Shown: one piece after another, positions 1 through 64,000 of the stretch
How the letters are laid out: the number at the start of each line of letters is the position of its first letter
Position numbering within the stretch: the stretch's first letter is position 1
Origin: a virus
Length of the DNA stretch: 64,000 bases
Reading direction: 5' to 3' (one strand)
Virus record (IMG/VR): IMGVR_UViG_3300012984_000001
Span: 11,695-75,694 of that record
Notes under the pieces: model-generated
Seen by the model: only the letters and a program-made list of their open reading frames with translations
Databases searched by the model: none
Told to the model about the DNA's origin: nothing
Made by a program: the position numbers and the translations under genes

Positions 1-2
1 AA

Positions 3-3000
3 AAGCAAGTTTTATCGGAAGCAAAACAATCAAATGAAAAATTAACTGATTCTGAAATAACAGATAGAGCTAAATCTTTATTCAAAGAAAAAGAAAAGTA
101 CAATTTGTTTGTTGATAGAGCCAATTCTTTTCTAGATAATTTAGACCCAAAAGATAAAGAAGTTTTAAGACAAGATAGGGCTTTAAAATCCGAACATCTA
201 CAGGAAGATAATTTAAAACGACTAAAAGTATCTTCTGCTATAAAATCAGTTGCGGAAAATAAAATTTCTCAATATAAAAATTTAAATTCTCAAATTGAGC
301 AATTAAATAGCCAAAACAAAGCTATTCCAGAAGGATTGATTCAAGAACATCAATCATTGAAAAATCAGATTATAGGATTGGGAAATGACCTTAAGAAAAA
401 TGAAGACTATATCCAAAAGAATAGACAAGATTTAGGAACTGCCCAACAAGAACTTGATTTATTTAAACGTGAATATGGAGATGCTGAAAATATATTAGGA
501 AATATTGGAGCAAGTGCAGGTGAATTAGGCTCAGGACTTCTTGGGTTTTTAGGATATACTGCGACTATGAGTGGAAATCCTATGAATATTGCACTTGGAT
601 TAGAAACTTCTAAATTATCCTCGGATATTTCTAAAGGCATTGCTGAAAATAGAGAGTTTTTAAGAAAACCCGTTGAAAGTATTGAGAGTCCGGAAGGATT
701 TGTCAACTATGCTTCTGACTTGGTTGCTAATCAGTTGCCTATATTGGCAGTTACAGCGACTGGAGCAGGTGGATTAGCTACCATAGGCGCATCTTCTACT
801 GGACAAAAATATACCGAAATGAATGATGAAGTGATGTCTGGAAAAGCCTCTTATTCTCCTTTTCAAATGGCTACTGCTCCGCTTTTATATGGTGGTGCGG
901 AAGTCATATCAGAATTACCTACCATGAATATTCTGAAAAAAGGTGGACGTGTATTTGAATCAATTGTAAAAGGAGAATCTGATTTAATAAAAAAGTCAGC
1001 ATTTGAAAATGCAAAAGAGTGGGCTAAAGATTACGGTATAGATATGTCAAAAGAAATGGCGGGAGAACAATTTACAAATTTCGCTCAGAATTTCAATGAC
1101 AAATATATTTTAGGCAAAGACGATGTAAATTTGCTTGACAACACAGGACAGGTATTCAAAGATACTTTTACTCTTACATCTATTTTAAAAGCTTCTCCTC
1201 ACGTTTTTGGTGCAATTGTAAAGCCTTTTCAAACAAATACAAGTTTGAATACTTTAGATGAAAATTCTAAGAAAATAATGGAGTTTTCCGCACAATTAGA
1301 GAACGAAAATTTGACTGATACTGAGCGTCAAGTAATCCAAAAACAAATTGATAAAGCCACTATTCAAAATTCTAAAATAATGGCTAATACTATTTCGGAT
1401 GTTGACAGCATGAATCCAGAATTATACGATGAAGTAGTCAAATTAAATGGAGAAATCGGAAAAATAAAATTCCAAGCAAAAGATATTAAAGACGGGAATT
1501 TAGAAAACAAGCAAGAACTTCTTAATGAATTAAAAGGGGAATATTCTGCATTACAGAATAAGCGTACTGACATTATTGAAGGAAAAACTACGGTTGTTGA
1601 CATATTGCCATTGCCGGAGCAAGAAAAATTAAAAAGACAAGCCTTAAATGAACTTACAAAAGAATTAAACCCTACAGGAGAAAAAGACTTGACTATCGAT
1701 AACGAGCAAATAACTGAGCGTGCAAATGAAATTTACAATAAATCAAAATCTGAAAAAATAAATGAAGTTGCTCCTGAGGTTACTACAGAAGAAGTCGAGT
1801 CAAAAACCGAAATACAAAAACCAACAAATGAAACACAAGAGGTCAAAGAGGTAGTTATTCCAAATCAAAAAACTCCAAAAGGCGTATTAGAAAATAATAA
1901 ATATACATTGAATAATGGGGAACAATATAATATAAAAATATATGATGGAATAAATGGGGAAGTAAAATCGTTTGATGATCGAAAAGATAAAGACAGACTG
2001 TCTCTTGTTGTTGCAAATGAAAAAGGTGAAAACATTGCTCACATAGCATTCTGGAAAGATATAGATGGAAAATTTTATTCTAACAACACTAATGTAAATG
2101 AAGGTTATAGAAGAAAAGGAATTGCTACTGCAGTTTATAATTATGCGGAATCTTTAGGCATAGATATTAAGCCGTCTCAGACCCAAACAAAAATGGGGGA
2201 ATCATTTTATAAAACTAGAGAAAAGAGAAAAGAAGATGCAGACTATAGTCCAGAGGATATAATAAAAGAGGAAACTTTTGATTATAAAACAGGAGAATCT
2301 GCGGTTACGCTTGAAAAAAATCAAAAAAAAGTTATAGATGAAATAGACAAAGTTGTTGATTTATCTAAGCAAGAGCAGAATAAAACCATAGAAAAAATAG
2401 ATGAATCAGCACAGGAAGAAGATATTAAGGATAATGGAGGAGTTTCAGCTGGAGTTAAGCCAGTGGATGAAGTACGAGTTACCGAGCAAGAAGATACTTC
2501 AAAAGAAAGTGTTCCAAAACCCGTTGAACCTAAACCAAGTGAAGCAAAAGTTGAAGTAGAAGAAAAAACTCTTGAGAAAAAGAAAACTTTCGTAAGAGAA
2601 CCCAGAAAAAGAACTCTTCTTGCTAGGATTAAAGAAGGTGGAAATGAGAAAGATATTACAGAAAGTTTAAATAGTCTAAATGATAGATACAATGTAAGAA
2701 ATCAAGAAAAATCCGCACAACAAGCAGTATCTTTTGTAGATGAAGTCGGAACTGTAGAAGCCATTAATGCTTTGAGAACTCCTGATGCTATAAAAGAGAC
2801 AGATACTAGAATGCTTGTGTATAATGAAGTTTTGGATAAATTGACTAGAGATATTGATGAAGCTTCTGAAAAAAATCCAGAAGATAGAAATGAATTGATT
2901 TCAATGTTTCAAGAATTATCTAATGAATTTGATAATGAAATCAGGAGGTCAGCACAAGGACTTTCAGTGATGAATTACATTTACAATAAAAATCAATCGT

Positions 3001-6000
3001 TAAAATATAATCTATCTAAATTAATTCGTGATTACAAAGCAAATGATGCCAATGGAGAAATTCCTGCAGAAGTAAAAGCAGAATTTGAAAGATTGACAAA
3101 AGAACTTAAAGAAGTTGAATCAAAAATAAAGGATGCTGAAAAAAGAGCTATAAAAGCCGAAGAGGAATTGGCTATAAAAAATATCCAAGAAGACATTAAT
3201 CGTAAAAAAGAACTAGCTTCAAGAAATAAATCAGGTCTTACAGAAACTGAACAGAAACGTAAAAAGGAACTTAAAAATAAATTCTTCGGCAGGCTTAACG
3301 ATGTAACAAGTATTGCTACAATGTTAGCCGACGGTGAATTCAGAGAATATTTAGGATTGACTTTTAAAGCGGCTAAAGGCGATTTAGCTAATTTCTCCAA
3401 ACAAATTTTAAAAGAAATTGGTGATGGAGCAAAGAAACACATGCCTAAATTATTTAGTGAGGCAGAATCTATTTACAATGATGTTTTACAAAAGTCTGAG
3501 GCTAAAAAATCTGGAGAAGTTTCTATTGGTTCCGATGGGAAAATAAAAATCCCTGCTCAATTATTTAGAAATTATGTTGAAGCCGGAGAAACTGATATTG
3601 ATGTTATTTCAAAAAAAATAAAAGAAGATATTTCGGAAGATTATCCAGATGTTGATGTTCGCGAAATTCGTGATGCATTGACAGGTTATGGCAAGCAAGT
3701 AAATCCAAATAAAGATGAAATTACAGGCAAAATGAATCGTCTAAAGGAATACGGAAGATTATTGTCTGCTTATCAAGATGTTTTAAGTAGAGAAATGCCT
3801 AAAAAATCTGGAATAATTCGTCAAAAAACTGAACAAAAGTCAAGAGAACTTCGAAGAGAAGTAAATAGGCTTGCAAAAGAATTAGGCCTTGAAACCATAA
3901 ATCTAGAAGAACAATGGGCTACAGCAATAGATAAAATAAAATCTAATTTAAAAAATCAAATTGAGGACTTAGACAAACAAATTGAAAAAGGTGAAAAAAG
4001 AAAGGTTGAACGCACTCAAACCAAGCTTGATGCCGAAGCAGAAGCCTTAAAATCAGTTCGTGATGAAAAGAAAAAAATATTAGATGATTTAGTTGGGAAA
4101 CCTGAACTGACAGAGGAACAAAAAATAGCTAGAGCAGAAAATGCATTAGAGAAATCAATCGCAAAACTACAAGAAGAAATAGATACTCAAAATATTGCAT
4201 ATCAAGAAAAACCAACTGCATTAAATTCAGCTAAACTTGAAAATTTAAGAGCGCAGAAAAAAGGACTTCTTGCTACAAAACAATTATTAAGAGAAGAAGC
4301 AGGATTGATTGAAGAAAAACGTCTTAAAACAGCTAAAACTAGGGTAAAAAAGCAAATTTCAGACCTAGAAGAAAGAATAACAAACAAGGATTTTGCTAAA
4401 AAAGAAGTAAAGCCAATTTTAGCCGATAGTGAATTGAATGAATTAAGAGCAGAACGCGAGGAACTTTACGAGCACTTTGAAAAACTTAAATACATTCAAG
4501 AACTAAAAGAAAGAAGTAAGGCGCGAAAGTTTTTAGATGCGTCTTTAGAGGCTTTAGGATTGCTTCGTGCATTAAAAGCATCTTTGGATTTAGGATTGAT
4601 AGGTATTCAGTTAAGAGGATTTACTTACTCTGAATTGTTTAGAAGCCGTAAAGAATTGGCTAAAAAGTTTTGGAAGCTTTTTGGTGCTATTGGTTCCCAA
4701 GCGAAAGCCGATAAAGCAATGAAGCAATTGGTAGGACATCCACTATTTCCATTAGCAAAAAAACTAGATATTGGGATTACCCAGCCGGACCTTAGACAAG
4801 AGGTTAGGGAAGAAATGGCTTCTGGAAATTTATTAAGAACAATATGGAATAGTCCTTTTATTTTGGCTAAAAAAGCCGGATTAGGAAATTTTGGAGATGC
4901 TAAAAAGAAATCTTTAGGAGATACCATAATTGATGAATACAAAAAACAATATAACAAGTTTGCTAAAAATAAATTTGATATTTCTGAAAAAGAAAAGTTT
5001 TCGAGAGCAGAACAATTTAAAAATGCAAATGTTTTTGAAGCTATAGAAAGAGGATTATCTGCTTATGGAAATCAATTAAGGTTTGAAGAATTTGTCCGAG
5101 GAGTTGAGAGGCTAAAAGCCGAAGGAAAAGATGAATTAAATCATCCAGAAGACTACAAAGCACTTGCAAGTTATATCAGAACTTTTTCTGGTCGTGCCAA
5201 ACCAGCAGGATTTGAAATGAATCAGAAATTGCTGAACGTGTTTTTCTTCTCATTCAAGAATGCTGTTTCTGTATTTCAACAATTGAATCCAGTGTATTAT
5301 GCTATGCAACACATGAGTTCTTCTGATTTTAAATCTGGTAAATATTTCAAACCATCCGTAGCTAATAAAATGGCTATGGCAACAATGCTTAAATCTCTAA
5401 CATCTTCTTTAGCAACTATGATGTTTATTTTAGCCGCATATAATGCATTAAAAGACGATGATGATGAAGAAATGACTGTGGAAACTGACCCAACAAGTTC
5501 AGATTTCGGAAAAATCAGAAAAGGTGATATGAGATATGACCCGTGGGGAGGATACGTGCCATTGATTACTTTATATGCCAGATTATGGGAAGAAGAAGTA
5601 AAAAAAGCCGATGGAAGCAAGTATAAATTTGGAGAACAACCTTTTGGCATCCAAAGTAGAGGAGATGCAGCAACTAAATTTTTGGTAAACAAAGAATCTC
5701 CAGGATTTCAAGCATTCCATCATTATATGACTTCTGTAGAAAAACCTAATCCAGAAACAGGCGAAATGGAAAGAGTGAACAAATTTGGAGAAAAATTATC
5801 CGAAGACGAAGCATTCTCATTATATCCTATTTTCTTAGGTTCCGTTAGAGATGCTATAAAAGAAGACCCAGATGCCGTTAAATCAATATTAACTGCTTGG
5901 TCTGTATTAGGATTAGGAAACGTTCAAAATTATAAATCCAGTGGTGGTTCTAAAAAAGAATCAGGAGGAAAAGGTTCTGGCCCGAAATTGCCTTCTCCAC

Positions 6001-6023
6001 CAAAACCTCCTACTCCAAACTAA
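3..6023 (+). CDS. Giant virion/ejection (polyvalent-type) protein, 5'-truncated by the window; internal GNAT domain
   Basis: Frame is open from base 3 (>2000 aa). Long coiled-coil and A/G-rich segments; GNAT motif A VNEGYRRKGIATAVY at ~2094-2140; C-terminal DPTSSDFGKIRKGDMRYDPWGG motif typical of large phage polyvalent proteins. Confidence 0.7.
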   Translation, partial: KQVLSEAKQSNEKLTDSEITDRAKSLFKEKEKYNLFVDRANSFLDNLDPKDKEVLRQDRALKSEHLQEDNLKRLKVSSAIKSVAENKISQYKNLNSQIEQLNSQNKAIPEGLIQEHQSLKNQIIGLGNDLKKNEDYIQKNRQDLGTAQQELDLFKREYGDAENILGNIGASAGELGSGLLGFLGYTATMSGNPMNIALGLETSKLSSDISKGIAENREFLRKPVESIESPEGFVNYASDLVANQLPILAVTATGAGGLATIGASSTGQKYTEMNDEVMSGKASYSPFQMATAPLLYGGAEVISELPTMNILKKGGRVFESIVKGESDLIKKSAFENAKEWAKDYGIDMSKEMAGEQFTNFAQNFNDKYILGKDDVNLLDNTGQVFKDTFTLTSILKASPHVFGAIVKPFQTNTSLNTLDENSKKIMEFSAQLENENLTDTERQVIQKQIDKATIQNSKIMANTISDVDSMNPELYDEVVKLNGEIGKIKFQAKDIKDGNLENKQELLNELKGEYSALQNKRTDIIEGKTTVVDILPLPEQEKLKRQALNELTKELNPTGEKDLTIDNEQITERANEIYNKSKSEKINEVAPEVTTEEVESKTEIQKPTNETQEVKEVVIPNQKTPKGVLENNKYTLNNGEQYNIKIYDGINGEVKSFDDRKDKDRLSLVVANEKGENIAHIAFWKDIDGKFYSNNTNVNEGYRRKGIATAVYNYAESLGIDIKPSQTQTKMGESFYKTREKRKEDADYSPEDIIKEETFDYKTGESAVTLEKNQKKVIDEIDKVVDLSKQEQNKTIEKIDESAQEEDIKDNGGVSAGVKPVDEVRVTEQEDTSKESVPKPVEPKPSEAKVEVEEKTLEKKKTFVREPRKRTLLARIKEGGNEKDITESLNSLNDRYNVRNQEKSAQQAVSFVDEVGTVEAINALRTPDAIKETDTRMLVYNEVLDKLTRDIDEASEKNPEDRNELISMFQELSNEFDNEIRRSAQGLSVMNYIYNKNQSLKYNLSKLIRDYKANDANGEIPAEVKAEFERLTKELKEVESKIKDAEKRAIKAEEELAIKNIQEDINRKKELASRNKSGLTETEQKRKKELKNKFFGRLNDVTSIATMLADGEFREYLGLTFKAAKGDLANFSKQILKEIGDGAKKHMPKLFSEAESIYNDVLQKSEAKKSGEVSIGSDGKIKIPAQLFRNYVEAGETDIDVISKKIKEDISEDYPDVDVREIRDALTGYGKQVNPNKDEITGKMNRLKEYGRLLSAYQDVLSREMPKKSGIIRQKTEQKSRELRREVNRLAKELGLETINLEEQWATAIDKIKSNLKNQIEDLDKQIEKGEKRKVERTQTKLDAEAEALKSVRDEKKKILDDLVGKPELTEEQKIARAENALEKSIAKLQEEIDTQNIAYQEKPTALNSAKLENLRAQKKGLLATKQLLREEAGLIEEKRLKTAKTRVKKQISDLEERITNKDFAKKEVKPILADSELNELRAEREELYEHFEKLKYIQELKERSKARKFLDASLEALGLLRALKASLDLGLIGIQLRGFTYSELFRSRKELAKKFWKLFGAIGSQAKADKAMKQLVGHPLFPLAKKLDIGITQPDLRQEVREEMASGNLLRTIWNSPFILAKKAGLGNFGDAKKKSLGDTIIDEYKKQYNKFAKNKFDISEKEKFSRAEQFKNANVFEAIERGLSAYGNQLRFEEFVRGVERLKAEGKDELNHPEDYKALASYIRTFSGRAKPAGFEMNQKLLNVFFFSFKNAVSVFQQLNPVYYAMQHMSSSDFKSGKYFKPSVANKMAMATMLKSLTSSLATMMFILAAYNALKDDDDEEMTVETDPTSSDFGKIRKGDMRYDPWGGYVPLITLYARLWEEEVKKADGSKYKFGEQPFGIQSRGDAATKFLVNKESPGFQAFHHYMTSVEKPNPETGEMERVNKFGEKLSEDEAFSLYPIFLGSVRDAIKEDPDAVKSILTAWSVLGLGNVQNYKSSGGSKKESGGKGSGPKLPSPPKPPTPN

Positions 6024-6028
6024 ATTAT

Positions 6029-6061
6029 AATAACACCCTAGTAAAATACTAGGGTGTTATT
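6029..6061. terminator. Bidirectional terminator between convergent genes
   Basis: Perfect 15-bp inverted repeat AATAACACCCTAGTA-AAA-TACTAGGGTGTTATT where the + gene and the - operon converge. Confidence 0.75.
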
Positions 6062-6750
6062 GATTTAAGATATTCTTCAAAATCTCTAAACAAGGTCAAT
6101 CCCATTATGTCTTGTCTGGAAGCCTCAAAAGCAATTTTCAAATCTTCTTGGGAATATATTTTTCTTTTTTCGACAGGAATTTCGTTGAGTACTTTTGCAT
6201 TGAAGTATTTTGACATTTCTTTCACTTCTTCCAAAAACCTTTCCTGTTCGTCTTCTCGACTTCTTCCAAGATATTCTACAACATATTTTAGTACAGGATT
6301 TGCTTTAGGTTGAGTAATACTTTTCAAGTCTTCTTTCGTCAATCCTGTAGATTTATCATTATATGCTTTCTCTATTGACTCAATTACTTCTGGAGTAACT
6401 TTTATTTTAGGAAAATCGAGATTTGCTATGCGTCTATTTATAGGTGTATTTTTAACTTTACACACTCCATCTTTAAAAATTAAATATTCAGAATCTATTG
6501 AATCGACTCCTGTTCCTAAATTTGAAGGGTTAGATTCTTTACATAAATTAGGGAATAATGTAAAAAACTCTATCGCTTTAGGGTCTGAGGTTTTAAAAGT
6601 TCCATCGTTAAAAGCGATAGTATTATTTTCTTCGAAAAAATCCACTTCCAATTGATTCAAGAAGCAATCCATTAAGAAATTCTTTTTTGCTTCTGTGTCT
6701 TCTAGCGAGTTTAGATAAGCGATTTGCTCTTTGTTTATTTTTATTTTCAT
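6049..6750 (-). CDS. Hypothetical protein
   Basis: 233-aa ORF, last gene of the tightly packed leftward operon. Confidence 0.7.
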   Translation of the reverse strand: MKIKINKEQIAYLNSLEDTEAKKNFLMDCFLNQLEVDFFEENNTIAFNDGTFKTSDPKAIEFFTLFPNLCKESNPSNLGTGVDSIDSEYLIFKDGVCKVKNTPINRRIANLDFPKIKVTPEVIESIEKAYNDKSTGLTKEDLKSITQPKANPVLKYVVEYLGRSREDEQERFLEEVKEMSKYFNAKVLNEIPVEKRKIYSQEDLKIAFEASRQDIMGLTLFRDFEEYLKSITP

Positions 6751-6755
6751 AAATT

Positions 6756-7079
6756 TTATTTTTTAGGATTTTTTATAGGTAGCCAAGATGAAAAAATATA
6801 AAATGAGTGTTCACTTTTAATTTCACGATAGCCGGATATGTACTCTTCTCCTCCATCTCTTGACCAAATTGGCTCGGACTTTGAAGTTGGAGGAATTTCT
6901 TCTATTTTAAAATTAACTCCTTGGTTTTTCAACATAGTTTCAATTCTGCTAGGATATTCCTTAGAGACTAAACCAACAGTTTGTTGATTGTTTATTTTCT
7001 CCGCAATTTCCAAAACCATAGCAAGAGTCATTCCTTTTCTTCTAGGTTGTATTTCCGTTATTTGTGTTTTTTGCTTCAT
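6756..7079 (-). CDS. Hypothetical protein
   Basis: 107-aa ORF packed in the operon. Confidence 0.65.
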   Translation of the reverse strand: MKQKTQITEIQPRRKGMTLAMVLEIAEKINNQQTVGLVSKEYPSRIETMLKNQGVNFKIEEIPPTSKSEPIWSRDGGEEYISGYREIKSEHSFYIFSSWLPIKNPKK

Positions 7080-7269
7080 GTTGATAACATATTCTTAAAA
7101 ATTCGTTTTCCACTTCTTCGGGAATGGTTCCGATATTGATGCTAAAACCTAGCGGACGGAGTTCCCTCCATTCTATTGAAGAATTGTTTCGGAGGAAGTT
7201 TCTCATGTCTTTTTGACGCTGTAGTAGTTCTGGAGTTACCGGAACCTTATCCATTGCTTTACGAGGCAC
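7042..7269 (-). CDS. Hypothetical protein
   Basis: 75-aa ORF overlapping its neighbours; start uncertain. Confidence 0.55.
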   Translation of the reverse strand: MPRKAMDKVPVTPELLQRQKDMRNFLRNNSSIEWRELRPLGFSINIGTIPEEVENEFLRICYQHEAKNTNNGNTT

Positions 7270-7531
7270 TTATTTTATATTTTTCCATAACTACAATCCA
7301 CGTAGAATAATATTCACCATCATTAGTTCCAGATACTTGTTTTAATATCCAACCCTCTTTCATTTTACCCATAATAAATTTTGATACATTTCCTGCATCT
7401 GATTCAGAATAAAAATATTTCACAATAAACGTTTTTGGAGTAGATGGCTTAACAGTCATTATGCTAACAGTTGTGGCAGAAACTAAGGTTATTAAGATAA
7501 TTCCTAATGTAAAATAAAATAAGTTTTTCAT
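7259..7531 (-). CDS. Small membrane-anchored protein
   Basis: N-terminal hydrophobic helix followed by a MKEGWILKQVSG-type small domain. Confidence 0.65.
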   Translation of the reverse strand: MKNLFYFTLGIILITLVSATTVSIMTVKPSTPKTFIVKYFYSESDAGNVSKFIMGKMKEGWILKQVSGTNDGEYYSTWIVVMEKYKISAS

Positions 7532-7550
7532 AATTTATATAGTTTAGTTT

Positions 7551-7766
7551 TTAAAATAAATCAATTTGAACATTTGTTTGTTTTTTACTCTCGATAACTT
7601 CTATTCTTTCAGGATAAACTCGAATGTAATTATTGATGTTTATAACGAGTTGGCCTGTGAAGTTTTCACCATCAAGGCCAATATCCAGAAACTTTAGAAT
7701 TTGGTTTCCGTCTTCATTGTAAAGAATGTTTTTCTTTCGATGATAGGTTTGTTCTGGATTTAACAT
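7551..7766 (-). CDS. Hypothetical protein
   Basis: 71-aa ORF ending QIDLF (clamp-binding-like pentapeptide), next to dnaN. Confidence 0.6.
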   Translation of the reverse strand: MLNPEQTYHRKKNILYNEDGNQILKFLDIGLDGENFTGQLVININNYIRVYPERIEVIESKKQTNVQIDLF

Positions 7767-7768
7767 CT

Positions 7769-8854
7769 CTAAGAAACTATCATTGGAGAAAGCAAAACTC
7801 TAGTATGAGTTTCTTCTAATAAAGCAGGAGTTTTTGAGGTGTTGAAATACATTACAATATCCTCTTCCAAAGTAGCTGAAATATTTCTCAATTGATTAAT
7901 ATTCAATCCAATTCTAATTTCGTTTCCTTCGTACTCAAAATCTGTTACATTCTCTTTTGCTGTGTGTTTCAGAAAATCATTTTCATAGGATAAAATCATT
8001 TTTTCTTTAGAAATTTCCATAATCAAAGACTTGCTGTCCTTATCAGAAATAGCTGAAAATCGCTTAATACAAGCAAAAAACAATTCTTTGTTTATTTTAA
8101 GGCAAGACTCTTTTTTGATGGAGTTCAGCAATTTTCCATAGTCTGGGGAGTTTACTGATAACTGCAAAGTTTCTATCGAAATATTATCAAAATAAACACA
8201 AAAGAAATTGCTATTGTATTTCAGTGTTACGTCTGAATCGACATTGATAGTTTGGCTGATAAATTTTGCCGATTCCGTTGTAAGCAAAATCTCTACATCA
8301 TCTCCATTGTAGTCGAATTTCTTTTCATAGATAGCGTTTTTACTTATTCCAGCAATATTTAGTTTTCCTTCTTTTGATTTTACTACAACACGATTAAGAT
8401 TATCTGTCAAAGCATCTACATACGGAATTGCTTTTCTGATTCCATCAACAAAAAGTTCTGAATCTACTTTGAATGATTCCAAGTTTCCTAAATTTGGACT
8501 TTCTGGAAAAATTATCGCTTCTTCTGTAGGCAGTTTGTAATCTCCAAGTTTTGATGAAATTTCAAGTGTATTCTTTTCAAAACTAAGCGACAAATCAATA
8601 TTAGGCAAACTAGACAAAATGTTTTGCAAAAGCGATTTTGATACGCAAAAAGCGAAAGATTCAGTGCTGTCCACCTTCATGGTTATGCTTGTCCTAGTTT
8701 CTTGATTGTAGGCTGTTATTTTAAGCTCAGTTTCCTTCACTTCAATAAGTAGGTTGGTCAAAATAGGTAGTGTGGTCCTTTCTTTTACAACCGGAGAAAC
8801 TACATTCATAGATTTTAAAAACTCTATGCTGTTTACTGTTATCGTTTTTTTCAT
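7769..8854 (-). CDS. dnaN: DNA polymerase III beta sliding clamp
   Basis: 361 aa; N-terminal TTLPILTNLLIEV, PDY motif, C-terminal LLSPM; typical clamp length. Confidence 0.9.
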   Translation of the reverse strand: MKKTITVNSIEFLKSMNVVSPVVKERTTLPILTNLLIEVKETELKITAYNQETRTSITMKVDSTESFAFCVSKSLLQNILSSLPNIDLSLSFEKNTLEISSKLGDYKLPTEEAIIFPESPNLGNLESFKVDSELFVDGIRKAIPYVDALTDNLNRVVVKSKEGKLNIAGISKNAIYEKKFDYNGDDVEILLTTESAKFISQTINVDSDVTLKYNSNFFCVYFDNISIETLQLSVNSPDYGKLLNSIKKESCLKINKELFFACIKRFSAISDKDSKSLIMEISKEKMILSYENDFLKHTAKENVTDFEYEGNEIRIGLNINQLRNISATLEEDIVMYFNTSKTPALLEETHTRVLLSPMIVS

Positions 8855-9168
8855 TATGATATTTGTTTGTCGATGAATTTTTCTAGTTTGTCTAATCCAA
8901 TTAAAGATAAATTATCAAATAGTTTCTCTAAAACTAGGTCACTAACGATGCTTCTATTGTAGCCAGCAGGATATTCAAAACGAACTTCTGATTCTGTTTC
9001 TTGTATTGTTTCGATCAAAGCTAATTTTTCTTCTTTTAAATCGTCAATTTTACTTTCAAGCATTGCTATAGAATCTGATTGCTCTTCGACGAACTCTATA
9101 ATTGATTCTGTGTCAACATCAAATTCATCATGAATATAATTTAATTGCTCTAATACTTGGTCTTTCAT
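8854..9168 (-). CDS. Hypothetical coiled-coil protein
   Basis: 104-aa ORF translationally coupled to dnaN. Confidence 0.65.
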   Translation of the reverse strand: MKDQVLEQLNYIHDEFDVDTESIIEFVEEQSDSIAMLESKIDDLKEEKLALIETIQETESEVRFEYPAGYNRSIVSDLVLEKLFDNLSLIGLDKLEKFIDKQIS

Positions 9169-9173
9169 TTTAT

Positions 9174-9464
9174 TTAGTTTTTTATGTTAGTTAATTTTGA
9201 GTATAAGTCAATCGCTTTTTGTTTCTCTTCTTCTGGAAGTTTATGAAGAGTATAGGTGTAGGTATTTCCGAATTTATTTTGCTCAGTCTTAAATTCTTTT
9301 TCAAGACCTATTCCATGTGTTAAAACTAATTCAGAAACTCTTGTCCGATACCCTGCTAAATATGGAAATGTAAAAAGTGATATTTCGCCATATAAAATAA
9401 GTTGAAGAAGTACTTCTTGAGTATTTGTTTTCGGTGCGGTATAACCTTGTATTTGTGGTTTCAT
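9174..9464 (-). CDS. Putative winged-HTH protein
   Basis: Pattern QEVLLQL..GEIS....YRTRVSEL...HGI resembles small phage wHTH proteins. Confidence 0.55.
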   Translation of the reverse strand: MKPQIQGYTAPKTNTQEVLLQLILYGEISLFTFPYLAGYRTRVSELVLTHGIGLEKEFKTEQNKFGNTYTYTLHKLPEEEKQKAIDLYSKLTNIKN

Positions 9465-9467
9465 AAT

Positions 9468-9959
9468 TTAGTAAGTTATAGTTAATTCTATTCTAGCATC
9501 AAATAATTCTTTTATTTCTACAAATCGACAAGTTTTTTCTTTTATGAATTGAACAGTATCTTGTTTAATCACATTATCTAAAACTAAAGTGTCATTTCCT
9601 ATTTTGGTCCATAAATCGGCTAGGTTATCTAAATCCCAAGATGGAGAATAATCTTTTTTTGGTGGGTTCCAAGATATTCCATTTTTAGTTCTCCTCACGT
9701 CTCCATGATTAAGAACTGTATGAAATTCATAAAGAAGTTTTATGTTTCTGGAATCAATATTCAAACCTTTAAATTTAGGCTCAATATTATCCGAGAAATG
9801 TTCATGCAAATATTCAACAACTATTGCCCTAGAAAAATGATTCAAATTTCCATTGTAAATGGCTTGATTGTTTATTTTCATGTATTTGTCAGACTTTATT
9901 TTGTTTTTAGTCTTTCGCACATGAGTCAATAACGGAATTATTAGTTTTATTTCATTCAT
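9468..9959 (-). CDS. RusA-like Holliday junction resolvase
   Basis: DLDNL...K...D.L....I..D catalytic pattern; C-terminal RIELTI strand. Confidence 0.7.
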   Translation of the reverse strand: MNEIKLIIPLLTHVRKTKNKIKSDKYMKINNQAIYNGNLNHFSRAIVVEYLHEHFSDNIEPKFKGLNIDSRNIKLLYEFHTVLNHGDVRRTKNGISWNPPKKDYSPSWDLDNLADLWTKIGNDTLVLDNVIKQDTVQFIKEKTCRFVEIKELFDARIELTITY

Positions 9960-10359
9960 TTGATAGTCTGTTTAGTGAATAACCATTTTCTTTTGCCCAC
10001 TCAGGATGCTCTTCGACATATTTATGCCCTTCACGAGACAAAGCAACCCAATACCGTTCATCTAAGAATAAAGAACCAATGCGGCCCTTTTTATGATGTA
10101 TGTCAGTTGTTGGCTTTTTTGTTATAGGGCAAATTTTGTTTTCTGGCTTTCCAAGAAAAATAATTCTCTGTGATTGGTATTTTAAATTTTCTAAAGTCCG
10201 TTTATCTGAAACCTTTTTAATAGGAGTTGGCTTAAAAACCCTCTTTTTAGATTCAAGGCTTAGATATACTTTTTCAGCTTGTTTACACTCTGTTTCATTG
10301 CAATATTTCTGCAGAAAAAAGCTTGGAGTGAATTTTTGTTTACAATTCAAGCAACGCAT
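9952..10359 (-). CDS. Zn-finger/HNH nuclease (NinG-like arrangement)
   Basis: N-terminal CxxC...C...C; DIHHKKGR and REGH HNH-like motifs. Confidence 0.7.
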   Translation of the reverse strand: MRCLNCKQKFTPSFFLQKYCNETECKQAEKVYLSLESKKRVFKPTPIKKVSDKRTLENLKYQSQRIIFLGKPENKICPITKKPTTDIHHKKGRIGSLFLDERYWVALSREGHKYVEEHPEWAKENGYSLNRLSNE

Positions 10360-10900
10360 ATTGGTCTTCGATTTTAGTTTTTGGAAAGAAAAATTGAGTA
10401 TTGAAAATAGTTTCTCGTGTGTAACCTTTTTGCATTTGCAGAACTACGGTTTGTATTCTTGCATAGTCAAAAGTTTTTCTCGGAAGCGGAGTTACTGATA
10501 TCAGACCAAACTGTTTCAATTTACGCATACGAGCATCGGAATCTGAAATTGTAAACCACGGCATCAGCATAATTAAATTATCCGACATTTCCATACACTC
10601 ATTCAAAATGTGATAACCAACTGCCATTCCTTTTCTTGGAATAGTTTGCGGAGCATTAGTTAAATCCGCTGATTTTGCACTAAACGGTGGATTTCCTACA
10701 ATAGCATCATAACGATTATTTTTGTCATGTAAAAAATAGTCATTTGGTTCATAAACAGTATATCCTTTATCAACAAGGATGCTTGATATTTGCCGAAGAC
10801 CTGGAGTTGGTTCCAGAACACTACTTACCCAATCTGGGAGTAATGATACCATGTATTCTCCAACAAAACTAGGAGTTTGAAAATTAGAGTCTATTATCAT
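10340..10900 (-). CDS. DNA amino (m6A/m4C) methyltransferase
   Basis: FQTP, motif I-like VLEPTPG and motif IV GNPPF. Confidence 0.8.
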   Translation of the reverse strand: MIIDSNFQTPSFVGEYMVSLLPDWVSSVLEPTPGLRQISSILVDKGYTVYEPNDYFLHDKNNRYDAIVGNPPFSAKSADLTNAPQTIPRKGMAVGYHILNECMEMSDNLIMLMPWFTISDSDARMRKLKQFGLISVTPLPRKTFDYARIQTVVLQMQKGYTRETIFNTQFFFPKTKIEDQYALLEL

Positions 10901-10901
10901 A

Positions 10902-11168
10902 TTAAACGGTTATTAATTCTTCTTCTAAAACTTCTTTTGAAATCCACGATAATAGATTATCCGCAAATTTAGTATCTAGCTTTCTAAATTTTGTAGAGAT
11001 AAAAACTTGGTCATTTCCATCATCTTCAAATAAATACTCTTCTAACCCCAAAAACAGTACTCCTTCATCAAACTCAAAATAATTAATAGTGACTATTTCA
11101 TTTAATTTTGGTATGTTTGTTCCTTCAAAAACACCTATGCAAACTACTTTTTCTCCTACTTCAAACAT
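10902..11168 (-). CDS. Hypothetical protein
   Basis: 88-aa ORF starting FEVGEKVVCI, a common phage small-protein start. Confidence 0.65.
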   Translation of the reverse strand: MFEVGEKVVCIGVFEGTNIPKLNEIVTINYFEFDEGVLFLGLEEYLFEDDGNDQVFISTKFRKLDTKFADNLLSWISKEVLEEELITV

Positions 11169-11341
11169 GGCTCTACATTTATACCATTAATACTAATTAA
11201 TTTTATTCCGAAAACCCACTTTCTTATTTCTTTGACTTGAAGAAATGCGCCGGATTCTGTTTTGTCTTTTATTTTTACTTTGGCGAATTCTTTTTCAAAT
11301 TCTCCATGCCTGTACCAATATTCAAATTCGTATTCGTTCAT
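11156..11341 (-). CDS. Hypothetical protein
   Basis: 61-aa ORF in the operon. Confidence 0.55.
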   Translation of the reverse strand: MNEYEFEYWYRHGEFEKEFAKVKIKDKTESGAFLQVKEIRKWVFGIKLISINGINVEPCLK

Positions 11342-11343
11342 AA

Positions 11344-11742
11344 TTAACTATAATTTTCTTCACTATATCCAACAAATAACTCATACTCCAAATTAATGGT
11401 AAAACGCCACCCATATCCCCAATAATCATCTCCATTTTCTGTAGCGTTATTCCCTCCGATACTCCATTCTACAACTACAGTATCTTTTCCAATGTCAACA
11501 TAATCTAAAAAACACCCCATATCAGAGTTTGGAACTTCTGCTTCATCAGGAATATTGTCAAATCTAGCGTACATTTCTAAAACATAATCAAAAGGTTCTT
11601 CATTTGATTTAAGATATTCTATGTAGTCTTCCGCTGTAGGGTAATATTTTAAATGCTCTTTTTTAATTGCTTCGTAAATACCCGAAAAATCAATGTAGTT
11701 TATTAAATCCATTTTTTTATTTTTTACTTGATAAGTAGTCAT
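11344..11742 (-). CDS. Hypothetical acidic protein
   Basis: 132-aa ORF in the operon. Confidence 0.6.
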   Translation of the reverse strand: MTTYQVKNKKMDLINYIDFSGIYEAIKKEHLKYYPTAEDYIEYLKSNEEPFDYVLEMYARFDNIPDEAEVPNSDMGCFLDYVDIGKDTVVVEWSIGGNNATENGDDYWGYGWRFTINLEYELFVGYSEENYS

Positions 11743-11899
11743 TAATAATTTTATTCGCTTTGTATTCGCTTATTTCAAATTCTTTGGCTATCAGCGAAAC
11801 TCGATTGTCTTTACTGAATTTCCATCTATCAATTATTTCTTGAATAGTCTTTTCAGTTAAAAAATAAGACTTTGAACCGATTATTGGTCTTTTAGCCAT
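11717..11899 (-). CDS. Small HTH-like protein
   Basis: VSLIAKEFEISEYKANKII pattern. Confidence 0.55.
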   Translation of the reverse strand: MAKRPIIGSKSYFLTEKTIQEIIDRWKFSKDNRVSLIAKEFEISEYKANKIINDYLSSKK

Positions 11900-12135
11900 T
11901 TTGATTTTATTTTGTATTTACGAAACTCAACATAAGCATGCTGTTTTTCTCTGCTCATTCTGTTTATCTGCATTATTCGCAACTTCAAAAACTGAATTTC
12001 ATCCAATAACTTAAAAGTCATAACTTGAACTTCAAAATTAGAAAGATACGGGTCATTTTTTATTGTTGGCAGATAATCAATATAACTGTCCATTTGCTTC
12101 TGCAACTCTGAACCATAATTTAGCCAATTCATCAC
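11881..12135 (-). CDS. Hypothetical protein
   Basis: 84-aa ORF in the operon. Confidence 0.55.
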   Translation of the reverse strand: MMNWLNYGSELQKQMDSYIDYLPTIKNDPYLSNFEVQVMTFKLLDEIQFLKLRIMQINRMSREKQHAYVEFRKYKIKSKWLKDQ

Positions 12136-12147
12136 ATAATGTTTTAT

Positions 12148-12996
12148 TTACTTTCTGAATGAATTCCCCTTGAATTCGATTATGTTAAACATATCGAACA
12201 TTCTGTCGTAAACTCGATTGCCATACTTTTCGCCAAATTCTTCAATTGCTATATCAACATCTCCTTCAAATCCTTCTTTGAAATTACAAGTAGCATGAGT
12301 AATCAATTTTCGGCTGTAGCGTTCTTCAAATATTTCTTTGAATAAATTAACTTTTCCGTAGTTACTAGCAATCTTTTCCGTCTTAACATCATCGAAAAAT
12401 CGTTTTCCACGCCACATTCTAGCCTCAAATTCATCTCGATCAATATCGGAGTTGCATTTCTCAAACATATTCACAACTTCATTAGCCGAATAACCTTTGA
12501 AAGTAGTTGATTCTATCTCTTTGAATATATGCTCAAAAACTCGCATGGTCGAAGTTTTTCCGTTTCCGTATGTTCCAACAAGCAAAATACCTTTATCGAA
12601 GCTAGGAACGCTTATTTTTGATAAATTTTCGCATCCAAAGAATCTTTCATCTTTAGAAAAATAATAAATCAAAGGTTCTAAGTTTTTAATAGTAACATTT
12701 TCAACTTTGATAAATGGCCTTTTGTTGATGGTATGAAAATTAAGTTTAAATAAATCATACAGATGTTTTGCAGATATTTTAAACTCAACATCTTCTTTAG
12801 GCTGTTGAATCTTATCAAAATAGTCAAAATTAGCTTTAATCTGTTCTGGAGTAGCCTGAGTAGATTTAGCTTCATAAGATTCAATCTGTTGCTTTTGTTC
12901 ATCACTTAAACTTTCTGGCTTCAAACTTTTCAAATGATTATATTTATTTACCCCTATGATTGACGAATTTTGTGGTTGTATTGCTTCCTGTGCCAT
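12148..12996 (-). CDS. DnaC/IstB-like AAA+ helicase loader
   Basis: Walker A GTYGNGKT, Walker B FFDD, YGNRVYDRMFDMFNIIEFKGNSFR tail. Confidence 0.8.
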   Translation of the reverse strand: MAQEAIQPQNSSIIGVNKYNHLKSLKPESLSDEQKQQIESYEAKSTQATPEQIKANFDYFDKIQQPKEDVEFKISAKHLYDLFKLNFHTINKRPFIKVENVTIKNLEPLIYYFSKDERFFGCENLSKISVPSFDKGILLVGTYGNGKTSTMRVFEHIFKEIESTTFKGYSANEVVNMFEKCNSDIDRDEFEARMWRGKRFFDDVKTEKIASNYGKVNLFKEIFEERYSRKLITHATCNFKEGFEGDVDIAIEEFGEKYGNRVYDRMFDMFNIIEFKGNSFRK

Positions 12997-13741
12997 TTGA
13001 TTTTGCTTTATTAATATTATCTACCCATTCTAATTTGAATCCTACCCAATTCTTGTCAAGAGAAATTTTGAGTGCTTCTTCAATAGAGAACTTTCTTTTA
13101 CCGCATTCTTCTACTAACGAATCAAAAGCAGTTTTTCCTAAAGATGCATTTTTTGATATTCGGTGGTTAACAAAATCATTCACCAAAACTTTGTTTGAAA
13201 CTAATTTCAGTAATTCACTTTTATAATCAAATTCATTATCATCTTTAATTTCAATTACATCTTCATTTGCATTTTCAATTGCTAAATGCTTAAGCAAGGC
13301 TTTAAGCGAATCTTTAGCACAAACAAGATTTTTAGTTAATTCATAAACTTCTAATACAGTTTTAGATTTTAAAGAATTTCTTAAACTTATATAATCTGAA
13401 TCATCAAGAATTGCTTTTGATTTTTTCCAAAACTGCCCTACAGTGCCGTTTACAGATTGTTTTTTAGCATATTCAAGCCTTTCCAGACTAATAGTTTTTA
13501 ATTTATCATTAATCCACCCATTCTCTACTTGCTTAAATTTCGCTTCAAGGGTAGTTTTAAGGGTAGCTTCTGAAATTCCGTTACAATAAAGCAATACTCT
13601 TCTTAAATCCAAAGGAATTATATCGTTTTGATGCTGATAAATTAAAAGGTCAATGTAACAAGCTCTTTCCTCAGGCAACATAGTTCTCGTGCCTTCATAA
13701 AAATCTTTAGAATAAAATAAAAAAGCGGGGTCTTTACTCAT
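12944..13741 (-). CDS. Replication initiator (YdaU/DUF1376-like N-terminus)
   Basis: KDPAFLFYSKDF...EERACYIDLL N-terminus; WVGFKLEW C-terminal domain; precedes the loader. Confidence 0.75.
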   Translation of the reverse strand: MSKDPAFLFYSKDFYEGTRTMLPEERACYIDLLIYQHQNDIIPLDLRRVLLYCNGISEATLKTTLEAKFKQVENGWINDKLKTISLERLEYAKKQSVNGTVGQFWKKSKAILDDSDYISLRNSLKSKTVLEVYELTKNLVCAKDSLKALLKHLAIENANEDVIEIKDDNEFDYKSELLKLVSNKVLVNDFVNHRISKNASLGKTAFDSLVEECGKRKFSIEEALKISLDKNWVGFKLEWVDNINKAKSNGTGSNTTTKFVNHRGK

Positions 13742-13788
13742 TATTCACCATCCTTTCTGTGATTAGTTTTTTTTGCATAGTTTTTATT

Positions 13789-14301
13789 TTAAACTGTTAA
13801 CTTTTTTCCACATGTTGCGTTTGGCTTGTCGGTTTTTGTTAAGTTTAGCCTGTTGTTGAGAGCTAATTTCACTTTTTCGCTTATTGGCAATGTTCCAGAT
13901 AATTCATTGCATTTTCGATGCATTAAAACCATATTGTCCAAAGAATTTTTTCCACCAGAAGCCAAAGCTATTAGATGCTCAATAGTTATATCTTCAAACA
14001 ATTTTAATCCACATAAGAAACAAATGTCTCCGTCTCGTTCTAGTAGTTTTCTTTTTTCTTTTCTATATGTAGTTTGTCTTAATTCTTTAATTGGTGCGCC
14101 ATCCCATTTTTCAGAAGGATTTGAAAAACAAAAAAATGCATGTCTTGTATATTGATTAGAAGTTTTTCCCGACGAATAAACTACTCCGGTCTCTTTTCCT
14201 TTAAATCTGAGTAATTCATACTCGTTTGTGACAGGAAATATTTCGCACCCTCTAGCTTCGAGCCATTTTTTAAAAGATTGTATTTTTGAAGTTGCAATCA
14301 T
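13789..14301 (-). CDS. HNH endonuclease
   Basis: RDGDICFLCG...TIEHLIALASGGKNSLDNMVLMHRKCN. Confidence 0.85.
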   Translation of the reverse strand: MIATSKIQSFKKWLEARGCEIFPVTNEYELLRFKGKETGVVYSSGKTSNQYTRHAFFCFSNPSEKWDGAPIKELRQTTYRKEKRKLLERDGDICFLCGLKLFEDITIEHLIALASGGKNSLDNMVLMHRKCNELSGTLPISEKVKLALNNRLNLTKTDKPNATCGKKLTV

Positions 14302-14322
14302 AGTTTAATATTTTAAATGAAT

Positions 14323-14419
14323 AAACCCTTAAAAGTTTCGAGGTGGTGGCTCTACTCCTTTTAAGGGTTTGAAAAGAATGTCGTTAAATGTAACAAATCC
14401 ACCACAGATATTACGTAAC
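14323..14419 (-). promoter_or_regulatory. Two-hairpin kissing-loop 5' leader upstream of HNH/initiator genes
   Basis: 13-bp stem 14323-14335/14358-14370. On the - transcript its loop CCACCAC is complementary to the loop GUGGUGG of the upstream hairpin (14383-14419). Confidence 0.6.
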
Positions 14420-14448
14420 AAATATACATCTAAATTATGTAATACAAA
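14419..14448 (-). promoter_or_regulatory. Bacteroidota sigma-ABfr-type promoter
   Basis: TTTG-N18-TATATTTG on the - strand (-33/-7 consensus TTTG/TAnnTTTG). Confidence 0.7.
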
Positions 14449-14464
14449 AACATAATTGTGTAAA

Positions 14465-14878
14465 TCATATTAATCTTCTTAATTCGCTTAAAATTTTGTC
14501 CTTATTTTTTTGATATAACGCATAGTTTCTTTTAGAAGGATGTATTAAAAAAGTAATGGGTTTTTCAATTTTCATAAGAGACAAATACTCCTTAGCGACA
14601 TTACCTAAAACGATAATTGATTTACAATTTTCTACTTTTTCTTTTAAAGAAAGAGTCCAATACTCTACAAACATTTCCCAACTAGGTTTTTTATGTCCTC
14701 CGTTTTTATCGAATCCTGGAAATTGGTCTGTTACAGCATCAAAAGTAAATAGTTCCTGTGCTTTTTCTTTTGAAATTCCTATTTCTGAAAACCATTCATA
14801 AAGCATTGTTGTATCGTATGGTAATTTTTGCTGTACTGCAGGAGGGGCTTGTCCTATAATTAAAATTTTAGTGTTCAT
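14465..14878 (-). CDS. Uracil-DNA glycosylase superfamily protein
   Basis: IIGQAP motif A, IVLGNVA, HPS motif B. Confidence 0.8.
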   Translation of the reverse strand: MNTKILIIGQAPPAVQQKLPYDTTMLYEWFSEIGISKEKAQELFTFDAVTDQFPGFDKNGGHKKPSWEMFVEYWTLSLKEKVENCKSIIVLGNVAKEYLSLMKIEKPITFLIHPSKRNYALYQKNKDKILSELRRLI

Positions 14879-15125
14879 TTATCAAGTCTTTTTTATATTT
14901 AGATTCTCCGATTTTAACCGAATGCGTTCTCCAAGTTTTTACATTATGCTCTTTAACTGGTAAAACTAATATTTTTATCTTGTTACTAGTTTTCATTTCT
15001 TTTATTAGTTCGGTTAAATCATTCAGCGTTAATTCAATCCCTACTCTTCCAGATGGTAAATCTAATAGATTTCCATATCCAATATATCGTTCTGTGTTAT
15101 CCATTTTTAAATGTAGTTTTTGCAC
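14868..15125 (-). CDS. Hypothetical protein
   Basis: 85-aa ORF; start may be ~15104. Confidence 0.55.
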   Translation of the reverse strand: MQKLHLKMDNTERYIGYGNLLDLPSGRVGIELTLNDLTELIKEMKTSNKIKILVLPVKEHNVKTWRTHSVKIGESKYKKDLINEH

Positions 15126-15636
15126 CTTCTAAAACAGTTGGCTCGTAGCCTAATCTTTTTTTAGTGGATTTGAAACAAGCAACCCAAATATTATCTAAAA
15201 AATCTTCTTTTATAAATTCTACAGAAGCATGTGCTAAATGTAAAACTCCTTTAAAACCCACTTTTATATATTGTTTTTTAGGTAGTTTTACACAAAACAA
15301 TAATTCTGAATTCGGAGCCTGTCTAGTTTTAACATGACTTTCTGGTCCAAAATATTGAACCCAACTCACTCCGTTTTCACCTTTGTATCTTAATCCAGTT
15401 GACTCTTTAGAAGTAATATCTAAATACATTCCGTTTTCTAATGCCCAATTTAAAACTTCTTCTTTTGATTTATTTTCAAAAACATAAGAAACTATAAAAG
15501 CATTTTCTGGAATAATTAGTTTTTCTGGATTAAAAACCCTCCTCCATCCAACTCTGTCAGGATTTTTCGCCATTATAGAAGCAAAAACACACCCAGTTTT
15601 TCCAGACTTTATGAATTTTAAATTTTTATCTTCCAT
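15097..15636 (-). CDS. Hypothetical protein
   Basis: 179-aa ORF with GCVFA and HLAHA motifs. Confidence 0.65.
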   Translation of the reverse strand: MEDKNLKFIKSGKTGCVFASIMAKNPDRVGWRRVFNPEKLIIPENAFIVSYVFENKSKEEVLNWALENGMYLDITSKESTGLRYKGENGVSWVQYFGPESHVKTRQAPNSELLFCVKLPKKQYIKVGFKGVLHLAHASVEFIKEDFLDNIWVACFKSTKKRLGYEPTVLEGAKTTFKNG

Positions 15637-15818
15637 TATTGAGTTAATTTAGTTAGTTCTAGTTTCAAATCTAGCGCACCACGTTTTATCGCGCCAGTTT
15701 CTTTACAGCCTCTGAGTATCCAATCACCATCGACTTCTATTCTTTGCTTTAAAAGTTTCAGTCGTTTTTCGAATCTTTTTATTTCGAATTCTACGTCAAG
15801 TATGTCTTCTAGTGTCAT
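15636..15818 (-). CDS. Hypothetical protein
   Basis: 60-aa ORF translationally coupled to the next gene. Confidence 0.55.
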   Translation of the reverse strand: MTLEDILDVEFEIKRFEKRLKLLKQRIEVDGDWILRGCKETGAIKRGALDLKLELTKLTQ

Positions 15819-15823
15819 AATTC

Positions 15824-16171
15824 CTAGTTTTCAGAGTGAATATTACCTATTACTTCAATATCATTTCCTAATTCATCTAGGAATAATTCTTCGCCATCTT
15901 CTGGATGTTTATAAATTGACATAAAAGCACCTTCTTTAAACTCAATATAAGAACAGTATCCAGGAGCACTTCTAATCCAATCTCCTTCGTAAATTTCAGT
16001 TCCGTTTTTATCTTTTAAGCCTATGAATTGTCCAATAGTTTCTGGAATTGCAAAATAAGTGTCTTGACCGTCCTCAGTAGTTATATAATAAGTACCCGAA
16101 AAGTCTTTTGATAAATATCCTTTATTCCATTGTCCGGTTTTATCTTTTGCTCTAAATTTAATTTCTCTCAT
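15824..16171 (-). CDS. YopX family protein
   Basis: MREIKFRA...GQFIGLKDKNGTEIYEGD...EVIGNIH; real start is the ATG at 16171, not 16393. Confidence 0.85.
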   Translation of the reverse strand: MREIKFRAKDKTGQWNKGYLSKDFSGTYYITTEDGQDTYFAIPETIGQFIGLKDKNGTEIYEGDWIRSAPGYCSYIEFKEGAFMSIYKHPEDGEELFLDELGNDIEVIGNIHSEN

Positions 16172-16181
16172 ATTTTTAGTT

Positions 16182-16607
16182 TTAATCGTTACTTGAATAA
16201 TCACTACTGCTTCCAGAATCATAGCTTGATGAATCTGAACTCCCCCAATCTCCACCGGAACCGCCTCCAGAATAACCTCCACCGCCAAAACCTCCATCAA
16301 ATCCATTTGAATGAGAGTGACTGTCTGAATCGTATGAATCAATTCCAGAAATATGCGACTGCGAAGGAGAATCATCAAAAATCGTACTTGCAATACCAGC
16401 GGTTATTATATCGTCGATAATTGTAGAATCTATTCGTCTTACTCTTTCTACTTCATCGTGAGGAGATTCGTAAGGAGGTAGTTTTCTAATAATTCTGCCT
16501 TTACTTTTTTCCAATGCTTTTTGATAACTTGGATGTAATACATCAGACGTAATTTGTGTTGTTTCTTTTTTAGATTTAAAGAATGGAAACCATTTAAATA
16601 TATTCAT
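16182..16607 (-). CDS. Protein with Gly/Ser-rich low-complexity tail
   Basis: GFDGGFGGGGYSGGGSGGDW plus Ser/Asp tail. Confidence 0.65.
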   Translation of the reverse strand: MNIFKWFPFFKSKKETTQITSDVLHPSYQKALEKSKGRIIRKLPPYESPHDEVERVRRIDSTIIDDIITAGIASTIFDDSPSQSHISGIDSYDSDSHSHSNGFDGGFGGGGYSGGGSGGDWGSSDSSSYDSGSSSDYSSND

Positions 16608-16618
16608 AGCTTCAAGTT

Positions 16619-17500
16619 TTAGTTATTACCATTTAAAGTGATTGTTTTGTAATATTCTCTAGCGAGTTTTACTGCCTCTTTCATTTCCTTCATTTTTTCA
16701 GCATCACGATAGAAAATAAAAGTTTTGACTCTTTCTTCTTTAGTGAATCTATTTCCTTCTGAATAAACCAAATTTAGGTCTATTTGATTATATATGGGTT
16801 GCATCATTGTTTCCAGATTTGCTTGTTCTTCTTCATTCATGGTATCTGAAAAATATTTTCGCCATGCAAACTCTTTTTCTTTGGCGACTAAATGAGGAGG
16901 ACAATCAACTAAACAATATCTTAGATGAAACTCGTCAGCATCCCAAAGTTCCATATAGATTCTCCCTTGCCATTCGTAATTTGCATTTGATGTGGCACAC
17001 ATGAAAGTTTCGGCATCCCAACTACATTTTACATCGTGAACAATTTTTTTATGCCCTAAATCCTTGAAAATATCACATTCTCCTTCATGGTCTTCATTTC
17101 TTCTGCGTTCTTCGTTTTTAGAATAGTGCAATCCGTCCACGTCAGAAATCAAAGCAATTGCATCTTCTTCATTGAAAACTCCCTTATCAAGAAATTTGGA
17201 CTTTATTTCTTTTACGATTTGCTTTTCATTTTTAAGCCAAACTTTACGAACAAATGCCTTGGCAGTTTCAGAAAGTTCTGGTGGAGCATCACGTTTAGCA
17301 ATTAATTCAGCTAATTCGTCAGGTTTTTTAGTACCTACCCATTTAACCTTATTGCCATTAATATTAACTCCAAAATCTCTTTCGTTTTCTAACTCAGTTA
17401 TTCTTTCTAGTTGATTTTCAGTAATTCCTGCTCCTTGTTTCTTTACAACTAGAGCCCCGCTTCCGGAGGCTCTAAATAATACTTCTTCAATAGGTGTCAT
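16619..17500 (-). CDS. PD-(D/E)xK exonuclease (YqaJ/lambda-exo-like)
   Basis: KG...EE...GECD...DVKCSWD...YEWQGRIYMEL. Confidence 0.8.
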   Translation of the reverse strand: MTPIEEVLFRASGSGALVVKKQGAGITENQLERITELENERDFGVNINGNKVKWVGTKKPDELAELIAKRDAPPELSETAKAFVRKVWLKNEKQIVKEIKSKFLDKGVFNEEDAIALISDVDGLHYSKNEERRRNEDHEGECDIFKDLGHKKIVHDVKCSWDAETFMCATSNANYEWQGRIYMELWDADEFHLRYCLVDCPPHLVAKEKEFAWRKYFSDTMNEEEQANLETMMQPIYNQIDLNLVYSEGNRFTKEERVKTFIFYRDAEKMKEMKEAVKLAREYYKTITLNGNN

Positions 17501-17503
17501 AAG

Positions 17504-18688
17504 CTATAGTTTTTCTATTTCTGATTTAGCCCATTTTTTGAATGCTTCGAACTTCTCAGTAATTAAAGTGGAAGTTTCGTTTCCTGTGATTGGATTATCA
17601 GAGATACTAAAACTATCAACCCAAACAGTTAATTGTTTTTTAATAGGTGCTTTAGCTAGTTTTTCAGCTTCCAATTTCGCTTGTCTTTCCTTTTCTAAGC
17701 GTTCTGCTTTCGTCTTTTCTTCGGCTTCTTGTTTTGCTTTTAATTCTGACTCAAGTTTTGCCTTTGCTTCTTGTTCAGTTTTTAAAATAGCGTCTTGTTT
17801 TTCTTTTTCTTCGCGCGCTTTTTTATCTGCTTCTTCTTGAATGGCTTTTTGCTTTTCTTCCGCTTCGGCACGTTCTTTTTGCAATTGAGATTCTTTTGCT
17901 TCGGCTTCTTGTTTTAGCCTTTCATTTTCCAAACGTTGTGCTTCAATTTCTTTTTCAGATTCTTCTTTTGCTTTGTTTAGTTGGTTTAATATTTCTTGAA
18001 ACTCCTCTTCTGAAAACTTAGAGTATCTAAAATCACCATTAACATCAATTATATTTGCAGAATAAGCAGACAAAGCAGATATTTCTTTCCATCTTTTGAA
18101 ATGAAGGTCATTTTCCTTTTCTTTTTCGATACGTTCGTTCTCTACTCTTTCTGCTTCGATTCTGTCCGCTTCGATTTTATCTTCAAAAGCTTTCTTTTTT
18201 GACTCAAAATAAGGAATCCAAACATCTTCCGGCATATTAGAGAAATCTAGGTTTCCTAAGTCTTCGATGTAAGGTTTGATTGCTGTTTTTCGGTCTTCAT
18301 TTAGTTTGACTAGACGCTCTTTCTCCTGGTTCTCGAAAAACTTCTCGGCTTCAAGCAGTTTTTCTTCCATTTGTTCGTTGACTAAACTTTCTTTACGTTT
18401 AATTGCATCAACAAATTGACCTCCTTTCAAATAAAAATCTTTATTGACTTTGTGCCATTGGTCGATTCCTTTTGTTCGATTATCACGAATTTTAAGACGT
18501 AATTCTTTGAATTTTGGAATATTTTCTGGAGTTACTTCAAGTGCTAAAACTTGCTTGTATGACTTTTCTAGTTCTTCTCTTTCGGAAAGAATAGTTGTAA
18601 GCCCAGAAGTGATTTCTTTTGCCTTTTTTGGCTCAATTCCAAATTCAGCGGAATCAATAATTTGTAATTCTGTTGTTTCTTTTTTCAT
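17504..18688 (-). CDS. Long coiled-coil protein in the recombination module
   Basis: E/K/A-rich heptads, between the SSAP and exonuclease genes. Confidence 0.7.
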   Translation of the reverse strand: MKKETTELQIIDSAEFGIEPKKAKEITSGLTTILSEREELEKSYKQVLALEVTPENIPKFKELRLKIRDNRTKGIDQWHKVNKDFYLKGGQFVDAIKRKESLVNEQMEEKLLEAEKFFENQEKERLVKLNEDRKTAIKPYIEDLGNLDFSNMPEDVWIPYFESKKKAFEDKIEADRIEAERVENERIEKEKENDLHFKRWKEISALSAYSANIIDVNGDFRYSKFSEEEFQEILNQLNKAKEESEKEIEAQRLENERLKQEAEAKESQLQKERAEAEEKQKAIQEEADKKAREEKEKQDAILKTEQEAKAKLESELKAKQEAEEKTKAERLEKERQAKLEAEKLAKAPIKKQLTVWVDSFSISDNPITGNETSTLITEKFEAFKKWAKSEIEKL

Positions 18689-18691
18689 AAA

Positions 18692-19435
18692 TTAAAGTTT
18701 TTGTAAATAATCTAAAGTTCTTTGATAAGCCTTTTTCTGTTTCTTTTCGATTACATTTTTAATGCTGTCGAAATCATCTGCAGGAATTACATCCTTCTTT
18801 TCTTCGTACAAATCGAATAGTTTTTTTTCAAAATCTTCGGTTTTTGCCATTACGTCTTTGTTGAACACAACAACGCTATCCATTTCTTCATCCCTATTGA
18901 GATTTGCTCCGAACATCTTGCCAAGTTTTTTCGCTGCATTTTTTATGGAACGGCTATAAGCAATACCTACTCCAAGTTCTAGTGCGTTGGCTTTCATGGT
19001 TGCGTTGAAATTAAGTATTGTTGACCCAGCATCTTGTTGCAATGCTTTTGCTCCGATTCCATCGATTTTTCGGTATTCCTGAGAAATAGGACATTTGTAC
19101 TTCAAACGAGAAACCACAATAAAGCTGTTTAAGTCGCGATAAGATTGCTTTATGATGAAATCTATCTGTCTAAAAAATACTTGACGCAAAGCTTCTTCAA
19201 TTACCCCTACAGGAATGTATTCGTAGTCTTGTGCTTTGCTTGCGTTAATGCCTTTCTTTTTCATTTCCTCCATCATGTTTTTTATAACTAATGGTTCTTG
19301 TCTAAGAGCATAGTTAAGAATGGAAACTTTTTTCGATAAAGATTCAGCGTCTTCGATTTTGGATAAAAATGCTAGTCCATCAAATACCGGAAACTCAATA
19401 TTTGATTCGTCGTTTATTATTGCTATTTCTGACAT
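18692..19435 (-). CDS. Rad52/Sak-like single-strand annealing protein
   Basis: YIPVGVIEEALRQVF...DGIGA...AYSRSIKNAAKKLGKMFGANLNR; adjacent to the exonuclease. Confidence 0.7.
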   Translation of the reverse strand: MSEIAIINDESNIEFPVFDGLAFLSKIEDAESLSKKVSILNYALRQEPLVIKNMMEEMKKKGINASKAQDYEYIPVGVIEEALRQVFFRQIDFIIKQSYRDLNSFIVVSRLKYKCPISQEYRKIDGIGAKALQQDAGSTILNFNATMKANALELGVGIAYSRSIKNAAKKLGKMFGANLNRDEEMDSVVVFNKDVMAKTEDFEKKLFDLYEEKKDVIPADDFDSIKNVIEKKQKKAYQRTLDYLQKL

Positions 19436-19439
19436 ATTA

Positions 19440-19661
19440 TTAAGATAAACGGGTTATAAATCCTTTAATTGATCTGAAAGTTTTGTCAGGAAAATTCTTT
19501 TTAGAATGAGTAAATATCACATCAAATGACCTACAGATGTAGTAATCATAGTCCTCCCAATTCTCTAAAATAAATTCCTTTTTACTGAAACTGTCTCCAA
19601 TTTCCATTGAAGACAACTTATCAGAGACAATGCCCTGATAAGTTACTTTGTGTTTTCCCAT
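19440..19661 (-). CDS. Hypothetical protein
   Basis: 73-aa ORF with a MEIGDSF motif. Confidence 0.6.
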   Translation of the reverse strand: MGKHKVTYQGIVSDKLSSMEIGDSFSKKEFILENWEDYDYYICRSFDVIFTHSKKNFPDKTFRSIKGFITRLS

Positions 19662-19666
19662 AACTG

Positions 19667-20722
19667 TTATTTTTCTTCTTTATTAAAGTAACATAAGTAA
19701 TAATACATCTGCTTTTGGTCGTCCCAACCCTTCTCGAAGAACTTTTCAGCACTTTCCGGATTAACAAAGTCAAGTTTTATTGTCATGCCGGTATCAAGAG
19801 AAATAGTTCCTTTCCATTTACGTCTAGCATCGGTTACTGCAGAGTTTGAAATAGGGAAACTTGAAATATCTTCGATGGAGTATTTTTCACCTTTATCTAC
19901 TTTATAGTTTTTGAATTCTGAAATTAAATCAGGATTGTCAAGCACTTCATTTAAGTAGCTAGTTTCTTCAAATTCGTCATTTTTAGCAAAGTAGTTCATG
20001 GAACGATTCATGAACATGACCTCTTCTTTTTTATCCTCGGCAGGAGCAACTACTTCTTTAGCAAAATCCTGAGCAAATTTTAGATATTTTTTAGTCAAGA
20101 AATTTTCGTCATGGAAAGCATCAACACCAAGAAAATGTTCCAACCAGTATCTGGCATCATATCGGTTACTGTCGATAGAAAGCACCTTATATCCTTCTTC
20201 TTTTTTGTAATTGAAAATCAAAACTCCTTTGTCAAGTTTGTCTAAGGAAATTCCTTGTTTGAAATTCATTTTCAAGTTATTGTCGTTTTCGTCAATCTCC
20301 AAGAAATCAGCTTGAATCTCACTTTTGAATACACCAATCGCGTCAACCACGTTATTATCAATACTTAAGTTTGTTAAGTAAGTCACATAAACTTCACCCG
20401 ATTTGATATGCGGATGATTTGAAACCTCATACAAATGCTTTGTAATTTGTTTTGATGCATCCACAATGCAATTTGGATTATCAAAAATCTGTGAAGCATA
20501 TTTGTACATTTCGTTGTAGTCCAAATCTACTTCATGTGCAAACTGATAATAATTTTCTTCTTTTTCTCTGAATGGTTTAAAAAAGAACTCTTTAATTAAT
20601 GGCTGAACTTCATCTTCTAAACGATAAGTTTCGTTTGATAGAAAAATAGGTTCGTTTCGGCTTTTGTTCCCAATCTTGTGGAGAACTAAATCATTGATTT
20701 GTAAATTAAATAGATTTATCAT
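19667..20722 (-). CDS. Nucleoid-associated protein, NA37 (YejK/NdpA) family, Flavobacterium-like
   Basis: HKIGNKSRNE, HLYEVSNHPHIKSGEVYV, GVFKSE, KLDKGVLIF, ARYWLEHFL, YFNKEE. Confidence 0.85.
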   Translation of the reverse strand: MINLFNLQINDLVLHKIGNKSRNEPIFLSNETYRLEDEVQPLIKEFFFKPFREKEENYYQFAHEVDLDYNEMYKYASQIFDNPNCIVDASKQITKHLYEVSNHPHIKSGEVYVTYLTNLSIDNNVVDAIGVFKSEIQADFLEIDENDNNLKMNFKQGISLDKLDKGVLIFNYKKEEGYKVLSIDSNRYDARYWLEHFLGVDAFHDENFLTKKYLKFAQDFAKEVVAPAEDKKEEVMFMNRSMNYFAKNDEFEETSYLNEVLDNPDLISEFKNYKVDKGEKYSIEDISSFPISNSAVTDARRKWKGTISLDTGMTIKLDFVNPESAEKFFEKGWDDQKQMYYYLCYFNKEEK

Positions 20723-20738
20723 TTGTTAAATTTAAAGA

Positions 20739-21650
20739 TTAAACAGGTTCTTGATTTTCGGGTTCTTCATATTCATTAAAAACACGGTCTATGATTGTGT
20801 TTAAATGGTGGCTATTTAGTTTTTCTGGTTTAATGCCTCTAAGAATATCTATTAATACCGCAAAATAAGCAACATCAACTCCAATTAATTGTTCTTCTAA
20901 AACTTCTGGATTTCTTAAATCCAAGTCGCTTACTTGAAACATCATCTTAAGCATTTCCCCGGCATTGATTGTCCAACCTCGATGAATGAATTTTTTAAGA
21001 CGGATAATTGATGTAAGAGGATAAAGACTGCCTTGATATTTTAGAGTTTTTGTCAAAATCGATTCCAGGGCCAATTTATTTGTCACAAGTCCTTCATCAA
21101 AAGTAAAATAGTTTGTAGCATGGATGAAATCGAATGTTTTGTGAATTTGTTCAGAATCACCGTGAAATCTTAAAACAATCTGAATATCGTCAGTAAGAGA
21201 AATAGCGTTTTGAGAAAGAAATGATACTTGATATTTTAAAGGCTTTCCCTCTGAATCATTTTTCAAGTCTTTTCTCTCTCCAATAGATTGGATATTTAGT
21301 TTTACTTGGTCTTCTTTCAAAGTCTTAAGACGTACTCCCATTTCGGAATTATCATCTTCTATATTGTAGGCAGAATTTTCACTGTGATTTTCAATATATT
21401 TATCACGTTTTCTACCATCCAATATTTCTTCATCACGAACATAATATTTTGCTAGTCTAATCAAAACATTCATGTCTTTTATGTAAATATCATAATCGTT
21501 CACAGGAATGTTTAACAGCATAGAAGTTATAGAACCTCCCGATACAAGAAGATTGTTTTTAACGTCTTTACGTAAATCAGAATCAGTAATTGACTCTAGC
21601 CAATCTTCTAGTTTTGTAACTAGAATTTTTTTAATAGTTTTTAATTGCAT
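20739..21650 (-). CDS. Pol-beta superfamily nucleotidyltransferase
   Basis: LVSGGSITSMLL...NDYDIY (hGG...DxD) and FDFIH motif. Confidence 0.75.
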   Translation of the reverse strand: MQLKTIKKILVTKLEDWLESITDSDLRKDVKNNLLVSGGSITSMLLNIPVNDYDIYIKDMNVLIRLAKYYVRDEEILDGRKRDKYIENHSENSAYNIEDDNSEMGVRLKTLKEDQVKLNIQSIGERKDLKNDSEGKPLKYQVSFLSQNAISLTDDIQIVLRFHGDSEQIHKTFDFIHATNYFTFDEGLVTNKLALESILTKTLKYQGSLYPLTSIIRLKKFIHRGWTINAGEMLKMMFQVSDLDLRNPEVLEEQLIGVDVAYFAVLIDILRGIKPEKLNSHHLNTIIDRVFNEYEEPENQEPV

Positions 21651-21665
21651 TTGTGTTTGATTAAG

Positions 21666-22913
21666 TTAAATTGAATTCCATTTTTTATGCAGAGTTTCTG
21701 CGTGTTCTTGTTTGCTAACCTTATTGTAGTGGAGTAACATTTTACTGTCTTTGCTCCATCCCATAATTGTGGAAAGCACAGAGTCTTCTACTTTTCCGTA
21801 ATTTAAAGTTGCGAATGATTTTCTTCCGACATGAGAACTGATTAATAAGTATTTCTTGTAGTATCCAAACTTTTTGCGCTTAAGTTTATTATCAAACAGT
21901 TTCCCATACATCATATTATCTATTCCGGCTAATTGGCAGACTATTTTTATATTGATGTTAAATTCAGTTTTGCTGATTTTTGGTGGCAAGTTCCCGAAAT
22001 TAGAATCAAGTATGTTTTGAATTACAGAATGAACGGGTATGACTACTTTTGCTCCGGTTTTCTGTGTTTTAATTTTGATAAAACCATCTGAAATGTTCGA
22101 AGTATCTAGTTTTAGAAAATCTGACGCGCGCAATCCAGTGTATGCTGATATCAGAAAGTTTTGCTTAGTAATATCCAATTCATAGTGTTCCGAAAAGTCG
22201 TAATCGATAATTTTTTGAATTTCGGCTTCCGATAAATAAACTCCTTCTAAATCATCATCTTTATCAAAATAGATTCTTTGTGTAAACGATTTATCTACTT
22301 CGATATTGTGTTCAAGCGCGCGATTAAGGAAAAAGCGGAACCGGCCAATGTGTCTTTCGATTGTAGATACTTGGTAAAACTCAGTTTCCAGATAGTCGGC
22401 AAACGACTTTAAATCATTAATACGGATATTTCTTAGCTGTAGTTTTTCTCCGATTACTGCTTCATACTCCGAAACTATCTGCATAAACTTTTTGTACTGA
22501 TTTTGAAGCGGAATACCCATTTTCTTTTTAGCGGAAACATTCCAATTATCAGCCTCGTTTTCGAGCCACCACAATGCAAAATCACATAGATAAATAGTGT
22601 GATTTGGATTGAATAGATTTGCTTCTTCTTTTGGGCGATTAAAGCTGTTTTTGATAACTTTTTCAAGCCACGCTTTGTCGGTCAAAATGCCTTTGCAAAA
22701 ATCAGTATTGTATGCTTTAAGAATATCAGTTTTAAGTTGCTGAATAGAAATATTCACTTCTGGATTATCTATTACACTTTGATTTTCCGCATCCCATTCC
22801 GAATCATGTAACATAATATTTGTGCTACATGAAATGTCCAAACGAGAAAAACGTATTCTTACAAGGAGTTTCTTCACCTCCTTTCTGCCTTGTAAACTAT
22901 ATGTTATGTTCAT
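21666..22913 (-). CDS. Tyrosine recombinase/integrase (Bacteroidota type)
   Basis: Arm-binding and SAM-like N-terminus; catalytic R (TGLRASD), K (KTQKT), HVGR, GW, Y (LLHY). Confidence 0.9.
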   Translation of the reverse strand: MNITYSLQGRKEVKKLLVRIRFSRLDISCSTNIMLHDSEWDAENQSVIDNPEVNISIQQLKTDILKAYNTDFCKGILTDKAWLEKVIKNSFNRPKEEANLFNPNHTIYLCDFALWWLENEADNWNVSAKKKMGIPLQNQYKKFMQIVSEYEAVIGEKLQLRNIRINDLKSFADYLETEFYQVSTIERHIGRFRFFLNRALEHNIEVDKSFTQRIYFDKDDDLEGVYLSEAEIQKIIDYDFSEHYELDITKQNFLISAYTGLRASDFLKLDTSNISDGFIKIKTQKTGAKVVIPVHSVIQNILDSNFGNLPPKISKTEFNINIKIVCQLAGIDNMMYGKLFDNKLKRKKFGYYKKYLLISSHVGRKSFATLNYGKVEDSVLSTIMGWSKDSKMLLHYNKVSKQEHAETLHKKWNSI

Positions 22914-22926
22914 GGTGACTAGTTTT

Positions 22927-23361
22927 TTAGTTTGTACTTAAATCTGTTACAGAATAATCTTGAATTAATTCCTTAGTTTTAAGATAATGTAAAAGTTGTT
23001 TTTCAGAAGAAAAATAAGCTGATTCCAAGAAACCAGAATCCCAACCTAAAGTTTCGAGATAATCTTTTCTTTCTTTTTCGGTTAATGGGTTATTATTAAC
23101 TAATTCTGAAAGAAAATCATGTAACAAAACAGTCGTATATTCTTCTGTATTATCCCAATTTCGAACATTTCTAAAAATAGCTTCTTCCAAGAAGAATCTA
23201 TCTGCTAATTGTTGTTTTTTAATTTCAGAAATCACATCATTATAAATTTCAACATCGTTTTCAATGAAAAATCTTGTGGTTTTTCCAATCGCATTATCCT
23301 GTGCTATTTCGTCAAGAACTAAATCCCTTTTGTTTTCTATGATTTTCAATAAATTACTCAT
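22927..23361 (-). CDS. Hypothetical protein
   Basis: 144-aa ORF in the operon. Confidence 0.6.
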   Translation of the reverse strand: MSNLLKIIENKRDLVLDEIAQDNAIGKTTRFFIENDVEIYNDVISEIKKQQLADRFFLEEAIFRNVRNWDNTEEYTTVLLHDFLSELVNNNPLTEKERKDYLETLGWDSGFLESAYFSSEKQLLHYLKTKELIQDYSVTDLSTN

Positions 23362-23368
23362 TTTTCTA

Positions 23369-23581
23369 CTATTTAGGCTCGTTACTAATTAATTCCTTCA
23401 AAACTTTTAAATTATTTCCGGCAATAGAGCCAGGAATAACACCAGATTTTCTCCACGAAATAAGTCCGTGGGTCATTATCTTTTTATTTGCTAGTTTCAA
23501 GCAAAGTTTCTGAAACATTGGAGCTAGTTTTTTGTATGCTTCCGTTGCCTCGATATTGGCATTCGTTACAATAGTTTCCAT
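23369..23581 (-). CDS. Hypothetical protein
   Basis: 70-aa ORF in the operon. Confidence 0.55.
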   Translation of the reverse strand: METIVTNANIEATEAYKKLAPMFQKLCLKLANKKIMTHGLISWRKSGVIPGSIAGNNLKVLKELISNEPK

Positions 23582-23585
23582 AAGT

Positions 23586-23831
23586 TTATTTGTTTTTTGA
23601 GTGAGAAGAAATGAGTTTCAATAAATCAATGTCCATAGCGGAAAGAATGGCGCAAACTTTGCTAAATCTAACTTCTTTATGAAACCCATTTTCTATTTTT
23701 GAAATCAATCCACTTAAATTAGTATTACCTGACATTTCTATAGATAAATCTTTTTGTGTCAGCTTTTTGTTTTTTCGTATTTCTTTTAGAATTGCGCCAA
23801 TCTGTGATGCAGTATTTTTTTCTTTAATCAT
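23586..23831 (-). CDS. XRE-family HTH regulator
   Basis: IGAILKEIRKNKKLTQKDLS...ISKIENG; likely start ATG at 23831. Confidence 0.8.
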   Translation of the reverse strand: MIKEKNTASQIGAILKEIRKNKKLTQKDLSIEMSGNTNLSGLISKIENGFHKEVRFSKVCAILSAMDIDLLKLISSHSKNK

Positions 23832-23835
23832 ATTT

Positions 23836-24615
23836 TTATTGATTAATATTAAAGAATTTTGCAAATTCTGAACTACCGTAATTGCCTTTAGTGAGCGTGC
23901 AAATTTCGATAACAGAAAGTTGTTTTCTTTTTATCTCTTTGCTCTCAATGAAATTACGCGTGCCAGTTGCGCAAGCCCCTGTAATAACACGGTACATTTC
24001 AATACATTTTTCAAAAGAATGTTTTTGATTCACGTCAATTCCTTCAAACTCGGATTTGTCTCTATTTGAGATTTTGTAAATCAAATCTTCTTTGGCTTCT
24101 TTTATTGTTTCGCCATGTGCAAACTTCCCATTGCCATCACTAACCAGATAATAAGAGTTGTTTTTATTTACATCTTTAAGTTTATAGATATTCCCTTTTA
24201 CAATTACTACTTCTGAAAATCTACTATCGCAAAAGATATATTCCTTACCATTTTTTTTCCACTTCAATAATTTTAAAGATGGAGTATTTTGATATTCAAA
24301 ACTTGATTTGTTGAATCCATCAGGAATTGAAGTCAGGCTTCCGAGGTCAAGATAATATCCGACAGTCGGGTTGAATCCATCAGGAATTGAAGTCAGACTT
24401 CCGAGGTAAAGAGAACCTCCGACAGTCAGGTTGAATCCATCAGGAATTGAAGTCAGGCTTCCGAGGTCAAGATAATCTCCGACAGTCGGGTTGAATCCAT
24501 CAGGAATTGAAGTCAGGCTTCCGAGGTCAAGAGAACCGCCCACGGGTTCAATACCATAAAATTGCTGTTCTGTAATGTTTGCGTATTTCAAAAAATCTAA
24601 TATTTCTTTTTTCAT
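23836..24615 (-). CDS. Protein with 20-aa LRR/solenoid-like repeats
   Basis: Four copies of (V)GxxLxLGSLTSIPDGFNPT; C-terminal YRVITGAC domain. Confidence 0.75.
   Translation of the reverse strand: MKKEILDFLKYANITEQQFYGIEPVGGSLDLGSLTSIPDGFNPTVGDYLDLGSLTSIPDGFNLTVGGSLYLGSLTSIPDGFNPTVGYYLDLGSLTSIPDGFNKSSFEYQNTPSLKLLKWKKNGKEYIFCDSRFSEVVIVKGNIYKLKDVNKNNSYYLVSDGNGKFAHGETIKEAKEDLIYKISNRDKSEFEGIDVNQKHSFEKCIEMYRVITGACATGTRNFIESKEIKRKQLSVIEICTLTKGNYGSSEFAKFFNINQ
24310..24543. repeat. 60-bp in-frame tandem repeat (~3.9 copies)
   Basis: GTTGAATCCATCAGGAATTGAAGTCAGRCTTCCGAGGT recurs at 24310, 24370, 24430 and 24490. Confidence 0.95.
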
Positions 24616-24755
24616 GATTTATATTTTTAAGTTTAAAATTTAGGCATAAATGATTTACCATTGCTCAAAGTTTCTGTAATAGTATCAGAGAGCAAATAAA
24701 GTGTTCCAAAGAACAAAAATAGTCCGATAATAGTGAGTGTTGTTATCATGGCTTT

Positions 24756-25031
24756 TTAGTTTGTTGATTCTAATTGATGAATAATTTTTACAGGTTTTTC
24801 AGTTGGATAAACTTCTTCTATTTTAAAACAAATAGCAGAATATTCCGTTCTAGTTTTTCGCATTACATCACCTAATTGCCTATTTAATGCCTCGCTAACT
24901 TCTAATGTGTGTTTAACATCTGATTTGAAAAGCATATATTTTAAAATGGCTTCGGCTTCTTGTTCTGCAGTTAGTTTTTCATTTGTGAAATGATTAACCA
25001 ATTTCACAAAGTATAGCAATAATTTTTTCAT
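24756..25031 (-). CDS. Hypothetical protein
   Basis: 91-aa ORF in the small early gene array. Confidence 0.6.
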   Translation of the reverse strand: MKKLLLYFVKLVNHFTNEKLTAEQEAEAILKYMLFKSDVKHTLEVSEALNRQLGDVMRKTRTEYSAICFKIEEVYPTEKPVKIIHQLESTN

Positions 25032-25139
25032 AATTAAAGTAAATTACAAGTACAAAAAGTACGATTAGTAAAACAATGAAGTTGTATTTGTGTTCTGCTT
25101 CATTTTCGTAGTCTGGTCTTTCGAATTTCATAAGATAGG

Positions 25140-25322
25140 TTAGTTTGCTAGTTCTACAAAATTGGCAAAAACTTTACTCGAAATAGTGCCTAATCTTTTG
25201 CGTGTTTTAGGCGAATAAACATGATGCATTTCGCGAATCTGTTCAGCGTAAATTTCATCTGTTTCAATAATTAAAACTCTCTCTAATAAAGAGAATGACT
25301 GAGATACTTTATATTTTTTCAT
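25140..25322 (-). CDS. Hypothetical protein
   Basis: 60-aa ORF, A-rich upstream region. Confidence 0.55.
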   Translation of the reverse strand: MKKYKVSQSFSLLERVLIIETDEIYAEQIREMHHVYSPKTRKRLGTISSKVFANFVELAN

Positions 25323-25627
25323 GGTATTTGATTTTAAGTGTTAGTTAATTGTTTATATGTAATATATTGCCAATAATAAGGTGATTCTTTCGAATAGAAA
25401 AATTGTTCATCGGGAATGCTTTTAGCATACTCTTTTAGCTGATTTTTTATTTTTAAAATCGCTTTACGTGTTTTCTTAGATTGCTTAGACATAACTAATC
25501 TAGTTTTGTTGAATTAATAAATTTACTCCTGTTAGAAAAACTATTAAATCATAATGACTCAAAAAATGTCTTTCATAACTTCCAAAATCTAGGGTGTAAA
25601 ACCCGTCTTTAAATATTGGTTTCATAA

Positions 25628-25819
25628 CTATTTACGTTTTTTAGATTTCTTTAAATGAGTGTTTTTCTTTCTAGTTTTGCCCGTATTAGGCAAATTTTCT
25701 AAAACATGTCGTTGTAGTGGGTTTGCCGTTACTATTTTTTTATCTTCGATTTTGGAAGAATAAGAATCGCCATCGTACCAATAACCATAATAGCACTTTG
25801 AATTACTTTTGATTTGCAT
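25628..25819 (-). CDS. Hypothetical basic protein
   Basis: 63-aa ORF. Confidence 0.5.
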   Translation of the reverse strand: MQIKSNSKCYYGYWYDGDSYSSKIEDKKIVTANPLQRHVLENLPNTGKTRKKNTHLKKSKKRK

Positions 25820-25828
25820 AATTTTAGT

Positions 25829-26011
25829 TTAAAGTTGTGTTTCCCCGAATATAATAATCTCAATGTCCTGAACTTCGAAAGTGGTTTTATCCTGCTTTAA
25901 AACCTCCTTTGCTCTCTCTAAATAGAGCATTTGACAATACGCATAACCGCCCACAAAACCGAGGGCGATTACAAAAATATAAACCGATAATGCTATTATT
26001 AATTTTTTCAT
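25829..26011 (-). CDS. Small membrane protein
   Basis: N-terminal TM helix. Confidence 0.55.
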   Translation of the reverse strand: MKKLIIALSVYIFVIALGFVGGYAYCQMLYLERAKEVLKQDKTTFEVQDIEIIIFGETQL

Positions 26012-26340
26012 GACTTGTTATTTTTTAGTTTTCTTCTTCTTAGTAAATCTTTCCCGTGACGTGAAAGCATATATTTGCCATCGGTATTTATAGAAAATTT
26101 TCCATACATACCACCAACTCTAGTAATGGTAAATGAATTGTAAAGATTTTTCAAATTCATACCGTTCCACTTGCTATTTCGTACAACAAAGAAGTGTTTA
26201 TACTTACCTTTGAAGTTATTTGGTAATTTTATTGAAGTAGGCAGTTTTATTTTTACCTCGTCGGGTTTGTTTATTTGCCTACTTACTTGTTTTTCAAATC
26301 CTTTGTGTAATTTGGATTTGTGTTTTATATCCATTTTCAT
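26008..26340 (-). CDS. Hypothetical basic protein
   Basis: 110-aa ORF, ATGA overlap with the next gene. Confidence 0.55.
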   Translation of the reverse strand: MKMDIKHKSKLHKGFEKQVSRQINKPDEVKIKLPTSIKLPNNFKGKYKHFFVVRNSKWNGMNLKNLYNSFTITRVGGMYGKFSINTDGKYMLSRHGKDLLRRRKLKNNKS

Positions 26341-26359
26341 AATATTGGATTTTTTAGTT

Positions 26360-26764
26360 CTAATCTTCTATTTCTTCACTCTCAATTTCTTCTAACAATT
26401 CAGTGAAGAAATCATTTATTTCGTTTTCTAAATCTGCAAATTCTGAACTTGCATTTTGTGAAGCAAGCAAACTTGCTAATATTTCGCTACTTAAAGATTT
26501 AGGAGTATATCCCATTTCCTCGGCAATCTCTAAAGATTCTTTTAACGACGGGTCGTTTTCCTGCAAATATTTAATTGCAGTAGAATAGTAAATGATTTCA
26601 ATATCAAAGCCGTTGTTATCTTGTAACATTTCAAAAATGGAATCGTATGCGTTATCAAAATCAATATTGTCTAAATCTACATGATCCATAATTGATACCT
26701 CAGTAGGTAACCCGTTTAAGAATTCAGTAATTTTTTCGATTGTCGTATTTGTTAAATTGTTCAT
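26360..26764 (-). CDS. Acidic early protein (DUF7222-like / possible DNA mimic)
   Basis: 134 aa, very D/E-rich, IIYYSTAIKYL motif. Confidence 0.6.
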   Translation of the reverse strand: MNNLTNTTIEKITEFLNGLPTEVSIMDHVDLDNIDFDNAYDSIFEMLQDNNGFDIEIIYYSTAIKYLQENDPSLKESLEIAEEMGYTPKSLSSEILASLLASQNASSEFADLENEINDFFTELLEEIESEEIED

Positions 26765-26805
26765 GATAATAAGTATTAATGATTAATGTTATTTGATTGG
26801 CTAGT

Positions 26806-27024
26806 TTAGTTGATAAAACTAGCCGTAAAAAGTTTCTTTTGAATAATAGTTTTAGGCAGAAAGTTCCACCACATCAAATCAAACTCGTAAACTTGTTTTA
26901 CTGCTGATTCTGGAGCGCAATAAAGAGCGCAAAAGTTCTTAATTGCAACATCAAAACTACTTGCATTCGTTTTTAAAAAATGCTTGCCGTTATCGCTTTG
27001 GGTTTCTAGTAAAAAGTATTTCAT
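26806..27024 (-). CDS. Hypothetical protein
   Basis: 72-aa ORF. Confidence 0.55.
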   Translation of the reverse strand: MKYFLLETQSDNGKHFLKTNASSFDVAIKNFCALYCAPESAVKQVYEFDLMWWNFLPKTIIQKKLFTASFIN

Positions 27025-27054
27025 GATATTGAGTATTAGAATTAATGTTTATTT

Positions 27055-27255
27055 TTAATATGATTCATCTGCTTTTATGCCGTCTATTCTGTTATATTCT
27101 TCCATAATGCTTTTAAGATAGTCACAAACTTGTTTTTTAGTACGAAATTCTTTTTCCGTACCTTCTGCATAATTATGCACAGTTAATTCCTCACAACCGT
27201 ATATCTCTACTCTGTGAAATGATAACTTTGACAATAACTTTTGTATTTTTTTCAT
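27055..27255 (-). CDS. Hypothetical protein
   Basis: 66-aa ORF. Confidence 0.55.
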   Translation of the reverse strand: MKKIQKLLSKLSFHRVEIYGCEELTVHNYAEGTEKEFRTKKQVCDYLKSIMEEYNRIDGIKADESY

Positions 27256-27265
27256 AATGTTAGAT

Positions 27266-27502
27266 TTAAAGATAAACTCGATTGGATTCTCTATAATAAC
27301 CTTTATTTTTTAAAGTATCTGAAATAAGCATTTTAGCCGATGGAACAGATTTATTACAATATCCGCTATCAACTACATAATTAATTAAGTCAATTGTAGG
27401 AGTTGAGTAATTAAGGATTATATACTTCTTTAAGTCCTCAGTACTTTTGTGGATATTATTAAGTTTTTTTTCGTGCATAATCGCATCAAATAAATTTTTC
27501 AT
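27266..27502 (-). CDS. Hypothetical protein
   Basis: 78-aa ORF. Confidence 0.55.
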   Translation of the reverse strand: MKNLFDAIMHEKKLNNIHKSTEDLKKYIILNYSTPTIDLINYVVDSGYCNKSVPSAKMLISDTLKNKGYYRESNRVYL

Positions 27503-27525
27503 AATAAGTATATTTAAAGATTAAT

Positions 27526-27751
27526 AAAAAATGCTCGTCTTTCCGAGCCGTCAGTCTTATTGTAATTTGCAAGCTGTTCATCTTTATGCACCTGTCAAAG
27601 CTTGCTTTGAATCAATCATTACAACTAGCAACCTTACCGACAAGTAAAGAGAGTATGAAATTTGACAGGCTGGAAACGAAGGTCGCACCTCGTATCTTTT
27701 AAATTAGTTCCTCGATTCCGTTTCAAACGTAGCCTTATAGACAAATCGAGG
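27526..27751 (-). ncRNA. Candidate pseudoknotted structured RNA / leader
   Basis: Five helices visible: 27710-17/27744-51, 27676-82/27688-93, 27591-99/27661-69, 27560-66/27618-24, 27569-75/27599-605. Ends in hairpin GCUCGGAAAGACGAGC plus U-tract. Confidence 0.5.
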
Positions 27752-27757
27752 TTTGTA

Positions 27758-28003
27758 TTATATTAGTTTTCTTAATTGTTGCCCTAATAATGGGTAAGGG
27801 CGAAATCCTTTAGTTAGTACACGCCCACTTGAATCTATAGGAAATTCATTATTTTCATATACAATAGAATATCCTGATAGTTTTTGTTCTTTTATTTGAA
27901 TACAAACATCGTTAAATTCTAAAAGTCCGTGTATTTCTCCTATTGTTTCATTATTTAAAACTATCAGCGAAATAGGTTCTGTTATTCTGTTTATTTTTAT
28001 CAT
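27758..28003 (-). CDS. Hypothetical protein
   Basis: 81-aa ORF. Confidence 0.55.
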   Translation of the reverse strand: MIKINRITEPISLIVLNNETIGEIHGLLEFNDVCIQIKEQKLSGYSIVYENNEFPIDSSGRVLTKGFRPYPLLGQQLRKLI

Positions 28004-28356
28004 TTTAGTTTTTCTTTTAGTCGTTTAAAAAAAGGTAGTTCATAAATATTCAAAACACCACTTAAGCATTCATAATCATAATATAAATCATTTATTTTTA
28101 AAAACATATGATAATATGAACTGTAATTAAATTTAGGTATATCTTGTTGAATTTCTTCAAAATATTCTGTACTATCGCAAATAATACAGTCTTTTATAGT
28201 TTCAGCGTAATGGTATGCAAAAGCAGTACAACAACCGTTGTTAAATTCTACAGGATTTGCAATAGCCTTTTTGAACTCTTCAATTGTGTAATTCTCTTCA
28301 TTATTAGCAATAATAAAAATAGAGTCAATATCATTATTGGTTATTTGAATAGTCAT
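28000..28356 (-). CDS. Hypothetical protein (first gene of the leftward operon)
   Basis: 118 aa, NNGCCTAFA...HMFLK...YYD (papain/transglutaminase-like C/H/D spacing). Confidence 0.6.
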   Translation of the reverse strand: MTIQITNNDIDSIFIIANNEENYTIEEFKKAIANPVEFNNGCCTAFAYHYAETIKDCIICDSTEYFEEIQQDIPKFNYSSYYHMFLKINDLYYDYECLSGVLNIYELPFFKRLKEKLK

Positions 28357-28376
28357 AAGTGTGATATTTATAATTA

Positions 28377-28429
28377 GTGCCGTTCCTAGTCTCGCTTTAG
28401 GATGCTAGTCATTAACTATCAAACGGCTT
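28377..28429 (-). ncRNA. Small three-way-junction RNA, resembling the Flavo-1 motif as I recall it
   Basis: - strand AAGCCGUU-UGA-UAGUUAAUGACUA-GCA-UCCUA-AAGCGAGAC-UAGGA-ACGGCAC: closing stem plus two hairpins, one with a GCGAGAC loop. Confidence 0.5.
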
Positions 28430-28594
28430 GTTTTAGTTTCCCGCATTTCACCGACAGAAACTAATATTATAATTGTATCTCTAATAAATAGAGTAAATGT
28501 AATCTCGATAAATTAAGCGTGTAGCCTTTCGCGCACCCTGTACTGCTTGTCTAAATTAATAGTAAGTTTCTAAGATACTCCTAACACCGCTTTT

Positions 28595-28610
28595 CAATAT
28601 TTCAAAGAGT
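28595..28610 (-). promoter_or_regulatory. boxA-like antitermination element in the leader of the 22 kb operon
   Basis: - strand ACTCTTTGAAATATTG, ~90 nt downstream of the promoter at 28696-28726. Confidence 0.4.
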
Positions 28611-28695
28611 TCGCTAAGCTCATTTAGTTATCATTTGTGTACTTTCACTAAATCCTTTTGCTATAATTTGTATTAGTTGTTGTTCTAACACATGG

Positions 28696-28726
28696 CAATA
28701 TTACGTCAATAATTTGTGACTTGCAA
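28696..28726 (-). promoter_or_regulatory. Class A promoter (TTG-N20-TAATATTG with TGACG)
   Basis: TGACGTAATATTG core shared with 34763-34775 (+) and 62917-62929 (-); identical 20-nt spacing to TTG. Confidence 0.7.
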
Positions 28727-28779
28727 CAATTTTTGTAATTATTTTTAATATTTATTCGATATTAAACGTTTGTTGTCGG

Positions 28780-29840
28780 ATACGGAAACCAAAACCCAGC
28801 AAAACCATGCATTCACGAAAACACGCATAAATGAATAAAAATCACTAAATAGAGAATCAAACATTATACATTGGTCCAAAATCAGTTTATAACGCGGACC
28901 AAACAACCAAACTCTATACATATAAAGATGCTCATATATAGAAATAACCAGATAGATATACATATGATTGCAACAATTCCAGGAATCACCAATCAGAAAC
29001 AACCAAAACACATCGAATTGAATAGATCACATATAAGACATTAAAACATAACCCGACAATAAAAACACCGCAACCAAAATAATCATTAACCCTGCGCCAA
29101 ACAATCGCCCAAACTAAACAAGTAAGAAAGCTCAATTATATACTAAGAAACACAGAGGGAATTATGACCAATTTTCACACAACTATAAACCTATCGCATA
29201 ACTAGGGTAATAGGTCAGTCTCTACTCGATACCAACGTAGTGTTGACACGGGATTACGTGAAATGAGAATCGTAATTTAGTGTTGATTCTGGAAATTAGT
29301 TTATAAACTCGGAGTAATTAAGAGTATGAAATACGTAATTGATTGTAAATCAGTCATGTAATATTAGTTTATGCTAATCATGCTAAGATTAACTTTGAGT
29401 TGAATAGAGTTAGTTTTAGCCACAATTCTAGTTTAGTTTATGTATTGAACCCAATCAGAGCAAGGGAAGCCGATTTCAAACGATTCGGAAAAGCAAAACC
29501 AAAAAGAAGACCCGCCCCCTCGAGAAAAAGTGTTTTCGGTGGCGCGCCAGGCCCCGCCAGTCGAAGGGGAGTCTCCACGCCCTACTTGCCTAACTACTTT
29601 CTGGAGTACCTGTAAATGCTGAGGTACGTCGGAGTTTGGGTGGAATGTTCTGGGTTAGTTTTGGCGGGATTCAGTGGTTATTAATCCTCTGGAGGGCATT
29701 CTGTGTAGGTGTGGTAGTTTTTGTTGATTACAAGGCTTTATTTGACTTCGAACGGTTTTTGGCGTTTATATATTAGTAGTTTTTATAAGTGTTATATGAA
29801 ATAATATTATAAATATGTTGTGAGATAATATTTAATGTAT
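28780..29840. other. Long non-coding strand-switch region (candidate origin / packaging or terminus region)
   Basis: No credible ORF. A/C-rich left part, GC-rich palindromic core ~29470-29585, G/T-rich right part; lies between divergent operons. Confidence 0.5.
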
Positions 29841-29863
29841 TACATTTGTTTAAAATTAATCAC

Positions 29864-30256
29864 ATGAAAGATAGTAAAAGGAGTAGATTATATATCTACG
29901 GGGAGAAAACGGAGGTTCTGACCATTCAGGTTCCGGGTTCTAAGAAAGAAGAAATCAGGGGCAAGTTTTATGAATTGTTGAAAGGGTATGAAAATCCAGC
30001 AAAGTTGTCATTAAACAATGAACCTTCGGATAAAAAAGTCATATCTGATATTGTCGAAGAGCAAAAAGATAATTCAGAGCAGTGTTTTGGGGTTGCTATT
30101 TCGGCTCTTCCTAAAGACAAGAAGCAGATTTCGGTCGGATTGTACTCTTCGGGAGGCAAATTTTACACCAATAAGATTGTTTCTAATCAATTGGTTATTT
30201 TAGAATGGGGCGACTTGGACTCGGCTAAATTGTACTTAGACAACTTGAAAAAGTAG
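29864..30256 (+). CDS. Hypothetical protein, possible N-terminal ribbon-helix-helix
   Basis: First rightward gene, after TACATTTG (29841-29848); EVLTIQVPGSKKEEIR pattern. Confidence 0.6.
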   Translation: MKDSKRSRLYIYGEKTEVLTIQVPGSKKEEIRGKFYELLKGYENPAKLSLNNEPSDKKVISDIVEEQKDNSEQCFGVAISALPKDKKQISVGLYSSGGKFYTNKIVSNQLVILEWGDLDSAKLYLDNLKK

Positions 30257-30258
30257 CC

Positions 30259-30882
30259 ATGGTCGGAATTTATAAAATAACAAATCCGATCGGTCAGATT
30301 TATATTGGCCAGAGCAAGGATATTGAAGCGAGGTTTATGCAACATAAAACCGGAGTCGCTTCAAAAAAGGATGATTTGCTTAAAAAATCATTTGTTACGT
30401 ACGGAGTCGAAAGTCACATATTTGAAGCGATTAACTACTGTTATGAGGAAAATCTTTTGGAATACGAAAGGTATTGGCAGGAAAGATACGATGCTATCGG
30501 GCCGAATGGGCTAAATATGGAACTCACAAAAACTGATGATAAGCCTAGAGTGCTTAGGAATAAACATGTCATGGAGGGCAAAATGTGGACTTCCGGTTCG
30601 AAAATCACGCCTTTGCAGGTTTTGGCTATTCGAAGACTCAACAGAATGAATCCAAATTTTAAGAAAAGCAAAGTTGCAAAGAAGTTAGGAGTTGCACATT
30701 CGGCTATATCATTTATTGTGAACAACAAAACTTGGATAGATTTACAGCTTAATAAACCAATTGATATTGAAAAATACGGAAATATATGGGCTAAAAAACC
30801 AAAAACGTGCGACCATGACTATTCGTACACTGGTTTTTCTTTTAAATGTAAAAAATGTAATGACTATTTTTATTCTTATTAA
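30259..30882 (+). CDS. GIY-YIG endonuclease with C-terminal HTH
   Basis: VGIYKIT...IYIGQS...RF..H. Confidence 0.85.
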   Translation: MVGIYKITNPIGQIYIGQSKDIEARFMQHKTGVASKKDDLLKKSFVTYGVESHIFEAINYCYEENLLEYERYWQERYDAIGPNGLNMELTKTDDKPRVLRNKHVMEGKMWTSGSKITPLQVLAIRRLNRMNPNFKKSKVAKKLGVAHSAISFIVNNKTWIDLQLNKPIDIEKYGNIWAKKPKTCDHDYSYTGFSFKCKKCNDYFYSY

Positions 30883-31132
30883 CCCCTAAAAACTAAAAAA
30901 AATGACAAAACAAAATAGTAACAATAAAAAATTAGGTTATGGAATGTAATCATATATTAAAAACACTTTATCAATATAGAAATCCGGAAGGTAAATTGTG
31001 CCAAACTACGAAATGTATTGTTTGCGGATTAATAAGAACTGAAAGGTATATTCTAACACCAAGACTGCATGTATAACCAAAAACCACGAGATTATCGCAA
31101 TATCTCACATTATTAACTAAAAACTAAAAGGG

Positions 31133-31360
31133 ATGAAAACGTATAAAAAAGGAGATAAAATTGTAATGAACTTTCATTGTGCAGGAGTTGTAAGTCAAGA
31201 AACTTTAAAAGTTATAAAGTTTGAAAATGATGTGATTTATACTAATGAAACTTTTGATAATGAAACAGGAGAAGAAAATCGTAAATTTTGTTCTAAAACT
31301 GGGAAATGCTTAAACGATAGCAATTATTTTGGGGCATGGAGAACTATAGACATAAACTAA
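31133..31360 (+). CDS. Hypothetical protein
   Basis: 75-aa ORF. Confidence 0.55.
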   Translation: MKTYKKGDKIVMNFHCAGVVSQETLKVIKFENDVIYTNETFDNETGEENRKFCSKTGKCLNDSNYFGAWRTIDIN

Positions 31361-31377
31361 CCCTTAAACCACATAAC

Positions 31378-31770
31378 ATGACTAAACAAGAAAAAATAAA
31401 AGAGGCTTATGGTGAATATTACGAACACTTCAAACCGTATTTACAAGAAAATGGCGAATTAGCATTAAGTAATATTGATTCTGAATTATGGGAAATTGTC
31501 GACGAATTAGATTTTGTAAGTTTTAGAAATGGATACAGTACTTTGAAATCCTTACAAGGCATAGAAGACAACAACGGTTGGATTAAAATTGAAAGTGAAG
31601 AGGATTTGCCTAAAAATGTCATAGATTGCTGGTTTAAAACTGATTCAGATTATATACTTTTAGGCTATTTTTCTACACGTAATTTTTTTGTAAATGATGG
31701 TAATGATGTAGAATTAAGATTTGTAACCCACTACCAACCAATAGAAAAACCACAACCGCCGATTTACTAA
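31378..31770 (+). CDS. DUF551-like phage protein
   Basis: GWIKIESEEDLP...VTHYQPIEKPQPP; likely start at 31378. Confidence 0.7.
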   Translation: MTKQEKIKEAYGEYYEHFKPYLQENGELALSNIDSELWEIVDELDFVSFRNGYSTLKSLQGIEDNNGWIKIESEEDLPKNVIDCWFKTDSDYILLGYFSTRNFFVNDGNDVELRFVTHYQPIEKPQPPIY

Positions 31771-32370
31771 CCAACTTGTAAGGAATACTTGCAAGTTAAA
31801 AAAAATGAAAAAATAAAGGATAACCTGCACTGTATGGTGTTTATTAAATAACTGAAAATTATGAGTAAAGAAATCGGGAATTTCTGGGAATGCAATAAGG
31901 AAATAGAAGTAAATATATGCTGTAATCAATATGATTGTGGCTGTCAAGGATTGCCAACAGAGCCACCATTTTGCAGTAACGAATGTTATGAAAAGTGGAT
32001 GAGCGAAAGAGTTTAAAATAACATATTAATATAATTAAAACAAAATATGAAAACACTATTCAAACTAATTCAAAACTTCTTTTACGGAACCAAAAGCAAT
32101 ATTGCTCCTAAAGAAACTAAATGGTAGAAATGACTGTTATTCTCCGTTTTTGGCGCGACATGCCGAAAGAGGAAAAGCAAGAAATGAAAACAAAGTACGA
32201 AATCCGAACCATAACGTATTCGGATATACAGTTAATTTATAAATCAGAGAAAAAATGAGAGATTTTTTAAATGCAATGCACGACTATCCAGACGAAAGTG
32301 CGACTATTCTAGCCACATTTGTAGTTGTAGTTTGGCTGATTATAATGTATAAATTATATAACGACAAACT

Positions 32371-32583
32371 ATGAAATCAAAGCAATCACCATTAGCCAGA
32401 ATAAACAGAGTTATGACTTTCTACAAAAATCGTGGAATAAACTCGGAACGCGTAAATAAGGTTTACAGAAACATACTTTCAACCAAAACAATAGTTGATA
32501 CTCCAAAGGGAAAATGCTGGTTTGACGTAAAATCATGGCAGAACGAAAAAAAATTTATGGATGAAAAAATGAATGGAAAATAA
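32371..32583 (+). CDS. Hypothetical protein
   Basis: 70-aa ORF. Confidence 0.55.
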   Translation: MKSKQSPLARINRVMTFYKNRGINSERVNKVYRNILSTKTIVDTPKGKCWFDVKSWQNEKKFMDEKMNGK

Positions 32584-32586
32584 ATT

Positions 32587-34155
32587 ATGAAATTAAAAGT
32601 AGGAACAGATTTTTCAGGAGTCGGAAGCTTTGACCAAGCTCTTCAAAGGATAGGGGTTGATTATGAAACAGTTTTCGCGTGCGACATGGACAAATACGCA
32701 AGACATACATATCTCCTAAACTTTGGAACTGATGCCGACATGGAACTTCTGAAAACCAAAGAAGTAAAAAAGATTGATGATATTTACTACCGCGGACTCG
32801 TGAACACAAAACTAAAACCTCCGACAGAAGAAGAATGGCAGTTTGTGAAGGATAATGAGGAGAGAGTGGCACGCTTATTCAGTTTTTACTATCCGTGGAA
32901 TGTGTACAGCAGAGTTATTCCGGAGGAAAGTTTGGATGTTTCTGTACACACATGCCCATGCCAGGCGTTTTCGCTGGCCGGCAAAAGAAAAGGAGAAGAA
33001 GACAGAAGAGGAATCCTATTTTACAATTCACACGAGTTCATAGCCAAAAACTTGCCAAAATCCTTCATATTCGAGAATGTAAAAGGACTTTTGAGTGATG
33101 ATAAAGGAAAAACTTTCGGAAGATGGATTGATTTGCTTGGTGGAAAATCAGTGAATGGACAGCCAGTTTTGATGCCTCACGTAGAATCTGTTCCGTATCA
33201 TATTTATTACAAAGTATTGAATGCAAAGGAACACGGTGTTCCTCAAAATCGTGAAAGAATTTTTATTATTGGAATCCGTGATGATGAAGATGATATTTTT
33301 AGTTTCCCAAATCCTATTCCACTAGAAAAACGTTTAAAAGATGTTTTGGAAAAACCGGAAGATTTTGAAAGTTTTGAGGTCTATAGCGAATACATGGAAA
33401 AGTATTTTTTAAGTGAAAATATGATAGAATGTTTGTTAGCAACAAACATAAAACACGAAGCAAAAGGAAACGGGTTTAAATTTGAATGTAAAAGTTTTAA
33501 TGATATTGCAAATTCAGTAACAACGAAAGCAGGGCAAAGAGGAACAGACAATTTTATTTCAGAAGAAATAATACAACTAAATGACCCTATTCATTCAAAC
33601 GATAGAGTTTATTCAGAAGAAGGAATTTCGCCAACGCTAAACACAATGCAGGGAGGCAATCGACAGCCTTTTGTTCAAGTTTCAGATGAATACAAAATAC
33701 TTGGATATACCCGAGATTCAAAAGGAAAAGTTGTTTCAAGACATGAAAAAGAGTTTGCAGGAACTATAACTACATCTTCTGGGGGTGGAGGAAGTACGGA
33801 CCAATTCATAGTAATAAATTCAAACACTAAAAAAGGTTTTGAAACTGCAGAAGAAGAAGAAGAAGATTCTATAAACTTTTCAGTTCCGACCTCAAAAACA
33901 AGACGTGGCCGAGTAGGAAAACAAGTTTCGCAGACTTTAGATACTCAATGCAATCAAGGCATTTATACGAGAAAAAGAATCCGTCGATTAACAGAAAGAG
34001 AGTGCTTCAATCTTATGGACTTCAACAAAGATATTCCAGGTGTTCCAGATTTCAAATGGGAAGTTTCTTCAACTCAGGCTTACAAACAAGCTGGTAATTC
34101 TGTAGTAGTGAAGCATTTCGTCGATTTAATAGAAAATTTAGGTCTTAAAAAGTAA
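32587..34155 (+). CDS. DNA (cytosine-5) methyltransferase
   Basis: FSGVG motif I, PCQAFS motif IV, FENV, PQNRERIF, YKQAGNS motif X. Confidence 0.95.
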   Translation: MKLKVGTDFSGVGSFDQALQRIGVDYETVFACDMDKYARHTYLLNFGTDADMELLKTKEVKKIDDIYYRGLVNTKLKPPTEEEWQFVKDNEERVARLFSFYYPWNVYSRVIPEESLDVSVHTCPCQAFSLAGKRKGEEDRRGILFYNSHEFIAKNLPKSFIFENVKGLLSDDKGKTFGRWIDLLGGKSVNGQPVLMPHVESVPYHIYYKVLNAKEHGVPQNRERIFIIGIRDDEDDIFSFPNPIPLEKRLKDVLEKPEDFESFEVYSEYMEKYFLSENMIECLLATNIKHEAKGNGFKFECKSFNDIANSVTTKAGQRGTDNFISEEIIQLNDPIHSNDRVYSEEGISPTLNTMQGGNRQPFVQVSDEYKILGYTRDSKGKVVSRHEKEFAGTITTSSGGGGSTDQFIVINSNTKKGFETAEEEEEDSINFSVPTSKTRRGRVGKQVSQTLDTQCNQGIYTRKRIRRLTERECFNLMDFNKDIPGVPDFKWEVSSTQAYKQAGNSVVVKHFVDLIENLGLKK

Positions 34156-34158
34156 AAT

Positions 34159-34425
34159 ATGAACAGAGATAAAGTAGCATTCCATGAATGGAGAGCGTTC
34201 AAAAAGCATTTCGGAATAAAAAATTCTGATATTGCCTTGGTTTTAGGCATTGACCGAAAGTCGGTCCAAAATGCAACAGCTCCATCATTTAAAGGTCATT
34301 TTCCTGCATGGGCTAAACTCGCTATTTGGGTTTGGAAGAAAACATCGGATAGTGAAACTCTGCTAAAAGCCGAAATAGTAAAATTAAAACAACAAATTAG
34401 TCAATATGATAGTAAAAACAATTAA
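34159..34425 (+). CDS. HTH-like protein
   Basis: NSDIALVLGIDRKSVQN. Confidence 0.6.
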   Translation: MNRDKVAFHEWRAFKKHFGIKNSDIALVLGIDRKSVQNATAPSFKGHFPAWAKLAIWVWKKTSDSETLLKAEIVKLKQQISQYDSKNN

Positions 34426-34732
34426 AATTCCGATTTATTGTGGAGAACTAACAATAATTCTCGATAAAGATTTAAAATATGTCGAGAAAAAATACAAAAC
34501 TACTTCATTGGAAAATTTTGGAGCAGTTACTTTAAAAGATAAGTCTAAATATAGACATTATGTTGTGGCTTTTTCAGACAGAAATCACTTAAGTAATATT
34601 GCACACGAAATAGTACACATTAAAAATCATATTTTCTTGGATTGTGCAATGGAATTAGACAGATATAATGATGAACCAGAAGCTTATTTAACAGGATGGT
34701 TATTCGATCAAATACATAATGTAATAAAATAA
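34406..34732 (+). CDS. Small HExxH metallopeptidase-like protein
   Basis: IAHEIVH...DEPEAYL. Confidence 0.7.
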   Translation: MIVKTIKIPIYCGELTIILDKDLKYVEKKYKTTSLENFGAVTLKDKSKYRHYVVAFSDRNHLSNIAHEIVHIKNHIFLDCAMELDRYNDEPEAYLTGWLFDQIHNVIK

Positions 34733-34744
34733 TTTACAATTTAC

Positions 34745-34775
34745 TTGCATAATTAAATATTATGACGTAATATTG
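34745..34775 (+). promoter_or_regulatory. Class A promoter driving the RNA operon
   Basis: TTG-N20-TAATATTG, core TGACGTAATATTG at 34763-34775. Confidence 0.7.
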
Positions 34776-34780
34776 TCTTA

Positions 34781-34965
34781 TTAATACTTGTCAAAATAAT
34801 AACAGCAACAAAGACGGTGAAATCCCGCATACAGTGATCGGCATAATGCTGTGCAAAAGTAAATTGTCGTGAGTAATTCCAAGATTACGATGTTTGTTTT
34901 TGAATCGGAGCGTAAAGAACATAGGAACCACTCCCGATTGCAACTTGGAAATGCAGAAGTATTGA
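34781..34965 (+). ncRNA. Unassigned multi-stem RNA with kissing loops
   Basis: Closing helix 34781-89/34957-65, internal hairpins, loop-loop pair TTCCAAG (34877-83)/CTTGGAA (34944-50). Confidence 0.55.
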
Positions 34966-34969
34966 TGTT

Positions 34970-35054
34970 AGATTTGTGGCTGAGCGATTGAAAGCAGTTG
35001 CGGGAAACGTGACGGGAAGTAGCTACCCCGAGGGTTCGAATCCCTCCAAATCTT
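34970..35054 (+). tRNA. Atypical class II (Ser-like) tRNA-like RNA, nominal anticodon GAA
   Basis: Acceptor AGATTTG/CAAATCT, T arm GAGGG-TTCGAAT-CCCTC, 16-nt variable arm; anticodon loop GGGAAAC lacks U33. Confidence 0.65.
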
Positions 35055-35055
35055 C

Positions 35056-35167
35056 GAGGTTATGTTTAGATGTTGTTAACGAGCCTTACAATTCGTAGTC
35101 CAACATAGTAGTTTAAAGCGGTCATCTACTTAAAATAATGACGAAAGTGTGAGTTAAGGCGTTCCTC
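35056..35167 (+). ncRNA. Unassigned pseudoknotted RNA between the two tRNAs
   Basis: GAGG/CCTC, ATGTTG/CAACAT, ACGAG/TTCGT, GTCAT/ATGAC; crossing pairs GCCTTA/TAAGGC and AGTAG/CTACT. Confidence 0.45.
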
Positions 35168-35205
35168 ATAGTGTAAAGTACTTATCAGCCAAATCTTTAC
35201 AAAAC

Positions 35206-35278
35206 TTCCACATAGCTCAGTCGGTAGAGCAAATGACTCATAATCATTAGGTCACAGGTTCAATCCCTGTTGTGGAAA
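35206..35278 (+). tRNA. tRNA with CAT anticodon (elongator Met or Ile2)
   Basis: Canonical cloverleaf TTCCACA/TGTGGAA, GCTC/GAGC, AATGA-CTCATAA-TCATT, ACAGG-TTCAATC-CCTGT; no initiator GGG/CCC; CCA not encoded. Confidence 0.92.
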
Positions 35279-35279
35279 C

Positions 35280-35577
35280 AATTAAGTTGTTAAGTTCTTT
35301 AATTTTTTGTTTGGACGGGAGTTCGACTCTCCCCGACTCCACGAATCGAGTCCGTGTAAAGTGTTCGATGGTTTGGCACACCGATATACAAAGTGCTATT
35401 TTTGGGGTCGCCTGGTTTTGACAGCAAAGCGAATTAGAAGAAATAGACTTAATTAAAAATAACTGCAAAAGTTATAAACCTTTTTGGAAACGAAGCAAAA
35501 CTTGCTGCGTAATCAACGAAATTTGTGATAGCGAAAATATCACTAAACAGCCGGAGGAGATTACTTCAAATCCGGTT
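35280..35577 (+). ncRNA. ssrA: Circularly permuted (two-piece) tmRNA
   Basis: Acceptor piece 35280-35341 (T arm GGGAG-TTCGACT-CTCCC, CGACTCC-A) precedes the 5' end GGGGTCG-CCTGGTTTTGAC at 35404; G3:U70 present; tag ORF 35465-35512 AKVINLFGNEAKLAA*. 3' end of the coding piece uncertain. Confidence 0.88.
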
Positions 35578-35606
35578 TAATTAAAAACAAAAAAACTACC
35601 AAAACT

Positions 35607-35807
35607 ATGAGTAAAACTTATTACAAATGTGAGGAATGCGGAAATAGTTTTCCGGAAGACAAATTAGTTATGACAGAAAAACTCGAACTAAACTGTTTGG
35701 AATGCATTGAAGAAGCCAAAAAGGACAAACGAATTCGAAACATGACTCTTTTGATGTGTGCTATAATTGCGGGTGCTCTTTTTTGGTTAATCTATAAATT
35801 TGTTTGA
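35607..35807 (+). CDS. Zn-ribbon membrane protein
   Basis: CxxC...CxxC plus C-terminal TM helix. Confidence 0.6.
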   Translation: MSKTYYKCEECGNSFPEDKLVMTEKLELNCLECIEEAKKDKRIRNMTLLMCAIIAGALFWLIYKFV

Positions 35808-35960
35808 AATCATGAAAAAACATAAAGAATATTTTTATGGAATCGGAATTTTCGCTCTCCATGTTTTATTTGGAATCGCTACAAAAGAAATTTGGATTTT
35901 CTCTATAAGCGGATTTTCGTTGGCGGTTATCACTACTTATGTACTTTGTAAATTAAAATA

Positions 35961-36284
35961 ATGGTAGAAAGACGAATAAGAAAAGACGGAACATTAGACT
36001 TTATTGTAAAAGCAAAAAATGGTCATATAGTTTTTTATGGTGAACACGCTTATACAGAAATAGCAAGAGAAAACGGAATAATGTCTATGAGAATTAGCTG
36101 TAAAAAGGATGAATCTTATGATATGAAAGAGTCAGATAATGGTAAACTATATTTCAATTTAAAAGCATATAATGGACATATTATAGGACACAGTCCAATG
36201 TATGAAAGCATTTCTGCAAGAGAAAATGGAGTTCAATCATTAAAAATAAATTCAGCTAATGATTTAAATTATTTTGAATATTAA
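35961..36284 (+). CDS. YegP/DUF1508 family protein
   Basis: Two repeats of F.LKA.NG.I...S..Y......NG..S. Confidence 0.85.
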   Translation: MVERRIRKDGTLDFIVKAKNGHIVFYGEHAYTEIARENGIMSMRISCKKDESYDMKESDNGKLYFNLKAYNGHIIGHSPMYESISARENGVQSLKINSANDLNYFEY

Positions 36285-36300
36285 ATAAATATAAATATAT

Positions 36301-36606
36301 ATGATGCGTTTAGATATTATCGGACATTTGGGTGCCGATGCAGAAATAAAAGATTTTAGCAGTAATCAAGTAATAAACTTTACAGTTGCTGTTTCAGAAA
36401 CTTTTACTAGAAACAATGAAAAAGTAACCGAAACCACTTGGTTTGAATGCCAAAAATGGGGAAATAATACTCAGATTGCACAGCATTTGAAAAAAGGAGG
36501 CCAAGTTTACGTAACTGGAAAGCCAAATAATCGAAGTTATATTAATAATGAAGGAAATGCAGTTGTGGTAAATGGGATTAATGTAATGCAAATACAACTA
36601 TTATAA
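36301..36606 (+). CDS. ssb: Single-stranded DNA-binding protein (OB fold only, no acidic tail)
   Basis: IIGHLGADAE...FTVAVSE...TTWF...LKKGGQVYVTG; stops right after the OB fold. Confidence 0.9.
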   Translation: MMRLDIIGHLGADAEIKDFSSNQVINFTVAVSETFTRNNEKVTETTWFECQKWGNNTQIAQHLKKGGQVYVTGKPNNRSYINNEGNAVVVNGINVMQIQLL

Positions 36607-36616
36607 AATAATAAAA

Positions 36617-36811
36617 ATGGACCCAAAGAAACTCATAAGCTATAGGCATGTGTCGGAAGTTTTAACCGGAAACAAGCAAACTGTTCGAGCGGACCGCCCA
36701 AACGCAACACATTCTGTTGCTATAGGCGAACTTCTTGACTTTGTTGAAAAATGGATAGAGAAAAACTCAATATCTAAAGAAGCAAAAATTACAATCAAAA
36801 CCAAGTCTTAA
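36617..36811 (+). CDS. Hypothetical protein
   Basis: 64-aa ORF. Confidence 0.55.
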   Translation: MDPKKLISYRHVSEVLTGNKQTVRADRPNATHSVAIGELLDFVEKWIEKNSISKEAKITIKTKS

Positions 36812-36822
36812 TATTTTGACCT

Positions 36823-37035
36823 ATGGGTAAGAATAAGTCCAAAAAACAGTTGAGACAGGAAAAGCGAGACAAGAAAATAACTATTGTGTTCTGCGCTGAG
36901 AACTCATTGAGACAGATAGTTTCAGTACTTCGTTTTTACAACAACAGTGTTCTTTGGACTAAAAGCAAGTATGATTGGACATTACCCGAATGGAATGAAT
37001 ATTTTGAACTTAAAAATAAAATAAATAATGCTTGA
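36823..37035 (+). CDS. Hypothetical protein
   Basis: 70-aa ORF. Confidence 0.55.
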   Translation: MGKNKSKKQLRQEKRDKKITIVFCAENSLRQIVSVLRFYNNSVLWTKSKYDWTLPEWNEYFELKNKINNA

Positions 37036-37321
37036 CAAAACTACATTCTGTGAAGTAATAGAACTTTTGCGTCAGCAGATTTTGTTTGATAACGAATCTG
37101 CTGAAAACATGAAAGATATGTTCGGTGTTGTTCAAAAATGCCGATATAAAAATGATTTAGTCATAAAATCTCTGATGAAACTTCTACATTTTCACTTTCC
37201 ACAAGAAGAGGAAGGTTTCTGCAGAATAGAACATTATTGTTTCATTATCGAGTTTGGGAAAGATGAAAATGAGTTTATTACTCCAGAAGAACTTTATGAT
37301 TCACTTATAAATAAAAAATAA
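37028..37321 (+). CDS. Hypothetical protein
   Basis: 97 aa ending ITPEELYDSL, a common phage family pattern. Confidence 0.65.
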   Translation: MLDKTTFCEVIELLRQQILFDNESAENMKDMFGVVQKCRYKNDLVIKSLMKLLHFHFPQEEEGFCRIEHYCFIIEFGKDENEFITPEELYDSLINKK

Positions 37322-37324
37322 TTC

Positions 37325-38113
37325 ATGCCAAGAGAAAAATCTACTCGTTTATCTGGGATGAAAAAAAATCCTTATGCCAAGCCAAAGAAAAAAGTAAAAG
37401 CAAAAACTTATAAGGGTCGAATAATTCGTGGCGTAACTAAAAAACAGCGAGAGATTGTTTCAGAATTTTTCAAAGTTCGTGAAGGTGAAACTCAGGAGCA
37501 ATGGAAGAAAAGAACAGATGTAAACCGACTTTCCGAGGTAAACAAAGAGGAGGAAAACCGAATTTACAAAAAAATGTACATCTATTACAAAACGAAAGAC
37601 AAGAAAGAGTATGAGATGCATAACGCATATCTAAAAATACAACAAATACCTCGTGCTTTCGATTTTATGCGTTATTATGGTGTTGTCATAAACTTTTTCT
37701 CGATAAAATACAATGTTCGAGTTGAAGACTATCAAATGGGTTTTTATTTTTACACAAATATCCCATTTACAAAACAAAGATTTGAAAATGCATGTGTTTT
37801 GCACTTCGGAACCAAGCATAATAAATTCAATTATTTCATAAAATCAGGATATTTAGAAGAAGTTACTCACACTATCAGATTGTACGACCAAGACAATGTT
37901 GTTCAAAAAACAAATCTCTATAGGCTTACTAGGGGATTCCTTAGAAGACTGACTGAGATTTACAAAGTTATATCCAAAATGAATACTCTAAGAACCGAGC
38001 AATCTCATTTAGAAAACATGAGTCCAGAAATAGAGCAAATAATATTTGATATGAATGACGAAATAATGGATATTCAAACTGGAAGAGTTCCGGTATCAGA
38101 TTTAAATACTTAA
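37325..38113 (+). CDS. Basic protein, possible winged-helix DNA-binding
   Basis: 262 aa; K-rich N-terminus; FIKSGYLEEV...LYRLTRG wing-like pattern. Confidence 0.6.
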   Translation: MPREKSTRLSGMKKNPYAKPKKKVKAKTYKGRIIRGVTKKQREIVSEFFKVREGETQEQWKKRTDVNRLSEVNKEEENRIYKKMYIYYKTKDKKEYEMHNAYLKIQQIPRAFDFMRYYGVVINFFSIKYNVRVEDYQMGFYFYTNIPFTKQRFENACVLHFGTKHNKFNYFIKSGYLEEVTHTIRLYDQDNVVQKTNLYRLTRGFLRRLTEIYKVISKMNTLRTEQSHLENMSPEIEQIIFDMNDEIMDIQTGRVPVSDLNT

Positions 38114-38137
38114 TAACTAAAACAATAATTTAAAATT

Positions 38138-38854
38138 ATGAACAAAGAACAATTGATTGCAAAAAATGTTAAGCATGCGTTTAACGGAAAAGAAACTTTA
38201 TTCTCGGTTGAGAGTTTAGAAAAACATTTCGATGGATTGGTGATTCACGAATCTGACATTCTTACAGATGAATTTGAAGACCAAGACGAAGGATATGTAA
38301 GAGCGGGTGATGTTAACTTTGATTCAGCAATTCCGAAAGAAGTTTTGGAACCAGAAGAAGATGTTGTGGAAGAATCAACAGGAATGAGTTTTGAAGAAGC
38401 GGACAAATTAGCGAAAGAAGGATTTTTAATAGCATTGCCGGAGTGGGAAGGTTTTTGGTTCAGAAATGTAACTAAAGATAACGGATTATTAGTTTTTACT
38501 AAAGACGGTGAAATTTTAGATACGCCTGACGAAAAATATAAAGAAAGGGAAGATTGGATTGAAGTTAAAGCAAGTGTAGAGCAATGGGCAAAACTTACTG
38601 AGTATTTTGACAATGAAACAGCAAAAGAAATTACAGTTAAGGGTTCTGTTGTCGAATCACCAGACCCTAAAGCCGTTAAAGAAGAATCTGGAAAAACTCT
38701 TATGGATAAATTAGTAGAATTTCAAGACAAAACAAATATCGAGGAGTTAAAAGTACAACAAATATTGTTAGGTGAAAAACCAGAAGGAAAATCAATCAAT
38801 ATTGAAGATTTAAAAGAGGAACCAACAAAAGAATCTAAATCAATTAAAAAATAA
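38138..38854 (+). CDS. Acidic protein with internal DUF2829/Tad2-like domain
   Basis: MSFEEADKLAKEGFLIALPEWEGFWF...EREDW at 38384-38566. Confidence 0.55.
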   Translation: MNKEQLIAKNVKHAFNGKETLFSVESLEKHFDGLVIHESDILTDEFEDQDEGYVRAGDVNFDSAIPKEVLEPEEDVVEESTGMSFEEADKLAKEGFLIALPEWEGFWFRNVTKDNGLLVFTKDGEILDTPDEKYKEREDWIEVKASVEQWAKLTEYFDNETAKEITVKGSVVESPDPKAVKEESGKTLMDKLVEFQDKTNIEELKVQQILLGEKPEGKSINIEDLKEEPTKESKSIKK

Positions 38855-38859
38855 TTATT

Positions 38860-39102
38860 ATGTCAGAAACAGTTCAAGAATTAAGTTTAGGAGAAAAAAG
38901 AGTGCGTTCAGCGTTTAATCCATCTGGAGCAGGAAATGTGAATTTTATCAAAGAAAAAACTGCGGAACTTATAAATGTCCTGGAGGATTTCAAAAACGAT
39001 GAAAGAAACAATTTAGACGAAGAAGCAAAAAGATTAGTTTCTTTGGCACAGACAACTTTTGAGGAAGCCGCAATGTGGGGAGTAAAAGCCGTAACTTCAT
39101 AA
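38860..39102 (+). CDS. Acb2/Tad1-like nucleotide-signal sponge
   Basis: C-terminal RLVSLAQTTFEEAAMWGVKA hairpin signature. Confidence 0.7.
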   Translation: MSETVQELSLGEKRVRSAFNPSGAGNVNFIKEKTAELINVLEDFKNDERNNLDEEAKRLVSLAQTTFEEAAMWGVKAVTS

Positions 39103-39123
39103 AACCATAAATCCATTAAATCA

Positions 39124-39161
39124 AAAATCCCGATCTTCGTATTTAAACGAGTCGGGATTTT
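39124..39161. terminator. Bidirectional terminator
   Basis: AAAATCCCGA...TCGGGATTTT between convergent genes. Confidence 0.7.
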
Positions 39162-39184
39162 CTCTATTAATTAACCAAATTAAA

Positions 39185-39517
39185 CTATTTTCCTGTCCAA
39201 ATCAAATCTCGGTAAAAAACCAAAAGATAAGGATTGCCATTTTGGGTCATTGCAGTAGCTTTAAATTTATCAAAAATAACCTCGCTTCCTACTTCTATAG
39301 TGTACCTGTTTTTTCCACCAAATATCCTTGAAAAAAAACTTTGAGGCTTTCTAGGGCACTCAGTTCCAATAGACCTAATTATTCCTCGTTTCTGCTTCTC
39401 GTTCGCATCAACTATACCACTAATATCAATTCCTGATTTAGTTTTGTTCTCGTGGAAAATTTCTTCAACAACAACTATTTGATTAAGCGCTTGTCCTTTG
39501 AATTTATTTGGTGTCAT
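39185..39517 (-). CDS. groES: Co-chaperonin GroES-like
   Basis: ALNQIVVV..KTKSGI...GIIRSIG...VGSEVIFDKF; adjacent to groEL; start ATG at 39517. Confidence 0.85.
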   Translation of the reverse strand: MTPNKFKGQALNQIVVVEEIFHENKTKSGIDISGIVDANEKQKRGIIRSIGTECPRKPQSFFSRIFGGKNRYTIEVGSEVIFDKFKATAMTQNGNPYLLVFYRDLIWTGK

Positions 39518-41051
39518 GAGCAAATCTTTTAAGTGTAACAACGTTGTTGGTTCTAAGTAAGTTATTTGAAGCGGATGCTGCGTTTACAAGAGCTGTTTTA
39601 ACTCCTTTCGCAGTATCAAGTATTCCGGCTTCGAACATATCTACTTCTTTATAGCCTTTCACATCGTACCCCATAGGATATTTGCCTAATTCTGGCACAG
39701 AAACTCCTGCGTTTGAATGTATTTTTAAGATTGGCGCTTGTATAACTGTTTTTGTTACTTCATCTATATCTAAATCTATAGCTGATAGTAAAGCGATTCC
39801 TCCTCCGGCAACAACTCCTCCATCTTTGGAAGCGCGTACAGCGCAACAAGCATCATCCACTCTAGCTATTTTTTCTTCAACTTCACTTGGAGTTACACCT
39901 CCAACGAAAATAGTAGAAATGCCACCAGATAATTTAGAGATTCTTTCACGAAGATAGTTTTTCTCACCTTCATTTGTTTGAAGTGTAATTTGAGAGTTTA
40001 ACTCATTAATTTTAGCGGTGACTTTTGTTTTGTCGAATTCTGGATTAAGCGTGATAACCGTGTCTTTTTTACCGATTTCAATTCTGTCGCAAGTTCCAAG
40101 ATAAACTGCTTCTTTTCCTTCGTAATTTGTTCTTGAAATACCTTCCAAAAGTTCACAATCTAAAATCAATGACAAATCTCGCATTGTTTCACGATTCTTT
40201 TTTCCTTGATATGGTGGTTTTATAATTGCGAATGGATATTTGTGTTTAATGACATTTTCTAAAATCATACTAGAAATGTCGTGAGACATATCTGATATTA
40301 TAACAATAGGACGCCCGTTGTGTGCAGCATAATCCAAGAAAGGCGTGATTTCATTATGTGTTTGAAAATTAATCAGTGAACATAAAACTAATGGATTGTC
40401 GAAGATTACGGATTGAGATTCCGGAACATTCACAAATCCTTCGTTTAAATATCCGGCATCAATTGGATTTCCGGCAATGTGTTTAATGAAAGTTTCGTCT
40501 GTAAAACTACGTTTGTGAGATACTATTCCGAATTCTCCTGACTTGATAAACGCTTCTTGGACAATTTTAGCTATTTCAGAATCTCCATGAGCAGAAGTTT
40601 TAGCAATATCGAACATTAATTTTTCATTTACAGGAACCGAAATGGAATCGATATATTCAGACACTTTTGATACAGATTCTTCAATTTTGTTTTTGATTTC
40701 AATTGAAGACGTTCCTTTTTTAAGTTCATCCAATGAATATTTGAAAAATGCCTGAGTCAAAACACATACTAGGGTAGTTCCATCCCCAACCACTTCAAAT
40801 TGTTTTTTAGAGGCTTCTTTTACTATTTCGCAAGCAATATGTTCGATGCTATTTTCCCAATAAAGATTATGTAATACATCGTGACCGTCTGCAGTTATAT
40901 TAGGTAATCCTCCTGTAGTTTCGAAAAGGACATTTTGTCCACGATACCCCATTGTGCTCGAAACTATGTCACAACACTTGTTTATCCCGTCAAGTAATTG
41001 TGATTTTGCATCTTCTCCACTGACTAGATGCCTTAAAATTGTGTTACTCAT
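39504..41051 (-). CDS. groEL: Chaperonin GroEL-like
   Basis: STMGYRGQNV, ITADG, GDGTT, ERISKLSGG, GVVAGGG, AGILD; start ATG at 41051. Confidence 0.95.
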   Translation of the reverse strand: MSNTILRHLVSGEDAKSQLLDGINKCCDIVSSTMGYRGQNVLFETTGGLPNITADGHDVLHNLYWENSIEHIACEIVKEASKKQFEVVGDGTTLVCVLTQAFFKYSLDELKKGTSSIEIKNKIEESVSKVSEYIDSISVPVNEKLMFDIAKTSAHGDSEIAKIVQEAFIKSGEFGIVSHKRSFTDETFIKHIAGNPIDAGYLNEGFVNVPESQSVIFDNPLVLCSLINFQTHNEITPFLDYAAHNGRPIVIISDMSHDISSMILENVIKHKYPFAIIKPPYQGKKNRETMRDLSLILDCELLEGISRTNYEGKEAVYLGTCDRIEIGKKDTVITLNPEFDKTKVTAKINELNSQITLQTNEGEKNYLRERISKLSGGISTIFVGGVTPSEVEEKIARVDDACCAVRASKDGGVVAGGGIALLSAIDLDIDEVTKTVIQAPILKIHSNAGVSVPELGKYPMGYDVKGYKEVDMFEAGILDTAKGVKTALVNAASASNNLLRTNNVVTLKRFAHDTK

Positions 41052-41103
41052 ATAATTAAATTTAATTTGATTAATAGAAAACAAAAGTACTAATTTTAAA
41101 AAA

Positions 41104-41142
41104 GACAACAAACATTTCTTGTTGTTTTAATTTATATCTTTG
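41104..41142 (+). promoter_or_regulatory. Class B (late) promoter; divergent groEL promoter adjacent
   Basis: GACAACAAACATTT ... TATCTTTG; on the - strand TACTTTTG at 41082-41089. Confidence 0.6.
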
Positions 41143-41167
41143 TTTTCAATAAAAAGTATCTAATGTT

Positions 41168-43831
41168 ATGACTAAAATAAAAAGATATTCTACAGTAACC
41201 CCAACTGCATCCGACATTGTTATTGGTACAGATAAAGAAAATCAAGAATTAACCAAAAACTTTAAGATTGGAGATATACTAGATTTGCTGAACTCACTTA
41301 ACGGAAACGAAGTTATTGCATATACTTTTGTCGAAAGTCCAATCGGAGAGTTAGATGAAAATGGCTCAGGATATTTTATCTCAGAAAACAACCTGACAAA
41401 TCCAGCTGACGTAACAAAACTGATATTCAGTAAAAAATTAAAATCAGGAAACGACTTATCAGACTTGTTCAATTTCATAGACGCACATAAAAGCAGTTTT
41501 AAATTACAGATAAGAAACATATCAGACCCAAACAATATAGTTTATTTTGATATAAATGAAATAACGGAGGAAGACTTTCAGTTTTCAGTGTCTGTAAGCG
41601 TATATAATACTGATTTTTATATCGGTGAACTTGAATATTCTAAAATATATAGCGTTTATTGGGATTATTCTGTAGGCTCAGGAGGAGGTGAATCCAATAA
41701 GTTAACAGGAAATGCAATAGATTTAAGCAATCCTTTGGTGAATTATTATAATATGGATGATGCAGACAACCATTCGTATAGTAATTATACTATTTCGGAC
41801 TTAGCAAATGGAGGAAAAGCAAGACTATTAGTGACAACATCATTATTGCCTACAATTACAGGAGCAACAAACATTAAAGGGGATGAATTTCAGCCTAATA
41901 CCCCTATTTATTTAGAAGTAGAAAACAGCGGTGGAAGAATAGAATATTGGGTAAAACAAATATATATAAATGCTTTTATAGATATTACAGCATTGCCTTT
42001 TGGTGGAAAATACTATGAGTCACCAACTCCTTTGACTGAATTTGCAGGAACCCCAAGTATATTAAAAACATCAACTGGGAGGTTATTGCTAGGAACTGAT
42101 TATTGGCAATATGCCAACACCACCAGTAATACTACCGGAATTTATGAATATATAGGTAATACTTTTGTAAAGATAGCCGATATTGTAAACATGTTTTGGG
42201 CTCAATTTTTTGAATATTCGGGTGTCATATATCTTATTGGTGTTGATAAATGGAAAACAGGAAACATAATGATTTCTAAAAGTACTGACTTTGGGAGTAC
42301 TTGGACTGATCCTGTTAAAATAGTAGATAAGTTGACTGGGCAAGGATGGCAAACTTCCGCTTGTTCATTGTTGATAAAAGACGGACATATAGTTAAACCT
42401 GTTTTGGACAGTGGAACTCCAGTTATCACAGGAGACACTTATAGAATAGCCTTTATAATAGCCAATTTATCTACCGACCTTACTGTTGCGGCAAATTGGA
42501 CAACATCTAATATAATGCCGTTCAACAAAACATTGATTCCAATAAAAATATCTACACAGGCTAACGGAATTGTCAATCCTTATAATCCAACGAATACGCA
42601 TTCAAAGTTTGTTTTAGAACCAAATGCTATAGAAGTAGCAGGACAGGTAAGGTTGCTATGTAGATTAGAAGTTCAGCCAAACAGTAATTATGCAATGTAT
42701 TATACTGTTGCATGGAACAGCGGAAGTCCAAAACTAAGTACAATAAACGCAACTCCTAACTATATAGAAATGTATGGTGGAAATGTTAAGTTTAAAGTAC
42801 TATATGATTCAGTTAGTGCTAAATATATTTCTATTGTAAATCCTTGCAAATACAAATATATGAACGACTTTAGAACCGAGTCACACCTAATTACATCGTC
42901 AGATTGCATTACTTGGACATTAAAAAACAGGGTTGCAGGATACGATGTAACAAATAACTGGGAGGCTATAATTGCCCAGTATGGAATTCAATACGCAGAC
43001 TTTATAATAGATGGGAACGATTTATTGGTTTCTTATAGGGTTGCTGATGCTAATGCTGCAACTTTTCACGATAGCAATATCACTTCTTTAATGAAAATAC
43101 CTAATTTTAGGAGTATTCCCGATGAAACTTTTGCAAGTGGAAATATAAGTTTACTTATCAATGAAAACTCAGAAAGATTTGAAACTGCTGACGGTATTGG
43201 TGTTATAAAAGACCAATCGAAATATTATAATAGTCCTTTTATGTTGAATGTCAACAACTCTATAAAACCTAATTGGGTTTCAGGAGGCATTCAATTCAAT
43301 GAAGCGGAATACTTAAGGGTAGTTCATAACGAATATTTAAACATCAATAATGGTTTTTCTATTTTTGCTGTTGTAGAAAACCTACAAAATACCTTTAATA
43401 GAATTGTATCTAAAAGCAGTGGTTCTGGAGGTTCGGATTTGCAAGTAAATAATTATTCTTTTAGTTTCGTTGGTGGATTATCCGTAGAAAATGGATATGG
43501 ACAATATGCGGATTATTCAATAGGAAACAATTATATTTTATCTGCATCTTATGATAATGTGAATAATGATATTTACAATTATTTAAATGGTGCGAATAGA
43601 GGAACGCCATCAAGTCTTTCGAATGCAACATTCGTAACAAATAGAGTACATTTAACTACGGCATACACAACTGGAAACACTGCTGAAATGTGGATAGGAG
43701 CAAGACAAGTTCCAACAACCGGAAAACTAAATGGAAAAATAAAGGCCCTCCATATTTTTCCAAGCTATATGAATCCAACCCAAATGCTAGCATACATAAA
43801 TTCCTTAAATGCTATTTACAATATATATTAA
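41168..43831 (+). CDS. Tail spike/fibre with BNR (sialidase-like) propeller and LamG-like C-terminus
   Basis: Asp-boxes SKSTDFGSTW and TSSDCITW; C-terminal YNYLNG...WIGAR...LNGKIKALHIF. Confidence 0.7.
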   Translation: MTKIKRYSTVTPTASDIVIGTDKENQELTKNFKIGDILDLLNSLNGNEVIAYTFVESPIGELDENGSGYFISENNLTNPADVTKLIFSKKLKSGNDLSDLFNFIDAHKSSFKLQIRNISDPNNIVYFDINEITEEDFQFSVSVSVYNTDFYIGELEYSKIYSVYWDYSVGSGGGESNKLTGNAIDLSNPLVNYYNMDDADNHSYSNYTISDLANGGKARLLVTTSLLPTITGATNIKGDEFQPNTPIYLEVENSGGRIEYWVKQIYINAFIDITALPFGGKYYESPTPLTEFAGTPSILKTSTGRLLLGTDYWQYANTTSNTTGIYEYIGNTFVKIADIVNMFWAQFFEYSGVIYLIGVDKWKTGNIMISKSTDFGSTWTDPVKIVDKLTGQGWQTSACSLLIKDGHIVKPVLDSGTPVITGDTYRIAFIIANLSTDLTVAANWTTSNIMPFNKTLIPIKISTQANGIVNPYNPTNTHSKFVLEPNAIEVAGQVRLLCRLEVQPNSNYAMYYTVAWNSGSPKLSTINATPNYIEMYGGNVKFKVLYDSVSAKYISIVNPCKYKYMNDFRTESHLITSSDCITWTLKNRVAGYDVTNNWEAIIAQYGIQYADFIIDGNDLLVSYRVADANAATFHDSNITSLMKIPNFRSIPDETFASGNISLLINENSERFETADGIGVIKDQSKYYNSPFMLNVNNSIKPNWVSGGIQFNEAEYLRVVHNEYLNINNGFSIFAVVENLQNTFNRIVSKSSGSGGSDLQVNNYSFSFVGGLSVENGYGQYADYSIGNNYILSASYDNVNNDIYNYLNGANRGTPSSLSNATFVTNRVHLTTAYTTGNTAEMWIGARQVPTTGKLNGKIKALHIFPSYMNPTQMLAYINSLNAIYNIY

Positions 43832-43855
43832 CAAACTAAACAGAAAATATAAAAC

Positions 43856-44104
43856 ATGAAAAACTGGAAAACAACATTAGTAGGAATTGCGTTATCGGCT
43901 TATCCTATATTTGATGCAATAAATCAAGCTTATGCATCAGGATATTTTACAGGAAAAACTGGACTTCAATTATGGTTTGGTATTGCAGTAATTACTTTAG
44001 GAGTATGGGCTAGAGATAAAAACCCTACTACTGCGCCTAAAAATCTTCAAGCCAATGATGAAGACGATGAAACAATAGTTGGAACACACCCAAAAGACAG
44101 ATAA
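43856..44104 (+). CDS. Putative holin
   Basis: MKNWKTTLVGI, two TM helices, ARD motif; upstream of the endolysin. Confidence 0.65.
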   Translation: MKNWKTTLVGIALSAYPIFDAINQAYASGYFTGKTGLQLWFGIAVITLGVWARDKNPTTAPKNLQANDEDDETIVGTHPKDR

Positions 44105-44436
44105 TGAAAAAAATAACAAGCTACATATTTGCAATATTATCACGAAAAGAAATGCTATATGTAGCTTTGTTTTTGTCGATAATAACATATTCTTTTTGGA
44201 CTTATTTTTCGAAAGGTTTTTTTTACAAAGGCAACGCTTTGTTTTTGTTGATTTTTGTTTCGTATCTTTATGCCAACGAAAGAACTTCATTCATAAAGTA
44301 CTTGATATTTAACCTGTCATTAAATTATGTTTTTAAAGAGTTTTTTTTAGATGCAGGTAAGTTGTATTTTTATGAAGCAATAGCAGTAGTATTAATCCCA
44401 TTAATGTGGTATATAAAACATGGTAAGTTTAATTGA
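44104..44436 (+). CDS. Multi-pass membrane protein (lysis module)
   Basis: Three to four TM segments. Confidence 0.6.
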   Translation: MKKITSYIFAILSRKEMLYVALFLSIITYSFWTYFSKGFFYKGNALFLLIFVSYLYANERTSFIKYLIFNLSLNYVFKEFFLDAGKLYFYEAIAVVLIPLMWYIKHGKFN

Positions 44437-44770
44437 GTACTGGAGAGAATTAGGCTTAACTATAGGCGCAATAGTAACTTTTCTAGCAGGGCGAAAAAGT
44501 ACTAAATTACAAGAAAAAAAACAGACTGTAGATGCTATTGATGCAATGCAGAAGACTTATGATGTTTTTTTGAAACATTATGAAGACAATTACAACAAGC
44601 TCTTAGCAAGATTAGATAATCTTGAATTAAGGAATACAATTTTGACAGAATCGTCACAAGCTTGGGAAAAAAAATTCAAAGACTTGGCAAAAGAATACGA
44701 ATCATTTAAAAAAGAACATGAGTCGTTGAAAAACGCATTTGAGTCGTACAAAAAAAATCATAACAAATAA
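44420..44770 (+). CDS. TM plus coiled-coil protein (holin/antiholin-like)
   Basis: One N-terminal TM helix followed by heptads. Confidence 0.6.
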   Translation: MVSLIEYWRELGLTIGAIVTFLAGRKSTKLQEKKQTVDAIDAMQKTYDVFLKHYEDNYNKLLARLDNLELRNTILTESSQAWEKKFKDLAKEYESFKKEHESLKNAFESYKKNHNK

Positions 44771-44781
44771 ATCTAATTAAA

Positions 44782-45222
44782 ATGAATGAAATAATAAGAA
44801 TTGCAGAAAAAGAAATTGGACAAACTGAAAAACCAGCAAACTCAAATAAAACAAAGTACGGAAAATGGTTTGGCTTCGATGGTGTTGCGTGGTGCGGTAT
44901 ATTTGTTTCATGGTGTTATGCACAAGCAGGATTTCCATTGCCTAAGATTGGTTTTACAAAAGGATATGCTGGGTGTCAAACTGCAGTCGCATTTTTTAAA
45001 AAATCAAATCAAGTTACATCGAAACCTGTAGAAGGAGATATTGTATTTTTTGATTGGAATGCAGATGGAAGATACGATCACACTGGATTATTCGTGAAAT
45101 GGGTTAATGATAAAGAATTCGAGACTATTGAAGGGAATACTGCTGTTGGAAATGACAGCAATGGAGGAAATGTTATGAGACGTGTCAGAAAAAATAAAAA
45201 TGTAATATTTGTGCATCCATGA
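44782..45222 (+). CDS. CHAP-domain endolysin
   Basis: AWCGIFVSW, DHTGL, TIEGNT. Confidence 0.9.
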   Translation: MNEIIRIAEKEIGQTEKPANSNKTKYGKWFGFDGVAWCGIFVSWCYAQAGFPLPKIGFTKGYAGCQTAVAFFKKSNQVTSKPVEGDIVFFDWNADGRYDHTGLFVKWVNDKEFETIEGNTAVGNDSNGGNVMRRVRKNKNVIFVHP

Positions 45223-45953
45223 TACAGATAGATTTAATAAAAACTTGGGAACGGATAAAAGTTTGGTTTCCTTATGTGTTATCGCTTGTGTTTGCGATAT
45301 TGTTGTTTTTTAAATATAATTCAACTTCTGGGCTGGAATCTGAAAACAAGGGCTTAAAAAATGAAGTTTTAAGAAGTGAGATTTTATCTAAGGGTTACTT
45401 GAATTTAGTTTCGGAGAAAAATAAAATAATTGCTAGTCACGAAAAAAAAATAGATAGTTTAAAAAATGAAATAGTTGTCTCAAAAAGTAAAACTATTGAA
45501 ATAAAAAAGGAATCAGAGAAAAAAATCAAAGAGGTCTATTTGTTAACCACTAAACAAATTGTTGATTCTTGGAAAAGTAGATATAGTCCTAAAGAAGATA
45601 TTCAATATGTTGGAAAAGATGTGGCGGTTACAGATACTGTGGCGAAACAGATTGAATCAGATTTGGTGAAAAAAGATTATTTATCTTTGGAATTAAATCA
45701 AACTAAAAAAACTCTATCATTGACAGAATCTGCTTCTGCAGAAAAAGATACGGTAATTAGTGATTTAAAAGACCAAAAGAAGAATTTGTTCATGGTTGTT
45801 GAGGAAGATAAAAAAACAAAAGAATCACAAAAACAAATAATCAAGAACACTGAAAAAGAGCTATCTTCTGAAAAAAATAAAAAAACTTTTTGGAAAGCAA
45901 CTGCTATCGGAGTAGGAACTGTAATTATTGTGAAATCAATATTGAAAAAATGA
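45219..45953 (+). CDS. Spanin-like TM/coiled-coil protein
   Basis: N-terminal TM, long coiled coil, C-terminal hydrophobic segment; follows the endolysin. Confidence 0.6.
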
Positions 45954-46819
45954 CAAAAATAGCTACATATACAAGCGATACAGAAATAACCGATGTTGAT
46001 TTAATCATCGGAACAGATGGTGATACTACAAACAAAGAAACCAAAAACTTTTATCTTGGAGCCATAAAAGATTATGTTCTTGCTGGACTATCTCCAGAAA
46101 CTGGCGGTATCTTAAAGATTACAGAAATAAAATATACTGGGGATGATTACACTACTCCAGAAGACTTTATAAACTCACTTGACCCCCCATATACTGTAGA
46201 AAGATACCATTTTGTAATTGTGAATATGACGGATGGAAAATATATTTTTAAATTGCAAGACAGAGTTATTGGATTCAACCAAACTCCTGTAGTTTCAACA
46301 GATTTTATAAATATACAAGGGTTGAAAGGAGATAAAGGCGATACAGGAGACACCGGACCACAAGGTATTCAAGGAATACAAGGTGTAAAAGGTGACACAG
46401 GAAATACCGGAGCACAAGGTCCGCAAGGAATACAGGGACCACAAGGCATTCAAGGTCCGATTGGTCCACAAGGTCCTGCTGGAACAAACGGTATAAATGC
46501 ATCCAACAATCAGCAAAGAATACTTGTAATAGGAGATTTTACAGCTAACAATTATACTATACAGGAATCCGACAACAATTGCGAACTTATAATTCAAAAT
46601 GGCGCAACAGATGTGACAATAACAATTCCTACAGGGCTTTCTACAGCTCATTTTGTTGGATATGTTAGGGAAGGTAGTGGAGAAGTTTCTTTTGTGCCGT
46701 CTGGAACAACTCTTAAAACGGCTGTTGGATTAAAAATAAATGCTGTTAACGACCCTGCTTGCTCGGTTCAAAATGGAACAACAAATACATTTCATATTCA
46801 CGGAAATTTAAAGGTATGA
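45950..46819 (+). CDS. Collagen-repeat tail fibre
   Basis: ~19 Gly-X-Y triplets (46319-46495); start ATG at 45950. Confidence 0.8.
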
Positions 46820-47130
46820 TAAGTTTTCAAAGAAATATTTTTAAGCTACGTCGCGCGGACATTATTCCTCCTGTCGGAGATTGCTTCGCAATGAACATTT
46901 ATATATCTCCTATAGATGCAGAAGATGCAGATGATGGAACCGTTATATTAACTTATACGGCATGCGGAGGAACCATAACAGAAATACCTTTTCCAGATGC
47001 AGGAAATTACACAAATGTAGCATGTGCTGATGTGGGTTCTGGATTTGCTTTCCACTATATAAAAGGAGGTGCTTCATTTAATGCGGGAAATTCTGGTTTT
47101 ACAGGATTTGGAGACGCTTGCACAATTTAA
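46816..47130 (+). CDS. Small Cys/Gly-rich structural protein
   Basis: ATGA-coupled start at 46816; YTACGG...NVCA motif. Confidence 0.55.
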
Positions 47131-47141
47131 AACCAATTATT

Positions 47142-47384
47142 ATGAATGATAAAAGAATAAGATTATTGTCGGTTGAAATATTCAACAGAGAACCCATGGT
47201 TTATGTGTGCGATAAACCGCGTCCATTCAACATAAATGGAAAAATTGAACAAAGGACTATTAAAGGTATTGTTTACATAAAAGAGAATGAGGTTTATGAA
47301 ATATGGCTTGCTGATGGAGAAACCATAAGACATTGGAAAGATATTCCGAAAAACAATAGCGTAACCGTTGAATACTACATATAA
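47142..47384 (+). CDS. Hypothetical protein
   Basis: RIRLLSV...YEIWL...HWKDIP...VTVEY; start probably 47142. Confidence 0.6.
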   Translation: MNDKRIRLLSVEIFNREPMVYVCDKPRPFNINGKIEQRTIKGIVYIKENEVYEIWLADGETIRHWKDIPKNNSVTVEYYI

Positions 47385-47385
47385 T

Positions 47386-47982
47386 ATGATTGCAATGCAT
47401 GACAGATTCATCATAACTCCTCTGAATGATGAAAAATTTATTACTGAAAAACAAATTGGTGATAGAAAAATGATAATAAACACTTCTATTGAACACGCTG
47501 AGGACGTGAATAGAATAGGAGTTATAGTTTCGTTACCACTAGATTATGATGGTGTAGCTATGGTTGGTGACCATGTAGTTGTACAGCATAATGTATTCAG
47601 AACTTATTTTGATGGTCAAGGATTGACTCGTGAATCTGATTCACATATTTATGATAACTTATTTCAAGTTATGCCAGAACTTATTTATTTAATAATAAGA
47701 GGCGAAGAGATAATTTCTGTAGATGATTATTGTTTTGTAAAACCAATTGTAGAAATGAAAAAATGGATTGGAGAAGTTGAAGTACAGCATCAAGGGTTCA
47801 TAAAATATTCTAATGATTATCTAAAATCTATAGGTATAGAATCTGGAAACAAAATTGCTTTTGAGACAGACTCGGAATATGAATTCAATATTCTAGGAGA
47901 GAAACTATACAGAATGAGAAACGAATGCATACTAGCTAAATTAAATAACGATGATAATTTGTTATTAGTCAATAATTCATAA
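47386..47982 (+). CDS. Tandem (double) GroES-like co-chaperonin
   Basis: Two GroES-like units: HDRFIITP...GVIVSLP...VGDHVVV and DDYCFVKP...GFIKY...GNKIAF...GEKLYRMRNECILA. Confidence 0.65.
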   Translation: MIAMHDRFIITPLNDEKFITEKQIGDRKMIINTSIEHAEDVNRIGVIVSLPLDYDGVAMVGDHVVVQHNVFRTYFDGQGLTRESDSHIYDNLFQVMPELIYLIIRGEEIISVDDYCFVKPIVEMKKWIGEVEVQHQGFIKYSNDYLKSIGIESGNKIAFETDSEYEFNILGEKLYRMRNECILAKLNNDDNLLLVNNS

Positions 47983-48011
47983 ATTTGAATAAATTTAAAA
48001 CATAAACAATT

Positions 48012-48545
48012 ATGCCAACTCCAAAATATATTTTTACCGCATCAAATGGACAATTAAATGTTGTTTTAGATAATACTGGGAATGTTTTTGCTCAAAATCA
48101 AAGTTTTGAATATCGTTCAGCCTCTGCGGATTTGTATGATACAAAAAAAATATTATTGAGGGATTACGGAAATATTGTCATGGAATATGGGTTTCAAAAT
48201 ATTGGAACTATTGGGGGTGTAACGCCAACAGATATATCAAACGCATATGAATTAATTTTAGCGTTGATTCCCTCAGAGGGGGAAAATATTGTTCAGGATT
48301 TACAAAAAACAGGAACCACTAATATTGTTTTTAATGGAACAGATACAGTATTTAATATTCCTCATGGTTTGGGAGTTTTGCCCGGCTCTTTTAGTATTTC
48401 TTTTGGAGATGCAAGTAATCTGAATTTCGTACAATCTCATAGGAGTTTGACAAGTACAAACATTGTAATAGAATGCGACAGTCCTCCAGTAGCAGGAGAG
48501 CAGGATGTGTTTTGGCAAGTATGGAAAAACAACGATTCAATTTAA
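48012..48545 (+). CDS. Putative virion structural protein
   Basis: C-terminal FNIPHGLGVLP...VFWQV tail-fibre-type domain. Confidence 0.6.
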   Translation: MPTPKYIFTASNGQLNVVLDNTGNVFAQNQSFEYRSASADLYDTKKILLRDYGNIVMEYGFQNIGTIGGVTPTDISNAYELILALIPSEGENIVQDLQKTGTTNIVFNGTDTVFNIPHGLGVLPGSFSISFGDASNLNFVQSHRSLTSTNIVIECDSPPVAGEQDVFWQVWKNNDSI

Positions 48546-48553
48546 AAAAAGCC

Positions 48554-49777
48554 ATGAAAAAAATATTTTTACTTTTATTATTAGCCCAATCGATAGTTTA
48601 TTCTCAGTACCGTGGAACGCGTCAAAATGGGTCTGCTGTAAGGACAGAAGATTATGTTACAAATAGTCCTGGAAATTCCATTTCTAACAGCAAATTGATT
48701 GCGTATTATAAAGATAGTACTGCAATTGCATTTAATTATCCATCCGTTCAATTTTGGAATTTCAAAAATAATCGAAATGATGGAAATCCAACTAGCATAT
48801 TATGGGTTGATAATGATGGATATATGAAAAGGTCTCCAATTCCTGCATTTATTACTACTGAAACTGACCCTGTTTGGAATTTAGAAAAGGTTAATTATTA
48901 TGATAAAACCGCTTCTGATGCTAGGTATCTGCAATGTTTTATAGAGTCAGACCCTATATGGAGCTCAGTAGCTCCTTCATATAGAACTCATGCGCAAAAT
49001 TTATTATTATTTGAACCTATATTTATTAAGAATACAGCGTTTAATAAAAACTTTGGAACAGCATCTGGAGATGTGGCGCAAGGTAATGACAGCAGAATTA
49101 ATAATGGACAAACTGCTTTTGGCTGGGGCAATCATGCGTTAGTTGGGTATTTATTGGCTAGTGTTGCTGCAAGCACTTATCAGCCTATTGGTAATTATGT
49201 GAATACAAGTAGAACCATAACTATTAATGGAGTTACTTTTGATTTATCCGCAAATAGAACATTTTCTGTCGGAACAGTAACAAGCGTTACTGCAGGAACC
49301 GGATTGTCAGGAGGAACAATTACAAGTTCTGGAACTATTTCAATTCCAAATAGCGGTGTAACAGCAGGAACTTATGAATATATTACGGTAAATAGTTTAG
49401 GAATCGTTACAGCGGGATATAATTCTGTTATAAGTGATTTATCTGCAAGAACTAGCGGAACAGCATATCAAGCATCAAATACAAGTAGAATATATGATTT
49501 AGATTTTACCATTACAATAAATATAGGAGCTGGTTTGATTAGCGCGTCAGATGCACAGGTAGTTTTGGAAACATCAGCCAATGGAACTACAGGCTGGAGC
49601 GAGTATGCTAGGTCAAGAAATGCAAATGCAGGAGTTTTGGCAGCTCAAAATATTCAAACAGCATATATTGAAGCTAAATCTATTCCGGCTGGATATTACT
49701 ACAGATTAGTTTATACAAATACATCAGGAACAACATCTTGGACTTACGTAAAAGGACATGAAATATTAAGAAGATAA
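48554..49777 (+). CDS. Tail-fibre-like protein with N-terminal signal-peptide-like sequence
   Basis: MKKIFLLLLLAQSIVYSQ; ETDP repeats, GWGNHA, GTVTSVTAGTGLSGGTITSSGTI fibre motifs; start ATG at 48554. Confidence 0.7.
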   Translation: MKKIFLLLLLAQSIVYSQYRGTRQNGSAVRTEDYVTNSPGNSISNSKLIAYYKDSTAIAFNYPSVQFWNFKNNRNDGNPTSILWVDNDGYMKRSPIPAFITTETDPVWNLEKVNYYDKTASDARYLQCFIESDPIWSSVAPSYRTHAQNLLLFEPIFIKNTAFNKNFGTASGDVAQGNDSRINNGQTAFGWGNHALVGYLLASVAASTYQPIGNYVNTSRTITINGVTFDLSANRTFSVGTVTSVTAGTGLSGGTITSSGTISIPNSGVTAGTYEYITVNSLGIVTAGYNSVISDLSARTSGTAYQASNTSRIYDLDFTITINIGAGLISASDAQVVLETSANGTTGWSEYARSRNANAGVLAAQNIQTAYIEAKSIPAGYYYRLVYTNTSGTTSWTYVKGHEILRR

Positions 49778-49785
49778 TACAATAA

Positions 49786-52443
49786 ATGCGAGGACTTAGC
49801 GAAGAAATAGAATCTGCCATTCAGAATGCACTGACAGGAATGACAAAGGGAGTTGACCTTTCTGAGTTCAGTGATGAAAAACTGTCTAGTTTGGTTAAAT
49901 CCCGTATTGATTCTTTTTCCGCGATTAAAGAACTTTTGGTTACATGGCAAAACTCGCCAAATTGTCCAAGTCATGAAAAATTCAAAGATTATGTTGTGAG
50001 ATTAGTAGAGGCCGGAGAAAACTCCGTTTCAGTGCTCAGAAAAGCTTTGACTAAGAAAATTGATTTTGAAGAGCTTGACATTGACAAATATGGTGGAGCA
50101 ATTCGTTCAAAACCAATAATTTTGAAAGCCATATCCGACATAACTACTGGAAACATTGAACTTAGAAATCAAATTGATGCTGACAAATTTGATTTACAAG
50201 AAAGAGAATTCAAAAGAGGTTATCCAGAAAAATTTGCAAACCAAGAGTTTTATCCATTAAAAAACTATCACAAAGAATGGTACGATAAAGAAACTGATAG
50301 TGTAATGATTTGTCCTTTGGGTACAAAGGGGGAGGTTATTACTCTCGATGGATTAAATATCATGCTACCTAAAAAACCGAAAAGAAAAGATATTCTTTTT
50401 GAAAAATACGCAAAAGAAGACCAATATTGGAGAAGAACAGAACTTCCAAAAGGACTTACTCCTGATACGCAAGATGCTTTTACAGCATTCATAATGCAGG
50501 AATTCAAACGCAGAAGAGAAGGCGTTTGGTTTATGAATAATGGAGAAGCTGTGTATTTGACGGGTTCACATTATTTTGCGTTAAATTGGTGCATTCTTAA
50601 AGATGAAAGGTTTGTTGGGTATATGGGTTACAGAGAGGCTCAAAAACTAATGTTTTATCACACGGAGGCTTGTGTGTTAGATCAAAGATGTATTGGTCAA
50701 TTTTTTGTTAAGTCAAGAAGAACCGGATATACTTATGAAAAATTGTTCAGAATGCTTAATGAGTTTACTTCTACAAATAAAGCCAATTTTGGACTTACAT
50801 CTAAATCAGACGAAGATGCTAAAAAAGCATTTAAAAAACTATCTTACGCATTTCTTAACCTACCGTTCTTCTTTCGACCAATTGTAAAAGGAAAAGAAGA
50901 TAGTGATGTTAGGTTGGAATTTGCAAAACCTTCTAATAATTCTAATGCTTCTAAAAAAAATAGGGATACCAGCACCAAAGATTATCTTAACTCTACTTTT
51001 GATTATGAGCCAACCAAAGAAGATGCTTATGACGGTCAAGCAATGTTTAGATATTTGGCTGACGAGGCTTCTAAATGGAAAAGAGGATTGAATTTCCTAA
51101 AACACTGGGGAGAGGTTGCGCCTACAATGGATGAGGGAGGAGATATTGTTGGAAAAGCATTTGTCGGCTCTACTGTTGCCGCAATGAAGGACGGTGGAGA
51201 AGCATTTCTAAGCCTGCATGCACAATCTCAAATAAAATTAAGAGATAAAATTACAGAAAGAACACCTAGTGGATTATATTCATATTTTCTTCCAGCACAT
51301 AAAAACATGGCTGATTATACGGACAAATACGGAGTATGTCATGAAGTTTTAGAACCAGGAGAAAGTTTTGTAAACACAAAAGGAAAAGTTAAAACTATTG
51401 GTGCGGTTCAATTCTTGAATGCAAGAAGAGCTGCCAAAAAGAAGGAAAGTGATATTGAGTACAATAATGAACTTAGGGCATTTCCAATGACTCTAAAGGA
51501 TGCATTTAGAGATGAAATAACTTCAACAATATTTAATATTGAAAAAATAAACGAACAATTAGATTACAATGAGTTATATGATGTTAGAAAAACTTTAGTT
51601 AGAGGAAATTTTTCATGGGAAAATAATATTCCTGATACTAGGGTAATATGGACTCCAACCGAAAAAGGTCGATTTTTAGTGGCTTGGATACCTCCAGCGG
51701 AAATGCAAAATAAATGGATTGAAAAAAGAAATGAATTTGGACTTGTTTGTAAGCACCCTCAAAATGACGATATAGGAGCTTTTGGAGTAGATACTTATGA
51801 CCAAGATTCTACGCAAGGAAGTAAATTAGAGAATACTGAAAACGGATCGGAATACAATGGTGGTTCTAAAGGAGCGATGCTAGGACTTACTGGCACTAGC
51901 TTAAAAGATGTTCCTAATAATTTTTTCTTTCTTGAATATATAACAAGGCCACAAACTGCGGAAATATTTTTTGAAGATTGCTTAATGGCTTGTGTTTTTT
52001 ATGGAATGCCAGCGCTTATTGAGAGTAATAAGATACGATTTCTTCTTCATTTTAGAAATAGAGGATATAGAGGTTATTCCATAAATCGTTTTGATAAGGC
52101 AATGAGTAAATTAACTCAGACTGAAAGAGATTTGGGAGGAATTCCAAGTGCTGGAGATGAAAATATTACTGCTCACTGGACAGGAATAGAAAGTTATATT
52201 GATAAATACGTAGGATATTATCAACAAGGACAAAATACTTTTGCTATTAGAGAGGAAGGAGAAATGGGAAGTATGCCGTTTGACAGAACTTTGCGAGACT
52301 GGTCGCAGTTTAATGTCGCAAAAAGAACTAACTTTGATGCAACTATTGCTTCTGGTTATGCTGTAATGGCTGTAAACAGAAGGCCATATATGGCTCCGGC
52401 AACACAAAAAAAAGCTGTAGATATAAAATTCGCAACATACTAG
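49786..52443 (+). CDS. terL: Terminase large subunit with N-terminal helical extension
   Basis: Walker A KSRRTGYT, Walker B YLADEASKW, nuclease GVDTYD, LIESN, FDATIASG. Confidence 0.9.
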   Translation: MRGLSEEIESAIQNALTGMTKGVDLSEFSDEKLSSLVKSRIDSFSAIKELLVTWQNSPNCPSHEKFKDYVVRLVEAGENSVSVLRKALTKKIDFEELDIDKYGGAIRSKPIILKAISDITTGNIELRNQIDADKFDLQEREFKRGYPEKFANQEFYPLKNYHKEWYDKETDSVMICPLGTKGEVITLDGLNIMLPKKPKRKDILFEKYAKEDQYWRRTELPKGLTPDTQDAFTAFIMQEFKRRREGVWFMNNGEAVYLTGSHYFALNWCILKDERFVGYMGYREAQKLMFYHTEACVLDQRCIGQFFVKSRRTGYTYEKLFRMLNEFTSTNKANFGLTSKSDEDAKKAFKKLSYAFLNLPFFFRPIVKGKEDSDVRLEFAKPSNNSNASKKNRDTSTKDYLNSTFDYEPTKEDAYDGQAMFRYLADEASKWKRGLNFLKHWGEVAPTMDEGGDIVGKAFVGSTVAAMKDGGEAFLSLHAQSQIKLRDKITERTPSGLYSYFLPAHKNMADYTDKYGVCHEVLEPGESFVNTKGKVKTIGAVQFLNARRAAKKKESDIEYNNELRAFPMTLKDAFRDEITSTIFNIEKINEQLDYNELYDVRKTLVRGNFSWENNIPDTRVIWTPTEKGRFLVAWIPPAEMQNKWIEKRNEFGLVCKHPQNDDIGAFGVDTYDQDSTQGSKLENTENGSEYNGGSKGAMLGLTGTSLKDVPNNFFFLEYITRPQTAEIFFEDCLMACVFYGMPALIESNKIRFLLHFRNRGYRGYSINRFDKAMSKLTQTERDLGGIPSAGDENITAHWTGIESYIDKYVGYYQQGQNTFAIREEGEMGSMPFDRTLRDWSQFNVAKRTNFDATIASGYAVMAVNRRPYMAPATQKKAVDIKFATY

Positions 52444-52449
52444 AATATC

Positions 52450-54876
52450 ATGACTGAACAAAGTAAATTTAAAATATCGCAAAATATTCAAAACCCTAGT
52501 CAATTAGACAGTTTTGAAAAAAAATCTAGTTTGGCTTTTGGAAAGTCTGTTGGAGACATGATTTATTCGGAATGGTTCTACAGAGGAACTGGAAGATGTA
52601 GGTTTTATAATAACCGTGCTGAATTCTTTGAAAACAGAATTTATGCGAACGGTAAAGTTCCTATGGAAAAGTATTACGGACGATTAGGAACCAACGGAGA
52701 TGTTTCACTTCTTAATCTAAGCAAAAGGTCTATTTCTACAATACCAAAACTTGTTGATTTGGTAGTTAATGGTATGGTTAATCGCCCATATTCTGTAGTA
52801 GCAAAAGCAATTGACCCAGTTTCTGTAGATGAAAAAAGGTCTTACAGAAGAAAAATAGAGAACGAACAACTCGCAGGACCTATTATTCAAAAAATCCAAG
52901 CGGAAACCGGAATAGATACAAGCGAAATCCCTATGGATGAACTTCCTCAAACAAAAGAGGAGTTAGATATTCACATGCAGATGGAATGGAAACCGTCAAA
53001 TTGCCTTTCAAACGAACTGGCTATTGCGGCGGTAATGAGCGAGAACGAATATAACTTGGTTATTGACAGACAAATCAAGCGAGATTTGGTTGTTGATGGA
53101 ATTGGGTGGAACAGAACAAGATTAAATCCAGCCAAAGGAATTATTATTGAGCGTATAGACCCCGCGGATATGGTGTACTCATATACAAGAGACCCATATT
53201 TCAAAGATTGTGTTTACAAAGGCCATGTAAAAAGTGTATTGATAAGTGATATTTTTGTTGAATATCCAGACTTAATGAAGCCGGAAAACAAAGAAGTACG
53301 TGAAGAAATATTTCAGTCAGGGTCTAATTGGGGAAATTATCATAATTTATCTAATTCAGATATATTAAAAGGTACTGCTACACTTCTTTATTACACATAT
53401 AAAACTTTCAGAGAAAGAGCCTCTAAAGTAAAGAAAAAAGCAAATGGAGAAACCATTATAGATGATGCTGATGAAATTTTCGACCCATCAAAACAAAACA
53501 AAAAAGACAAATATATCAGAAACTCTGTTGTTGAAGAAGTATTATTTGAAGGAGTTATGGTTTTGGGTACAAATATTCTCTTAAAATGGGAATTGTCTAA
53601 ATCAATGATTCGTCCAAAATCGAATAATAAAAAAGTTTGTGAGCAGTATAATGGTGTGGCTCCAAATTTTCAAGATGGAGTAATCATAAGCTTGGTTTCA
53701 AGAATGAAGCCTATCGAGGATGAAATAAATGTTTTGGAATTAAAGGCACAACAAATAATACAGGGAATTACTCCAGATGGTATCGCGATTGATGTTGATG
53801 CATTAGCCGAAGTTGATTTAGGAGATGGTAAAACACAAACTGTTCAGCAAGCACTAAATATGTACTTAATGAAAGGTAGTTATCTTTACAGGTCTTCTAC
53901 CATTGGAGGAGAGTATAATAATTCCCAAAAGCCATTCCAAGAAGTTCAGACAGGAGACAGTATAAACAAACTGACCGCTCTTAGAAATGAAAGCAACATA
54001 AAAGCGACTCAATTGACAGATGTTGTTGGAATGAATCAAGCGAGTGATGCAACAAATCCAGATAGAGATAGTCTTGTTGGCATTCAAAAAATGCTTGCAT
54101 ACAACTCTAATTTAGCTACAAGGCATATTTTGGATGGAGCAGGATATTTAGTGCTTAAAGCAGGAGAAACATCAAGCTACGCTATTTCAGACATTCTTAA
54201 ATATTATCCAAGTTTGAGAGAAGATTTGGTGCAAAAAATTGGTGCTAATGGCGTTGAAGACTTGGATATTGTACGCGACCTTCATTTAAGCGATTTCGCT
54301 ATTTTCTTCGAACTAGAAATGGATGATGAAGAAAGAGCGGAACTTAACGCAGATATGTCTGTGGCAGTAGAAAAAGGATACATCGGATTAGAGGACAAAT
54401 ATAAAGTACGAAACATCAAAGTTCTTAACTTGGCTATTCAATATTTGTCAGTTCTTATTAAGAAACGAGCAAAACTAGAAGAAGAAAAAGAAGCTAATAA
54501 ATTCAAACTTCAAGCAGACGAAAATATTCGTGCAGCAAAAGAATCAGAAGCAGCTAAACAACAAACCGCTGAAATTCAAGCAGGATTTGATTTACAGAAA
54601 CAGGAAGCCGTTTCTGCAGGAGAAATTGAAAAAGAGAAAGAACGTGGAAATCAAGATAGGCTTACAGAGCAGTTAAAAGGGCAAAACAAAATAGAATTGC
54701 AATATGTAGCAAATTCTGGTGCAACTGAAAAATTAGAAAAGATGGAAATGGCTAAAAAAGATAATCTAGCTCAGCAAGCCACTCAAAAATCATATATTGA
54801 CGACCAGAAAGCAAAAGGTAAAGACCCTATTGATTTTGAAGCAAAAAATAAAGACGAAGAAGTATTTCAAGCATAA
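52450..54876 (+). CDS. Portal protein
   Basis: 808 aa directly after terL; IPKLVDLVVNGM, RIDPADMVYSYT, C-terminal coiled coil (crAss-like portal size). Confidence 0.85.
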   Translation: MTEQSKFKISQNIQNPSQLDSFEKKSSLAFGKSVGDMIYSEWFYRGTGRCRFYNNRAEFFENRIYANGKVPMEKYYGRLGTNGDVSLLNLSKRSISTIPKLVDLVVNGMVNRPYSVVAKAIDPVSVDEKRSYRRKIENEQLAGPIIQKIQAETGIDTSEIPMDELPQTKEELDIHMQMEWKPSNCLSNELAIAAVMSENEYNLVIDRQIKRDLVVDGIGWNRTRLNPAKGIIIERIDPADMVYSYTRDPYFKDCVYKGHVKSVLISDIFVEYPDLMKPENKEVREEIFQSGSNWGNYHNLSNSDILKGTATLLYYTYKTFRERASKVKKKANGETIIDDADEIFDPSKQNKKDKYIRNSVVEEVLFEGVMVLGTNILLKWELSKSMIRPKSNNKKVCEQYNGVAPNFQDGVIISLVSRMKPIEDEINVLELKAQQIIQGITPDGIAIDVDALAEVDLGDGKTQTVQQALNMYLMKGSYLYRSSTIGGEYNNSQKPFQEVQTGDSINKLTALRNESNIKATQLTDVVGMNQASDATNPDRDSLVGIQKMLAYNSNLATRHILDGAGYLVLKAGETSSYAISDILKYYPSLREDLVQKIGANGVEDLDIVRDLHLSDFAIFFELEMDDEERAELNADMSVAVEKGYIGLEDKYKVRNIKVLNLAIQYLSVLIKKRAKLEEEKEANKFKLQADENIRAAKESEAAKQQTAEIQAGFDLQKQEAVSAGEIEKEKERGNQDRLTEQLKGQNKIELQYVANSGATEKLEKMEMAKKDNLAQQATQKSYIDDQKAKGKDPIDFEAKNKDEEVFQA

Positions 54877-54900
54877 TTAATAACTATAAAACTCACTAAA

Positions 54901-55215
54901 ATGCCAGACGCTAAAAAAACAATGATTAAAATGCCAAAAAGACTTTTGTCAGATACAGAAATTGAAACAGCCCGTGGAAACAAGGCTGAAATTATCAAAT
55001 CCAAAAAAACTTCGGACACAATCCCTAGAGCAATGGGTAAGATTGTAAATATTCAGTCGGGAGTAACCGGAAAAGGAACAAAGGGAAGAACTGGATATAG
55101 AGTTCATTATGAAGGAGGCAAACATGAGGACATGGCTCCAGAAGGATTAGGACCATTTTCAAGAACAGCAGAATATCAAGAATACCGAAAAGGGTTGGCT
55201 TCCAAGAAAAAATAA
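54901..55215 (+). CDS. Small basic protein in the head module
   Basis: 104-aa K/R-rich ORF. Confidence 0.6.
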   Translation: MPDAKKTMIKMPKRLLSDTEIETARGNKAEIIKSKKTSDTIPRAMGKIVNIQSGVTGKGTKGRTGYRVHYEGGKHEDMAPEGLGPFSRTAEYQEYRKGLASKKK

Positions 55216-55231
55216 AACTATCAAGTAACAA

Positions 55232-55275
55232 ATAAACGACAACAAACGTTTGTAAACGTTTATTTGTTACTTTTG
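55232..55275 (+). promoter_or_regulatory. Class B (late) promoter
   Basis: ATAAACGACAACAAACGTTTGTAA (identical at 62961-62984) followed by TACTTTTG. Confidence 0.7.
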
Positions 55276-55305
55276 TATTAGTCAAATTAAATTAAATCAA
55301 AAACA

Positions 55306-56460
55306 ATGTCAACAGAAGCAACAAACGAAGAAGGAACAAATATTCCAGAAGAACAAAATTTGCCAACACCTAGCTTTACTTTTACACAAGAGCCAAGTGC
55401 TGGATATGTTCCTGCAGAAGAAACTGCTCCAGTAACAACTCAGCAGGAAGAACAAAATCTTCCAGCAAAGACAGAAGAGCAGGAAGAATGGGTAGATGCA
55501 AGTTTGGATGATTTGCCTGATTTCGAAAATGATGATTACATCTTAGTAGAAGCAGATGAAGAAATGGCTTTTAGGCTATTAAAAGACAAAAAAGGACTTG
55601 AAGTTGATAAATTCGAGGATTTATTGACTCCTAAAGAACAAAAAAAATATGCTCCAGAAATGGAGAAGTTTAATGAGTTCATTGAAAAGACAGGAAACAA
55701 AAACTTCAACGATTTCTTGGAAACGCAAAAAGATTGGCGTGCCGAAGAAAAAGATGCGGTTTTGAAAAGTTATATGAAAGCATCTAATCCTGATTTATCA
55801 GAAAAAGAACTAAACTACTTGTTCAACAAAAAATACAATGTAGATGGTCTTGATGAAGAAGAGGACGAAGATGAAATTTTTGACAAAGGAATTAATGCCA
55901 AAACTGATTTGCAAAAAGCTTATGAGTTTTTCGACAAACGAAAAGAAGAATTTAAAAGCGTTGGAGGTTCCGACGAATACATTCCGATTGAGTACCGAGA
56001 AGCAAAAAAGCATTTTGATAATCACCAACAATTAGAAAAAGAAGCACAAGAAGAGTGGGATTTCAAAAGAAATGACTTCGTAAAGAAAACTGAATCTTTT
56101 TTCGATAGTGGTTTTGAAGGTTTCAAAATGCAACTAGGGGATGAAAAGACAGGATTTGAAGAGTTTGTCGTAAAACCGGAAAACTTAAGCGAAGTAAAAC
56201 AATCTCAATTGGACTCAACAATTTTTGACAGCCAATTTTTCGACCCAAAAACAGGAGAATTAATTAAGCCTAGAGAGTATCACGAAAGTCGATATTTCGC
56301 TCAAAATTACAAAGAAATGCTGAATCAAGCTTACGCTAGAGGAAGAGCCAAAGAACTTGAAATCCAAGACAAGGCTTCCAAAAATATTCAGCCAAACAAT
56401 GTTAGAGCAGTAAACCCATCAATTCAACAAGGAATAACGTTTACTATAGAAAAGCCTTAA
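55306..56460 (+). CDS. Acidic scaffolding-like protein
   Basis: Highly acidic and helical; immediately upstream of the capsid gene. Confidence 0.65.
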   Translation: MSTEATNEEGTNIPEEQNLPTPSFTFTQEPSAGYVPAEETAPVTTQQEEQNLPAKTEEQEEWVDASLDDLPDFENDDYILVEADEEMAFRLLKDKKGLEVDKFEDLLTPKEQKKYAPEMEKFNEFIEKTGNKNFNDFLETQKDWRAEEKDAVLKSYMKASNPDLSEKELNYLFNKKYNVDGLDEEEDEDEIFDKGINAKTDLQKAYEFFDKRKEEFKSVGGSDEYIPIEYREAKKHFDNHQQLEKEAQEEWDFKRNDFVKKTESFFDSGFEGFKMQLGDEKTGFEEFVVKPENLSEVKQSQLDSTIFDSQFFDPKTGELIKPREYHESRYFAQNYKEMLNQAYARGRAKELEIQDKASKNIQPNNVRAVNPSIQQGITFTIEKP

Positions 56461-56506
56461 GTTCTCATGTTTTAAAAAGATACTAATTTAAAACACAAAA
56501 ACAAAA

Positions 56507-57853
56507 ATGGGAGCAATAGCAGCATCACCGGCCGTACGATATACGCCAAGCGCGACAAAAGTACCAACGCCACAAAATTATTTAGATTTGACAGATATTA
56601 CTTATCTGACACATCAGTTACCTGATTTGGACAAAACTATCCATGAAAGATATGGAAGCCAAATGATCGATACATTCTTCGAAAGAACAGGAAGAAAAAT
56701 CCCTTACGCGAGTGATGTTATCACATGGACAGAAGAAGACCGTTTAACTCAACTTGCAACTGGTGTTGCACGTACAGGAGACGTATTCACATTAGCTGAC
56801 CATACTTTCAGAGCAGGAGAGGTTATCCAGGCTTTCTTGCCTGATGGTTCTGTTTCTATCCAAGGTAGAATCGCTTCTACTACATCTACAACATTTACTG
56901 CTATTTGCGGTAGTGCGGCAGGATGGACAGCTTTGGGAGCAACAGGAATCTCAGTTTTCGCAGATATTTCAGAGTTCCAAAAAGGTTCTGCAGGAATGCA
57001 AGAGTCATTGAACACTAAGTATCAACAATACACAACTCGTGGAACTATCACTAAAGAGATGGCAAACGAGAACCGTACAAACATGACTCAAATCTCATGG
57101 TTGAAAATGTCTAACACAGCAACTGGAGAAGATATTGGATATGTTTGGTATGATGTAAACAAATACATGGCCGAAAAACGTTTCAGAAACAAAAGAGAAT
57201 CTGCAAACTTCAACTCTAAAGAATGGGATTCTGGTTCTGCATTATATGCTGCCGGATATAAAGGTAGAGAAGGTATGCTTGCGTCTTTTGCACAAGGAAA
57301 CATCTTTGCTGGAACTATCTCAGATAATACATCTGTAAGAAGCTTAATCAATCGTTTGGAAAAACAAGGGCAAATCAGAAACAACATCATCTACGCTACT
57401 ACAGATTTCTGTATGAGTATCGATGATTACTTGTCTAGCCGTTCTTCTGCAACCGGATTAAACTACGGTTCGTTCAACAACGACAAAAACATGGCCCTAG
57501 ATTTATCTTTCGAAGGATTTACAATGGGAGGTTACGAGTTCAACTACTCTCGTTTGAGATATTTGACTGAAACTACTGCACAAGGTGCATTAACTGGAAT
57601 CAGCAAAACTAACGGATTCCTTATCCCTTCTGCATCTCAATCAGTAGTGGACCCAATGGAAGGAAAACCATCAGTACGTCCGATGATTCACGTGCGTAAC
57701 AGACAATACGGGTCGCTTAACCGTGACTACGAGATGGTAGTACGTAATTGGTCCGACGGAACGAGCGTTACAGATACTGTGACAACTGAATGGCAGTCAG
57801 AACAGGCCGTATGTGTCATAGGCCGCGCGAATTGTGTTCTTTTTAAAGGGTAA
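56507..57853 (+). CDS. Major capsid protein
   Basis: 448 aa after portal and scaffold; strongly biased codons; followed by a terminator; PDL...ERYG...F......SDVITWTEE.RL pattern. Confidence 0.8.
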   Translation: MGAIAASPAVRYTPSATKVPTPQNYLDLTDITYLTHQLPDLDKTIHERYGSQMIDTFFERTGRKIPYASDVITWTEEDRLTQLATGVARTGDVFTLADHTFRAGEVIQAFLPDGSVSIQGRIASTTSTTFTAICGSAAGWTALGATGISVFADISEFQKGSAGMQESLNTKYQQYTTRGTITKEMANENRTNMTQISWLKMSNTATGEDIGYVWYDVNKYMAEKRFRNKRESANFNSKEWDSGSALYAAGYKGREGMLASFAQGNIFAGTISDNTSVRSLINRLEKQGQIRNNIIYATTDFCMSIDDYLSSRSSATGLNYGSFNNDKNMALDLSFEGFTMGGYEFNYSRLRYLTETTAQGALTGISKTNGFLIPSASQSVVDPMEGKPSVRPMIHVRNRQYGSLNRDYEMVVRNWSDGTSVTDTVTTEWQSEQAVCVIGRANCVLFKG

Positions 57854-57874
57854 GAAAAACCCTATATAAATATT

Positions 57875-57903
57875 AAAAGCCCGATTTTATTCGGGCTTTT
57901 TTT
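57875..57903 (+). terminator. Rho-independent terminator after the capsid gene (likely bidirectional)
   Basis: AAAAGCCCGA-TTTTAT-TCGGGCTTTTTTT. Confidence 0.85.
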
Positions 57904-58532
57904 TATTTGATATGCCCCCATCTTTTGCCACTTATTATACGGCTTATAGTATTGGGTTTTACGTTATAAATCATTGACAATTCCTTTTGAGTTAAAGGAC
58001 TTGATTTTATTTCTCTAACTTCTTTTTCAGTAAGTTTCGATGCTACATGTGCCTCTCCTCTAGGCATTAATCCATGTTCTGCAGCATGCTGCATATTTCC
58101 TAGTCCGGTACTCCATTTTAAAGAAAAATATCGATTATCTTCTTTGTTTCCTTCCTTGCCATTTTCATAAAGCCCTATATGGTTTACTTCTGGGAGATTA
58201 TCGGGATTAGGAATAAAATTTTTAGCCACTTCTCTATGAACTTTTGCTTTATAATAATATCCTGGTCTTCTTAAACCACACAATAAATATCCATCAGGGT
58301 CTTTACTTTGTCTCATTATCCTTCCTTTCATAAAATAACTGCTAACACCATTTCCTCGCATTCTATCTAAGCTTTTTATACGTCCTAAATTATATTTGGC
58401 GTATTTTGGAACTACAACATTTGCTTCGTGGATTTTGTAGCCTTTATATTGAGTTTCTTTATACCCAGTTATGAGTATTATTTCTTCTCCTGTTTTTTCT
58501 TCTACAGCTTTTACAAGTTTATTTATATTCAT
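57903..58532 (-). CDS. NUMOD4/HNH-type homing endonuclease with C-terminal HTH
   Basis: NLGRIKSLDR, GYLLCGL, VHREVA..FIPNP..LPEVNH...NKEDN...LKWST..GNMQHA. Confidence 0.85.
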   Translation of the reverse strand: MNINKLVKAVEEKTGEEIILITGYKETQYKGYKIHEANVVVPKYAKYNLGRIKSLDRMRGNGVSSYFMKGRIMRQSKDPDGYLLCGLRRPGYYYKAKVHREVAKNFIPNPDNLPEVNHIGLYENGKEGNKEDNRYFSLKWSTGLGNMQHAAEHGLMPRGEAHVASKLTEKEVREIKSSPLTQKELSMIYNVKPNTISRIISGKRWGHIK

Positions 58533-58558
58533 ATTTCTAGTGTTTTGTATAAAAAGTA

Positions 58559-58654
58559 AATACCGTTACTGCAATCGGCTCTGACCTCGATATTAGTAAC
58601 GGTATTCGTTTTGTTTCGTTAAGCAGTACTTTAGAGGTCAGAGTAAAATACTAC
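58559..58654 (-). promoter_or_regulatory. Two-hairpin kissing-loop 5' leader upstream of the HNH gene
   Basis: Stems 58559-70/58595-606 and 58623-33/58644-54; loops CTCTGACCTC (58579-88) and GAGGTCAGAG (58634-43) are perfectly complementary. Confidence 0.65.
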
Positions 58655-58658
58655 AATG

Positions 58659-58689
58659 CAAATATAGGTATTATTTTTTAATCAGCAAG
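58659..58689 (-). promoter_or_regulatory. Bacteroidota-type promoter
   Basis: CTTG-N19-TATATTTG on the - strand. Confidence 0.65.
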
Positions 58690-58696
58690 TTTTGAC

Positions 58697-58727
58697 AAAA
58701 AAAGACTCCTTTTTAGGGAGCCTTTTT
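58697..58727 (-). terminator. Rho-independent terminator
   Basis: - strand GGCTCC-CTAAAAA-GGAGTC-T7, after the 58730 ORF. Confidence 0.7.
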
Positions 58728-58729
58728 GA

Positions 58730-58927
58730 TTAAACTAAAGAGTTTGGATTTACGTTTTTTTCGTCAAAGAAATCCTCTAACATTTTATATGCTTTTGCGG
58801 CATATTCTAAATATTCTGGTTTTTTCTTTTTACACTTTTCTTCGGCTGATTCAATTGTTTTATGAATCATTTTTAATGCAGTCAATTCTTCTAAATCAAC
58901 TGGATACTTTTCAAAGAAAGCTTTCAT
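58730..58927 (-). CDS. Small helical protein
   Basis: 65-aa ORF directly after the Gly-rich protein. Confidence 0.6.
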   Translation of the reverse strand: MKAFFEKYPVDLEELTALKMIHKTIESAEEKCKKKKPEYLEYAAKAYKMLEDFFDEKNVNPNSLV

Positions 58928-58929
58928 TG

Positions 58930-59607
58930 TTAAGCTACTTTAGTATTCGCTGCTGCTTGTGTTCCAGAAGCCGCCATAGTTCCGCTGTTAAAAATAACTT
59001 GTCCTTGTTTAACAGCTTGAAGGTCGTTTGCCAAATTCGAAAGAACACCAAATAATCCTTGGATTTGAGCTTGTGTTTGAGCCTGTGCCTGAGCTTGTGA
59101 AACAGTTTGGTTAACATTAACCTCTACTTCTCTGCTTCTGAAAGAATTTCGTTCTTGTGCTAATTGTGTTTCAAGTTCTGAAATTCTGTTTTGATCGATT
59201 TTGCTTCCAATAGCGTTTATCGCACCCAAAAGAACTGTGGCTGAATTTTGTACAGTATCTTTTACTCCTGCTGTTGCTTGAAGTTGAGACAAATTGTTCT
59301 GATTTGCAGTTGAATTCAATGCAATCGTTTGTTCCAATAAAGCATTTTGAGTTGATAATGCTCCCAAAGGAATAGCTGCTTCAATATTTCCAAGTTTGTT
59401 CAAAACACTTGTTCCAAAGATTGTTTGGTTAATATTGTTGTCATTAGCAACATTACCGCCTCCACAATCCTCTCTACGTCCGTCTCTACCAAACAAACCA
59501 TTTGCAACACCGAACAATCCTATAGGTGCAATACCTCCCCAGCCTCCACCGAAGCCTCCATAACCACCGCCAATAGCGTTAGTTTCTAAATTACCTGTTA
59601 ATGACAT
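58930..59607 (-). CDS. Gly-rich, membrane-associated Q/N/A-rich coiled-coil protein
   Basis: GGGYGGFGGGWGG plus hydrophobic stretch, long Q/N/A heptads, AQAQAQTQAQ. Confidence 0.75.
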   Translation of the reverse strand: MSLTGNLETNAIGGGYGGFGGGWGGIAPIGLFGVANGLFGRDGRREDCGGGNVANDNNINQTIFGTSVLNKLGNIEAAIPLGALSTQNALLEQTIALNSTANQNNLSQLQATAGVKDTVQNSATVLLGAINAIGSKIDQNRISELETQLAQERNSFRSREVEVNVNQTVSQAQAQAQTQAQIQGLFGVLSNLANDLQAVKQGQVIFNSGTMAASGTQAAANTKVA

Positions 59608-59663
59608 AATTTTAAATATTAAAGATTAATAATATTCGAAATTATGACTACTTTTATAAGATT

Positions 59664-59921
59664 TTGTTGTCAAAAATAACACATTCGTACATGAGCCAAA
59701 TCCACCCAAAAACACTAGAAATTTTAATAAAAATAGGTTCTAATGTGCTTAAATATAGATACGAAAAAAACTTGACACAGGAAGATTTGGCGTTTTTATG
59801 CGATACTGATAGGTCGTTTATCTGCAAAATAGAGACGTGCAAGTTTGAAGGAATTACAATTGGAACTTTGGCGAAACTATCTACTGCTCTTGAAGTTGAT
59901 ATCAGAGATTTGATGGAATAA
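59664..59921 (+). CDS. XRE-family HTH regulator
   Basis: IGSNVLKYRYEKNLTQEDLAFLCDTDRSFICKIE; start may be 59691. Confidence 0.8.
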   Translation: MLSKITHSYMSQIHPKTLEILIKIGSNVLKYRYEKNLTQEDLAFLCDTDRSFICKIETCKFEGITIGTLAKLSTALEVDIRDLME

Positions 59922-59927
59922 ATATGG

Positions 59928-60365
59928 CTATTTTATTAGTTTTAGCGCTTCAAAAAGTCCAGTTTCAAGGCATTCTTCGTAAGTCTCATAGTTTTGAAAC
60001 TGATTAGGATTGTTAATTAGTCCAGCACAATAATCTTCTTCTATTTCATCTTTTATAGAGTAAATGTCAATACACCATTTCCTATCTTTTCCATAGTAGA
60101 TATGAAAGTGAATTTTATGCTCTTCTCTTAGCCATTTTTGAAGAAAAGGTTGATTGTATGCCGGAGCCATGTGAGGTTGCATTTTTCGAGTATTTACAAC
60201 TTGTAGAAGATTATGATTGTAATCATCATTAGTGGCGTTAATTTTTAGGTCTCCAGTTGCTTTAAAACTTCTAAATGGATAAACGTAGTAATGAGTATGT
60301 GGCAAGTCTATTCCTTTTTCCTTAGCTAGTTTAGCTGTTTCAAATGATATTTTTTGCTCTTCCAT
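59928..60365 (-). CDS. Hypothetical phage protein
   Basis: ISFETAKLAKEKG...LQKWLRE...TYEECLETGL. Confidence 0.7.
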   Translation of the reverse strand: MEEQKISFETAKLAKEKGIDLPHTHYYVYPFRSFKATGDLKINATNDDYNHNLLQVVNTRKMQPHMAPAYNQPFLQKWLREEHKIHFHIYYGKDRKWCIDIYSIKDEIEEDYCAGLINNPNQFQNYETYEECLETGLFEALKLIK

Positions 60366-60367
60366 GT

Positions 60368-60697
60368 CTATTCGTTATTAGAGTGTATGTTTCCGATTAC
60401 TTCCATGTGTTCAGATACCACATGATTTTGTCTTACTCCGTTATAAAACAAATAAAATCCTGTTCCTTCAAATTTAATTTCAAAGTTTCCTAAACTTGGA
60501 TGAAATAAAATATCCCCTTCGTAAAGTTCGGTTCCGTTTCTGTCTTTTAGTCCTGTAAATTGTCCTACTGTTCCAGTTATAACTGTTTGGTTGCCTCCTT
60601 TTTCATTTTGAATAAAGTCATAAGCTCCTTGTTTGAAATAATATCCGTAAATAAATTTACCTTCAATTGTTTTTCCTCTAAATTTTATTGTTCTCAT
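60368..60697 (-). CDS. YopX family protein
   Basis: RTIKFRG...GQFTGLKDRNGTELYEGD...EVIGNIH. Confidence 0.85.
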   Translation of the reverse strand: MRTIKFRGKTIEGKFIYGYYFKQGAYDFIQNEKGGNQTVITGTVGQFTGLKDRNGTELYEGDILFHPSLGNFEIKFEGTGFYLFYNGVRQNHVVSEHMEVIGNIHSNNE

Positions 60698-60814
60698 AGT
60701 GTTCTTTTAACGCATTAATTAAGTCGTTTTTCCATATTGCGCCTGTGGCACCATTAGGAAGTGACAGCTCTGGAATAGAGTCTACAATATCTATTAATTC
60801 TTCTATGGAAATAT

Positions 60815-61030
60815 TCATGGCGTGTCTTGTTTAAAAGTTTCGTTGTAGTAATTCTCTCCTGTGGATAATTCTCTGAATGACTCATGGAGTGTCGTGTCTG
60901 ATATAGCATAATCTACCGCCTCAACTATTTGTTGTTTTTCAATTTCTAAGAATTCTTCACAAATTTTAGGAACAGTCAAAAATCCAATTACTTCAAGTTT
61001 TTCTATTAATTGTTGCATAGCTGTTTTCAT
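60815..61030 (-). CDS. Hypothetical phage protein
   Basis: KTAMQQLIE...EKQQIVEA...YYNETF. Confidence 0.65.
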   Translation of the reverse strand: MKTAMQQLIEKLEVIGFLTVPKICEEFLEIEKQQIVEAVDYAISDTTLHESFRELSTGENYYNETFKQDTP

Positions 61031-61033
61031 AGT

Positions 61034-61288
61034 TTATATTATTGACATTATACAATATCCATCCATTAATCCAAATTGTGGGGCATCAGTTAAAATATAT
61101 GTTACCTTTTTCGCTACAAATAGTCCGGTAAACGTTTTTTTGTCTTTGTCTAATTGTCGAAGAAGCAGAATATCTCCTATCTGATAGTCTCGGTCATTTT
61201 TTCTGAGTTCCCACGGTTTTTCTCCAGACGCTACTTTTTTAAAATATTCGTGTTCGCACTTTAAGTCGTGCTGTATTGGTTTCCTCAT
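61034..61288 (-). CDS. DUF3850/ASCH-like protein
   Basis: HDLK...YF..V.SG.K.WELRKNDRDYQIGD. Confidence 0.85.
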   Translation of the reverse strand: MRKPIQHDLKCEHEYFKKVASGEKPWELRKNDRDYQIGDILLLRQLDKDKKTFTGLFVAKKVTYILTDAPQFGLMDGYCIMSII

Positions 61289-61291
61289 GGT

Positions 61292-61831
61292 TTATTTGTT
61301 TAATGTATTAATATCTATAGCTAAACCTTTTTGAATTAGACTATATCTCCAATCGAAATGAAATTTATCTAATAAAGAAAAAGCTTCATGTTGGGGTTCT
61401 GCAGGTTTATATTTTTCATCATGCATTGCATATGTAAAAATATTTTCATCAAACATTAAAGAATCAACTAATATTTCGCTTTCACTTTTTAGTGAATTTA
61501 TCCAATATTCATCGTTATAAATTTCTCCGTTTTCTTCAATGCCATATTCAAATTTACATTGTGATAAATCAAACAGACTAACTGCTTTTAATATTTCAAT
61601 AATCGGCACAAGCTTTTCCCCATTAACCTCAATTTCTTTGGTTAAATCGGATAGTGGGCGAAGTATTGGTATTTGATTTGCTCCATAAATAACATTGGTT
61701 ATTCCACAATCATTATGGTTATCTTCTTCCATAAAATATGTTTTTAGTATGTGACCTTTTAAAGATTTATTTGCTATTCTTAACCCATAAGGTAAATACG
61801 GAGAAATATGTTTTAGTTCTAATATTTTCAT
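61292..61831 (-). CDS. Hypothetical phage protein
   Basis: LKHISPYLPYGL...PILRPLSDL...HFDW...LAIDINTL. Confidence 0.7.
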   Translation of the reverse strand: MKILELKHISPYLPYGLRIANKSLKGHILKTYFMEEDNHNDCGITNVIYGANQIPILRPLSDLTKEIEVNGEKLVPIIEILKAVSLFDLSQCKFEYGIEENGEIYNDEYWINSLKSESEILVDSLMFDENIFTYAMHDEKYKPAEPQHEAFSLLDKFHFDWRYSLIQKGLAIDINTLNK

Positions 61832-61925
61832 GGATACTTATTGTTCGATTTGTTTTTATTGGCGATTTTATCGCTGTATTGCTTTACTTTTTGTTTTATC
61901 TCTCTAGGAGTTTCAGAAAGTATTT

Positions 61926-62252
61926 TTAGTGCTGTTTTTGATCGCATAGTAAATTTTTATTGTTATACAAATCATTTGCTTTTTCTATAGCTTCATGGTA
62001 TTCTTCACATCTATCAGTGTAGGTGGTATCGATTACTATTGGTTTATCAGGTTCCCCATCACGATAATCCCAAATACGTACTTCTCTTTCTGGAGTAAGT
62101 CTGTCGATGTACAGGCCTCGTAAATCAAAAAACTCTAAACAGAAAGCCTCTTTTAATATTCTTCTCGACCTTTCCCAATCAACAATGTTGTAAGCATACT
62201 TTGAGTCTAGCCACTTATTAAAATCAGCGCGACATTTACCAGTTAGTTTCAT
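61926..62252 (-). CDS. Hypothetical protein
   Basis: 108-aa ORF starting MKLTGKC. Confidence 0.6.
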   Translation of the reverse strand: MKLTGKCRADFNKWLDSKYAYNIVDWERSRRILKEAFCLEFFDLRGLYIDRLTPEREVRIWDYRDGEPDKPIVIDTTYTDRCEEYHEAIEKANDLYNNKNLLCDQKQH

Positions 62253-62256
62253 AGTG

Positions 62257-62652
62257 TTATTGTTTAATTGTTAGTTCTTCACCAGTTAATGCGAAGTATA
62301 AGTTTTGTAGTTGATGAACAAACCTTATGTCAATAAATTCATAATCATTACCTCCAAAACCAAATTTATCAACCTCTTCGTCTAATTGATGAATTTTAAA
62401 ATCTCCTATGTAATGAGCTTTACTTGCATTTCTTTCTTGTGGGTCAGATGTAAAATGTTCTCCAAACTTAAAATCACGTAACCAGCCTTTTGTTAGCGGT
62501 ATTCCTTCGAAGTTTTCATATTCCATGTATGTTTCTTCATTTTCATCAGAGCAATCAATTCCATATTCGTAAATAGCATTTACTGTCCATATTCCAGAAT
62601 CATTCGAATACATTAATAAATTTCCTAGTCTAAGTTCGTTCGATTTTATCAT
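62257..62652 (-). CDS. Hypothetical phage protein
   Basis: NELRLGN...IPLT..WL...VHQLQNLYFALTGEEL. Confidence 0.7.
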   Translation of the reverse strand: MIKSNELRLGNLLMYSNDSGIWTVNAIYEYGIDCSDENEETYMEYENFEGIPLTKGWLRDFKFGEHFTSDPQERNASKAHYIGDFKIHQLDEEVDKFGFGGNDYEFIDIRFVHQLQNLYFALTGEELTIKQ

Positions 62653-62851
62653 CTTTTTTATTTAAAGGTTTAAGTATCTGCAAAGGCGAGTTTAGTCCGT
62701 GTTTCAGTATGGCGGTGTCGCGCGCTTTCACTGCGTCTTTTTGTTCTTCATGCATTCCGCAGTTATAAGTTTTACCTCCTTGCCGAACAGTAGAACACCA
62801 TTTTTGCAATTCACGGTTCCATATTACTCCTCTGTATTTTTTCTCTGGCAT
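62630..62851 (-). CDS. Stand-alone AP2 DNA-binding domain protein
   Basis: KYRGVIW....KW.......G......DAVKARD. Confidence 0.75.
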   Translation of the reverse strand: MPEKKYRGVIWNRELQKWCSTVRQGGKTYNCGMHEEQKDAVKARDTAILKHGLNSPLQILKPLNKKDDKIERT

Positions 62852-62916
62852 ACTGGTTATTTTAAGTTACAAATGAAAAAAGAATCTCGCTTTGAGACTC
62901 CTAAATTATTACAAGA

Positions 62917-62947
62917 CAATATTACGTCATATTTTTGAATTATCCAA
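62917..62947 (-). promoter_or_regulatory. Class A promoter for the inserted leftward block
   Basis: TTG-N20-TAATATTG with TGACG core. Confidence 0.7.
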
Positions 62948-62960
62948 ATTATTTTTTATA

Positions 62961-63004
62961 ATAAACGACAACAAACGTTTGTAATCGAATAATATTTATC
63001 TTTG
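62961..63004 (+). promoter_or_regulatory. Class B (late) promoter
   Basis: 24-nt copy of the 55232 box followed by TATCTTTG. Confidence 0.7.
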
Positions 63005-63039
63005 TTTCTCAAAGTTTAATCAATTTAAATCAAATCAAA

Positions 63040-64000
63040 ATGAGCGAAGAAGCAAAAAAACCGCATCCTTTATCTAAGGAAGGGAGAGCGTTGAGGGAAC
63101 AAGAAAAGACACAGGGTGTTCCGAACGATTTAGCAAATCAAAAACCTACAGAATCTGATGCTATTCTACAGGAAAAACTGCAAAATGTGATTGCCACTAC
63201 AAATAATCCACCAAAAACACAAACTACAGCCGAAGAATCAACAACAGCTGTTCAAGAAGCTAATCCAGAGCCGTCAGTGCCTTTATCGGTAGTTCAACAA
63301 ATGATTAATGACGCATTGAAAAATCATGCTCCTGCGCCACCACAAATTATTCAGCAAACTCCAGCTCCAATCATTCAAAATATCGTAAAACAAGAATACG
63401 ACATTGATGATATTCCAGAGTTCAGAGATTGGGTAGTAAAAGACAGACAGTATGAGTATTGTGATGGAAAGCCTATTACGGCAAATATTCCAGTTGACCA
63501 TTCTGACAGAATCCCTCTTCAATACGAAAACAAAGAGAATAAATCAGTTCACGTTTTAAGATACTCTACAAACCAACCTTCATTTTTCAAGGAAAAACAA
63601 AGCAAAGAGCCGGGTTCTGTAGTCGTATCAGAAATTTTGTTCAACTATGGAAAATTATTTGTTCCAGCTGGACAAATTAATCTGCAGAAATTCCTTCATA
63701 TTCACCCATACAAAGGCATTTTGTTTAGAGAATACGACCCAGAAGCTAAATCAAGAGATATTATCGAAAAGAAACGTCTTAAAAATAAAGCGGAAAGACT
63801 TGTTTTCGAAGTAGGTGAAATCACAAACAGAGCTGTAGCCGGACTAGAATGTCCTTCTTATGTAGAATCTTGGAAACCAGACATTGTTACTGAGCACGTA
63901 TTGGCATTTGCCGAAGAAAATCCAGAAAAATATATTGCTTACACAGAAGACCCTGGAATCAAAATGAAAGGAGTTATCAAAAGCGCGCTTGCTTCTGGAG
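63040..64000 (+). CDS. Conserved head-module protein, 3'-truncated by the window (missing from the ORF track)
   Basis: ATG at 63040 after an A-rich leader; open to the window end (MSEEAKK...LRYSTNQPSFF...LFVP...LQKFLHIHP). Confidence 0.75.
   Translation, partial: MSEEAKKPHPLSKEGRALREQEKTQGVPNDLANQKPTESDAILQEKLQNVIATTNNPPKTQTTAEESTTAVQEANPEPSVPLSVVQQMINDALKNHAPAPPQIIQQTPAPIIQNIVKQEYDIDDIPEFRDWVVKDRQYEYCDGKPITANIPVDHSDRIPLQYENKENKSVHVLRYSTNQPSFFKEKQSKEPGSVVVSEILFNYGKLFVPAGQINLQKFLHIHPYKGILFREYDPEAKSRDIIEKKRLKNKAERLVFEVGEITNRAVAGLECPSYVESWKPDIVTEHVLAFAEENPEKYIAYTEDPGIKMKGVIKSALASG

What the first reader, a model, noticed from the sequence alone, without database searches (positions are those of the whole stretch)
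14323..14448. Kissing-hairpin 5' leader, copy 1 (HNH plus replication initiator operon)
Seen: TATATTTG promoter, then hairpin 1 (GUUA.GUAAUA...UGUUAC..UAAC, loop containing GUGGUGG), then a 13-bp terminator-like hairpin 2 whose apical loop is CCACCAC, then the ATG of an HNH gene ~20 nt later. G-U pairs support the - strand. The same architecture with different sequence precedes the other HNH gene (58559-58689). Inference: a cis-regulatory attenuator in which the loop-loop kiss modulates termination or translation. Here it gates HNH, initiator and loader expression, reminiscent of plasmid copy-control leaders.
Basis: partly seen in the sequence, partly recalled or inferred. Interest (0 to 1): 0.72.

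Follow-up and report, generated by a model that had tools for sequence, protein, structure and literature searches.

The report
Kissing-hairpin leader RNA of phage replication genes
A roughly 105-base RNA at the head of the replication genes of many Flavobacteria-type phages folds into two hairpins whose loops pair with each other, and this pairing is kept through at least eleven different loop sequences, so it is a real and so far undescribed structured RNA that most likely controls whether transcription stops before the replication genes.

Summary
Window 14448-14302 (- strand) holds a Bacteroidota-type promoter. It is followed by hairpin 1 (loop GUGGUGG) and a terminator-like hairpin 2 (apical loop CCACCAC), then a U-rich tail. 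The HNH start codon lies 21 nt further on.

The element itself, not its flanking genes, is conserved in Flavobacterium phages elemoE/F, Olleya phage Harreka_1 and about 50 distinct viral or metagenomic contigs. All share an invariant GGAGUAGAG-N7-CUCGAAAC core. In 49 of 49 members with an intact lower stem, N7 has its exact complement in the loop of hairpin 1. Eleven kiss alleles were found. Both stems covary, and G-U pairs occur only on this strand.

The internal loop GAGUA/GAAA fits a sarcin/ricin motif. The family heads replication modules; the HNH gene here is a secondary insertion. Rfam 15 has no matching family.

Copy 2 (58689-58533) is real but belongs to another sequence family, inside an inserted promoter-leader-HNH cassette. 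Eight more such leaders precede DNA-metabolism genes in related phages.

No alternative antiterminator pairing exists. The most likely role is a kiss-clamped, promoter-proximal terminator or attenuator. That mechanism is inferred, not shown.

The parts
14419..14448 (-). Bacteroidota-type promoter of copy 1: -33-like TTTG (14448-14445), an 18-nt spacer, and -7 box TATATTTG (14426-14419)
   Evidence: Read directly. A TAnnTTT[GA] box lies 2-6 nt before H1 in nearly all of 51 family members. Assignment to the Bacteroidota -33/-7 consensus rests on my own knowledge and was not tested.
14390..14414 (-). Hairpin 1: stem GUAAUA/UGUUAC with 13-nt loop UCU-GUGGUGG-AUU. Kiss strand L1 is 14405-14399.
   Evidence: All 6 stem pairs show changes on both sides across 26 homologues.
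14371..14389 (-). A/U-rich single-stranded linker
   Evidence: Median length is 20 nt in the family. It pairs with either H2 arm no better than shuffled linkers do.
14323..14370 (-). Hairpin 2. It has a 13-bp lower stem (14370-14358 with 14335-14323) and a 5x4 internal loop, GAGUA (14357-14353) opposite GAAA (14339-14336). Above that are an invariant 3-bp GAG/CUC stem and the 7-nt apical loop CCACCAC (14349-14343), which is kiss strand L2.
   Evidence: The core GGAGUAGAG-N7-CUCGAAAC is invariant. Nine of the 13 lower-stem pairs covary. The internal loop matches the sarcin/ricin base-pair rules described in PMC8450098.
14302..14322 (-). U-rich tail and short spacer before the start codon
   Evidence: In the family, 5-9 of the 10 nt after the stem are T, and the ATG follows 5-30 nt later in most members. 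The window's own tail (AUUCAUUUAA) is among the weaker ones.
13789..14301 (-). HNH endonuclease gene (170 aa), inserted between the leader and the initiator gene
   Evidence: Pfam HNH E 2e-07; PHROG 7785 E 1.3e-17. It is absent at this position in homologous loci.
12944..13741 (-). Replication initiator / primosomal protein (DUF1376-like)
   Evidence: It belongs to the protein cluster found downstream of the leader in 29 of 55 loci.
12148..12996 (-). DnaC-like helicase loader
   Evidence: PHROG 3277 and PHROG 50.
58533..58689 (-). Copy 2, with the same architecture and an unrelated sequence. It has a promoter (CTTG 58689-58686; TATATTTG 58666-58659). H1 is 58654-58623, with loop CUCUGACCUC at 58643-58634. 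H2 is 58607-58558, with GAGGUCAGAG at 58588-58579. A U-rich tail follows.
   Evidence: E1 -7.9, E2 -19.5, 10-nt kiss. Not matched by the family-A covariance model.
57903..58532 (-). NUMOD4/HNH-type endonuclease gene downstream of copy 2. Together with the promoter and leader it forms an inserted cassette.
   Evidence: The closest relative of the upstream gene (L327) has a terminator followed by convergent genes, with no leader or HNH.

Best explanation
Shown: the element is a member of a phage-specific family of promoter-proximal leader RNAs about 105 nt long. A host-type promoter sits 2-6 nt before hairpin 1, so transcription should start at the foot of that hairpin. The RNA forms hairpin 1, a roughly 20-nt unpaired linker and a long hairpin 2. 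A 7-bp Watson-Crick kiss joins the loop of hairpin 1 to the 7-nt apical loop of hairpin 2.

Inferred: the foot of hairpin 2 (a G/C-closed stem followed by a U run) acts as an intrinsic terminator. It lies 5-30 nt before the first gene of the replication module. No room is left for a second promoter, so those genes must be expressed by read-through. The top of hairpin 2 is 22 nt long. It would close poorly on its own, because its 3-bp GAG/CUC stem is too weak. A sarcin/ricin-type internal loop plus the kiss organise it.

Inferred, most likely: the kiss nucleates or clamps the terminator hairpin and so sets how many polymerases stop. The product would be a compact short RNA, and the polymerases that read through would transcribe HNH, initiator and loader. 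A still unknown trans factor that touches the kiss or the sarcin/ricin loop would switch this during infection.

Copy 2 and eight further leaders apply the same design, with other sequences, to HNH, helicase, Erf-like and nucleotide-metabolism genes.
For: Structure:
- 95.4% of cells are paired, against 82.3% in shuffles. 19 of 29 pairs change on both sides. 0 of 500 shuffles reach the observed values. Slid controls give 33-50% paired.
- RNAalifold independently predicts H1 and H2.

Kiss:
- 49 of 49 members defined only by the H2 motif plus a lower stem carry the exact complement of N7. Among other hits to the same pattern, 2 of 90 do.
- Eleven alleles were seen.
- Predicted duplex energies are -8 to -12.6 kcal/mol.

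Strand: 29 G-U cells against 1 A-C cell in the stems.

Position:
- Promoter box 2-6 nt before H1, a T-rich tail, and the ATG close behind.
- Downstream genes are initiators of several unrelated types, loaders and primase/helicases.

Distribution: phage-specific. Only 2 short MAG contigs among 185,579 species genomes carry it.

Recurrence of the design: the descriptor gives 8 leaders outside family A in 428 kb of related contigs, against about 1.6 expected. They sit before DNA-metabolism genes.
Against: - No transcript data exist: no start site, no 3' end, no read-through measurement.
- No alternative antiterminator helix was found, so a regulated switch is assumed, not seen.
- The toolset's simple terminator scan does not call H2 a terminator, because its loop exceeds 8 nt.
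- The window's own U tract is interrupted (AUUCAUUU).
- A plain terminator would be enough for constitutive attenuation, so the purpose of the kiss is unexplained.
- The kiss could form between molecules instead of within one.
- Upstream genes lie on the same strand, so H2 may also act as the terminator of the preceding operon.
Confidence: 0.5

Rival explanations
1. It is a stand-alone, stable small RNA gene (promoter, compact RNA, terminator) that works in trans, and its position before the replication genes is secondary. One version is a dosage or immunity-like regulator, comparable to P4 CI RNA.
For: - It has its own promoter and a terminator-like 3' end.
- A 5'-terminal hairpin, a 3' hairpin and the kiss together give a nuclease-resistant fold.
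- The kiss heptamer varies widely while its flanks stay invariant. Elements within one phage use different kisses, as expected if specificity matters.
- P4 controls its replication operon with complementary segments of one leader transcript (PMC4825925).
Against: - No second target for either loop exists elsewhere in the genome. The 10-mer of copy 2 occurs only in the pair itself.
- The link to the first gene of DNA-metabolism operons is almost perfect, and the gap to the ATG is too short for another promoter. Read-through is therefore needed in any case.
- The carriers show no sign of lysogeny. The element is almost absent from bacterial genomes.
Confidence: 0.2
2. It is a recognition platform for processive antitermination or another RNA-binding protein, comparable to lambda nut or HK022 put. 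The folded leader stays with the polymerase, or recruits a phage or host protein, so that downstream terminators are read through. In this reading the kiss and the sarcin/ricin loop form the binding surface.
For: - The order promoter, RNA signal, terminator, replication genes is that of lambda pR-nutR-tR1-O-P (my own knowledge).
- The invariant sarcin/ricin-type loop is a classic protein-docking motif (PMC8450098).
- The same design heads several DNA-metabolism operons, as expected for one temporal class.
Against: - The other leader families share no sequence motif with family A. A single protein recognising them all would have to read shape only.
- No protein cluster co-occurs with the element beyond the replication genes themselves.
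Confidence: 0.13
3. It is a DNA-level element: an origin of replication, a single-strand initiation site, or the recognition site of the neighbouring homing endonucleases.
For: - It lies directly before the initiator gene, where phage origins often lie.
- It contains inverted repeats.
- Nuclease genes are repeatedly inserted just after it.
Against: - Wobble pairs are strongly strand-specific (29 G-U against 1 A-C).
- A conserved promoter and U run flank it.
- There are no iterons (direct reading).
- A sarcin/ricin loop and a loop-loop kiss have no known role in duplex DNA.
- Being used as a homing target would be an added property, not an explanation of the fold.
Confidence: 0.04

Closest known systems
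Satellite phage P4 CI RNA immunity (seqA/seqB/seqC), and P1/P7 c4 RNA
   Same: Complementary segments of one untranslated leader transcript act on each other upstream of the phage's replication genes. In P4 the outcome is premature transcription termination (PMC4825925).
   Different: - P4 CI is cut out of the leader and acts as an antisense RNA on two targets in a lysogen.
- Here the two partners are hairpin loops about 50 nt apart in a leader of about 105 nt.
- No processing signal or second target is seen.
- There is no sequence similarity, and the carriers do not look temperate.
Plasmid copy-control kissing complexes (ColE1 RNA I/RNA II; pT181 and pIP501 attenuation)
   Same: Fully paired 7-nt loops, control placed before replication functions, and in pT181/pIP501 a terminator before the rep gene (my own knowledge).
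   Different: - In plasmids the kiss forms between a sense leader and a countertranscript from the opposite strand, and it selects between alternative leader folds.
- Here both loops are on the same strand and the same molecule.
- No alternative fold exists.
Lysine riboswitch P2-P3 kissing with a loop E / S-turn in P2
   Same: A sarcin/ricin-like internal loop lies in the helix whose apical loop makes a loop-loop kiss, upstream of a terminator (my own knowledge).
   Different: - No multi-helix junction or ligand pocket.
- No Rfam match.
- The terminator is itself the kissing helix, not a separate expression platform.
phi29 pRNA
   Same: A phage RNA with two mutually complementary loops that covary between phages (my own knowledge).
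   Different: - pRNA loops pair between molecules to build a ring on the packaging motor.
- pRNA is not a leader of replication genes, and its fold is different.
Rfam RF04312 trpB motif (best Rfam score)
   Same: A hairpin followed by a terminator-like hairpin and a U run.
   Different: The score is 23.7 bits against a gathering score of 59. The alignment places the model's first helix on the promoter, and many of its pairs are non-standard. It is not a member.

Membership tests
Any Rfam 15 family | Score at or above the family's gathering threshold | tested here: not met
   The whole window at gathering threshold gives only a tRNA and a permuted tmRNA elsewhere. E-value scans of both leaders give only sub-threshold chance hits.
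Family A leader (defined here): GGAGUAGAG-N7-CUCGAAAC in H2 plus H1 carrying the complement of N7 | Copy 1 matches the covariance model and has the kiss | tested here: met
   116.4 bits, E 2.4e-21. The kiss is GUGGUGG/CCACCAC.
Family A leader (defined here) | Copy 2 matches the covariance model | tested here: not met
   No hit at E <= 10. It lacks the GGAGUAGAG/CUCGAAAC core. It shares the architecture only.
Intrinsic (Rho-independent) terminator | G/C-closed hairpin followed directly by a U-rich tract | tested here: inconclusive
   The lower stem is 10-14 bp with C-G pairs near its foot, and 5-9 T follow in the next 10 nt across the family. The hairpin top is 22 nt, so the simple scan does not call it. 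The window's own tail is interrupted.
Intrinsic (Rho-independent) terminator | RNA 3' ends at the U tract | not testable with these tools
   No RNA run holds this phage.
Classical attenuator / riboswitch expression platform | A conserved antiterminator helix mutually exclusive with the terminator | tested here: not met
   The linker, taken together with the 3' part of the H1 loop and the H1 3' arm, pairs with either H2 arm no better than shuffled versions do (mean z +0.40 and +0.34 over 49 members).
Leader-peptide attenuator | A short ORF in the leader | tested here: not met
   No ATG lies between the promoter and H2 in copy 1, and no conserved ATG appears in alignment A3.
Sarcin/ricin (bulged-G, loop E) motif | A 5x4 internal loop with an A-G trans Hoogsteen/sugar-edge pair next to a Watson-Crick pair, a U-A trans Watson-Crick/Hoogsteen pair with a bulged G, an A-A or A-C trans Hoogsteen/Hoogsteen pair, and a variable trans sugar-edge/Hoogsteen pair | tested here: inconclusive
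   The sequence fits: GAGUA opposite GAAA gives A-G, U-A plus bulged G, A-A and G-A, all combinations listed as allowed in PMC8450098. The loop is invariant in the family, except that the bulged G is a U in the elemo subgroup. No 3D or probing data exist.
P4 CI-type immunity RNA | A processed stable RNA with two complementary targets in the same operon leader, acting in a lysogen | tested here: not met
   There is only one complementary pair, with no further copy in the genome. The element is essentially absent from bacterial genomes. Processing is not testable here.
Antisense (countertranscript) copy control | A promoter on the opposite strand giving an RNA complementary to the leader | not tested
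   Both kiss partners lie on the same strand. An opposite-strand promoter was not looked for systematically. Strand-specific G-U pairs argue that the folded RNA is the sense strand.

The most novel reading that the evidence does not exclude
The leader may be a self-addressed dosage sensor. Its two loops are complementary, so terminated leaders could kiss nascent leaders in trans, either before the nascent RNA has made its own partner loop or at that loop once it is made. This would couple termination before the initiator gene to the concentration of leader RNA, and therefore to phage genome copy number or time after infection. The many orthogonal kiss heptamers would then act as specificity codes. 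These include different ones for different operons of one phage and eleven alleles within one family. They would keep operons, and co-infecting phages, from cross-talking. This would be a sense-strand equivalent of plasmid incompatibility groups, built into a terminator.
Probability: 0.12. Interest if true: 0.9.

Novelty: new variant of a known kind. Interest (0 to 1): 0.72.

Why it matters
- It adds a well-supported structured RNA family that is absent from Rfam 15. It is conserved across different genera of Flavobacteriia-type phages, where the neighbouring proteins are not conserved at the DNA level.
- It is a rare natural case of a loop-loop kiss proven by many independent compensatory changes.
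- The design, a 5' hairpin kissing the apex of a promoter-proximal terminator, recurs with unrelated sequences before replication, helicase, recombinase, nucleotide-metabolism and homing-endonuclease genes. This points to a general and unstudied way of timing or dosing DNA-metabolism genes in phages of Bacteroidota, a group whose transcription control is poorly known.
- Two cultured carriers, elemoE/F and Harreka_1, make it directly testable.
- The orthogonal kisses could serve as parts for synthetic RNA control in Bacteroidota.
- The repeated insertion of nuclease genes just behind the leader is a lead for homing-endonuclease biology.

Tried and rejected
- Rfam at gathering and E-value thresholds gave no family. 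The trpB hit is an artefact of a terminator-like shape.
- Homologues of copy 2 were sought three ways. The flank pattern AATATCG-N10-CGATTGC gave 117 chance hits, none with a kiss. The HNH2 protein has no relative in IMG/VR.
- Sequencing runs: no RNA holder is listed, only one soil-metagenome DNA run that may be the source.
- A first loose descriptor gave about 100 hits per strand and was discarded.
- The energy-based descriptor is useless on GC-rich contigs, where it gave 1339 hits in 2 Mb. Controls were therefore restricted to low-GC loci and Markov-randomised sequence.
- An antiterminator search was negative.
- A leader peptide is rejected because the leader has no ATG.
- A hammerhead or other ribozyme core was considered because of the GAAAC. 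It is rejected because CUGANGA is absent.
- A K-turn was considered and rejected, because there is no 3-nt bulge followed by tandem G-A.
- An SD/anti-SD reading of GGAGG/CCUCC was rejected, because most kiss alleles are not SD-like.
- Earlier scan notes: none overlap this element.
- Literature searches found no description of this RNA. A catalogue of about 8,500 unnamed IMG/VR candidate RNAs (PMC10690425) may contain it, but its supplements are not held.
- The whole Harreka_1 genome holds only the one family-A element.

Full report
**Setting.** The window is 64 kb of a complete 75.7-kb virus record with direct terminal repeats. It has about 32% G+C. It was recovered from a soil metagenome. The region of the finding lies in a leftward operon. 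That operon runs uracil-DNA glycosylase (14465-14878), HNH endonuclease (13789-14301), DUF1376-like initiator (12944-13741) and DnaC-like loader (12148-12996).

**Observation, copy 1.**
- TTTG lies at 14448-14445 and TATATTTG at 14426-14419.
- Hairpin 1 is GUAAUA/UGUUAC with loop UCU-GUGGUGG-AUU.
- A 19-nt linker follows.
- Hairpin 2 has a 13-bp lower stem and an internal loop GAGUA/GAAA. Above these are a 3-bp GAG/CUC stem and the 7-nt loop CCACCAC.
- A U-rich tail follows, and the HNH ATG is 21 nt after the stem.

**Observation, copy 2.** Copy 2 has an 11-bp hairpin 1 whose whole 10-nt loop, CUCUGACCUC, is complementary to GAGGUCAGAG in the top of a 13-bp hairpin 2. Single-sequence folding predicts both hairpins of copy 2 and hairpin 2 of copy 1.

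**Chance control.** A descriptor of my own required a Watson-Crick heptamer pair 20-100 nt apart, each inside a hairpin loop, with E1 <= -1 and E2 <= -12 kcal/mol.
- It finds exactly these two sites in the genome.
- In 200 Markov-randomised genomes it finds 0.075 sites per genome.
- None of those random sites is as stable, and none has a kiss longer than 7 nt.

**The element is conserved on its own.** BLASTN of the region against GenBank phages matched unannotated intergenic DNA at 75-77% identity. Apart from an unrelated hit to the uracil-DNA glycosylase gene in Cellulophaga phages, these matches fell on the leader and not on the flanking genes. The carriers are Flavobacterium phages vB_FspP_elemoE/F and Olleya phage Harreka_1. 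In both, the element stands before a small ORF, a 'replication protein' and, in elemo, a primase/helicase. Neither has an HNH gene there. The first alignment already showed a compensatory change: GUGGAGG with CCUCCAC in elemo.

**Family and covariation.** I scanned IMG/VR, metagenomes and one genome per prokaryotic species with the H2 core, leaving the apical loop free (GGANTAGAG-N7-CTCGAAAC).
- This gave 51 distinct full-length members.
- Membership can be defined without using the kiss, as the motif plus a contiguous lower stem of at least 8 bp. On that definition, 49 of 49 members carry the exact reverse complement of N7 upstream.
- Among the other 94 pattern hits only 4 do. Two of those four are true members with one stem mismatch.
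- Eleven kiss alleles were seen: CCACCAC, CCUCCAC, CCACCAU, CCGCCAC, CCGUAAC, CCGGAAU, CUGCACA, CCGUGAA, GCCCAAA, CCACACA and CCGCAAC. In each case the complement sits in the loop of a hairpin.
- On a 26-sequence alignment, 95.4% of cells are paired, against 82.3% in shuffles and 33-50% in slid controls. 19 of 29 pairs change on both sides. No shuffle out of 500 reaches the observed values.
- The few unpaired kiss cells come from a one-column misalignment of L068.
- RNAalifold predicts the same two hairpins independently.
- G-U cells outnumber A-C cells 29 to 1. The fold therefore belongs to the strand of the downstream genes, that is, to an RNA.

**Anatomy of the family.**
- A TAnnTTT[GA] box lies 2-6 nt before hairpin 1.
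- Hairpin 1 has 6-8 bp. Its loop is 13 nt (UCU-kiss-AUU; 39 of 51) or just the 7 kiss nucleotides.
- The linker has a median of 20 nt.
- The lower stem of hairpin 2 has 10-14 bp.
- 5-9 of the next 10 nt are T.
- The ATG follows 5-30 nt later in most members.

**The internal loop.** The invariant 5x4 internal loop GAGUA/GAAA fits the sarcin/ricin (bulged-G) motif pair by pair: A-G, U-A with a bulged G, A-A and G-A. All of these combinations are described as allowed in PMC8450098. This is a sequence fit, not a structure determination. A second, unrelated leader (L073:5178-5091) carries the same loop in flipped orientation.

**Genomic association.**
- Proteins after the leader are replication initiators of several unrelated PHROG families, DnaD- and DnaC-like loaders, and primase/helicases.
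- One homologous initiator cluster follows the leader directly in 15 loci, and after one inserted gene in 13.
- The inserted genes include HNH, endonuclease VII-like and Ant-like genes. The window's HNH is one of these secondary insertions.
- The family is essentially absent from bacterial genomes. Only two short MAG contigs among 185,579 species carry it.

**Copy 2 and the wider class.**
- The covariance model built from family A scores members at 50-125 bits. It does not detect copy 2.
- The closest relative of the gene upstream of copy 2 has a terminator followed by convergent genes. In the window, promoter, leader 2 and HNH 2 therefore form an inserted cassette.
- Running the descriptor over 428 kb of related contigs gave 60-61 hits, of which 8 are not family A. 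About 1.6 hits are expected from randomised sequence. Two raw hits occur in 246 kb of unrelated low-GC loci.
- By eye, all eight have a TAnnTTTG-like promoter box directly upstream, a U-rich tail and an ATG 5-20 nt later. A strict pattern for box and tail passes four of them.
- They precede three DNA helicases, an Erf-like annealing protein, an HNH endonuclease, a nucleoside deoxyribosyltransferase and two proteins of unknown function.
- Two of them share hairpin 1 and the kiss GUAAGGC but precede different genes. This suggests that the leaders are portable modules.

**Mechanism.** What is shown is the fold, the kiss, the strand, the position and the gene association. What follows is inferred.
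- The foot of hairpin 2 with its U run looks like an intrinsic terminator. There is no space for another promoter before the ATG. Expression of the module therefore requires read-through.
- There is no leader peptide.
- There is no conserved antiterminator. The linker pairs with the terminator arms slightly less well than shuffled linkers do. This excludes a classical attenuator or riboswitch platform.
- The top of hairpin 2 is 22 nt closed only by three base pairs. The kiss (-8 to -12.6 kcal/mol) and the sarcin/ricin loop are the obvious means of closing it.
- I therefore favour a kiss-clamped terminator. Its efficiency is set by the tertiary contact, and possibly switched by an unknown factor acting on that contact.

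**Rivals.**
- A trans-acting or multimerising small RNA.
- A nut/put-like platform for antitermination proteins.
- A DNA-level origin or homing site. This one is disfavoured by the strand-specific wobble pairs and the flanking transcription signals.

**Comparison with known systems.**
- Rfam 15 has no matching family.
- The nearest functional analogue is P4 CI RNA, where complementary parts of one leader cause premature termination before the replication genes (PMC4825925).
- Plasmid kissing complexes and the kissing P2 helix of the lysine riboswitch with its loop E share single features only.
- None shares the defining combination found here: both partners on one short sense leader, with the kissing helix itself acting as the terminator.
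- A 2023 catalogue of unnamed IMG/VR candidate RNAs (PMC10690425) could include it, but this could not be checked.

**Verdict.** This is a real and apparently undescribed RNA family, one example of a recurrent design, with its mechanism still open.

Noticed in passing
window 35206-35278 and 35293-35512 (+): Rfam calls a tRNA (73.6 bits) followed directly by a permuted, two-piece tmRNA (RF04321, 63.7 bits; gathering score 47). A tmRNA is therefore encoded by this phage.
   Followed up: partly
window 13789-14301; also L011, L105, L137, L055, L069 just after their leaders: The short gap between the leader and the initiator gene is a repeated insertion point for HNH, endonuclease VII-like and Ant-like genes. 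These are possibly homing endonucleases that use the very conserved leader DNA, or the start of the initiator gene, as their target.
   Followed up: partly
L022:3296-3370(+), L030:3373-3458(+), L031:7598-7513(-), L064:5073-5167(+), L066:4693-4778(+), L068:4742-4655(-), L073:5178-5091(-), L189:704-624(-): Eight further promoter-proximal kissing-hairpin leaders with sequences unrelated to family A. They lie in phage contigs that also carry a family-A leader. They precede helicase, Erf-like, HNH, nucleoside deoxyribosyltransferase and unknown genes.
   Followed up: partly
L022:3296-3370 and L030:3373-3458: These two leaders share hairpin 1 and the kiss GUAAGGC/GCCUUAC, but they have different hairpin 2 stems and precede different genes (helicase and Erf-like). 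This suggests that leader modules are exchanged between operons.
   Followed up: no
L073:5178-5091 (-): This unrelated leader has the internal loop GAAA (5' strand) opposite GAGUA (3' strand). That is the same sarcin/ricin-type loop as in family A, in flipped orientation.
   Followed up: no
L107 and L170 (Bacteroidales MAG and metagenome contig): The H2 core GGAUUAGAG-AAAAAGA-CUCGAAAC with a lower stem occurs in gut or rumen Bacteroidales DNA. Only a 6-nt shifted complement lies upstream. This may be a distant relative outside the Flavobacteriia phages.
   Followed up: no
window 14408-14396 (loop of hairpin 1): RNAalifold extends hairpin 1 by UCU pairing with GGA inside the 13-nt loop. This would occupy two kiss nucleotides and could be a closed state competing with the kiss. 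These bases are invariant, so there is no covariation evidence either way.
   Followed up: no
window 58700-58730 (-): A plain intrinsic terminator (GGCUCCCUAAAAAGGAGUC followed by a U run) ends the upstream gene just before the promoter of copy 2. The inserted cassette therefore sits between two convergent transcription units.
   Followed up: partly

Follow-up and report, generated by a model that had tools for sequence, protein, structure and literature searches.

A probable non-conserved 5′ leader, enclosed by a terminal stem, at the head of a phage tRNA/tmRNA island

What is the 185-nt stretch that separates a promoter-like box from the first tRNA-shaped gene of a phage RNA island? A preliminary description of this locus had read it (positions 34781–34965) as a compact, tertiary-folded noncoding RNA, closed by a helix between its two ends and drawn together by a 7-bp kiss between two hairpin loops. 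The window that we analysed, 64,000 nt in all, comprises bases 11695–75694 of a 75,694-bp IMG/VR phage record with direct terminal repeats (G000); coordinates below are window positions unless another record is named. The large terminase of G000 is 57% identical to terminases of Flavobacterium ‘elemo’ podophages, with Cellulophaga phages among the other matches, and G000 is therefore taken to be a phage of Flavobacteriia; its probable source run is labelled as a soil metagenome. The genome also encodes a GroEL-like chaperonin (39504–41111, − strand; phrog_5725, E=7e-92). The RNA island itself consists of 870 nt of noncoding DNA between a 108-aa gene (p108) and a 66-aa gene (p66), and its features are collected in Table 1.

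Table 1 Features of the RNA island of G000 and its borders, in window coordinates
Feature	Position	Strand	Remarks
p108 (108 aa)	34406–34732		Upstream border of the RNA island
Promoter-like box ATGACGTAATATTGTC	34762–34777	+	Exact or near-exact copies in G000, G031 and G030
Other G000 copies of the box	62931–62916; about 28709	−; −	G000 positions 74624 and 40403, respectively
Probable 5′ leader of the RNA-island transcript	34781–34969	+	The 185-nt stretch (34781–34965) plus 4 nt to the tRNA-like 5′ end
Closing helix, 5′ strand	34781–34789	+	9 bp with 34957–34965, one of them G-U
Interior of leader, 167 nt, lineage-specific	34790–34956	+	No homologue in any relative; absent in G031
Hairpin A	34865–34892		8 bp, three of them G-U; TTCCAAG in loop at 34877–34883
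Interior helix	34903–34910 / 34931–34939		8 bp plus one bulge
Hairpin B (TGCA/TGCA)	34939–34955		CTTGGAA in loop at 34944–34950
Closing helix, 3′ strand	34957–34965	+	Ends 4 nt 5′ of the tRNA-like gene
Ser-type class II tRNA-like gene, 86 nt	34970–35055	+	ARAGORN; pairing kept relative to G031
Spacer, 150 nt	35056–35205		Between tRNA-like gene and tRNA-Met
tRNA-Met	35206–35279		
Permuted tmRNA	from 35293 onward		
Terminal hairpin of the island	35549–35593		Conserved in G000, G031 and G033
p66 (66 aa)	35607–35807		Downstream border of the RNA island

Promoter box and tRNA-like gene

The limits of the stretch are set by two elements that recur in its nearest syntenic relative (G031), namely the 16-nt promoter-like box and the tRNA-like gene. 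Counting exact and near-exact copies, G000 and G031 contain three boxes each and a further record (G030) contains one; in both G000 and G031 the third copy departs from the box by 1–2 mismatches. One of the G031 copies, identical at all 16 nt, stands before the counterpart of the G000 tRNA-like gene, and the two others have flanks closely similar to those of the other G000 copies. Two other copies of the box precede a strong hairpin that begins 7–10 nt after the predicted start and is succeeded by a T run, all within 40 nt. Within the box, TAATATTG comes close to TAnnTTTG, the −7 motif of Bacteroidota, and it is from this Bacteroidota-type motif that transcription is predicted to start at about 34781. 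Conservation of the box beyond the −7 motif suggests a candidate phage-specific promoter class. A scan of 34300–35900 revealed no terminator-like site and hence none in or after the leader, so that nothing resembling a terminator separates the box from the first tRNA-shaped gene, the interval in which 34781–34969 sits. The earlier placement of the stretch behind a promoter, at the head of the RNA operon, is thus upheld by a box recurrent in G000 and G031, with the start itself being a predicted one.

The tRNA-like gene that follows was detected by ARAGORN and is not listed by the Rfam tRNA model. Although it differs at most stem positions from its G031 counterpart (L095:1494–1580 in the relative), 9 of 23 pairs are compensatory and 100% of cells are paired, compared to 0–2 both-side changes in a sliding partner control. 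The gene is certainly real, and it would be the first conserved product of the island. Its anticodon loop is non-canonical in both phages, and the two loops are unlike each other (7-nt GGGAAAC in G000, 8-nt CGACCATA in G031), with G in place of U33 in both. Furthermore, many other phages have true tRNA-Ser genes whose D-arm matches that of the tRNA-like gene, but the tRNA-Ser of G000 itself does not match. A non-decoding Ser-type tRNA-like RNA that is kept while islands turn over is a more interesting object than the leader in front of it.

Pairing within the stretch and chance expectation

All of the strings from which the preliminary description had built its fold are present where it had placed them, and the closing helix is as described. 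The interior helices fare less evenly. Their strings are all there, but the strands overlap, with 34891–34892 and 34939 each used twice; the AU arm pairs only with bulges, and the GCATACAG/CTGTGC helix musters only 5 pairs rather than 6–8. The CGG/CCG hairpin amounts to 3 bp. The + strand contains no ORF of more than 40 aa within the stretch and none that is convincing, in agreement with the absence of an ORF noted before. Scans with Rfam 15 gave nothing for 34781–34965 at gathering thresholds and nothing relevant at E≤10, whether 1.2 kb or the stretch alone was submitted; the sole match to the stretch alone was a yeast IRES (E=4.3, 16.7 bits vs. a gathering score of 70). The Rfam scan that had been proposed as a check therefore matched no known family, small ribozymes and Y RNA-like RNAs included, and the reported mismatch to RNase P, SRP, 6S and riboswitches stands. 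With 37.8% GC, the stretch ranks at the 85th percentile of genome windows and comes close to the tmRNA.

The minimum free energy (MFE) of the stretch, −33.1 kcal/mol, is indistinct from that of dinucleotide shuffles (−34.2 ± 3.7 kcal/mol; z=+0.30), and when the stretch is divided the 5′ half is less structured than its shuffles (z=+1.9) and the 3′ half neutral (z=−0.2). The fold proposed in the preliminary description reaches −14.9 kcal/mol and thus falls far short of the MFE. Of the seven helices in that fold, two are essentially absent from the ensemble of the stretch folded alone (pairing probability of 0.003 for the AU arm and 0.03 for the GCAUACAG helix), and four others do occur (closing helix 0.93, hairpin A 0.73, AAUCGGAG helix 0.64, hairpin B 0.54). 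The fold is fragile: the pairing probability of the closing helix is 0.44–0.56 in longer context and 0.00 when the start is shifted 3 nt downstream, a shift upon which the other helices collapse as well. As controls, the tRNA-Met and tmRNA gave z-scores of −2.7 and −2.3, and the tRNA-like gene only about −0.2; since this last gene covaries, a neutral z-score cannot exclude a real fold, and energy alone does not decide the matter.

To assess the kiss, all pairs of non-overlapping hairpins (stems of at least 4 bp, loops of 4–14 nt) were compared, and the longest run of perfect loop–loop complementarity was scored. The loop segments TTCCAAG and CTTGGAA are indeed exact complements, as had been described, but a loop–loop complement of at least 7 nt arises in 9.3% of 1000 dinucleotide shuffles and in 20.5% of 409 G000 windows of the same size, and the kiss is accordingly unremarkable in shuffles and genome windows alike. 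A kissing-loop fold of this kind is a pattern often given by chance in sequence of such composition. The compact, tertiary-folded kissing-loop RNA of the preliminary description finds no support in thermodynamic, statistical or comparative tests.

The pairing of the two ends is a different case. Because the ends of the leader are set by the promoter box and the 5′ end of the tRNA-like gene, independently of any fold, we applied an end-pairing test, which asked for a helix of at least 9 bp between the first 14 and the last 16 nt of the stretch. Such a helix appeared in 0.64% of 5000 shuffles and in 0.83% of 10,787 G000 windows, and among the features tested in the stretch only this end-to-end helix exceeds chance. 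In G031, the 30-nt leader is a single 13-bp hairpin with a 3-nt loop that ends 1 nt before the tRNA-like gene; among G031 windows, a helix of at least 13 bp was seen in 2 of 14,957 and one of at least 10 bp in 0.25%. The two helices (9 bp in G000, 13 bp in G031) begin at the same offset from the promoter box, in a comparison that spans two genomes and a predicted start, and have no sequence in common. Closure by an end-to-end helix, the one structural element of the preliminary description that proved rarer than chance, thus has an architectural counterpart in G031. It is suggestive, for two genomes and a predicted start, that a 5′-terminal stem belongs to the leader in both phages and, likewise, that in G000 this stem encloses 167 extra nucleotides.

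Occurrence in relatives and turnover of island modules

The genome of G031 (74.8 kb, with terminal repeats) encodes a terminase 89% identical to that of G000, and its proteins in the neighbourhood of the island are 40–75% identical. Its gene order runs from p88 through a different gene to the promoter box, tRNA-like gene, spacer, terminal hairpin, p66 and p53 onward, without tRNA-Met and tmRNA. The distance from box to tRNA-like gene is 30 nt in G031 vs. 189 nt in G000. The 167-nt interior is absent from G031, where the flanking promoter box and tRNA-like gene are conserved, and the interior therefore falls outside the conserved core of the island. This comparison clearly detects real RNAs on either side of the interior. 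A MAFFT alignment from promoter to tRNA-like gene misplaced the promoter and was left out.

The wider search for relatives of the interior ended without a homologue in 41 related phage records taken whole, in 87 further phage loci and in pattern scans of collections of viral, metagenome and genome sequence. A blastn search in its ‘distant’ setting of 50,697 phage records matched only the tRNA-Met and not the stretch. The 34 relatives of p108 in viral contigs lie in neighbourhoods that are not syntenic with G000, most of them without a tRNA there, and the stretch is in none of these loci; BLAST of 29 whole records of p108 relatives matched the promoter part only. A terminase search yielded 43 loci, and BLAST over 18 terminase-related records never found the stretch; the same 18 records served as a positive control, with the promoter, tRNA-like gene, tRNA-Met, tmRNA and terminal hairpin each found in various relatives. 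Across 12 whole related genomes, nhmmer --max recovered the tRNA-like gene in G031 at 4e-6 and returned no match to the stretch at E≤10, neither a second copy in G000 nor any copy in relatives, and restricting the search to the relatives' islands still gave no match. A covariance model of the proposed structure, run over 0.98 Mb of related DNA, found no homologue; its best foreign match (E=0.054) fell on an ORF end with a terminator hairpin.

Scans by pattern were similarly empty with respect to the stretch. Exact patterns from the stretch, the tRNA-like gene and the spacer gave 0 matches in viral contigs, the spacer pattern gave 0 matches in metagenome contigs, and scans of viral and metagenome contigs anchored on p66 gave no relatives. 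The tmRNA pattern led to one unrelated phage with a standard tmRNA, and the D-arm pattern of the tRNA-like gene to 87 loci, mostly true tRNA-Ser genes, none of which holds the stretch. A host-derived origin of the interior was probed by a single 20-mer scan of genome contigs, and the lone 21-mer that this returned, in a Duodenibacillus MAG, had no extension and was set aside as chance. Two further candidates were rejected: a by-eye likeness of GATGTTTG...TTTG to spacers of G032 and G041 was not significant (E≥2), and an 11-mer common to the stretch and G033 (TGAAATCCCGC), which by eye lies within an apparent decayed tmRNA tail, was judged a coincidence.

Among public sequencing runs, the stretch is covered only by the likely source run, no RNA run is listed as carrying it, and 34744–35031 is uncovered in the others, a distribution that weighs neither for nor against any reading. 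Parts of the spacer and tmRNA, either identical or at about 87% identity, are present in contigs from three other runs (35033–35183, 35370–35517 and 35055–35168), one of these runs being a wastewater library labelled RNA-Seq, and other public runs also hold short pieces of the tRNA-Met. From the pieces in these three runs it follows that G000 has relatives beyond the source sample, and that their assembly is feasible. Collecting homologues, a check put forward in the preliminary description, thus produced none in the collections searched, and the interior fails on the conservation and covariation that the preliminary description had itself named in its refuting condition. The proteins around the island are only about 50% identical even in the closest relative and sampling is poor, so that noncoding DNA would be saturated and a missing homologue is weak evidence.

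The islands of other relatives differ in content from that of G000. The terminal hairpin recurs in G031 (L095:1700–1745) and G033 (L092:1545–1505, − strand) with its loop conserved too, following the pattern CCGG..GAGATnAC.TCAA..CCGG and then TTTAATT; in neither of these genomes is it preceded by an intact tmRNA, and it may be more than a terminator. In G033 (L092:1680–1497, − strand) there is only an apparent tmRNA remnant, TTTTTGTCGGACGG without a T arm, followed by a degenerate tag end. A noncoding piece of ~120 nt directly 3′ of the tRNA-like gene of G031 (L095:1581–1700) has a clearly conserved counterpart where the G041 contig begins (L090:1–125), and shows no likeness to the 150-nt spacer of G000 and no Rfam match. 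Genes of tRNA shape measuring 96–118 nt occur in G032 (L089:1984–2091 and 2136–2253, − strand) and G041 (L090:441–536); they carry long insertions within or close to the anticodon or the variable region and have Rfam tRNA scores of 53, 23 and 31.5 bits. G032 and G041 also have in common a spacer of ~140 nt between tRNA-shaped genes (CAACCAAyAAAGAAAGCG ... TGACAATATACGGAAAGACGTAGG), and in G041 an ORF of about 170 codons (L090:841–1350) lies just upstream of a permuted tmRNA. Modules are thus gained, lost and decayed quickly in such islands.

Competing explanations and comparison with known systems

On balance, the evidence tilts toward reading 34781–34965 as a non-conserved 5′ leader of the phage tRNA/tmRNA transcript, with the terminal stem as its only part supported from outside. 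Direct support comes from the conserved box and tRNA-like gene, from the absence of the interior in G031 and from a terminal helix that is rare in both phages. One primary transcript would start at about 34781, ~4 nt after the box, and would carry in turn the leader, the tRNA-like gene, the 150-nt spacer, the tRNA-Met, the permuted tmRNA and the conserved terminal hairpin. With the two terminal 9-nt segments of the stretch able to pair, this transcript would begin with a 5′-terminal stem, formed once the nascent 5′ end has met 34957–34965. Cleavage by RNase P at 34969/34970 would free the tRNA-like RNA, with the leader either discarded or persisting for a time. The stem may shield the 5′ end from 5′-end-dependent decay, or it may present the RNase P site or otherwise aid processing, and the 167-nt interior would be a lineage-specific insertion or decayed DNA with no demonstrated function. 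Two observations run contrary to the leader reading, namely the occurrence of four of the proposed helices in the MFE ensemble and a GC content like that of the tmRNA; moreover, a 190-nt leader enclosed by a stem is the expected look of a stable RNA. If the leader reading is true, the stretch is an ordinary pre-tRNA leader and no longer a candidate for a new class of RNA.

In a rival reading, the stretch would be a lineage-specific stable noncoding RNA of ~189 nt, released by RNase P and closed by its 5′–3′ helix, whose interior hairpins, possibly together with the loop pairing, bind a host or phage factor. The terminal helix that is rarer than chance, the four helices that occur in the ensemble of the stretch folded alone (0.54–0.93), and the slightly raised GC content all fit such an RNA, and the conserved noncoding pieces in the islands of relatives (the G031/G041 and G032/G041 spacers) make new RNAs in such islands plausible. 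We nevertheless consider it unlikely, given that neither homologue nor covariation emerged anywhere in the searches, that the stretch is absent from the nearest relative, that its MFE is no lower than in shuffles (z=+0.30, and +1.9 when the 5′ half is taken separately), that the kiss is not above chance and that the fold collapses on a 3-nt shift of the start. A more specific version, in which a genuine stable RNA of ~190 nt has a helix expanded from the G031 leader hairpin and an interior (possibly including the loop pairing) that functions during infection of Flavobacteriia, appears to us improbable. To much the same degree we doubt that the stretch is a MITE-like mobile or foreign insertion, in which the inverted repeats TTAATACTT and the complement of AAGTATTGA mimic a helix, or else a decayed RNA gene. 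Presence in G000 with absence at the same site in G031, inverted ends and the gain and loss of modules in the islands (no tRNA-Met or tmRNA in G031, the apparent tmRNA remnant in G033, other tRNA-like genes in G032 and G041) would all suit an insertion. Yet the stretch is single-copy in G000 and missing from relatives, and with the patterns used, scans of viral, metagenome and genome sequence uncovered no copy apart from one chance 21-mer. A clear target-site duplication is also lacking (flanks TCTTA and TGTTA), as is any likeness to tRNA, tmRNA or the spacers of relatives. The hairpin at the same offset from the box in G031 further argues that end pairing is a feature of the leader and not an imported repeat. 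Finally, a leader peptide could be drawn from an open frame that is present, with 33 codons from an ATG at 34890 lying inside a 40-codon GTG frame (34869–34991); we regard this as very improbable, as the GTG frame runs into the covarying tRNA-like gene, has no counterpart in G031 and is followed by no terminator.

How, then, would a leader of this kind relate to RNAs already known from tRNA operons? The stable RNAs C and D of phage T4 (species 1 and 2) are small RNAs encoded in a tRNA cluster, co-transcribed with tRNAs and released by tRNA processing, and they are of the kind of tRNA-associated phage RNA to which the preliminary description had likened the stretch. The likeness of the G000 stretch to them is one of position only: RNAs C and D are observed stable species, whereas the stretch is known from sequence alone and in no relative. 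Theta ribozymes, which are minimal HDV-like ribozymes, adjoin phage tRNAs and have been postulated to process tRNA 3′ trailers (PMC10879173). Like these, the stretch would be a small structured RNA tied to tRNA genes in Bacteroidota phages; unlike them, it lies 5′ of the tRNA-like gene and heads the transcript, and it matched no ribozyme family in Rfam.

Closer parallels lie in the 5′ regions of transcripts. Bacterial and phage tRNA operon transcripts carry 5′ leaders that are removed by RNase P (see also PMC8925977). In common with such leaders, the stretch is noncoding, lies between a promoter and the first tRNA-shaped gene and is variable among relatives (189 vs. 30 nt). It departs from them in being unusually long, in the pairing of its ends and in that the next RNA is a non-decoding tRNA-like one rather than a normal tRNA. 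Stem-loops at the very 5′ end, such as that of the E. coli ompA 5′ UTR, stabilise transcripts against 5′-end-dependent decay. The stem of the phage leader differs from ompA-type stems in that the ‘loop’ in G000 measures 167 nt and the stem is carried by an RNA operon, not an mRNA. Resembling ompA-type stems, the G000 and G031 helices both open at what is predicted to be the first transcribed nucleotide, and a terminal stem flush with the predicted start in two phages, ahead of the same odd tRNA-like RNA, offers a small clue to how RNA-island transcripts may be stabilised or processed in phages of Flavobacteriia.

Follow-up and report, generated by a model that had tools for sequence, protein, structure and literature searches.

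tmRNA is the main bacterial ribosome-rescue system, and its permuted genes have been regarded as a hallmark of three bacterial lineages and some mitochondria, as well as of the phages that infect those bacteria. The locus analysed here raises the question of how a gene of this kind comes to be carried by a phage of the Bacteroidota, whether it could work and where its permuted order arose. It lies at positions 35280-35577 of a stretch of 64,000 nucleotides (the window), which comprises bases 11695-75694 of a 75,694-bp IMG/VR record (IMGVR_UViG_3300012984_000001) that has direct terminal repeats and is rated complete. On sequence evidence we hold it highly probable that the locus is a working two-piece tmRNA gene supplied to a Flavobacteriaceae-type host, and that it belongs to a phage-borne lineage which has probably made its own permutation of the Bacteroidota one-piece tmRNA and lost all four pseudoknots.

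The phage and its tmRNA gene

The phage encodes a large terminase, a portal protein and a virion protein, along with the following genes:

7769-8854, minus strand: DNA polymerase III beta clamp
21666-22913, minus strand: tyrosine integrase
32587-34155, plus strand: C5 cytosine methylase
39504-41111, minus strand: GroEL-like chaperonin

Its description as a Bacteroidota phage, put forward in an earlier note on this DNA, is well supported because of the terminase and chaperonin matches, from which we infer the host itself. Among 50,697 phage genomes the terminase matches 87 records, namely 86 Flavobacteriaceae phages (with Flavobacterium as host in 68 cases, Cellulophaga in 15, Tenacibaculum in 2 and Maribacter in 1) and one uncultured Caudoviricetes; the best match has 57% identity over the full length. 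The chaperonin has its best matches in Flavobacterium phages and also matches Cellulophaga phages, while many other matching phages infect, for example, Vibrio. The Bacteroidota promoter box TAnnTTTG is not enriched over the window (118 found, 99 +/- 10 expected) and is thus uninformative on the host of the phage. A megablast search with 12 kb around the gene gave zero matches to cultured phages, and the window has no Rfam match to a glutamine riboswitch. The tyrosine integrase suggests that the lifestyle is possibly temperate. An ORF of 1972 amino acids (105-6023), which runs in from the start of the window, has a sub-threshold match to GNAT acetyltransferases (19.9 vs 20.7 bits), and its product may be a large virion or injected protein.

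The tmRNA gene forms part of a small cluster of RNA genes, with these features:

34970-35055, plus strand: tRNA-Phe (GAA), called by ARAGORN; first gene of the cluster
35206-35279, plus strand: tRNA-Met (CAT), called by ARAGORN and by Rfam RF00005 (73.6 bits); CCA not encoded
35280-35341, plus strand: acceptor piece, in which 35280-35312 are the 3'-side strands of helix 2
35342-35403, plus strand: intervening segment of 62 nt, predicted to be removed from the precursor
35404-35422, plus strand: 5' module of the coding piece, made up of the acceptor 5' strand GGGGTCG and the D-arm analogue CCTGGTTTTGAC
35423-35454, plus strand: 5'-side strands of helix 2 (proximal, middle and distal), pairing with 35280-35312
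35459-35475, plus strand: resume-codon hairpin ATAACT/AGTTAT, 6 bp, with a 5-nt loop GCAAA that holds GCA
35465-35512, plus strand: tag frame, with resume codon GCA, peptide AKVINLFGNEAKLAA and stop codon TAA at 35510-35512
35490-35510, plus strand: hairpin inside the 3' part of the tag frame, helix-5-like
35525-35543, plus strand: post-stop hairpin (GTGATA, loop GCGAAAA, TATCAC)
35549-35577, plus strand: last hairpin, then TTTAATT; probable 3' end of the coding piece

The 3' module at 35313-35341 consists of GGAC, a T-arm (GGGAG/CTCCC, with the loop TTCGACT), the acceptor 3' strand CGACTCC and the discriminator A. Paired with GGGGTCG, the latter strand forms a 7-bp acceptor stem with G3:U70 and discriminator A, and both a T-arm with a TTCGA-type loop and the D-arm analogue GGNTTNGAC are present in the window gene. 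The four stretches that follow GAC (35423-35454) are complementary to 35280-35312, and helix 2 is separated from the resume codon GCA (35465) by 10 nt (35455-35464). All of the sequence elements that the earlier note had listed were found in their places on re-reading the sequence. The acceptor strand is followed by ACGA, so that CCA is not encoded and would have to be added post-transcriptionally. The 3' end of tRNA-Met (35279) abuts the first base of the acceptor piece, and tRNA 3' processing would therefore make the 5' end of that piece; a tRNA 3' end occupies the equivalent place in 7 of 34 relatives. The predicted mature RNA comprises pieces of about 65 and about 175 nt, compared to about 395 nt for a host-type tmRNA. 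A simple terminator scan called no terminator after the tmRNA gene, the last hairpin at 35549-35577 being left uncalled.

Several smaller observations concern the surroundings of the two pieces. The spacer (35342-35403) is partly conserved with those of three relatives (L008, L045 and L064), which have CCGTGTA, TTGGTTT and CCGATATACAAA in the same order, even though this segment is expected to be discarded. A TAnnTTTG box (TATTTTTG) at 35397-35404 has its last base on G1 of the coding piece, and a sigma-70-like site (TTGGCA-18-TATTTT) lies inside the spacer at 35373-35402; either could be a chance occurrence in AT-rich DNA. Right after the tmRNA gene, an ORF of 66 amino acids (35607-35807) without a PHROG match encodes two CxxC pairs and is zinc-ribbon-like.

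The permuted order proposed in the earlier note is borne out by two standard tools. ARAGORN places a permuted tmRNA (tmRNA*) at 35249-35603 and reads its tag as AKVINLFGNEAKLAA, and the Rfam model RF04321 (tmRNA_permuted) matches 35293-35512 over its full length (1-213) with 63.7 bits (E 5.7e-10), against a gathering cut-off of 47 bits; the gene is thus not hidden from routine annotation. A 9.3-kb Logan contig covers the region with zero differences; it comes from the probable source run, which is a soil metagenome. Two further runs yielded short contigs covering 35370-35517 and 35383-35650, that is, from the spacer into the coding part, and none of the runs listed as containing the stretch is recorded as RNA. 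An assembly artefact is ruled out by the 9.3-kb contig together with the same gene order in dozens of unrelated contigs.

The gene is also unusually small. The distance between GAC and the resume codon is 42 nt in the window, 32 of them in helix-2 strands, and about 75 nt in the Flavobacteriaceae tmRNA, where pk1 is included. Because helix 2 ends 10 nt before the resume codon, no room is left for pk1, and in computed folding neither pk1 nor pk2-4 was found, with only simple hairpins after the tag; the earlier description of a gene lacking pk1 and the pk2-4 ring therefore holds. On the window gene, RF00023, the standard model with the pseudoknot region included, reaches 5.6 bits. The lack of pseudoknots in the predicted RNA is a result of computation, and these methods could miss one that is small or unusual. 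pk1 is important to E. coli tmRNA. In the window its usual place is taken by the distal part of helix 2, which may stand in for it.

Relatives in other phages and selection on structure

A search for the permuted-order pattern with a spacer of 40-70 nt found 64 IMG/VR contigs, and 49 more have the same pattern with a spacer of 71-100 nt. The permuted IMG/VR loci split into two groups. Group A, which resembles the known alpha- and betaproteobacterial kinds, has GGTTTCGAC, an encoded CCA and tags such as ANDAQFALAA. Group B includes the window and comprises 92 loci (61 unique) on about 90 IMG/VR contigs; its members have GG(T/A)TTTGAC, a CCA that is usually not encoded and long tags related to that of the window (GKVINLFSAEQVRLVA and DKVINLFNEPLRMAS, both found by ARAGORN, GKVIRLNNEPLRMSA and others). 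Group-B genes are also carried by two named phages, Maribacter phage Panino (PP540027.1) and Chryseobacterium phage MA9V-3 (PV245944.1), and by crAss-like Suoliviridae from human faeces (cr125_1, cr10_1, cr114_1, cr50_1 and cr60_1, the last without the 5'-module motif used in the search). crAss-like phages are among the most abundant viruses of the human gut. When blastn was run with the tmRNA alone against cultured phages, the 3' module of Panino was the sole match.

The genes of Panino, MA9V-3 and the crAss-like phages resemble the window gene in their permuted order, in tRNA-like modules of the same family and in long tags (GKVMNVSFAPTVRQFA, GNFYVTDYTRIAA and others). They differ from it in the sequence of the tag and in the resume codon, which is GCA in the window and GGC or GAC in these phages. 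The spacers range from 39 to 214 nt in the cultured and crAss-like relatives (99-214 nt in the crAss-like phages), with 62 nt in the window. The permuted tmRNA of MA9V-3 (L111) has GGTTTCGAC instead of GGTTTTGAC, yet a group-B-like tag (GNVIDINKYVAKLEVAA), and this mix of characters makes the U/C character imperfect as a definition of the family. In GenBank the genes of Panino, MA9V-3 and the crAss-like phages are labelled only 'tmRNA SsrA', with the permutation unremarked, and the Panino paper likewise calls its gene a tmRNA and leaves the permutation unmentioned. The rarity implied in the earlier note was therefore overstated, since the gene belongs to a large family whose members GenBank phage records already list under the plain label 'tmRNA'.

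Selection on the structure was assessed in 34 group-B genes, which were aligned with MAFFT and folded with RNAalifold. The T-arm and the split acceptor stem are recovered. At pairs 5-7 of the acceptor stem pairing is kept through 3, 13 and 19 double-sided changes among the 34 sequences, pairs of the T-arm keep theirs through 14 and 9 such changes, and G3:U70 is invariant (34/34). With a subset of 10 sequences as with all 34, the structures found by RNAalifold were limited to the T-arm and acceptor stem together with the proximal helix 2 and a portion of the tag hairpin, and on the coding halves it gave no consensus. Of the covariation among homologues that had been named as a check on the gene, that of the acceptor stem is present, as is covariation in the T-arm; the middle and distal helix 2 yielded neither a family-wide column-by-column alignment nor column-wise covariation.

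Because the middle and distal helix 2 could not be aligned, pairing between pieces of the same phage was compared with that of mixed pieces, and columns were counted from anchored positions. Acceptor and coding pieces of the same phage pair with a mean of -14.7 kcal/mol, as opposed to -10.7 kcal/mol for mixed pieces. The same-phage mean was reached in 0 of 10,000 permutations, and this outcome persists once the conserved proximal helix is removed. The same-phage gain amounts to -4.07 kcal/mol against GC-matched non-partners (p 2.6e-7) and still to -2.29 kcal/mol without the proximal helix (p 3.4e-5), and reversed-sequence controls agree with partner-specific pairing. The proximal helix is 72% paired in register, compared to 39-45% when slid outward and 66% when slid by one column in the other direction, and AT, TA, GC and CG pairs all occur at three of its positions. 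When folds were constrained only in the tRNA-like domain, the same three-part helix 2 appeared in nearly every member. Relative to mononucleotide shuffles, the duplex energy of helix 2 is not significant for most members (z = -1.3 for the window, which is AT-rich), so that the support for this helix comes from partner specificity and not from duplex energy. On these grounds the earlier proposal that helix 2 joins the two pieces stands.

The hairpins of the coding piece recur in the relatives as well. The hairpin in the tag frame is 70% paired in register vs about 31% when slid, with GC, AU, UA and CG pairs and a conserved loop (UUAGA or UAAGA), and the post-stop hairpin is 67% paired vs 42-61% when slid; both covary. 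The resume-codon hairpin is found in about half of the family, where it is 58% paired vs 27-38% when slid and shows compensatory changes such as ACAACT/AGTTGT; it may explain the conserved start of the tag (x-K-V-I/V). The tag frame is open in all 34 aligned relatives, about two thirds of which have it called by ARAGORN while the others were read by eye from the alignment, and the disrupted frames that would have spoken against the gene were not encountered in them. In these relatives the tag region has a conserved A-rich stretch upstream, a similar length, a hydrophobic end and a stop codon.

Origin of the permutation

Permuted tmRNAs are described from Alphaproteobacteria, a betaproteobacterial group and some Cyanobacteria (Keiler, Shapiro and Williams 2000; Sharkady and Williams 2004, both as cited in PMC9004378). 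These lineages are represented in Rfam by the models RF01849, RF01850 and RF01851 and jointly by the merged model RF04321. Their genes share with the window the order of acceptor piece, spacer and coding piece, a tRNA-like domain formed by two RNAs, helix 2 and a tag within the coding piece. The window gene differs from them in that the lineage cut-offs are not reached (5.9 vs 50 bits for the alpha, 34.9 vs 84 for the beta and 27.1 vs 70 for the cyano model, with only the tRNA-like core aligning), in its Bacteroidota tRNA-like characters, in the absence of an encoded CCA and in that pk1 was not found. The alpha, beta and cyano permuted tmRNAs retain pk1, and the Rfam templates for these permuted lineages contain pseudoknot stems (PMC11915505). 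Moreover, the form seen in the window was encountered only in phages, and not as a tmRNA of the host cells.

The tRNA-like domain rather resembles that of the one-piece tmRNA of the Flavobacteriaceae (RF00023), which has near-identical tRNA-like modules and shares the LAA end of the tag, but which is about 395 nt long, has the standard order and contains pseudoknots, where the window gene is permuted with none found. The tRNA-like domain of the window has an identity of 0.82 on average (0.92 at most) to that of Flavobacteriaceae one-piece tmRNAs, and of 0.69 on average (0.75 at most) to that of group A, whose phage-borne genes served as the alpha/beta comparison set. Four characters are common to group B and the Flavobacteriaceae and absent from group A: a 6-nt rather than a 7-nt spacer in GGGG-N-GG, AGC after GAC, GTTT before GGAC, and a CCA that is not encoded. 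In addition, a TAnnTTTG sequence (the Bacteroidota -7 box) lies 41 to 48 nt upstream of GGAC (-41 to -48) in 11 of 34 relatives, where about 0.25 sites would be expected by chance; 7 other relatives have the tRNA 3' end at this place.

The statement in the earlier note that Bacteroidota hosts use a one-piece tmRNA agrees with the genomes surveyed. A standard tmRNA (RF00023 above its cut-off) was found in 39 of the 41 genomes of the Flavobacteriaceae sample, and the seed MAG was the sole one of 151 genomes of the phylum in which RF04321 passed. Across 185,579 species genomes the group-B pattern occurs on a single contig, a 5.8-kb contig of an Aequorivita MAG in which the standard tmRNA was not found and which may be incomplete. 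In a tmRNA database, 24,380 standard and 48 permuted genes are recorded from 29,415 Bacteroidota genomes (PMC11915505, supplementary table 2). Since the hosts use the one-piece form, the permuted form is the phage's own. The Flavobacteriaceae-type signature and the failure of the alpha, beta and cyano models make it likely that a Bacteroidota-type tmRNA was permuted separately within phages, as the earlier note had supposed.

The main rival to this separate permutation is import followed by remodelling, in which the gene would descend from one of the known permuted lineages (alpha, beta, cyano, or their phages), would have moved into Bacteroidota phages, and would there have had its tRNA-like domain remodelled for the SmpB, AlaRS and RNase P of the host. 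Two-piece tmRNAs of the alpha, beta and cyano types are common in aquatic phages (PMC9004378, and group A here), and one inter-class move has been proposed for phage Melnitz. RF04321, although built solely from those three lineages, detects the window gene. Host-specific selection bears most heavily on the tRNA-like domain, whose host-like sequence could reflect adaptation to SmpB, AlaRS and RNase P, or recombination, instead of descent. We nevertheless regard import as unlikely. The lineage-specific models fail beyond the tRNA-like core, and the four characters, which are mutually independent, fit the Flavobacteriaceae one-piece tmRNA and not the alpha/beta-like phage genes; one of them is the proximal helix-2 sequence, for which a role tied to the host is not obvious. 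Furthermore, phages with a one-piece tmRNA and the same modules do exist. One-piece tmRNA genes of 360-394 nt with similar tRNA-like modules are found in the Cellulophaga phages phi38:1 and Calle and in an 89-kb viral contig (L002, positions 3597-3990, tag EDALAFVDGEFALAA), in which the 3' module is identical to that of the window over 29 nt and the 5' module differs at two positions. The one-piece tmRNA of this contig may be akin to the form that underwent permutation, or may just reflect the same host genus.

Two other readings deny the locus a role in tagging. The tRNA-like domain could act as a decoy that titrates host SmpB or blocks host trans-translation, with the 'tag' left untranslated, much as the tmRNA of mycobacteriophage DS6A, which has a tRNA-like domain only, inhibits E. 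coli tmRNA (PMC4131195; PMC11915505); loss of pk1 could also impair function. This is made very improbable by the tag frame that stays open in every aligned relative, with its A-rich stretch, length, hydrophobic end and stop codon all kept and with conserved hairpins around it. Still less credible is a dead remnant, a tmRNA 3' fragment that served as an attachment site and came to lie beside a 5' fragment captured from a host tmRNA. A copy of the 3' end of the gene is indeed carried by phages that use tmRNA genes for integration, this phage has a tyrosine integrase, and the 3' module is nearly identical to that of a host-family tmRNA (L085). Yet the integrase lies 12 kb away, helix 2 is partner-specific, and no host 5' fragment is nearly as short as the coding piece, which is conserved in this short form; the attP-remnant reading was rejected on the covariation of the acceptor-stem halves across 34 phages, which contradicts it.

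Proposed action in infection and relation to known systems

For a working two-piece tmRNA of the phage's own, the following course would apply. The gene would be co-transcribed with tRNA-Phe and tRNA-Met, the 5' end of the acceptor piece would be freed at 35280 by tRNA 3' processing, and RNase P would cut before G35404. The 62-nt spacer would be trimmed back to A35341, where the CCA-adding enzyme of the host would add CCA. The resulting acceptor piece (about 65 nt) and coding piece (about 175 nt) would be held together by the 7-bp acceptor stem and the three-part helix 2, charged with alanine by host AlaRS through G3:U70, and delivered to stalled ribosomes by host SmpB and EF-Tu, after which translation would resume at GCA (35465) and append AKVINLFGNEAKLAA. 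The earlier note had reported no smpB in the window, and this extends to the whole 75.7-kb phage genome, where neither SmpB nor a CCA-adding enzyme was found.

The LAA end of the tag matches that of the host tag GENNYALAA, whereas the tags of many relatives end in RAVA, RMSA or RATA, and the fate of tagged proteins may therefore differ between phages. The benefit to the phage might be that rescue is sustained while host RNA is shut off, or that the choice of proteins to be degraded is changed. Resistance to host RNases, or retagging of proteins for a different turnover, as suggested in the earlier note, is speculative. On balance, and with some reserve, we favour an extension of this reading to the whole family, according to which Bacteroidota phages, from soil and marine flavobacterial podophages to gut crAss-like phages, would share a tmRNA lineage of their own that arose by a separate permutation of the one-piece tmRNA, is free of pseudoknots and in a large subgroup holds the resume codon in a hairpin loop. 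This lineage would add one more independent origin to those of split tmRNA, would have the smallest architecture of any tag-encoding tmRNA, and would serve the phage to keep up or redirect ribosome rescue during infection.

Phage-borne two-piece tmRNAs as such were already known. The list of permuted tmRNAs in the earlier note omitted phages, and the study of phage Melnitz had counted 53 two-piece genes among 133 unique phage tmRNAs (PMC9004378). Its supplementary table flags Cellulophaga phage phi4:1 as permuted, and a tmRNA survey of 2014 listed phage tmRNAs only for mycobacteriophages and Bacillus phage G. The two-piece genes of marine myophages (OM43 phage Melnitz, pelagimyophages and cyanophages; PMC9004378) are, like that of the window, complete permuted ssrA genes without smpB and often lie beside tRNA genes; they resemble the permuted tmRNA of their (former) hosts, whereas the hosts that we infer for the window have a one-piece tmRNA. 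A full-text search, with incomplete coverage of the literature, found no paper that discusses permuted or pseudoknot-free tmRNA in Bacteroidota or crAss-like phages. What is new is the recognition of a lineage that is restricted to phages, of Bacteroidota type and free of pseudoknots.

If this is true, the existence of a phage-only permuted lineage in a phylum with one-piece tmRNA would mean that permutation arose again, on a mobile element, and a tag-encoding tmRNA without pk1-pk4 would set a lower limit on what trans-translation needs and provide a compact model for structural work. Since the family includes cultured phages with a cultured host (Maribacter for Panino, Chryseobacterium for MA9V-3), it can be tested directly what leads phages to carry a rescue RNA of their own.

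There is also a consequence for annotation, in that pipelines label such genes plain 'tmRNA' and put false ORFs on the opposite strand. In the window an ORF of 73 amino acids (35247-35468, minus strand) crosses the tmRNA in antisense, and a similar 'hypothetical protein' is annotated under the tmRNA in the GenBank record of Panino (L067, 3055-3204); both are probably false gene calls.

Follow-up and report, generated by a model that had tools for sequence, protein, structure and literature searches.

A rare sequence type of an uncatalogued class of Bacteroidota-phage kissing-loop leaders precedes an HNH nuclease gene

On the minus strand of the 58559–58689 piece of the analysed phage DNA (the window, 64 000 nt), a structured 5′ leader RNA of about 100 nt precedes an HNH nuclease gene. 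This leader, referred to as copy 2, is a rare sequence type of an uncatalogued class of kissing-loop leaders from Bacteroidota phages. The most likely reading of its function, to which we assign a probability of about one half, is that of a cis-acting, promoter-proximal attenuator with a terminator tuned by the kissing loop.

Results

Anatomy of the leader

The elements listed for this piece in an initial annotation (promoter, first hairpin HP1, kissing 10 nt loops, second hairpin HP2, U-run and ATG) are all present on the minus strand, as judged from the sequence and from folds. The promoter (58688–58659) consists of a TTG at −33 (58688–58686), a gap of 19 nt and a −7 box TATATTTG (58666–58659), which ends 4 nt before HP1. 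We take this to be a sigma-A-type −33/−7 promoter of Bacteroidota, in line with the Bacteroides consensus. Transcription would start around 58656–58654, at the base of HP1.

HP1 (58654–58623) has an 11 bp stem including two G-U pairs (−7.9 kcal/mol) and exposes the 10 nt loop L1, CUCUGACCUC (58643–58634). It is followed by a single-stranded, A-rich spacer of 15 nt (58622–58608), which contains the motif UAACGAAAC, and by the terminator-like hairpin HP2 (58607–58558; −19.5 kcal/mol). The latter consists of a lower stem, a 3 × 3 internal loop AAU/UGC, a 4 bp cap AUCG/CGAU and the loop sequence L2, GAGGUCAGAG (58588–58579), which is complementary to L1. Of the stem lengths given initially, 11 bp for HP1 was borne out, whereas the lower stem of HP2 has 13 bp instead of 12. 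ACUUUUU follows directly after HP2; the U-rich tract UUUACUUUUU (58560–58551) and a short A/U-rich 5′ UTR (together 58560–58533) lead to the ATG at 58532, 25 nt past HP2. The piece as first delimited omits the last base of the stem and the U-run.

For the sense strand, the minimum free energy structure and the centroid both consist of exactly these two hairpins (−29.4 kcal/mol, z = −4.0), and none of 200 shuffles did equally well. The L1:L2 duplex amounts to −17.0 kcal/mol for the 10-mer and to −9.2 kcal/mol for the 7-mer core CUCUGAC/GUCAGAG, which is the conserved part of the loops and is common to the relative L033 (see below). By our own structural reasoning, all 10 bases of L1 and L2 cannot pair while both stems are closed. 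The chance of such an arrangement was estimated from the 1045 neighbouring hairpin pairs in the window on both strands. Loop–loop complements of at least 10 nt with at least 50% G+C are expected 0.015 times per window, and one was observed; without the G+C filter, when low-complexity sequence is allowed, the expectation for 10 nt is 0.135 per window.

A third site complementary to the loop sequences (the barcodes) was not found in the genome, including the vicinity of the ATG. Pairing of the terminator loop also with the start codon region, a variant that we considered, does not apply to copy 2. A 12-mer resembling L1 outside the window is antisense to a tRNA gene and was discarded as a chance match.

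The HNH gene and its locus

The leader precedes a free-standing homing-endonuclease-type gene (57903–58532, minus strand; 209 aa), the product of which has NUMOD4, an HNH core and a C-terminal HTH. The assignments rest on Pfam NUMOD4 (26.4 bits, cut-off 23.4) and PHROG 59 ‘HNH endonuclease’ (E = 2e-31), and it is the sole NUMOD4 gene of the genome. Upstream, the leftward operon ends in an intrinsic terminator (58725–58700, minus strand; a 6 bp GC-containing stem and a U7 run, from sequence and terminator scan). Downstream, the terminator scan places a bidirectional terminator (57875–57900) between the HNH gene and the convergent gene for a virion structural protein. Because of these two flanking terminators, promoter, leader and HNH gene form an independent transcription unit.

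The occurrence of a nuclease gene at this position is polymorphic. It is absent in the closest relative, L038, as well as in L043, L044, L049 and L050, and HNH-type genes are present in L039, L045, L046 and L056. In L039, a homologue with 61% protein identity stands at the same position behind a different type of leader. Domains, intergenic position and presence/absence polymorphism are consistent with a free-standing homing endonuclease. The complete phage genome (75.7 kb, with direct terminal repeats) has exactly two homing-endonuclease-type genes, and these stand behind its only two kissing leaders. Among sequencing runs, the phage is fully represented in a single DNA run, labelled soil metagenome and perhaps its source sample; a freshwater metagenome run contains about 5% of its words, and RNA runs are not among the matches.

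Copy 1 and the type A family

The other leader, copy 1, belongs to what we call type A (14426–14303, minus strand). Its −7 box (14426–14419) is followed by HP1 (14414–14390) with L1 GUGGUGG (14405–14399) and by HP2 (14370–14323) with L2 CCACCAC (14349–14343). An HNH gene (13789–14301) and then a DUF1376 replication gene (12944–13741) lie on its 3′ side. Similarity to the Flavobacterium elemo phages and to Olleya phage Harreka_1 covers the leader but not the genes around it. In these phages, the matching DNA is intergenic and unannotated; it is located upstream of replication genes, and an HNH gene is missing.

That the two copies share no primary sequence, as originally stated, agrees with the covariance model of the copy 1 family: copy 1 reaches 124.7 bits with this model, whereas the sense strand of copy 2 goes undetected, the sole match in copy 2 being antisense (17 bits, E = 0.7). 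Type A leaders have two loops of 7 nt and an HP2 with an invariant GAGUA/GAAA internal loop and a GAG/CUC cap; in copy 2, both are missing, and AAU/UGC and AUCG/CGAU are found instead.

Two pattern scans of IMG/VR gave 28 distinct copies of type A, and 24 of these were aligned. Pairing extends to 96.5% of the cells of the alignment and to all cells (100%) of the kissing helix, with both partners exchanged in 14 pairs; none of 500 shuffles reached any of these measures. Pairing of the 7 nt loops is retained across seven fully compensated barcodes. Four divergent members have wholly different, yet perfectly complementary loops (GUUACGG/CCGUAAC, AUUCCGG/CCGGAAU, UGUGCAG/CUGCACA and UUCACGG/CCGUGAA). 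Among the type A pairs there are 28 G-U against two A-C, which indicates a constraint on the coding-strand RNA and not on duplex DNA. A TAnnTTTG box is found immediately upstream in 23 of the 28 leaders and also in the other cassettes.

In copy 1, the internal loop lies at window positions 14357–14353 and 14339–14336; in elemo-type variants, a U replaces the bulged G. We read this loop as loop-E/sarcin-ricin-like, presumably one of the modules which typically bind proteins, and its invariance points to a conserved contact, either with a protein or tertiary, that only type A would have. Interpretation as a K-turn was ruled out by inspection.

The type A pattern was also searched in 185 579 prokaryote genomes. 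Of 33 matches, only two, on contigs of Bacteroidota metagenome-assembled genomes (MAGs), are real according to the model, so that type A is essentially phage-borne. These two (L084:7891–8000, minus strand; L088:3073–3198, plus strand) come from one Bacteroidota and one Vicingaceae MAG, in both cases from a short contig, and are probably phage or prophage DNA.

Relatives and positional counterparts of copy 2

A single true sequence relative of copy 2, in L033, was found in IMG/VR by an exact 18-mer of the cap; four other matches were GC-rich and due to chance. The same 18-mer gave 56 matches in JGI metagenomes, none of which is real, and a comparison of copy 2 with phage DNA gave only chance matches in the promoter region. 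The leader of L033 has the promoter box, the CUCUGAC loop, the UAACGAAAC spacer motif and the identical 18 nt cap in common with copy 2, while both of its stems are entirely different with complementarity retained. L1 and L2 are identical in the two leaders, and there is no barcode covariation between these two sequences. The ORF behind the leader of L033 is unrelated, small and secreted-looking. A weak model match elsewhere in L033 (11780–11894) turned out to be an ordinary promoter with a tri-loop terminator and no kiss.

Positional counterparts were retrieved via the neighbouring virion structural protein. The architecture of copy 2 occurs with unrelated sequence at the same position, about 0.7–0.9 kb past the virion structural gene, in L039, L045, L046 and L056. 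The barcodes are CCACUAC/GUAGUGG (L039/L040 and L045), CCAUCAC/GUGAUGG (L046) and GGUCUGA/UCAGACC (L056); the step from L045 to L046, which are of type C, is a double compensatory change. Each of these leaders (L039/L040, L045, L046, L056) precedes an HNH-type ORF.

In L045 and L046, an inserted segment of about 0.8 kb comprises the promoter, the leader and the nuclease gene; it separates a terminator from the gene that follows (L045:5387–6195, opposite strand; same position in L046). The flanks of this insertion, the terminator of the structural gene and the next gene, are adjacent in L043, L044, L049 and L050. The leaders of L045 and L046 have 73% nucleotide identity, and their nuclease genes are unrelated (HNH_3+AP2 versus NUMOD4). 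Leaders and nuclease genes recombine independently, in L045/L046 and in L039 compared with the window. The spacer of type C leaders contains an additional small hairpin, which is GGUG-AAA-CACC in L045/L046 and UUAGUC-AACA-GACUAA in L039 (6019–6137, minus strand).

The covariation in types A and C shows loop–loop pairing in the class to be under selection. Together with the sequence-unrelated cassettes at orthologous positions, this bears out the earlier proposal of an RNA design that is conserved in structure and varies in its barcodes. An architecture scan with reverse-complement, direct, reverse and complement controls was biased by the choice of loci for type A, and its counts were not used as a test.

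Downstream genes and barcodes

In all cassettes, a same-strand ORF begins 9–51 nt after HP2, and a T-run follows HP2 in every cassette type; both features fit a cis-acting leader. Most regions downstream of type A leaders are headed by replication initiators (DUF1376, DUF6291, Phg_2220_C, DnaD-like and PrimPol-DUF3987); Bro/KilAC antirepressors and RNase H also occur. The nuclease families found between type A leader and replication gene are HNH, NUMOD4-HNH_3-AP2, Endonuclease VII and T5orf172. Among the other cassettes, one precedes a NUMOD4-HNH_3-AP2 gene (L015), one a beta-solenoid gene (L032) and some precede genes of unknown kind.

A homing-endonuclease-type gene directly follows about 11–12 of the 39 distinct cassettes (∼30%), and nuclease genes are more than 10-fold enriched behind kissing leaders. 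The suggested link to nuclease genes is thus a real enrichment, and it holds for both leaders of this genome, but the association is neither exclusive nor defining, as most type A copies head replication initiators.

Three kissing leaders that are unrelated in sequence stand before orthologous genes for a DEAD/SNF2 helicase and an N6/N4-methylase (L010, L025, L028). The replication modules of these contigs contain kissing leaders in tandem (L010:3280–3365 and 663–772; L025:5059–5161 and 7585–7689; L028:4755–4655 and 2237–2130), one before the helicase and methylase genes and a type A leader before the initiator, with different barcodes. Type A leaders with unusual barcodes are found before antirepressor-type genes in L023 (7912–8613, plus strand; AntA/KilAC) and L027 (3740–4480, minus strand; Bro-N/KilAC), an arrangement which recalls the RNA control of ant in P1/P7.

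Barcodes that differ from cassette to cassette had been noted for the two copies of this genome, and they differ in all six genomes or contigs with two cassettes (G000, L010, L015, L025, L028 and L032). Across genomes, the main type A barcode is identical in many unrelated phages and occurs with four families of replication initiators. The mean G+C content of the barcodes is 59% as compared with about 32% in the genomes, and the duplex energies cluster between −8 and −11 kcal/mol, which suggests a tuned stability.

Comparison with catalogued RNAs

The initial annotation had allowed for the case that the leader is one already described in Rfam. The whole window was searched at the gathering score and the surroundings of both copies at E ≤ 10 or E ≤ 1, and no leader was matched. 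We found no publication describing a kissing-terminator leader in Bacteroidota phages, and there is no Rfam family.

Elsewhere in the window, Rfam matches are limited to a tRNA and a permuted tmRNA. The RNA genes at 35206–35603 and 34970–35055 (both plus strand) comprise tRNA-Phe, tRNA-Met and the circularly permuted tmRNA (Rfam 63.7 bits), for which ARAGORN gives the tag peptide AKVINLFGNEAKLAA. In a candidate 185 nt kissing-loop RNA next to them (34781–34965, plus strand), the loops UUCCAAG/CUUGGAA are complementary, but the region folds no better than shuffles (z = +0.33).

Discussion

Proposed mechanism

In the most likely reading, a host-type early promoter would initiate at the base of HP1, and HP2 with its U-run would act as an intrinsic terminator 25 nt before the start codon, so that HNH would be expressed by read-through only. 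A core of 7 bp, extended to 10 nt in copy 2, would join the loop of HP1 to that at the tip of the terminator hairpin, and this contact would set or switch the fraction of polymerases reading through. It could do so in either direction: the kiss may pre-organise the large terminator loop, resulting in more termination, or it may act as in the guanidine-IV riboswitch and sterically keep the stem from being completed, resulting in less. By our own estimate, such a steric conflict is conceivable with the 15 nt linker and the long stems of copy 2. The terminator activity of HP2, an effect of the kiss in either direction and any regulator are points which we infer. The earlier suggestion of a repressive leader is compatible with this, a repressive or gating leader being in our view the best reading.

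A simple terminator scan did not call HP2 of copy 2, which is long and A/U-rich and has an interior of 24 nt. A mutually exclusive antiterminator helix is not visible, and an antiterminator or other regulator was not identified for kissing leaders. Type A leaders precede essential replication genes, which implies that termination is partial or conditional. Copy 2 would then exemplify a modular unit, made up of promoter, kissing leader and terminator, which Bacteroidota phages place before replication genes, antirepressors and mobile nuclease genes; it may have come with the free-standing HNH gene or may have been captured by that gene.

Relation to known systems

Parts of this design are known from other systems. 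In the lambdoid phages, the late promoter PR′ is followed by the terminator tR′, a short RNA (6S) results, and downstream genes need read-through, which is released by Q. Unlike the kissing leaders, 6S RNA has no kissing fold, and neither a Q-like factor nor a qut site was identified for the leaders. In plasmids of the pT181/pIP501 type, loop–loop kissing on the nascent rep leader decides on a terminator upstream of the replication genes; in these plasmids, the leader kisses a countertranscript made from the opposite strand, whereas both loops of the kissing leaders are on the sense RNA. Type III toxin–antitoxin systems (ToxI) consist of tandem RNA repeats and an endoribonuclease toxin, in contrast to the single, non-repeated unit of copy 2 and its gene of the NUMOD4/HNH DNA endonuclease type.

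In T-even phages, terminators and hairpins hold the expression of homing endonucleases low (PMC2988022). In mobE, segB, segF and I-TevI, such elements are located at or before the gene and restrain the nuclease (PMC2988022), as the kissing leaders might do. They are, however, simple terminators or hairpins occluding the ribosome-binding site, which are bypassed by late promoters, and they have neither loop–loop pairing nor a dedicated cassette of promoter and leader.

The guanidine-IV riboswitch (mepA motif) has a similar architecture, with two hairpins of which the second is an intrinsic terminator, kissing loops, and a decision on termination that is made by the kiss and not by strand exchange (PMC11611296). 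There, the stem of the terminator is sterically kept from closing fully when its loop kisses that of the first hairpin (PMC11611296). Unlike guanidine-IV, with its ligand and its conserved loop nucleotides, the kissing leaders have freely varying Watson–Crick loops of 7–10 bp and no ligand, and occur in phages with nuclease or replication genes downstream. The guanidine-IV model of Rfam does not match copy 2 at the gathering score or at E ≤ 10, and the gene behind copy 2 encodes an HNH nuclease.

Same-strand complementarity within a phage leader is also found in P4 CI RNA (seqA/seqC), P1/P7 c4 and Gifsy-1 IsrK (PMC4825925; PMC12197685), which act on premature termination or on how replication or antirepressor genes are expressed, with specificity set by the loop sequence. 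In P4, pairing of the leader RNA promotes termination before the replication genes (PMC4825925), and IsrK exists both as a terminated small RNA and as read-through mRNA (PMC4825925; PMC12197685). These RNAs undergo processing and have their targets in trans, close to ribosome-binding sites or on Rho-dependent terminators; in kissing leaders, by contrast, the target is on the same molecule some 50 nt further downstream, in the loop at the tip of the putative intrinsic terminator. The Rfam families for c4, CI and IsrK do not match copy 2, and there is no sequence similarity.

Alternative interpretations

Copy 2 could also be the source of a trans-acting small RNA of about 100 nt, which kisses nascent leaders with the same barcode and exerts dose-dependent feedback or immunity-like control in the manner of P4 CI, P1/P7 c4 and Gifsy-1 IsrK. 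A strong promoter followed by a terminator should indeed yield an abundant short RNA, and since both pairing partners are on one RNA, dimers or pairing of the short RNA with a nascent leader could form. The difference in barcodes among the cassettes of one genome would fit, as would the downstream replication genes and antirepressors, which resemble those of P4 and P1 (PMC4825925; PMC12197685). We nevertheless consider this unlikely, given that every leader carries its own partner in cis, locally much more concentrated than one supplied in trans, that neither a third target site in the genome nor a stand-alone cassette without downstream ORF was seen, and that a main type A barcode common to many unrelated phages is unexpected for immunity specificity. 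Doubtful to a similar degree is a ligand-free, address-coded switch, in which each 7-mer barcode would be an orthogonal channel for abundant terminated leader RNA to kiss nascent leaders of like barcode, and the phage would sense genome dosage or a co-infecting relative. If true, barcode pairing would set the read-through into replication, antirepressor and selfish nuclease genes, and the cassette would represent an RNA-only immunity or copy control within an intrinsic terminator, spread as a mobile regulatory cassette. A function as a 5′ UTR element without termination control, which stabilises the 5′ end of the mRNA, guides its processing by RNases or insulates the A/U-rich region where translation starts, appears quite unlikely. 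It would suit the initiation of Bacteroidota without Shine–Dalgarno sequence at A/U-rich start regions, an RNA which begins at the base of HP1, a start codon in A/U-rich sequence that is never sequestered at 9–51 nt past HP2, and an A-rich spacer resembling the sites at which nucleases or single-strand binding proteins act. But the T-run after the stem, a hallmark of intrinsic terminators, is kept in all sequence-unrelated types, and a stabiliser would not need a precisely covarying loop–loop pairing of uniform strength.

It is distinctly improbable that the leader is a nut-, put- or qut-like loading site with the kissing fold as recognition surface for a phage or host antiterminator or another protein. 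The invariant GAGUA/GAAA loop of type A, presumably of a protein-binding type, and a promoter-proximal position that we take to correspond to lambda PR′-6S-tR′ would speak for it. Against it, copy 2, L033 and type C lack this internal loop, the absence of shared sequence among the other types leaves no evident common protein site, and no candidate factor was identified. Very improbable is a role as partner, antitoxin or guide specific for HNH, or as a DNA-level element (homing target, cruciform or protein half-sites), even though both HNH genes of the genome stand behind a kissing leader and nuclease genes are enriched behind such leaders. Leaders and nuclease genes recombine independently, most type A leaders are without a nuclease gene, one barcode goes with four families of replication initiators, and the excess of G-U over A-C pairs points to selection on one RNA strand and not on duplex DNA. 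The initial idea that the RNA might serve the HNH protein as partner or antitoxin is contradicted by the 61% homologue behind a different leader and by homologous leaders before unrelated nuclease genes, and an antitoxin in addition by the lack of tandem repeats of the type III kind and of a third barcode site in the genome. Least probable is a ligand-sensing riboswitch of the guanidine-IV kind, despite the like architecture of a hairpin loop kissing a terminator loop (PMC11611296): there is no Rfam match even at E ≤ 10, the loops are not conserved between types and thus offer no common pocket, no ligand should be needed for a Watson–Crick kiss of 7–10 bp (−8 to −17 kcal/mol), and nucleases and replication genes are found downstream in place of transporters.

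Biological significance

With at least four nuclease families inserted repeatedly right behind the leaders, and with the 0.8 kb insertions of leader plus HNH gene, the cassette is an example of a regulatory unit that moves together with homing endonucleases. Type A, with its pseudoknot covariation, could by itself be proposed as a new family to Rfam. If the function as a cis-acting attenuator holds, the kissing leaders would be a compact, modular RNA device by which Bacteroidota phages gate early genes, including selfish homing endonucleases. They would parallel the guanidine-IV mechanism in nature, but would work without a ligand and with loops that can be re-addressed freely. They might then serve as an orthogonal part for the engineering of Bacteroides and Flavobacterium, and they would be informative on how phages without Shine–Dalgarno-based control time the expression of their genes.
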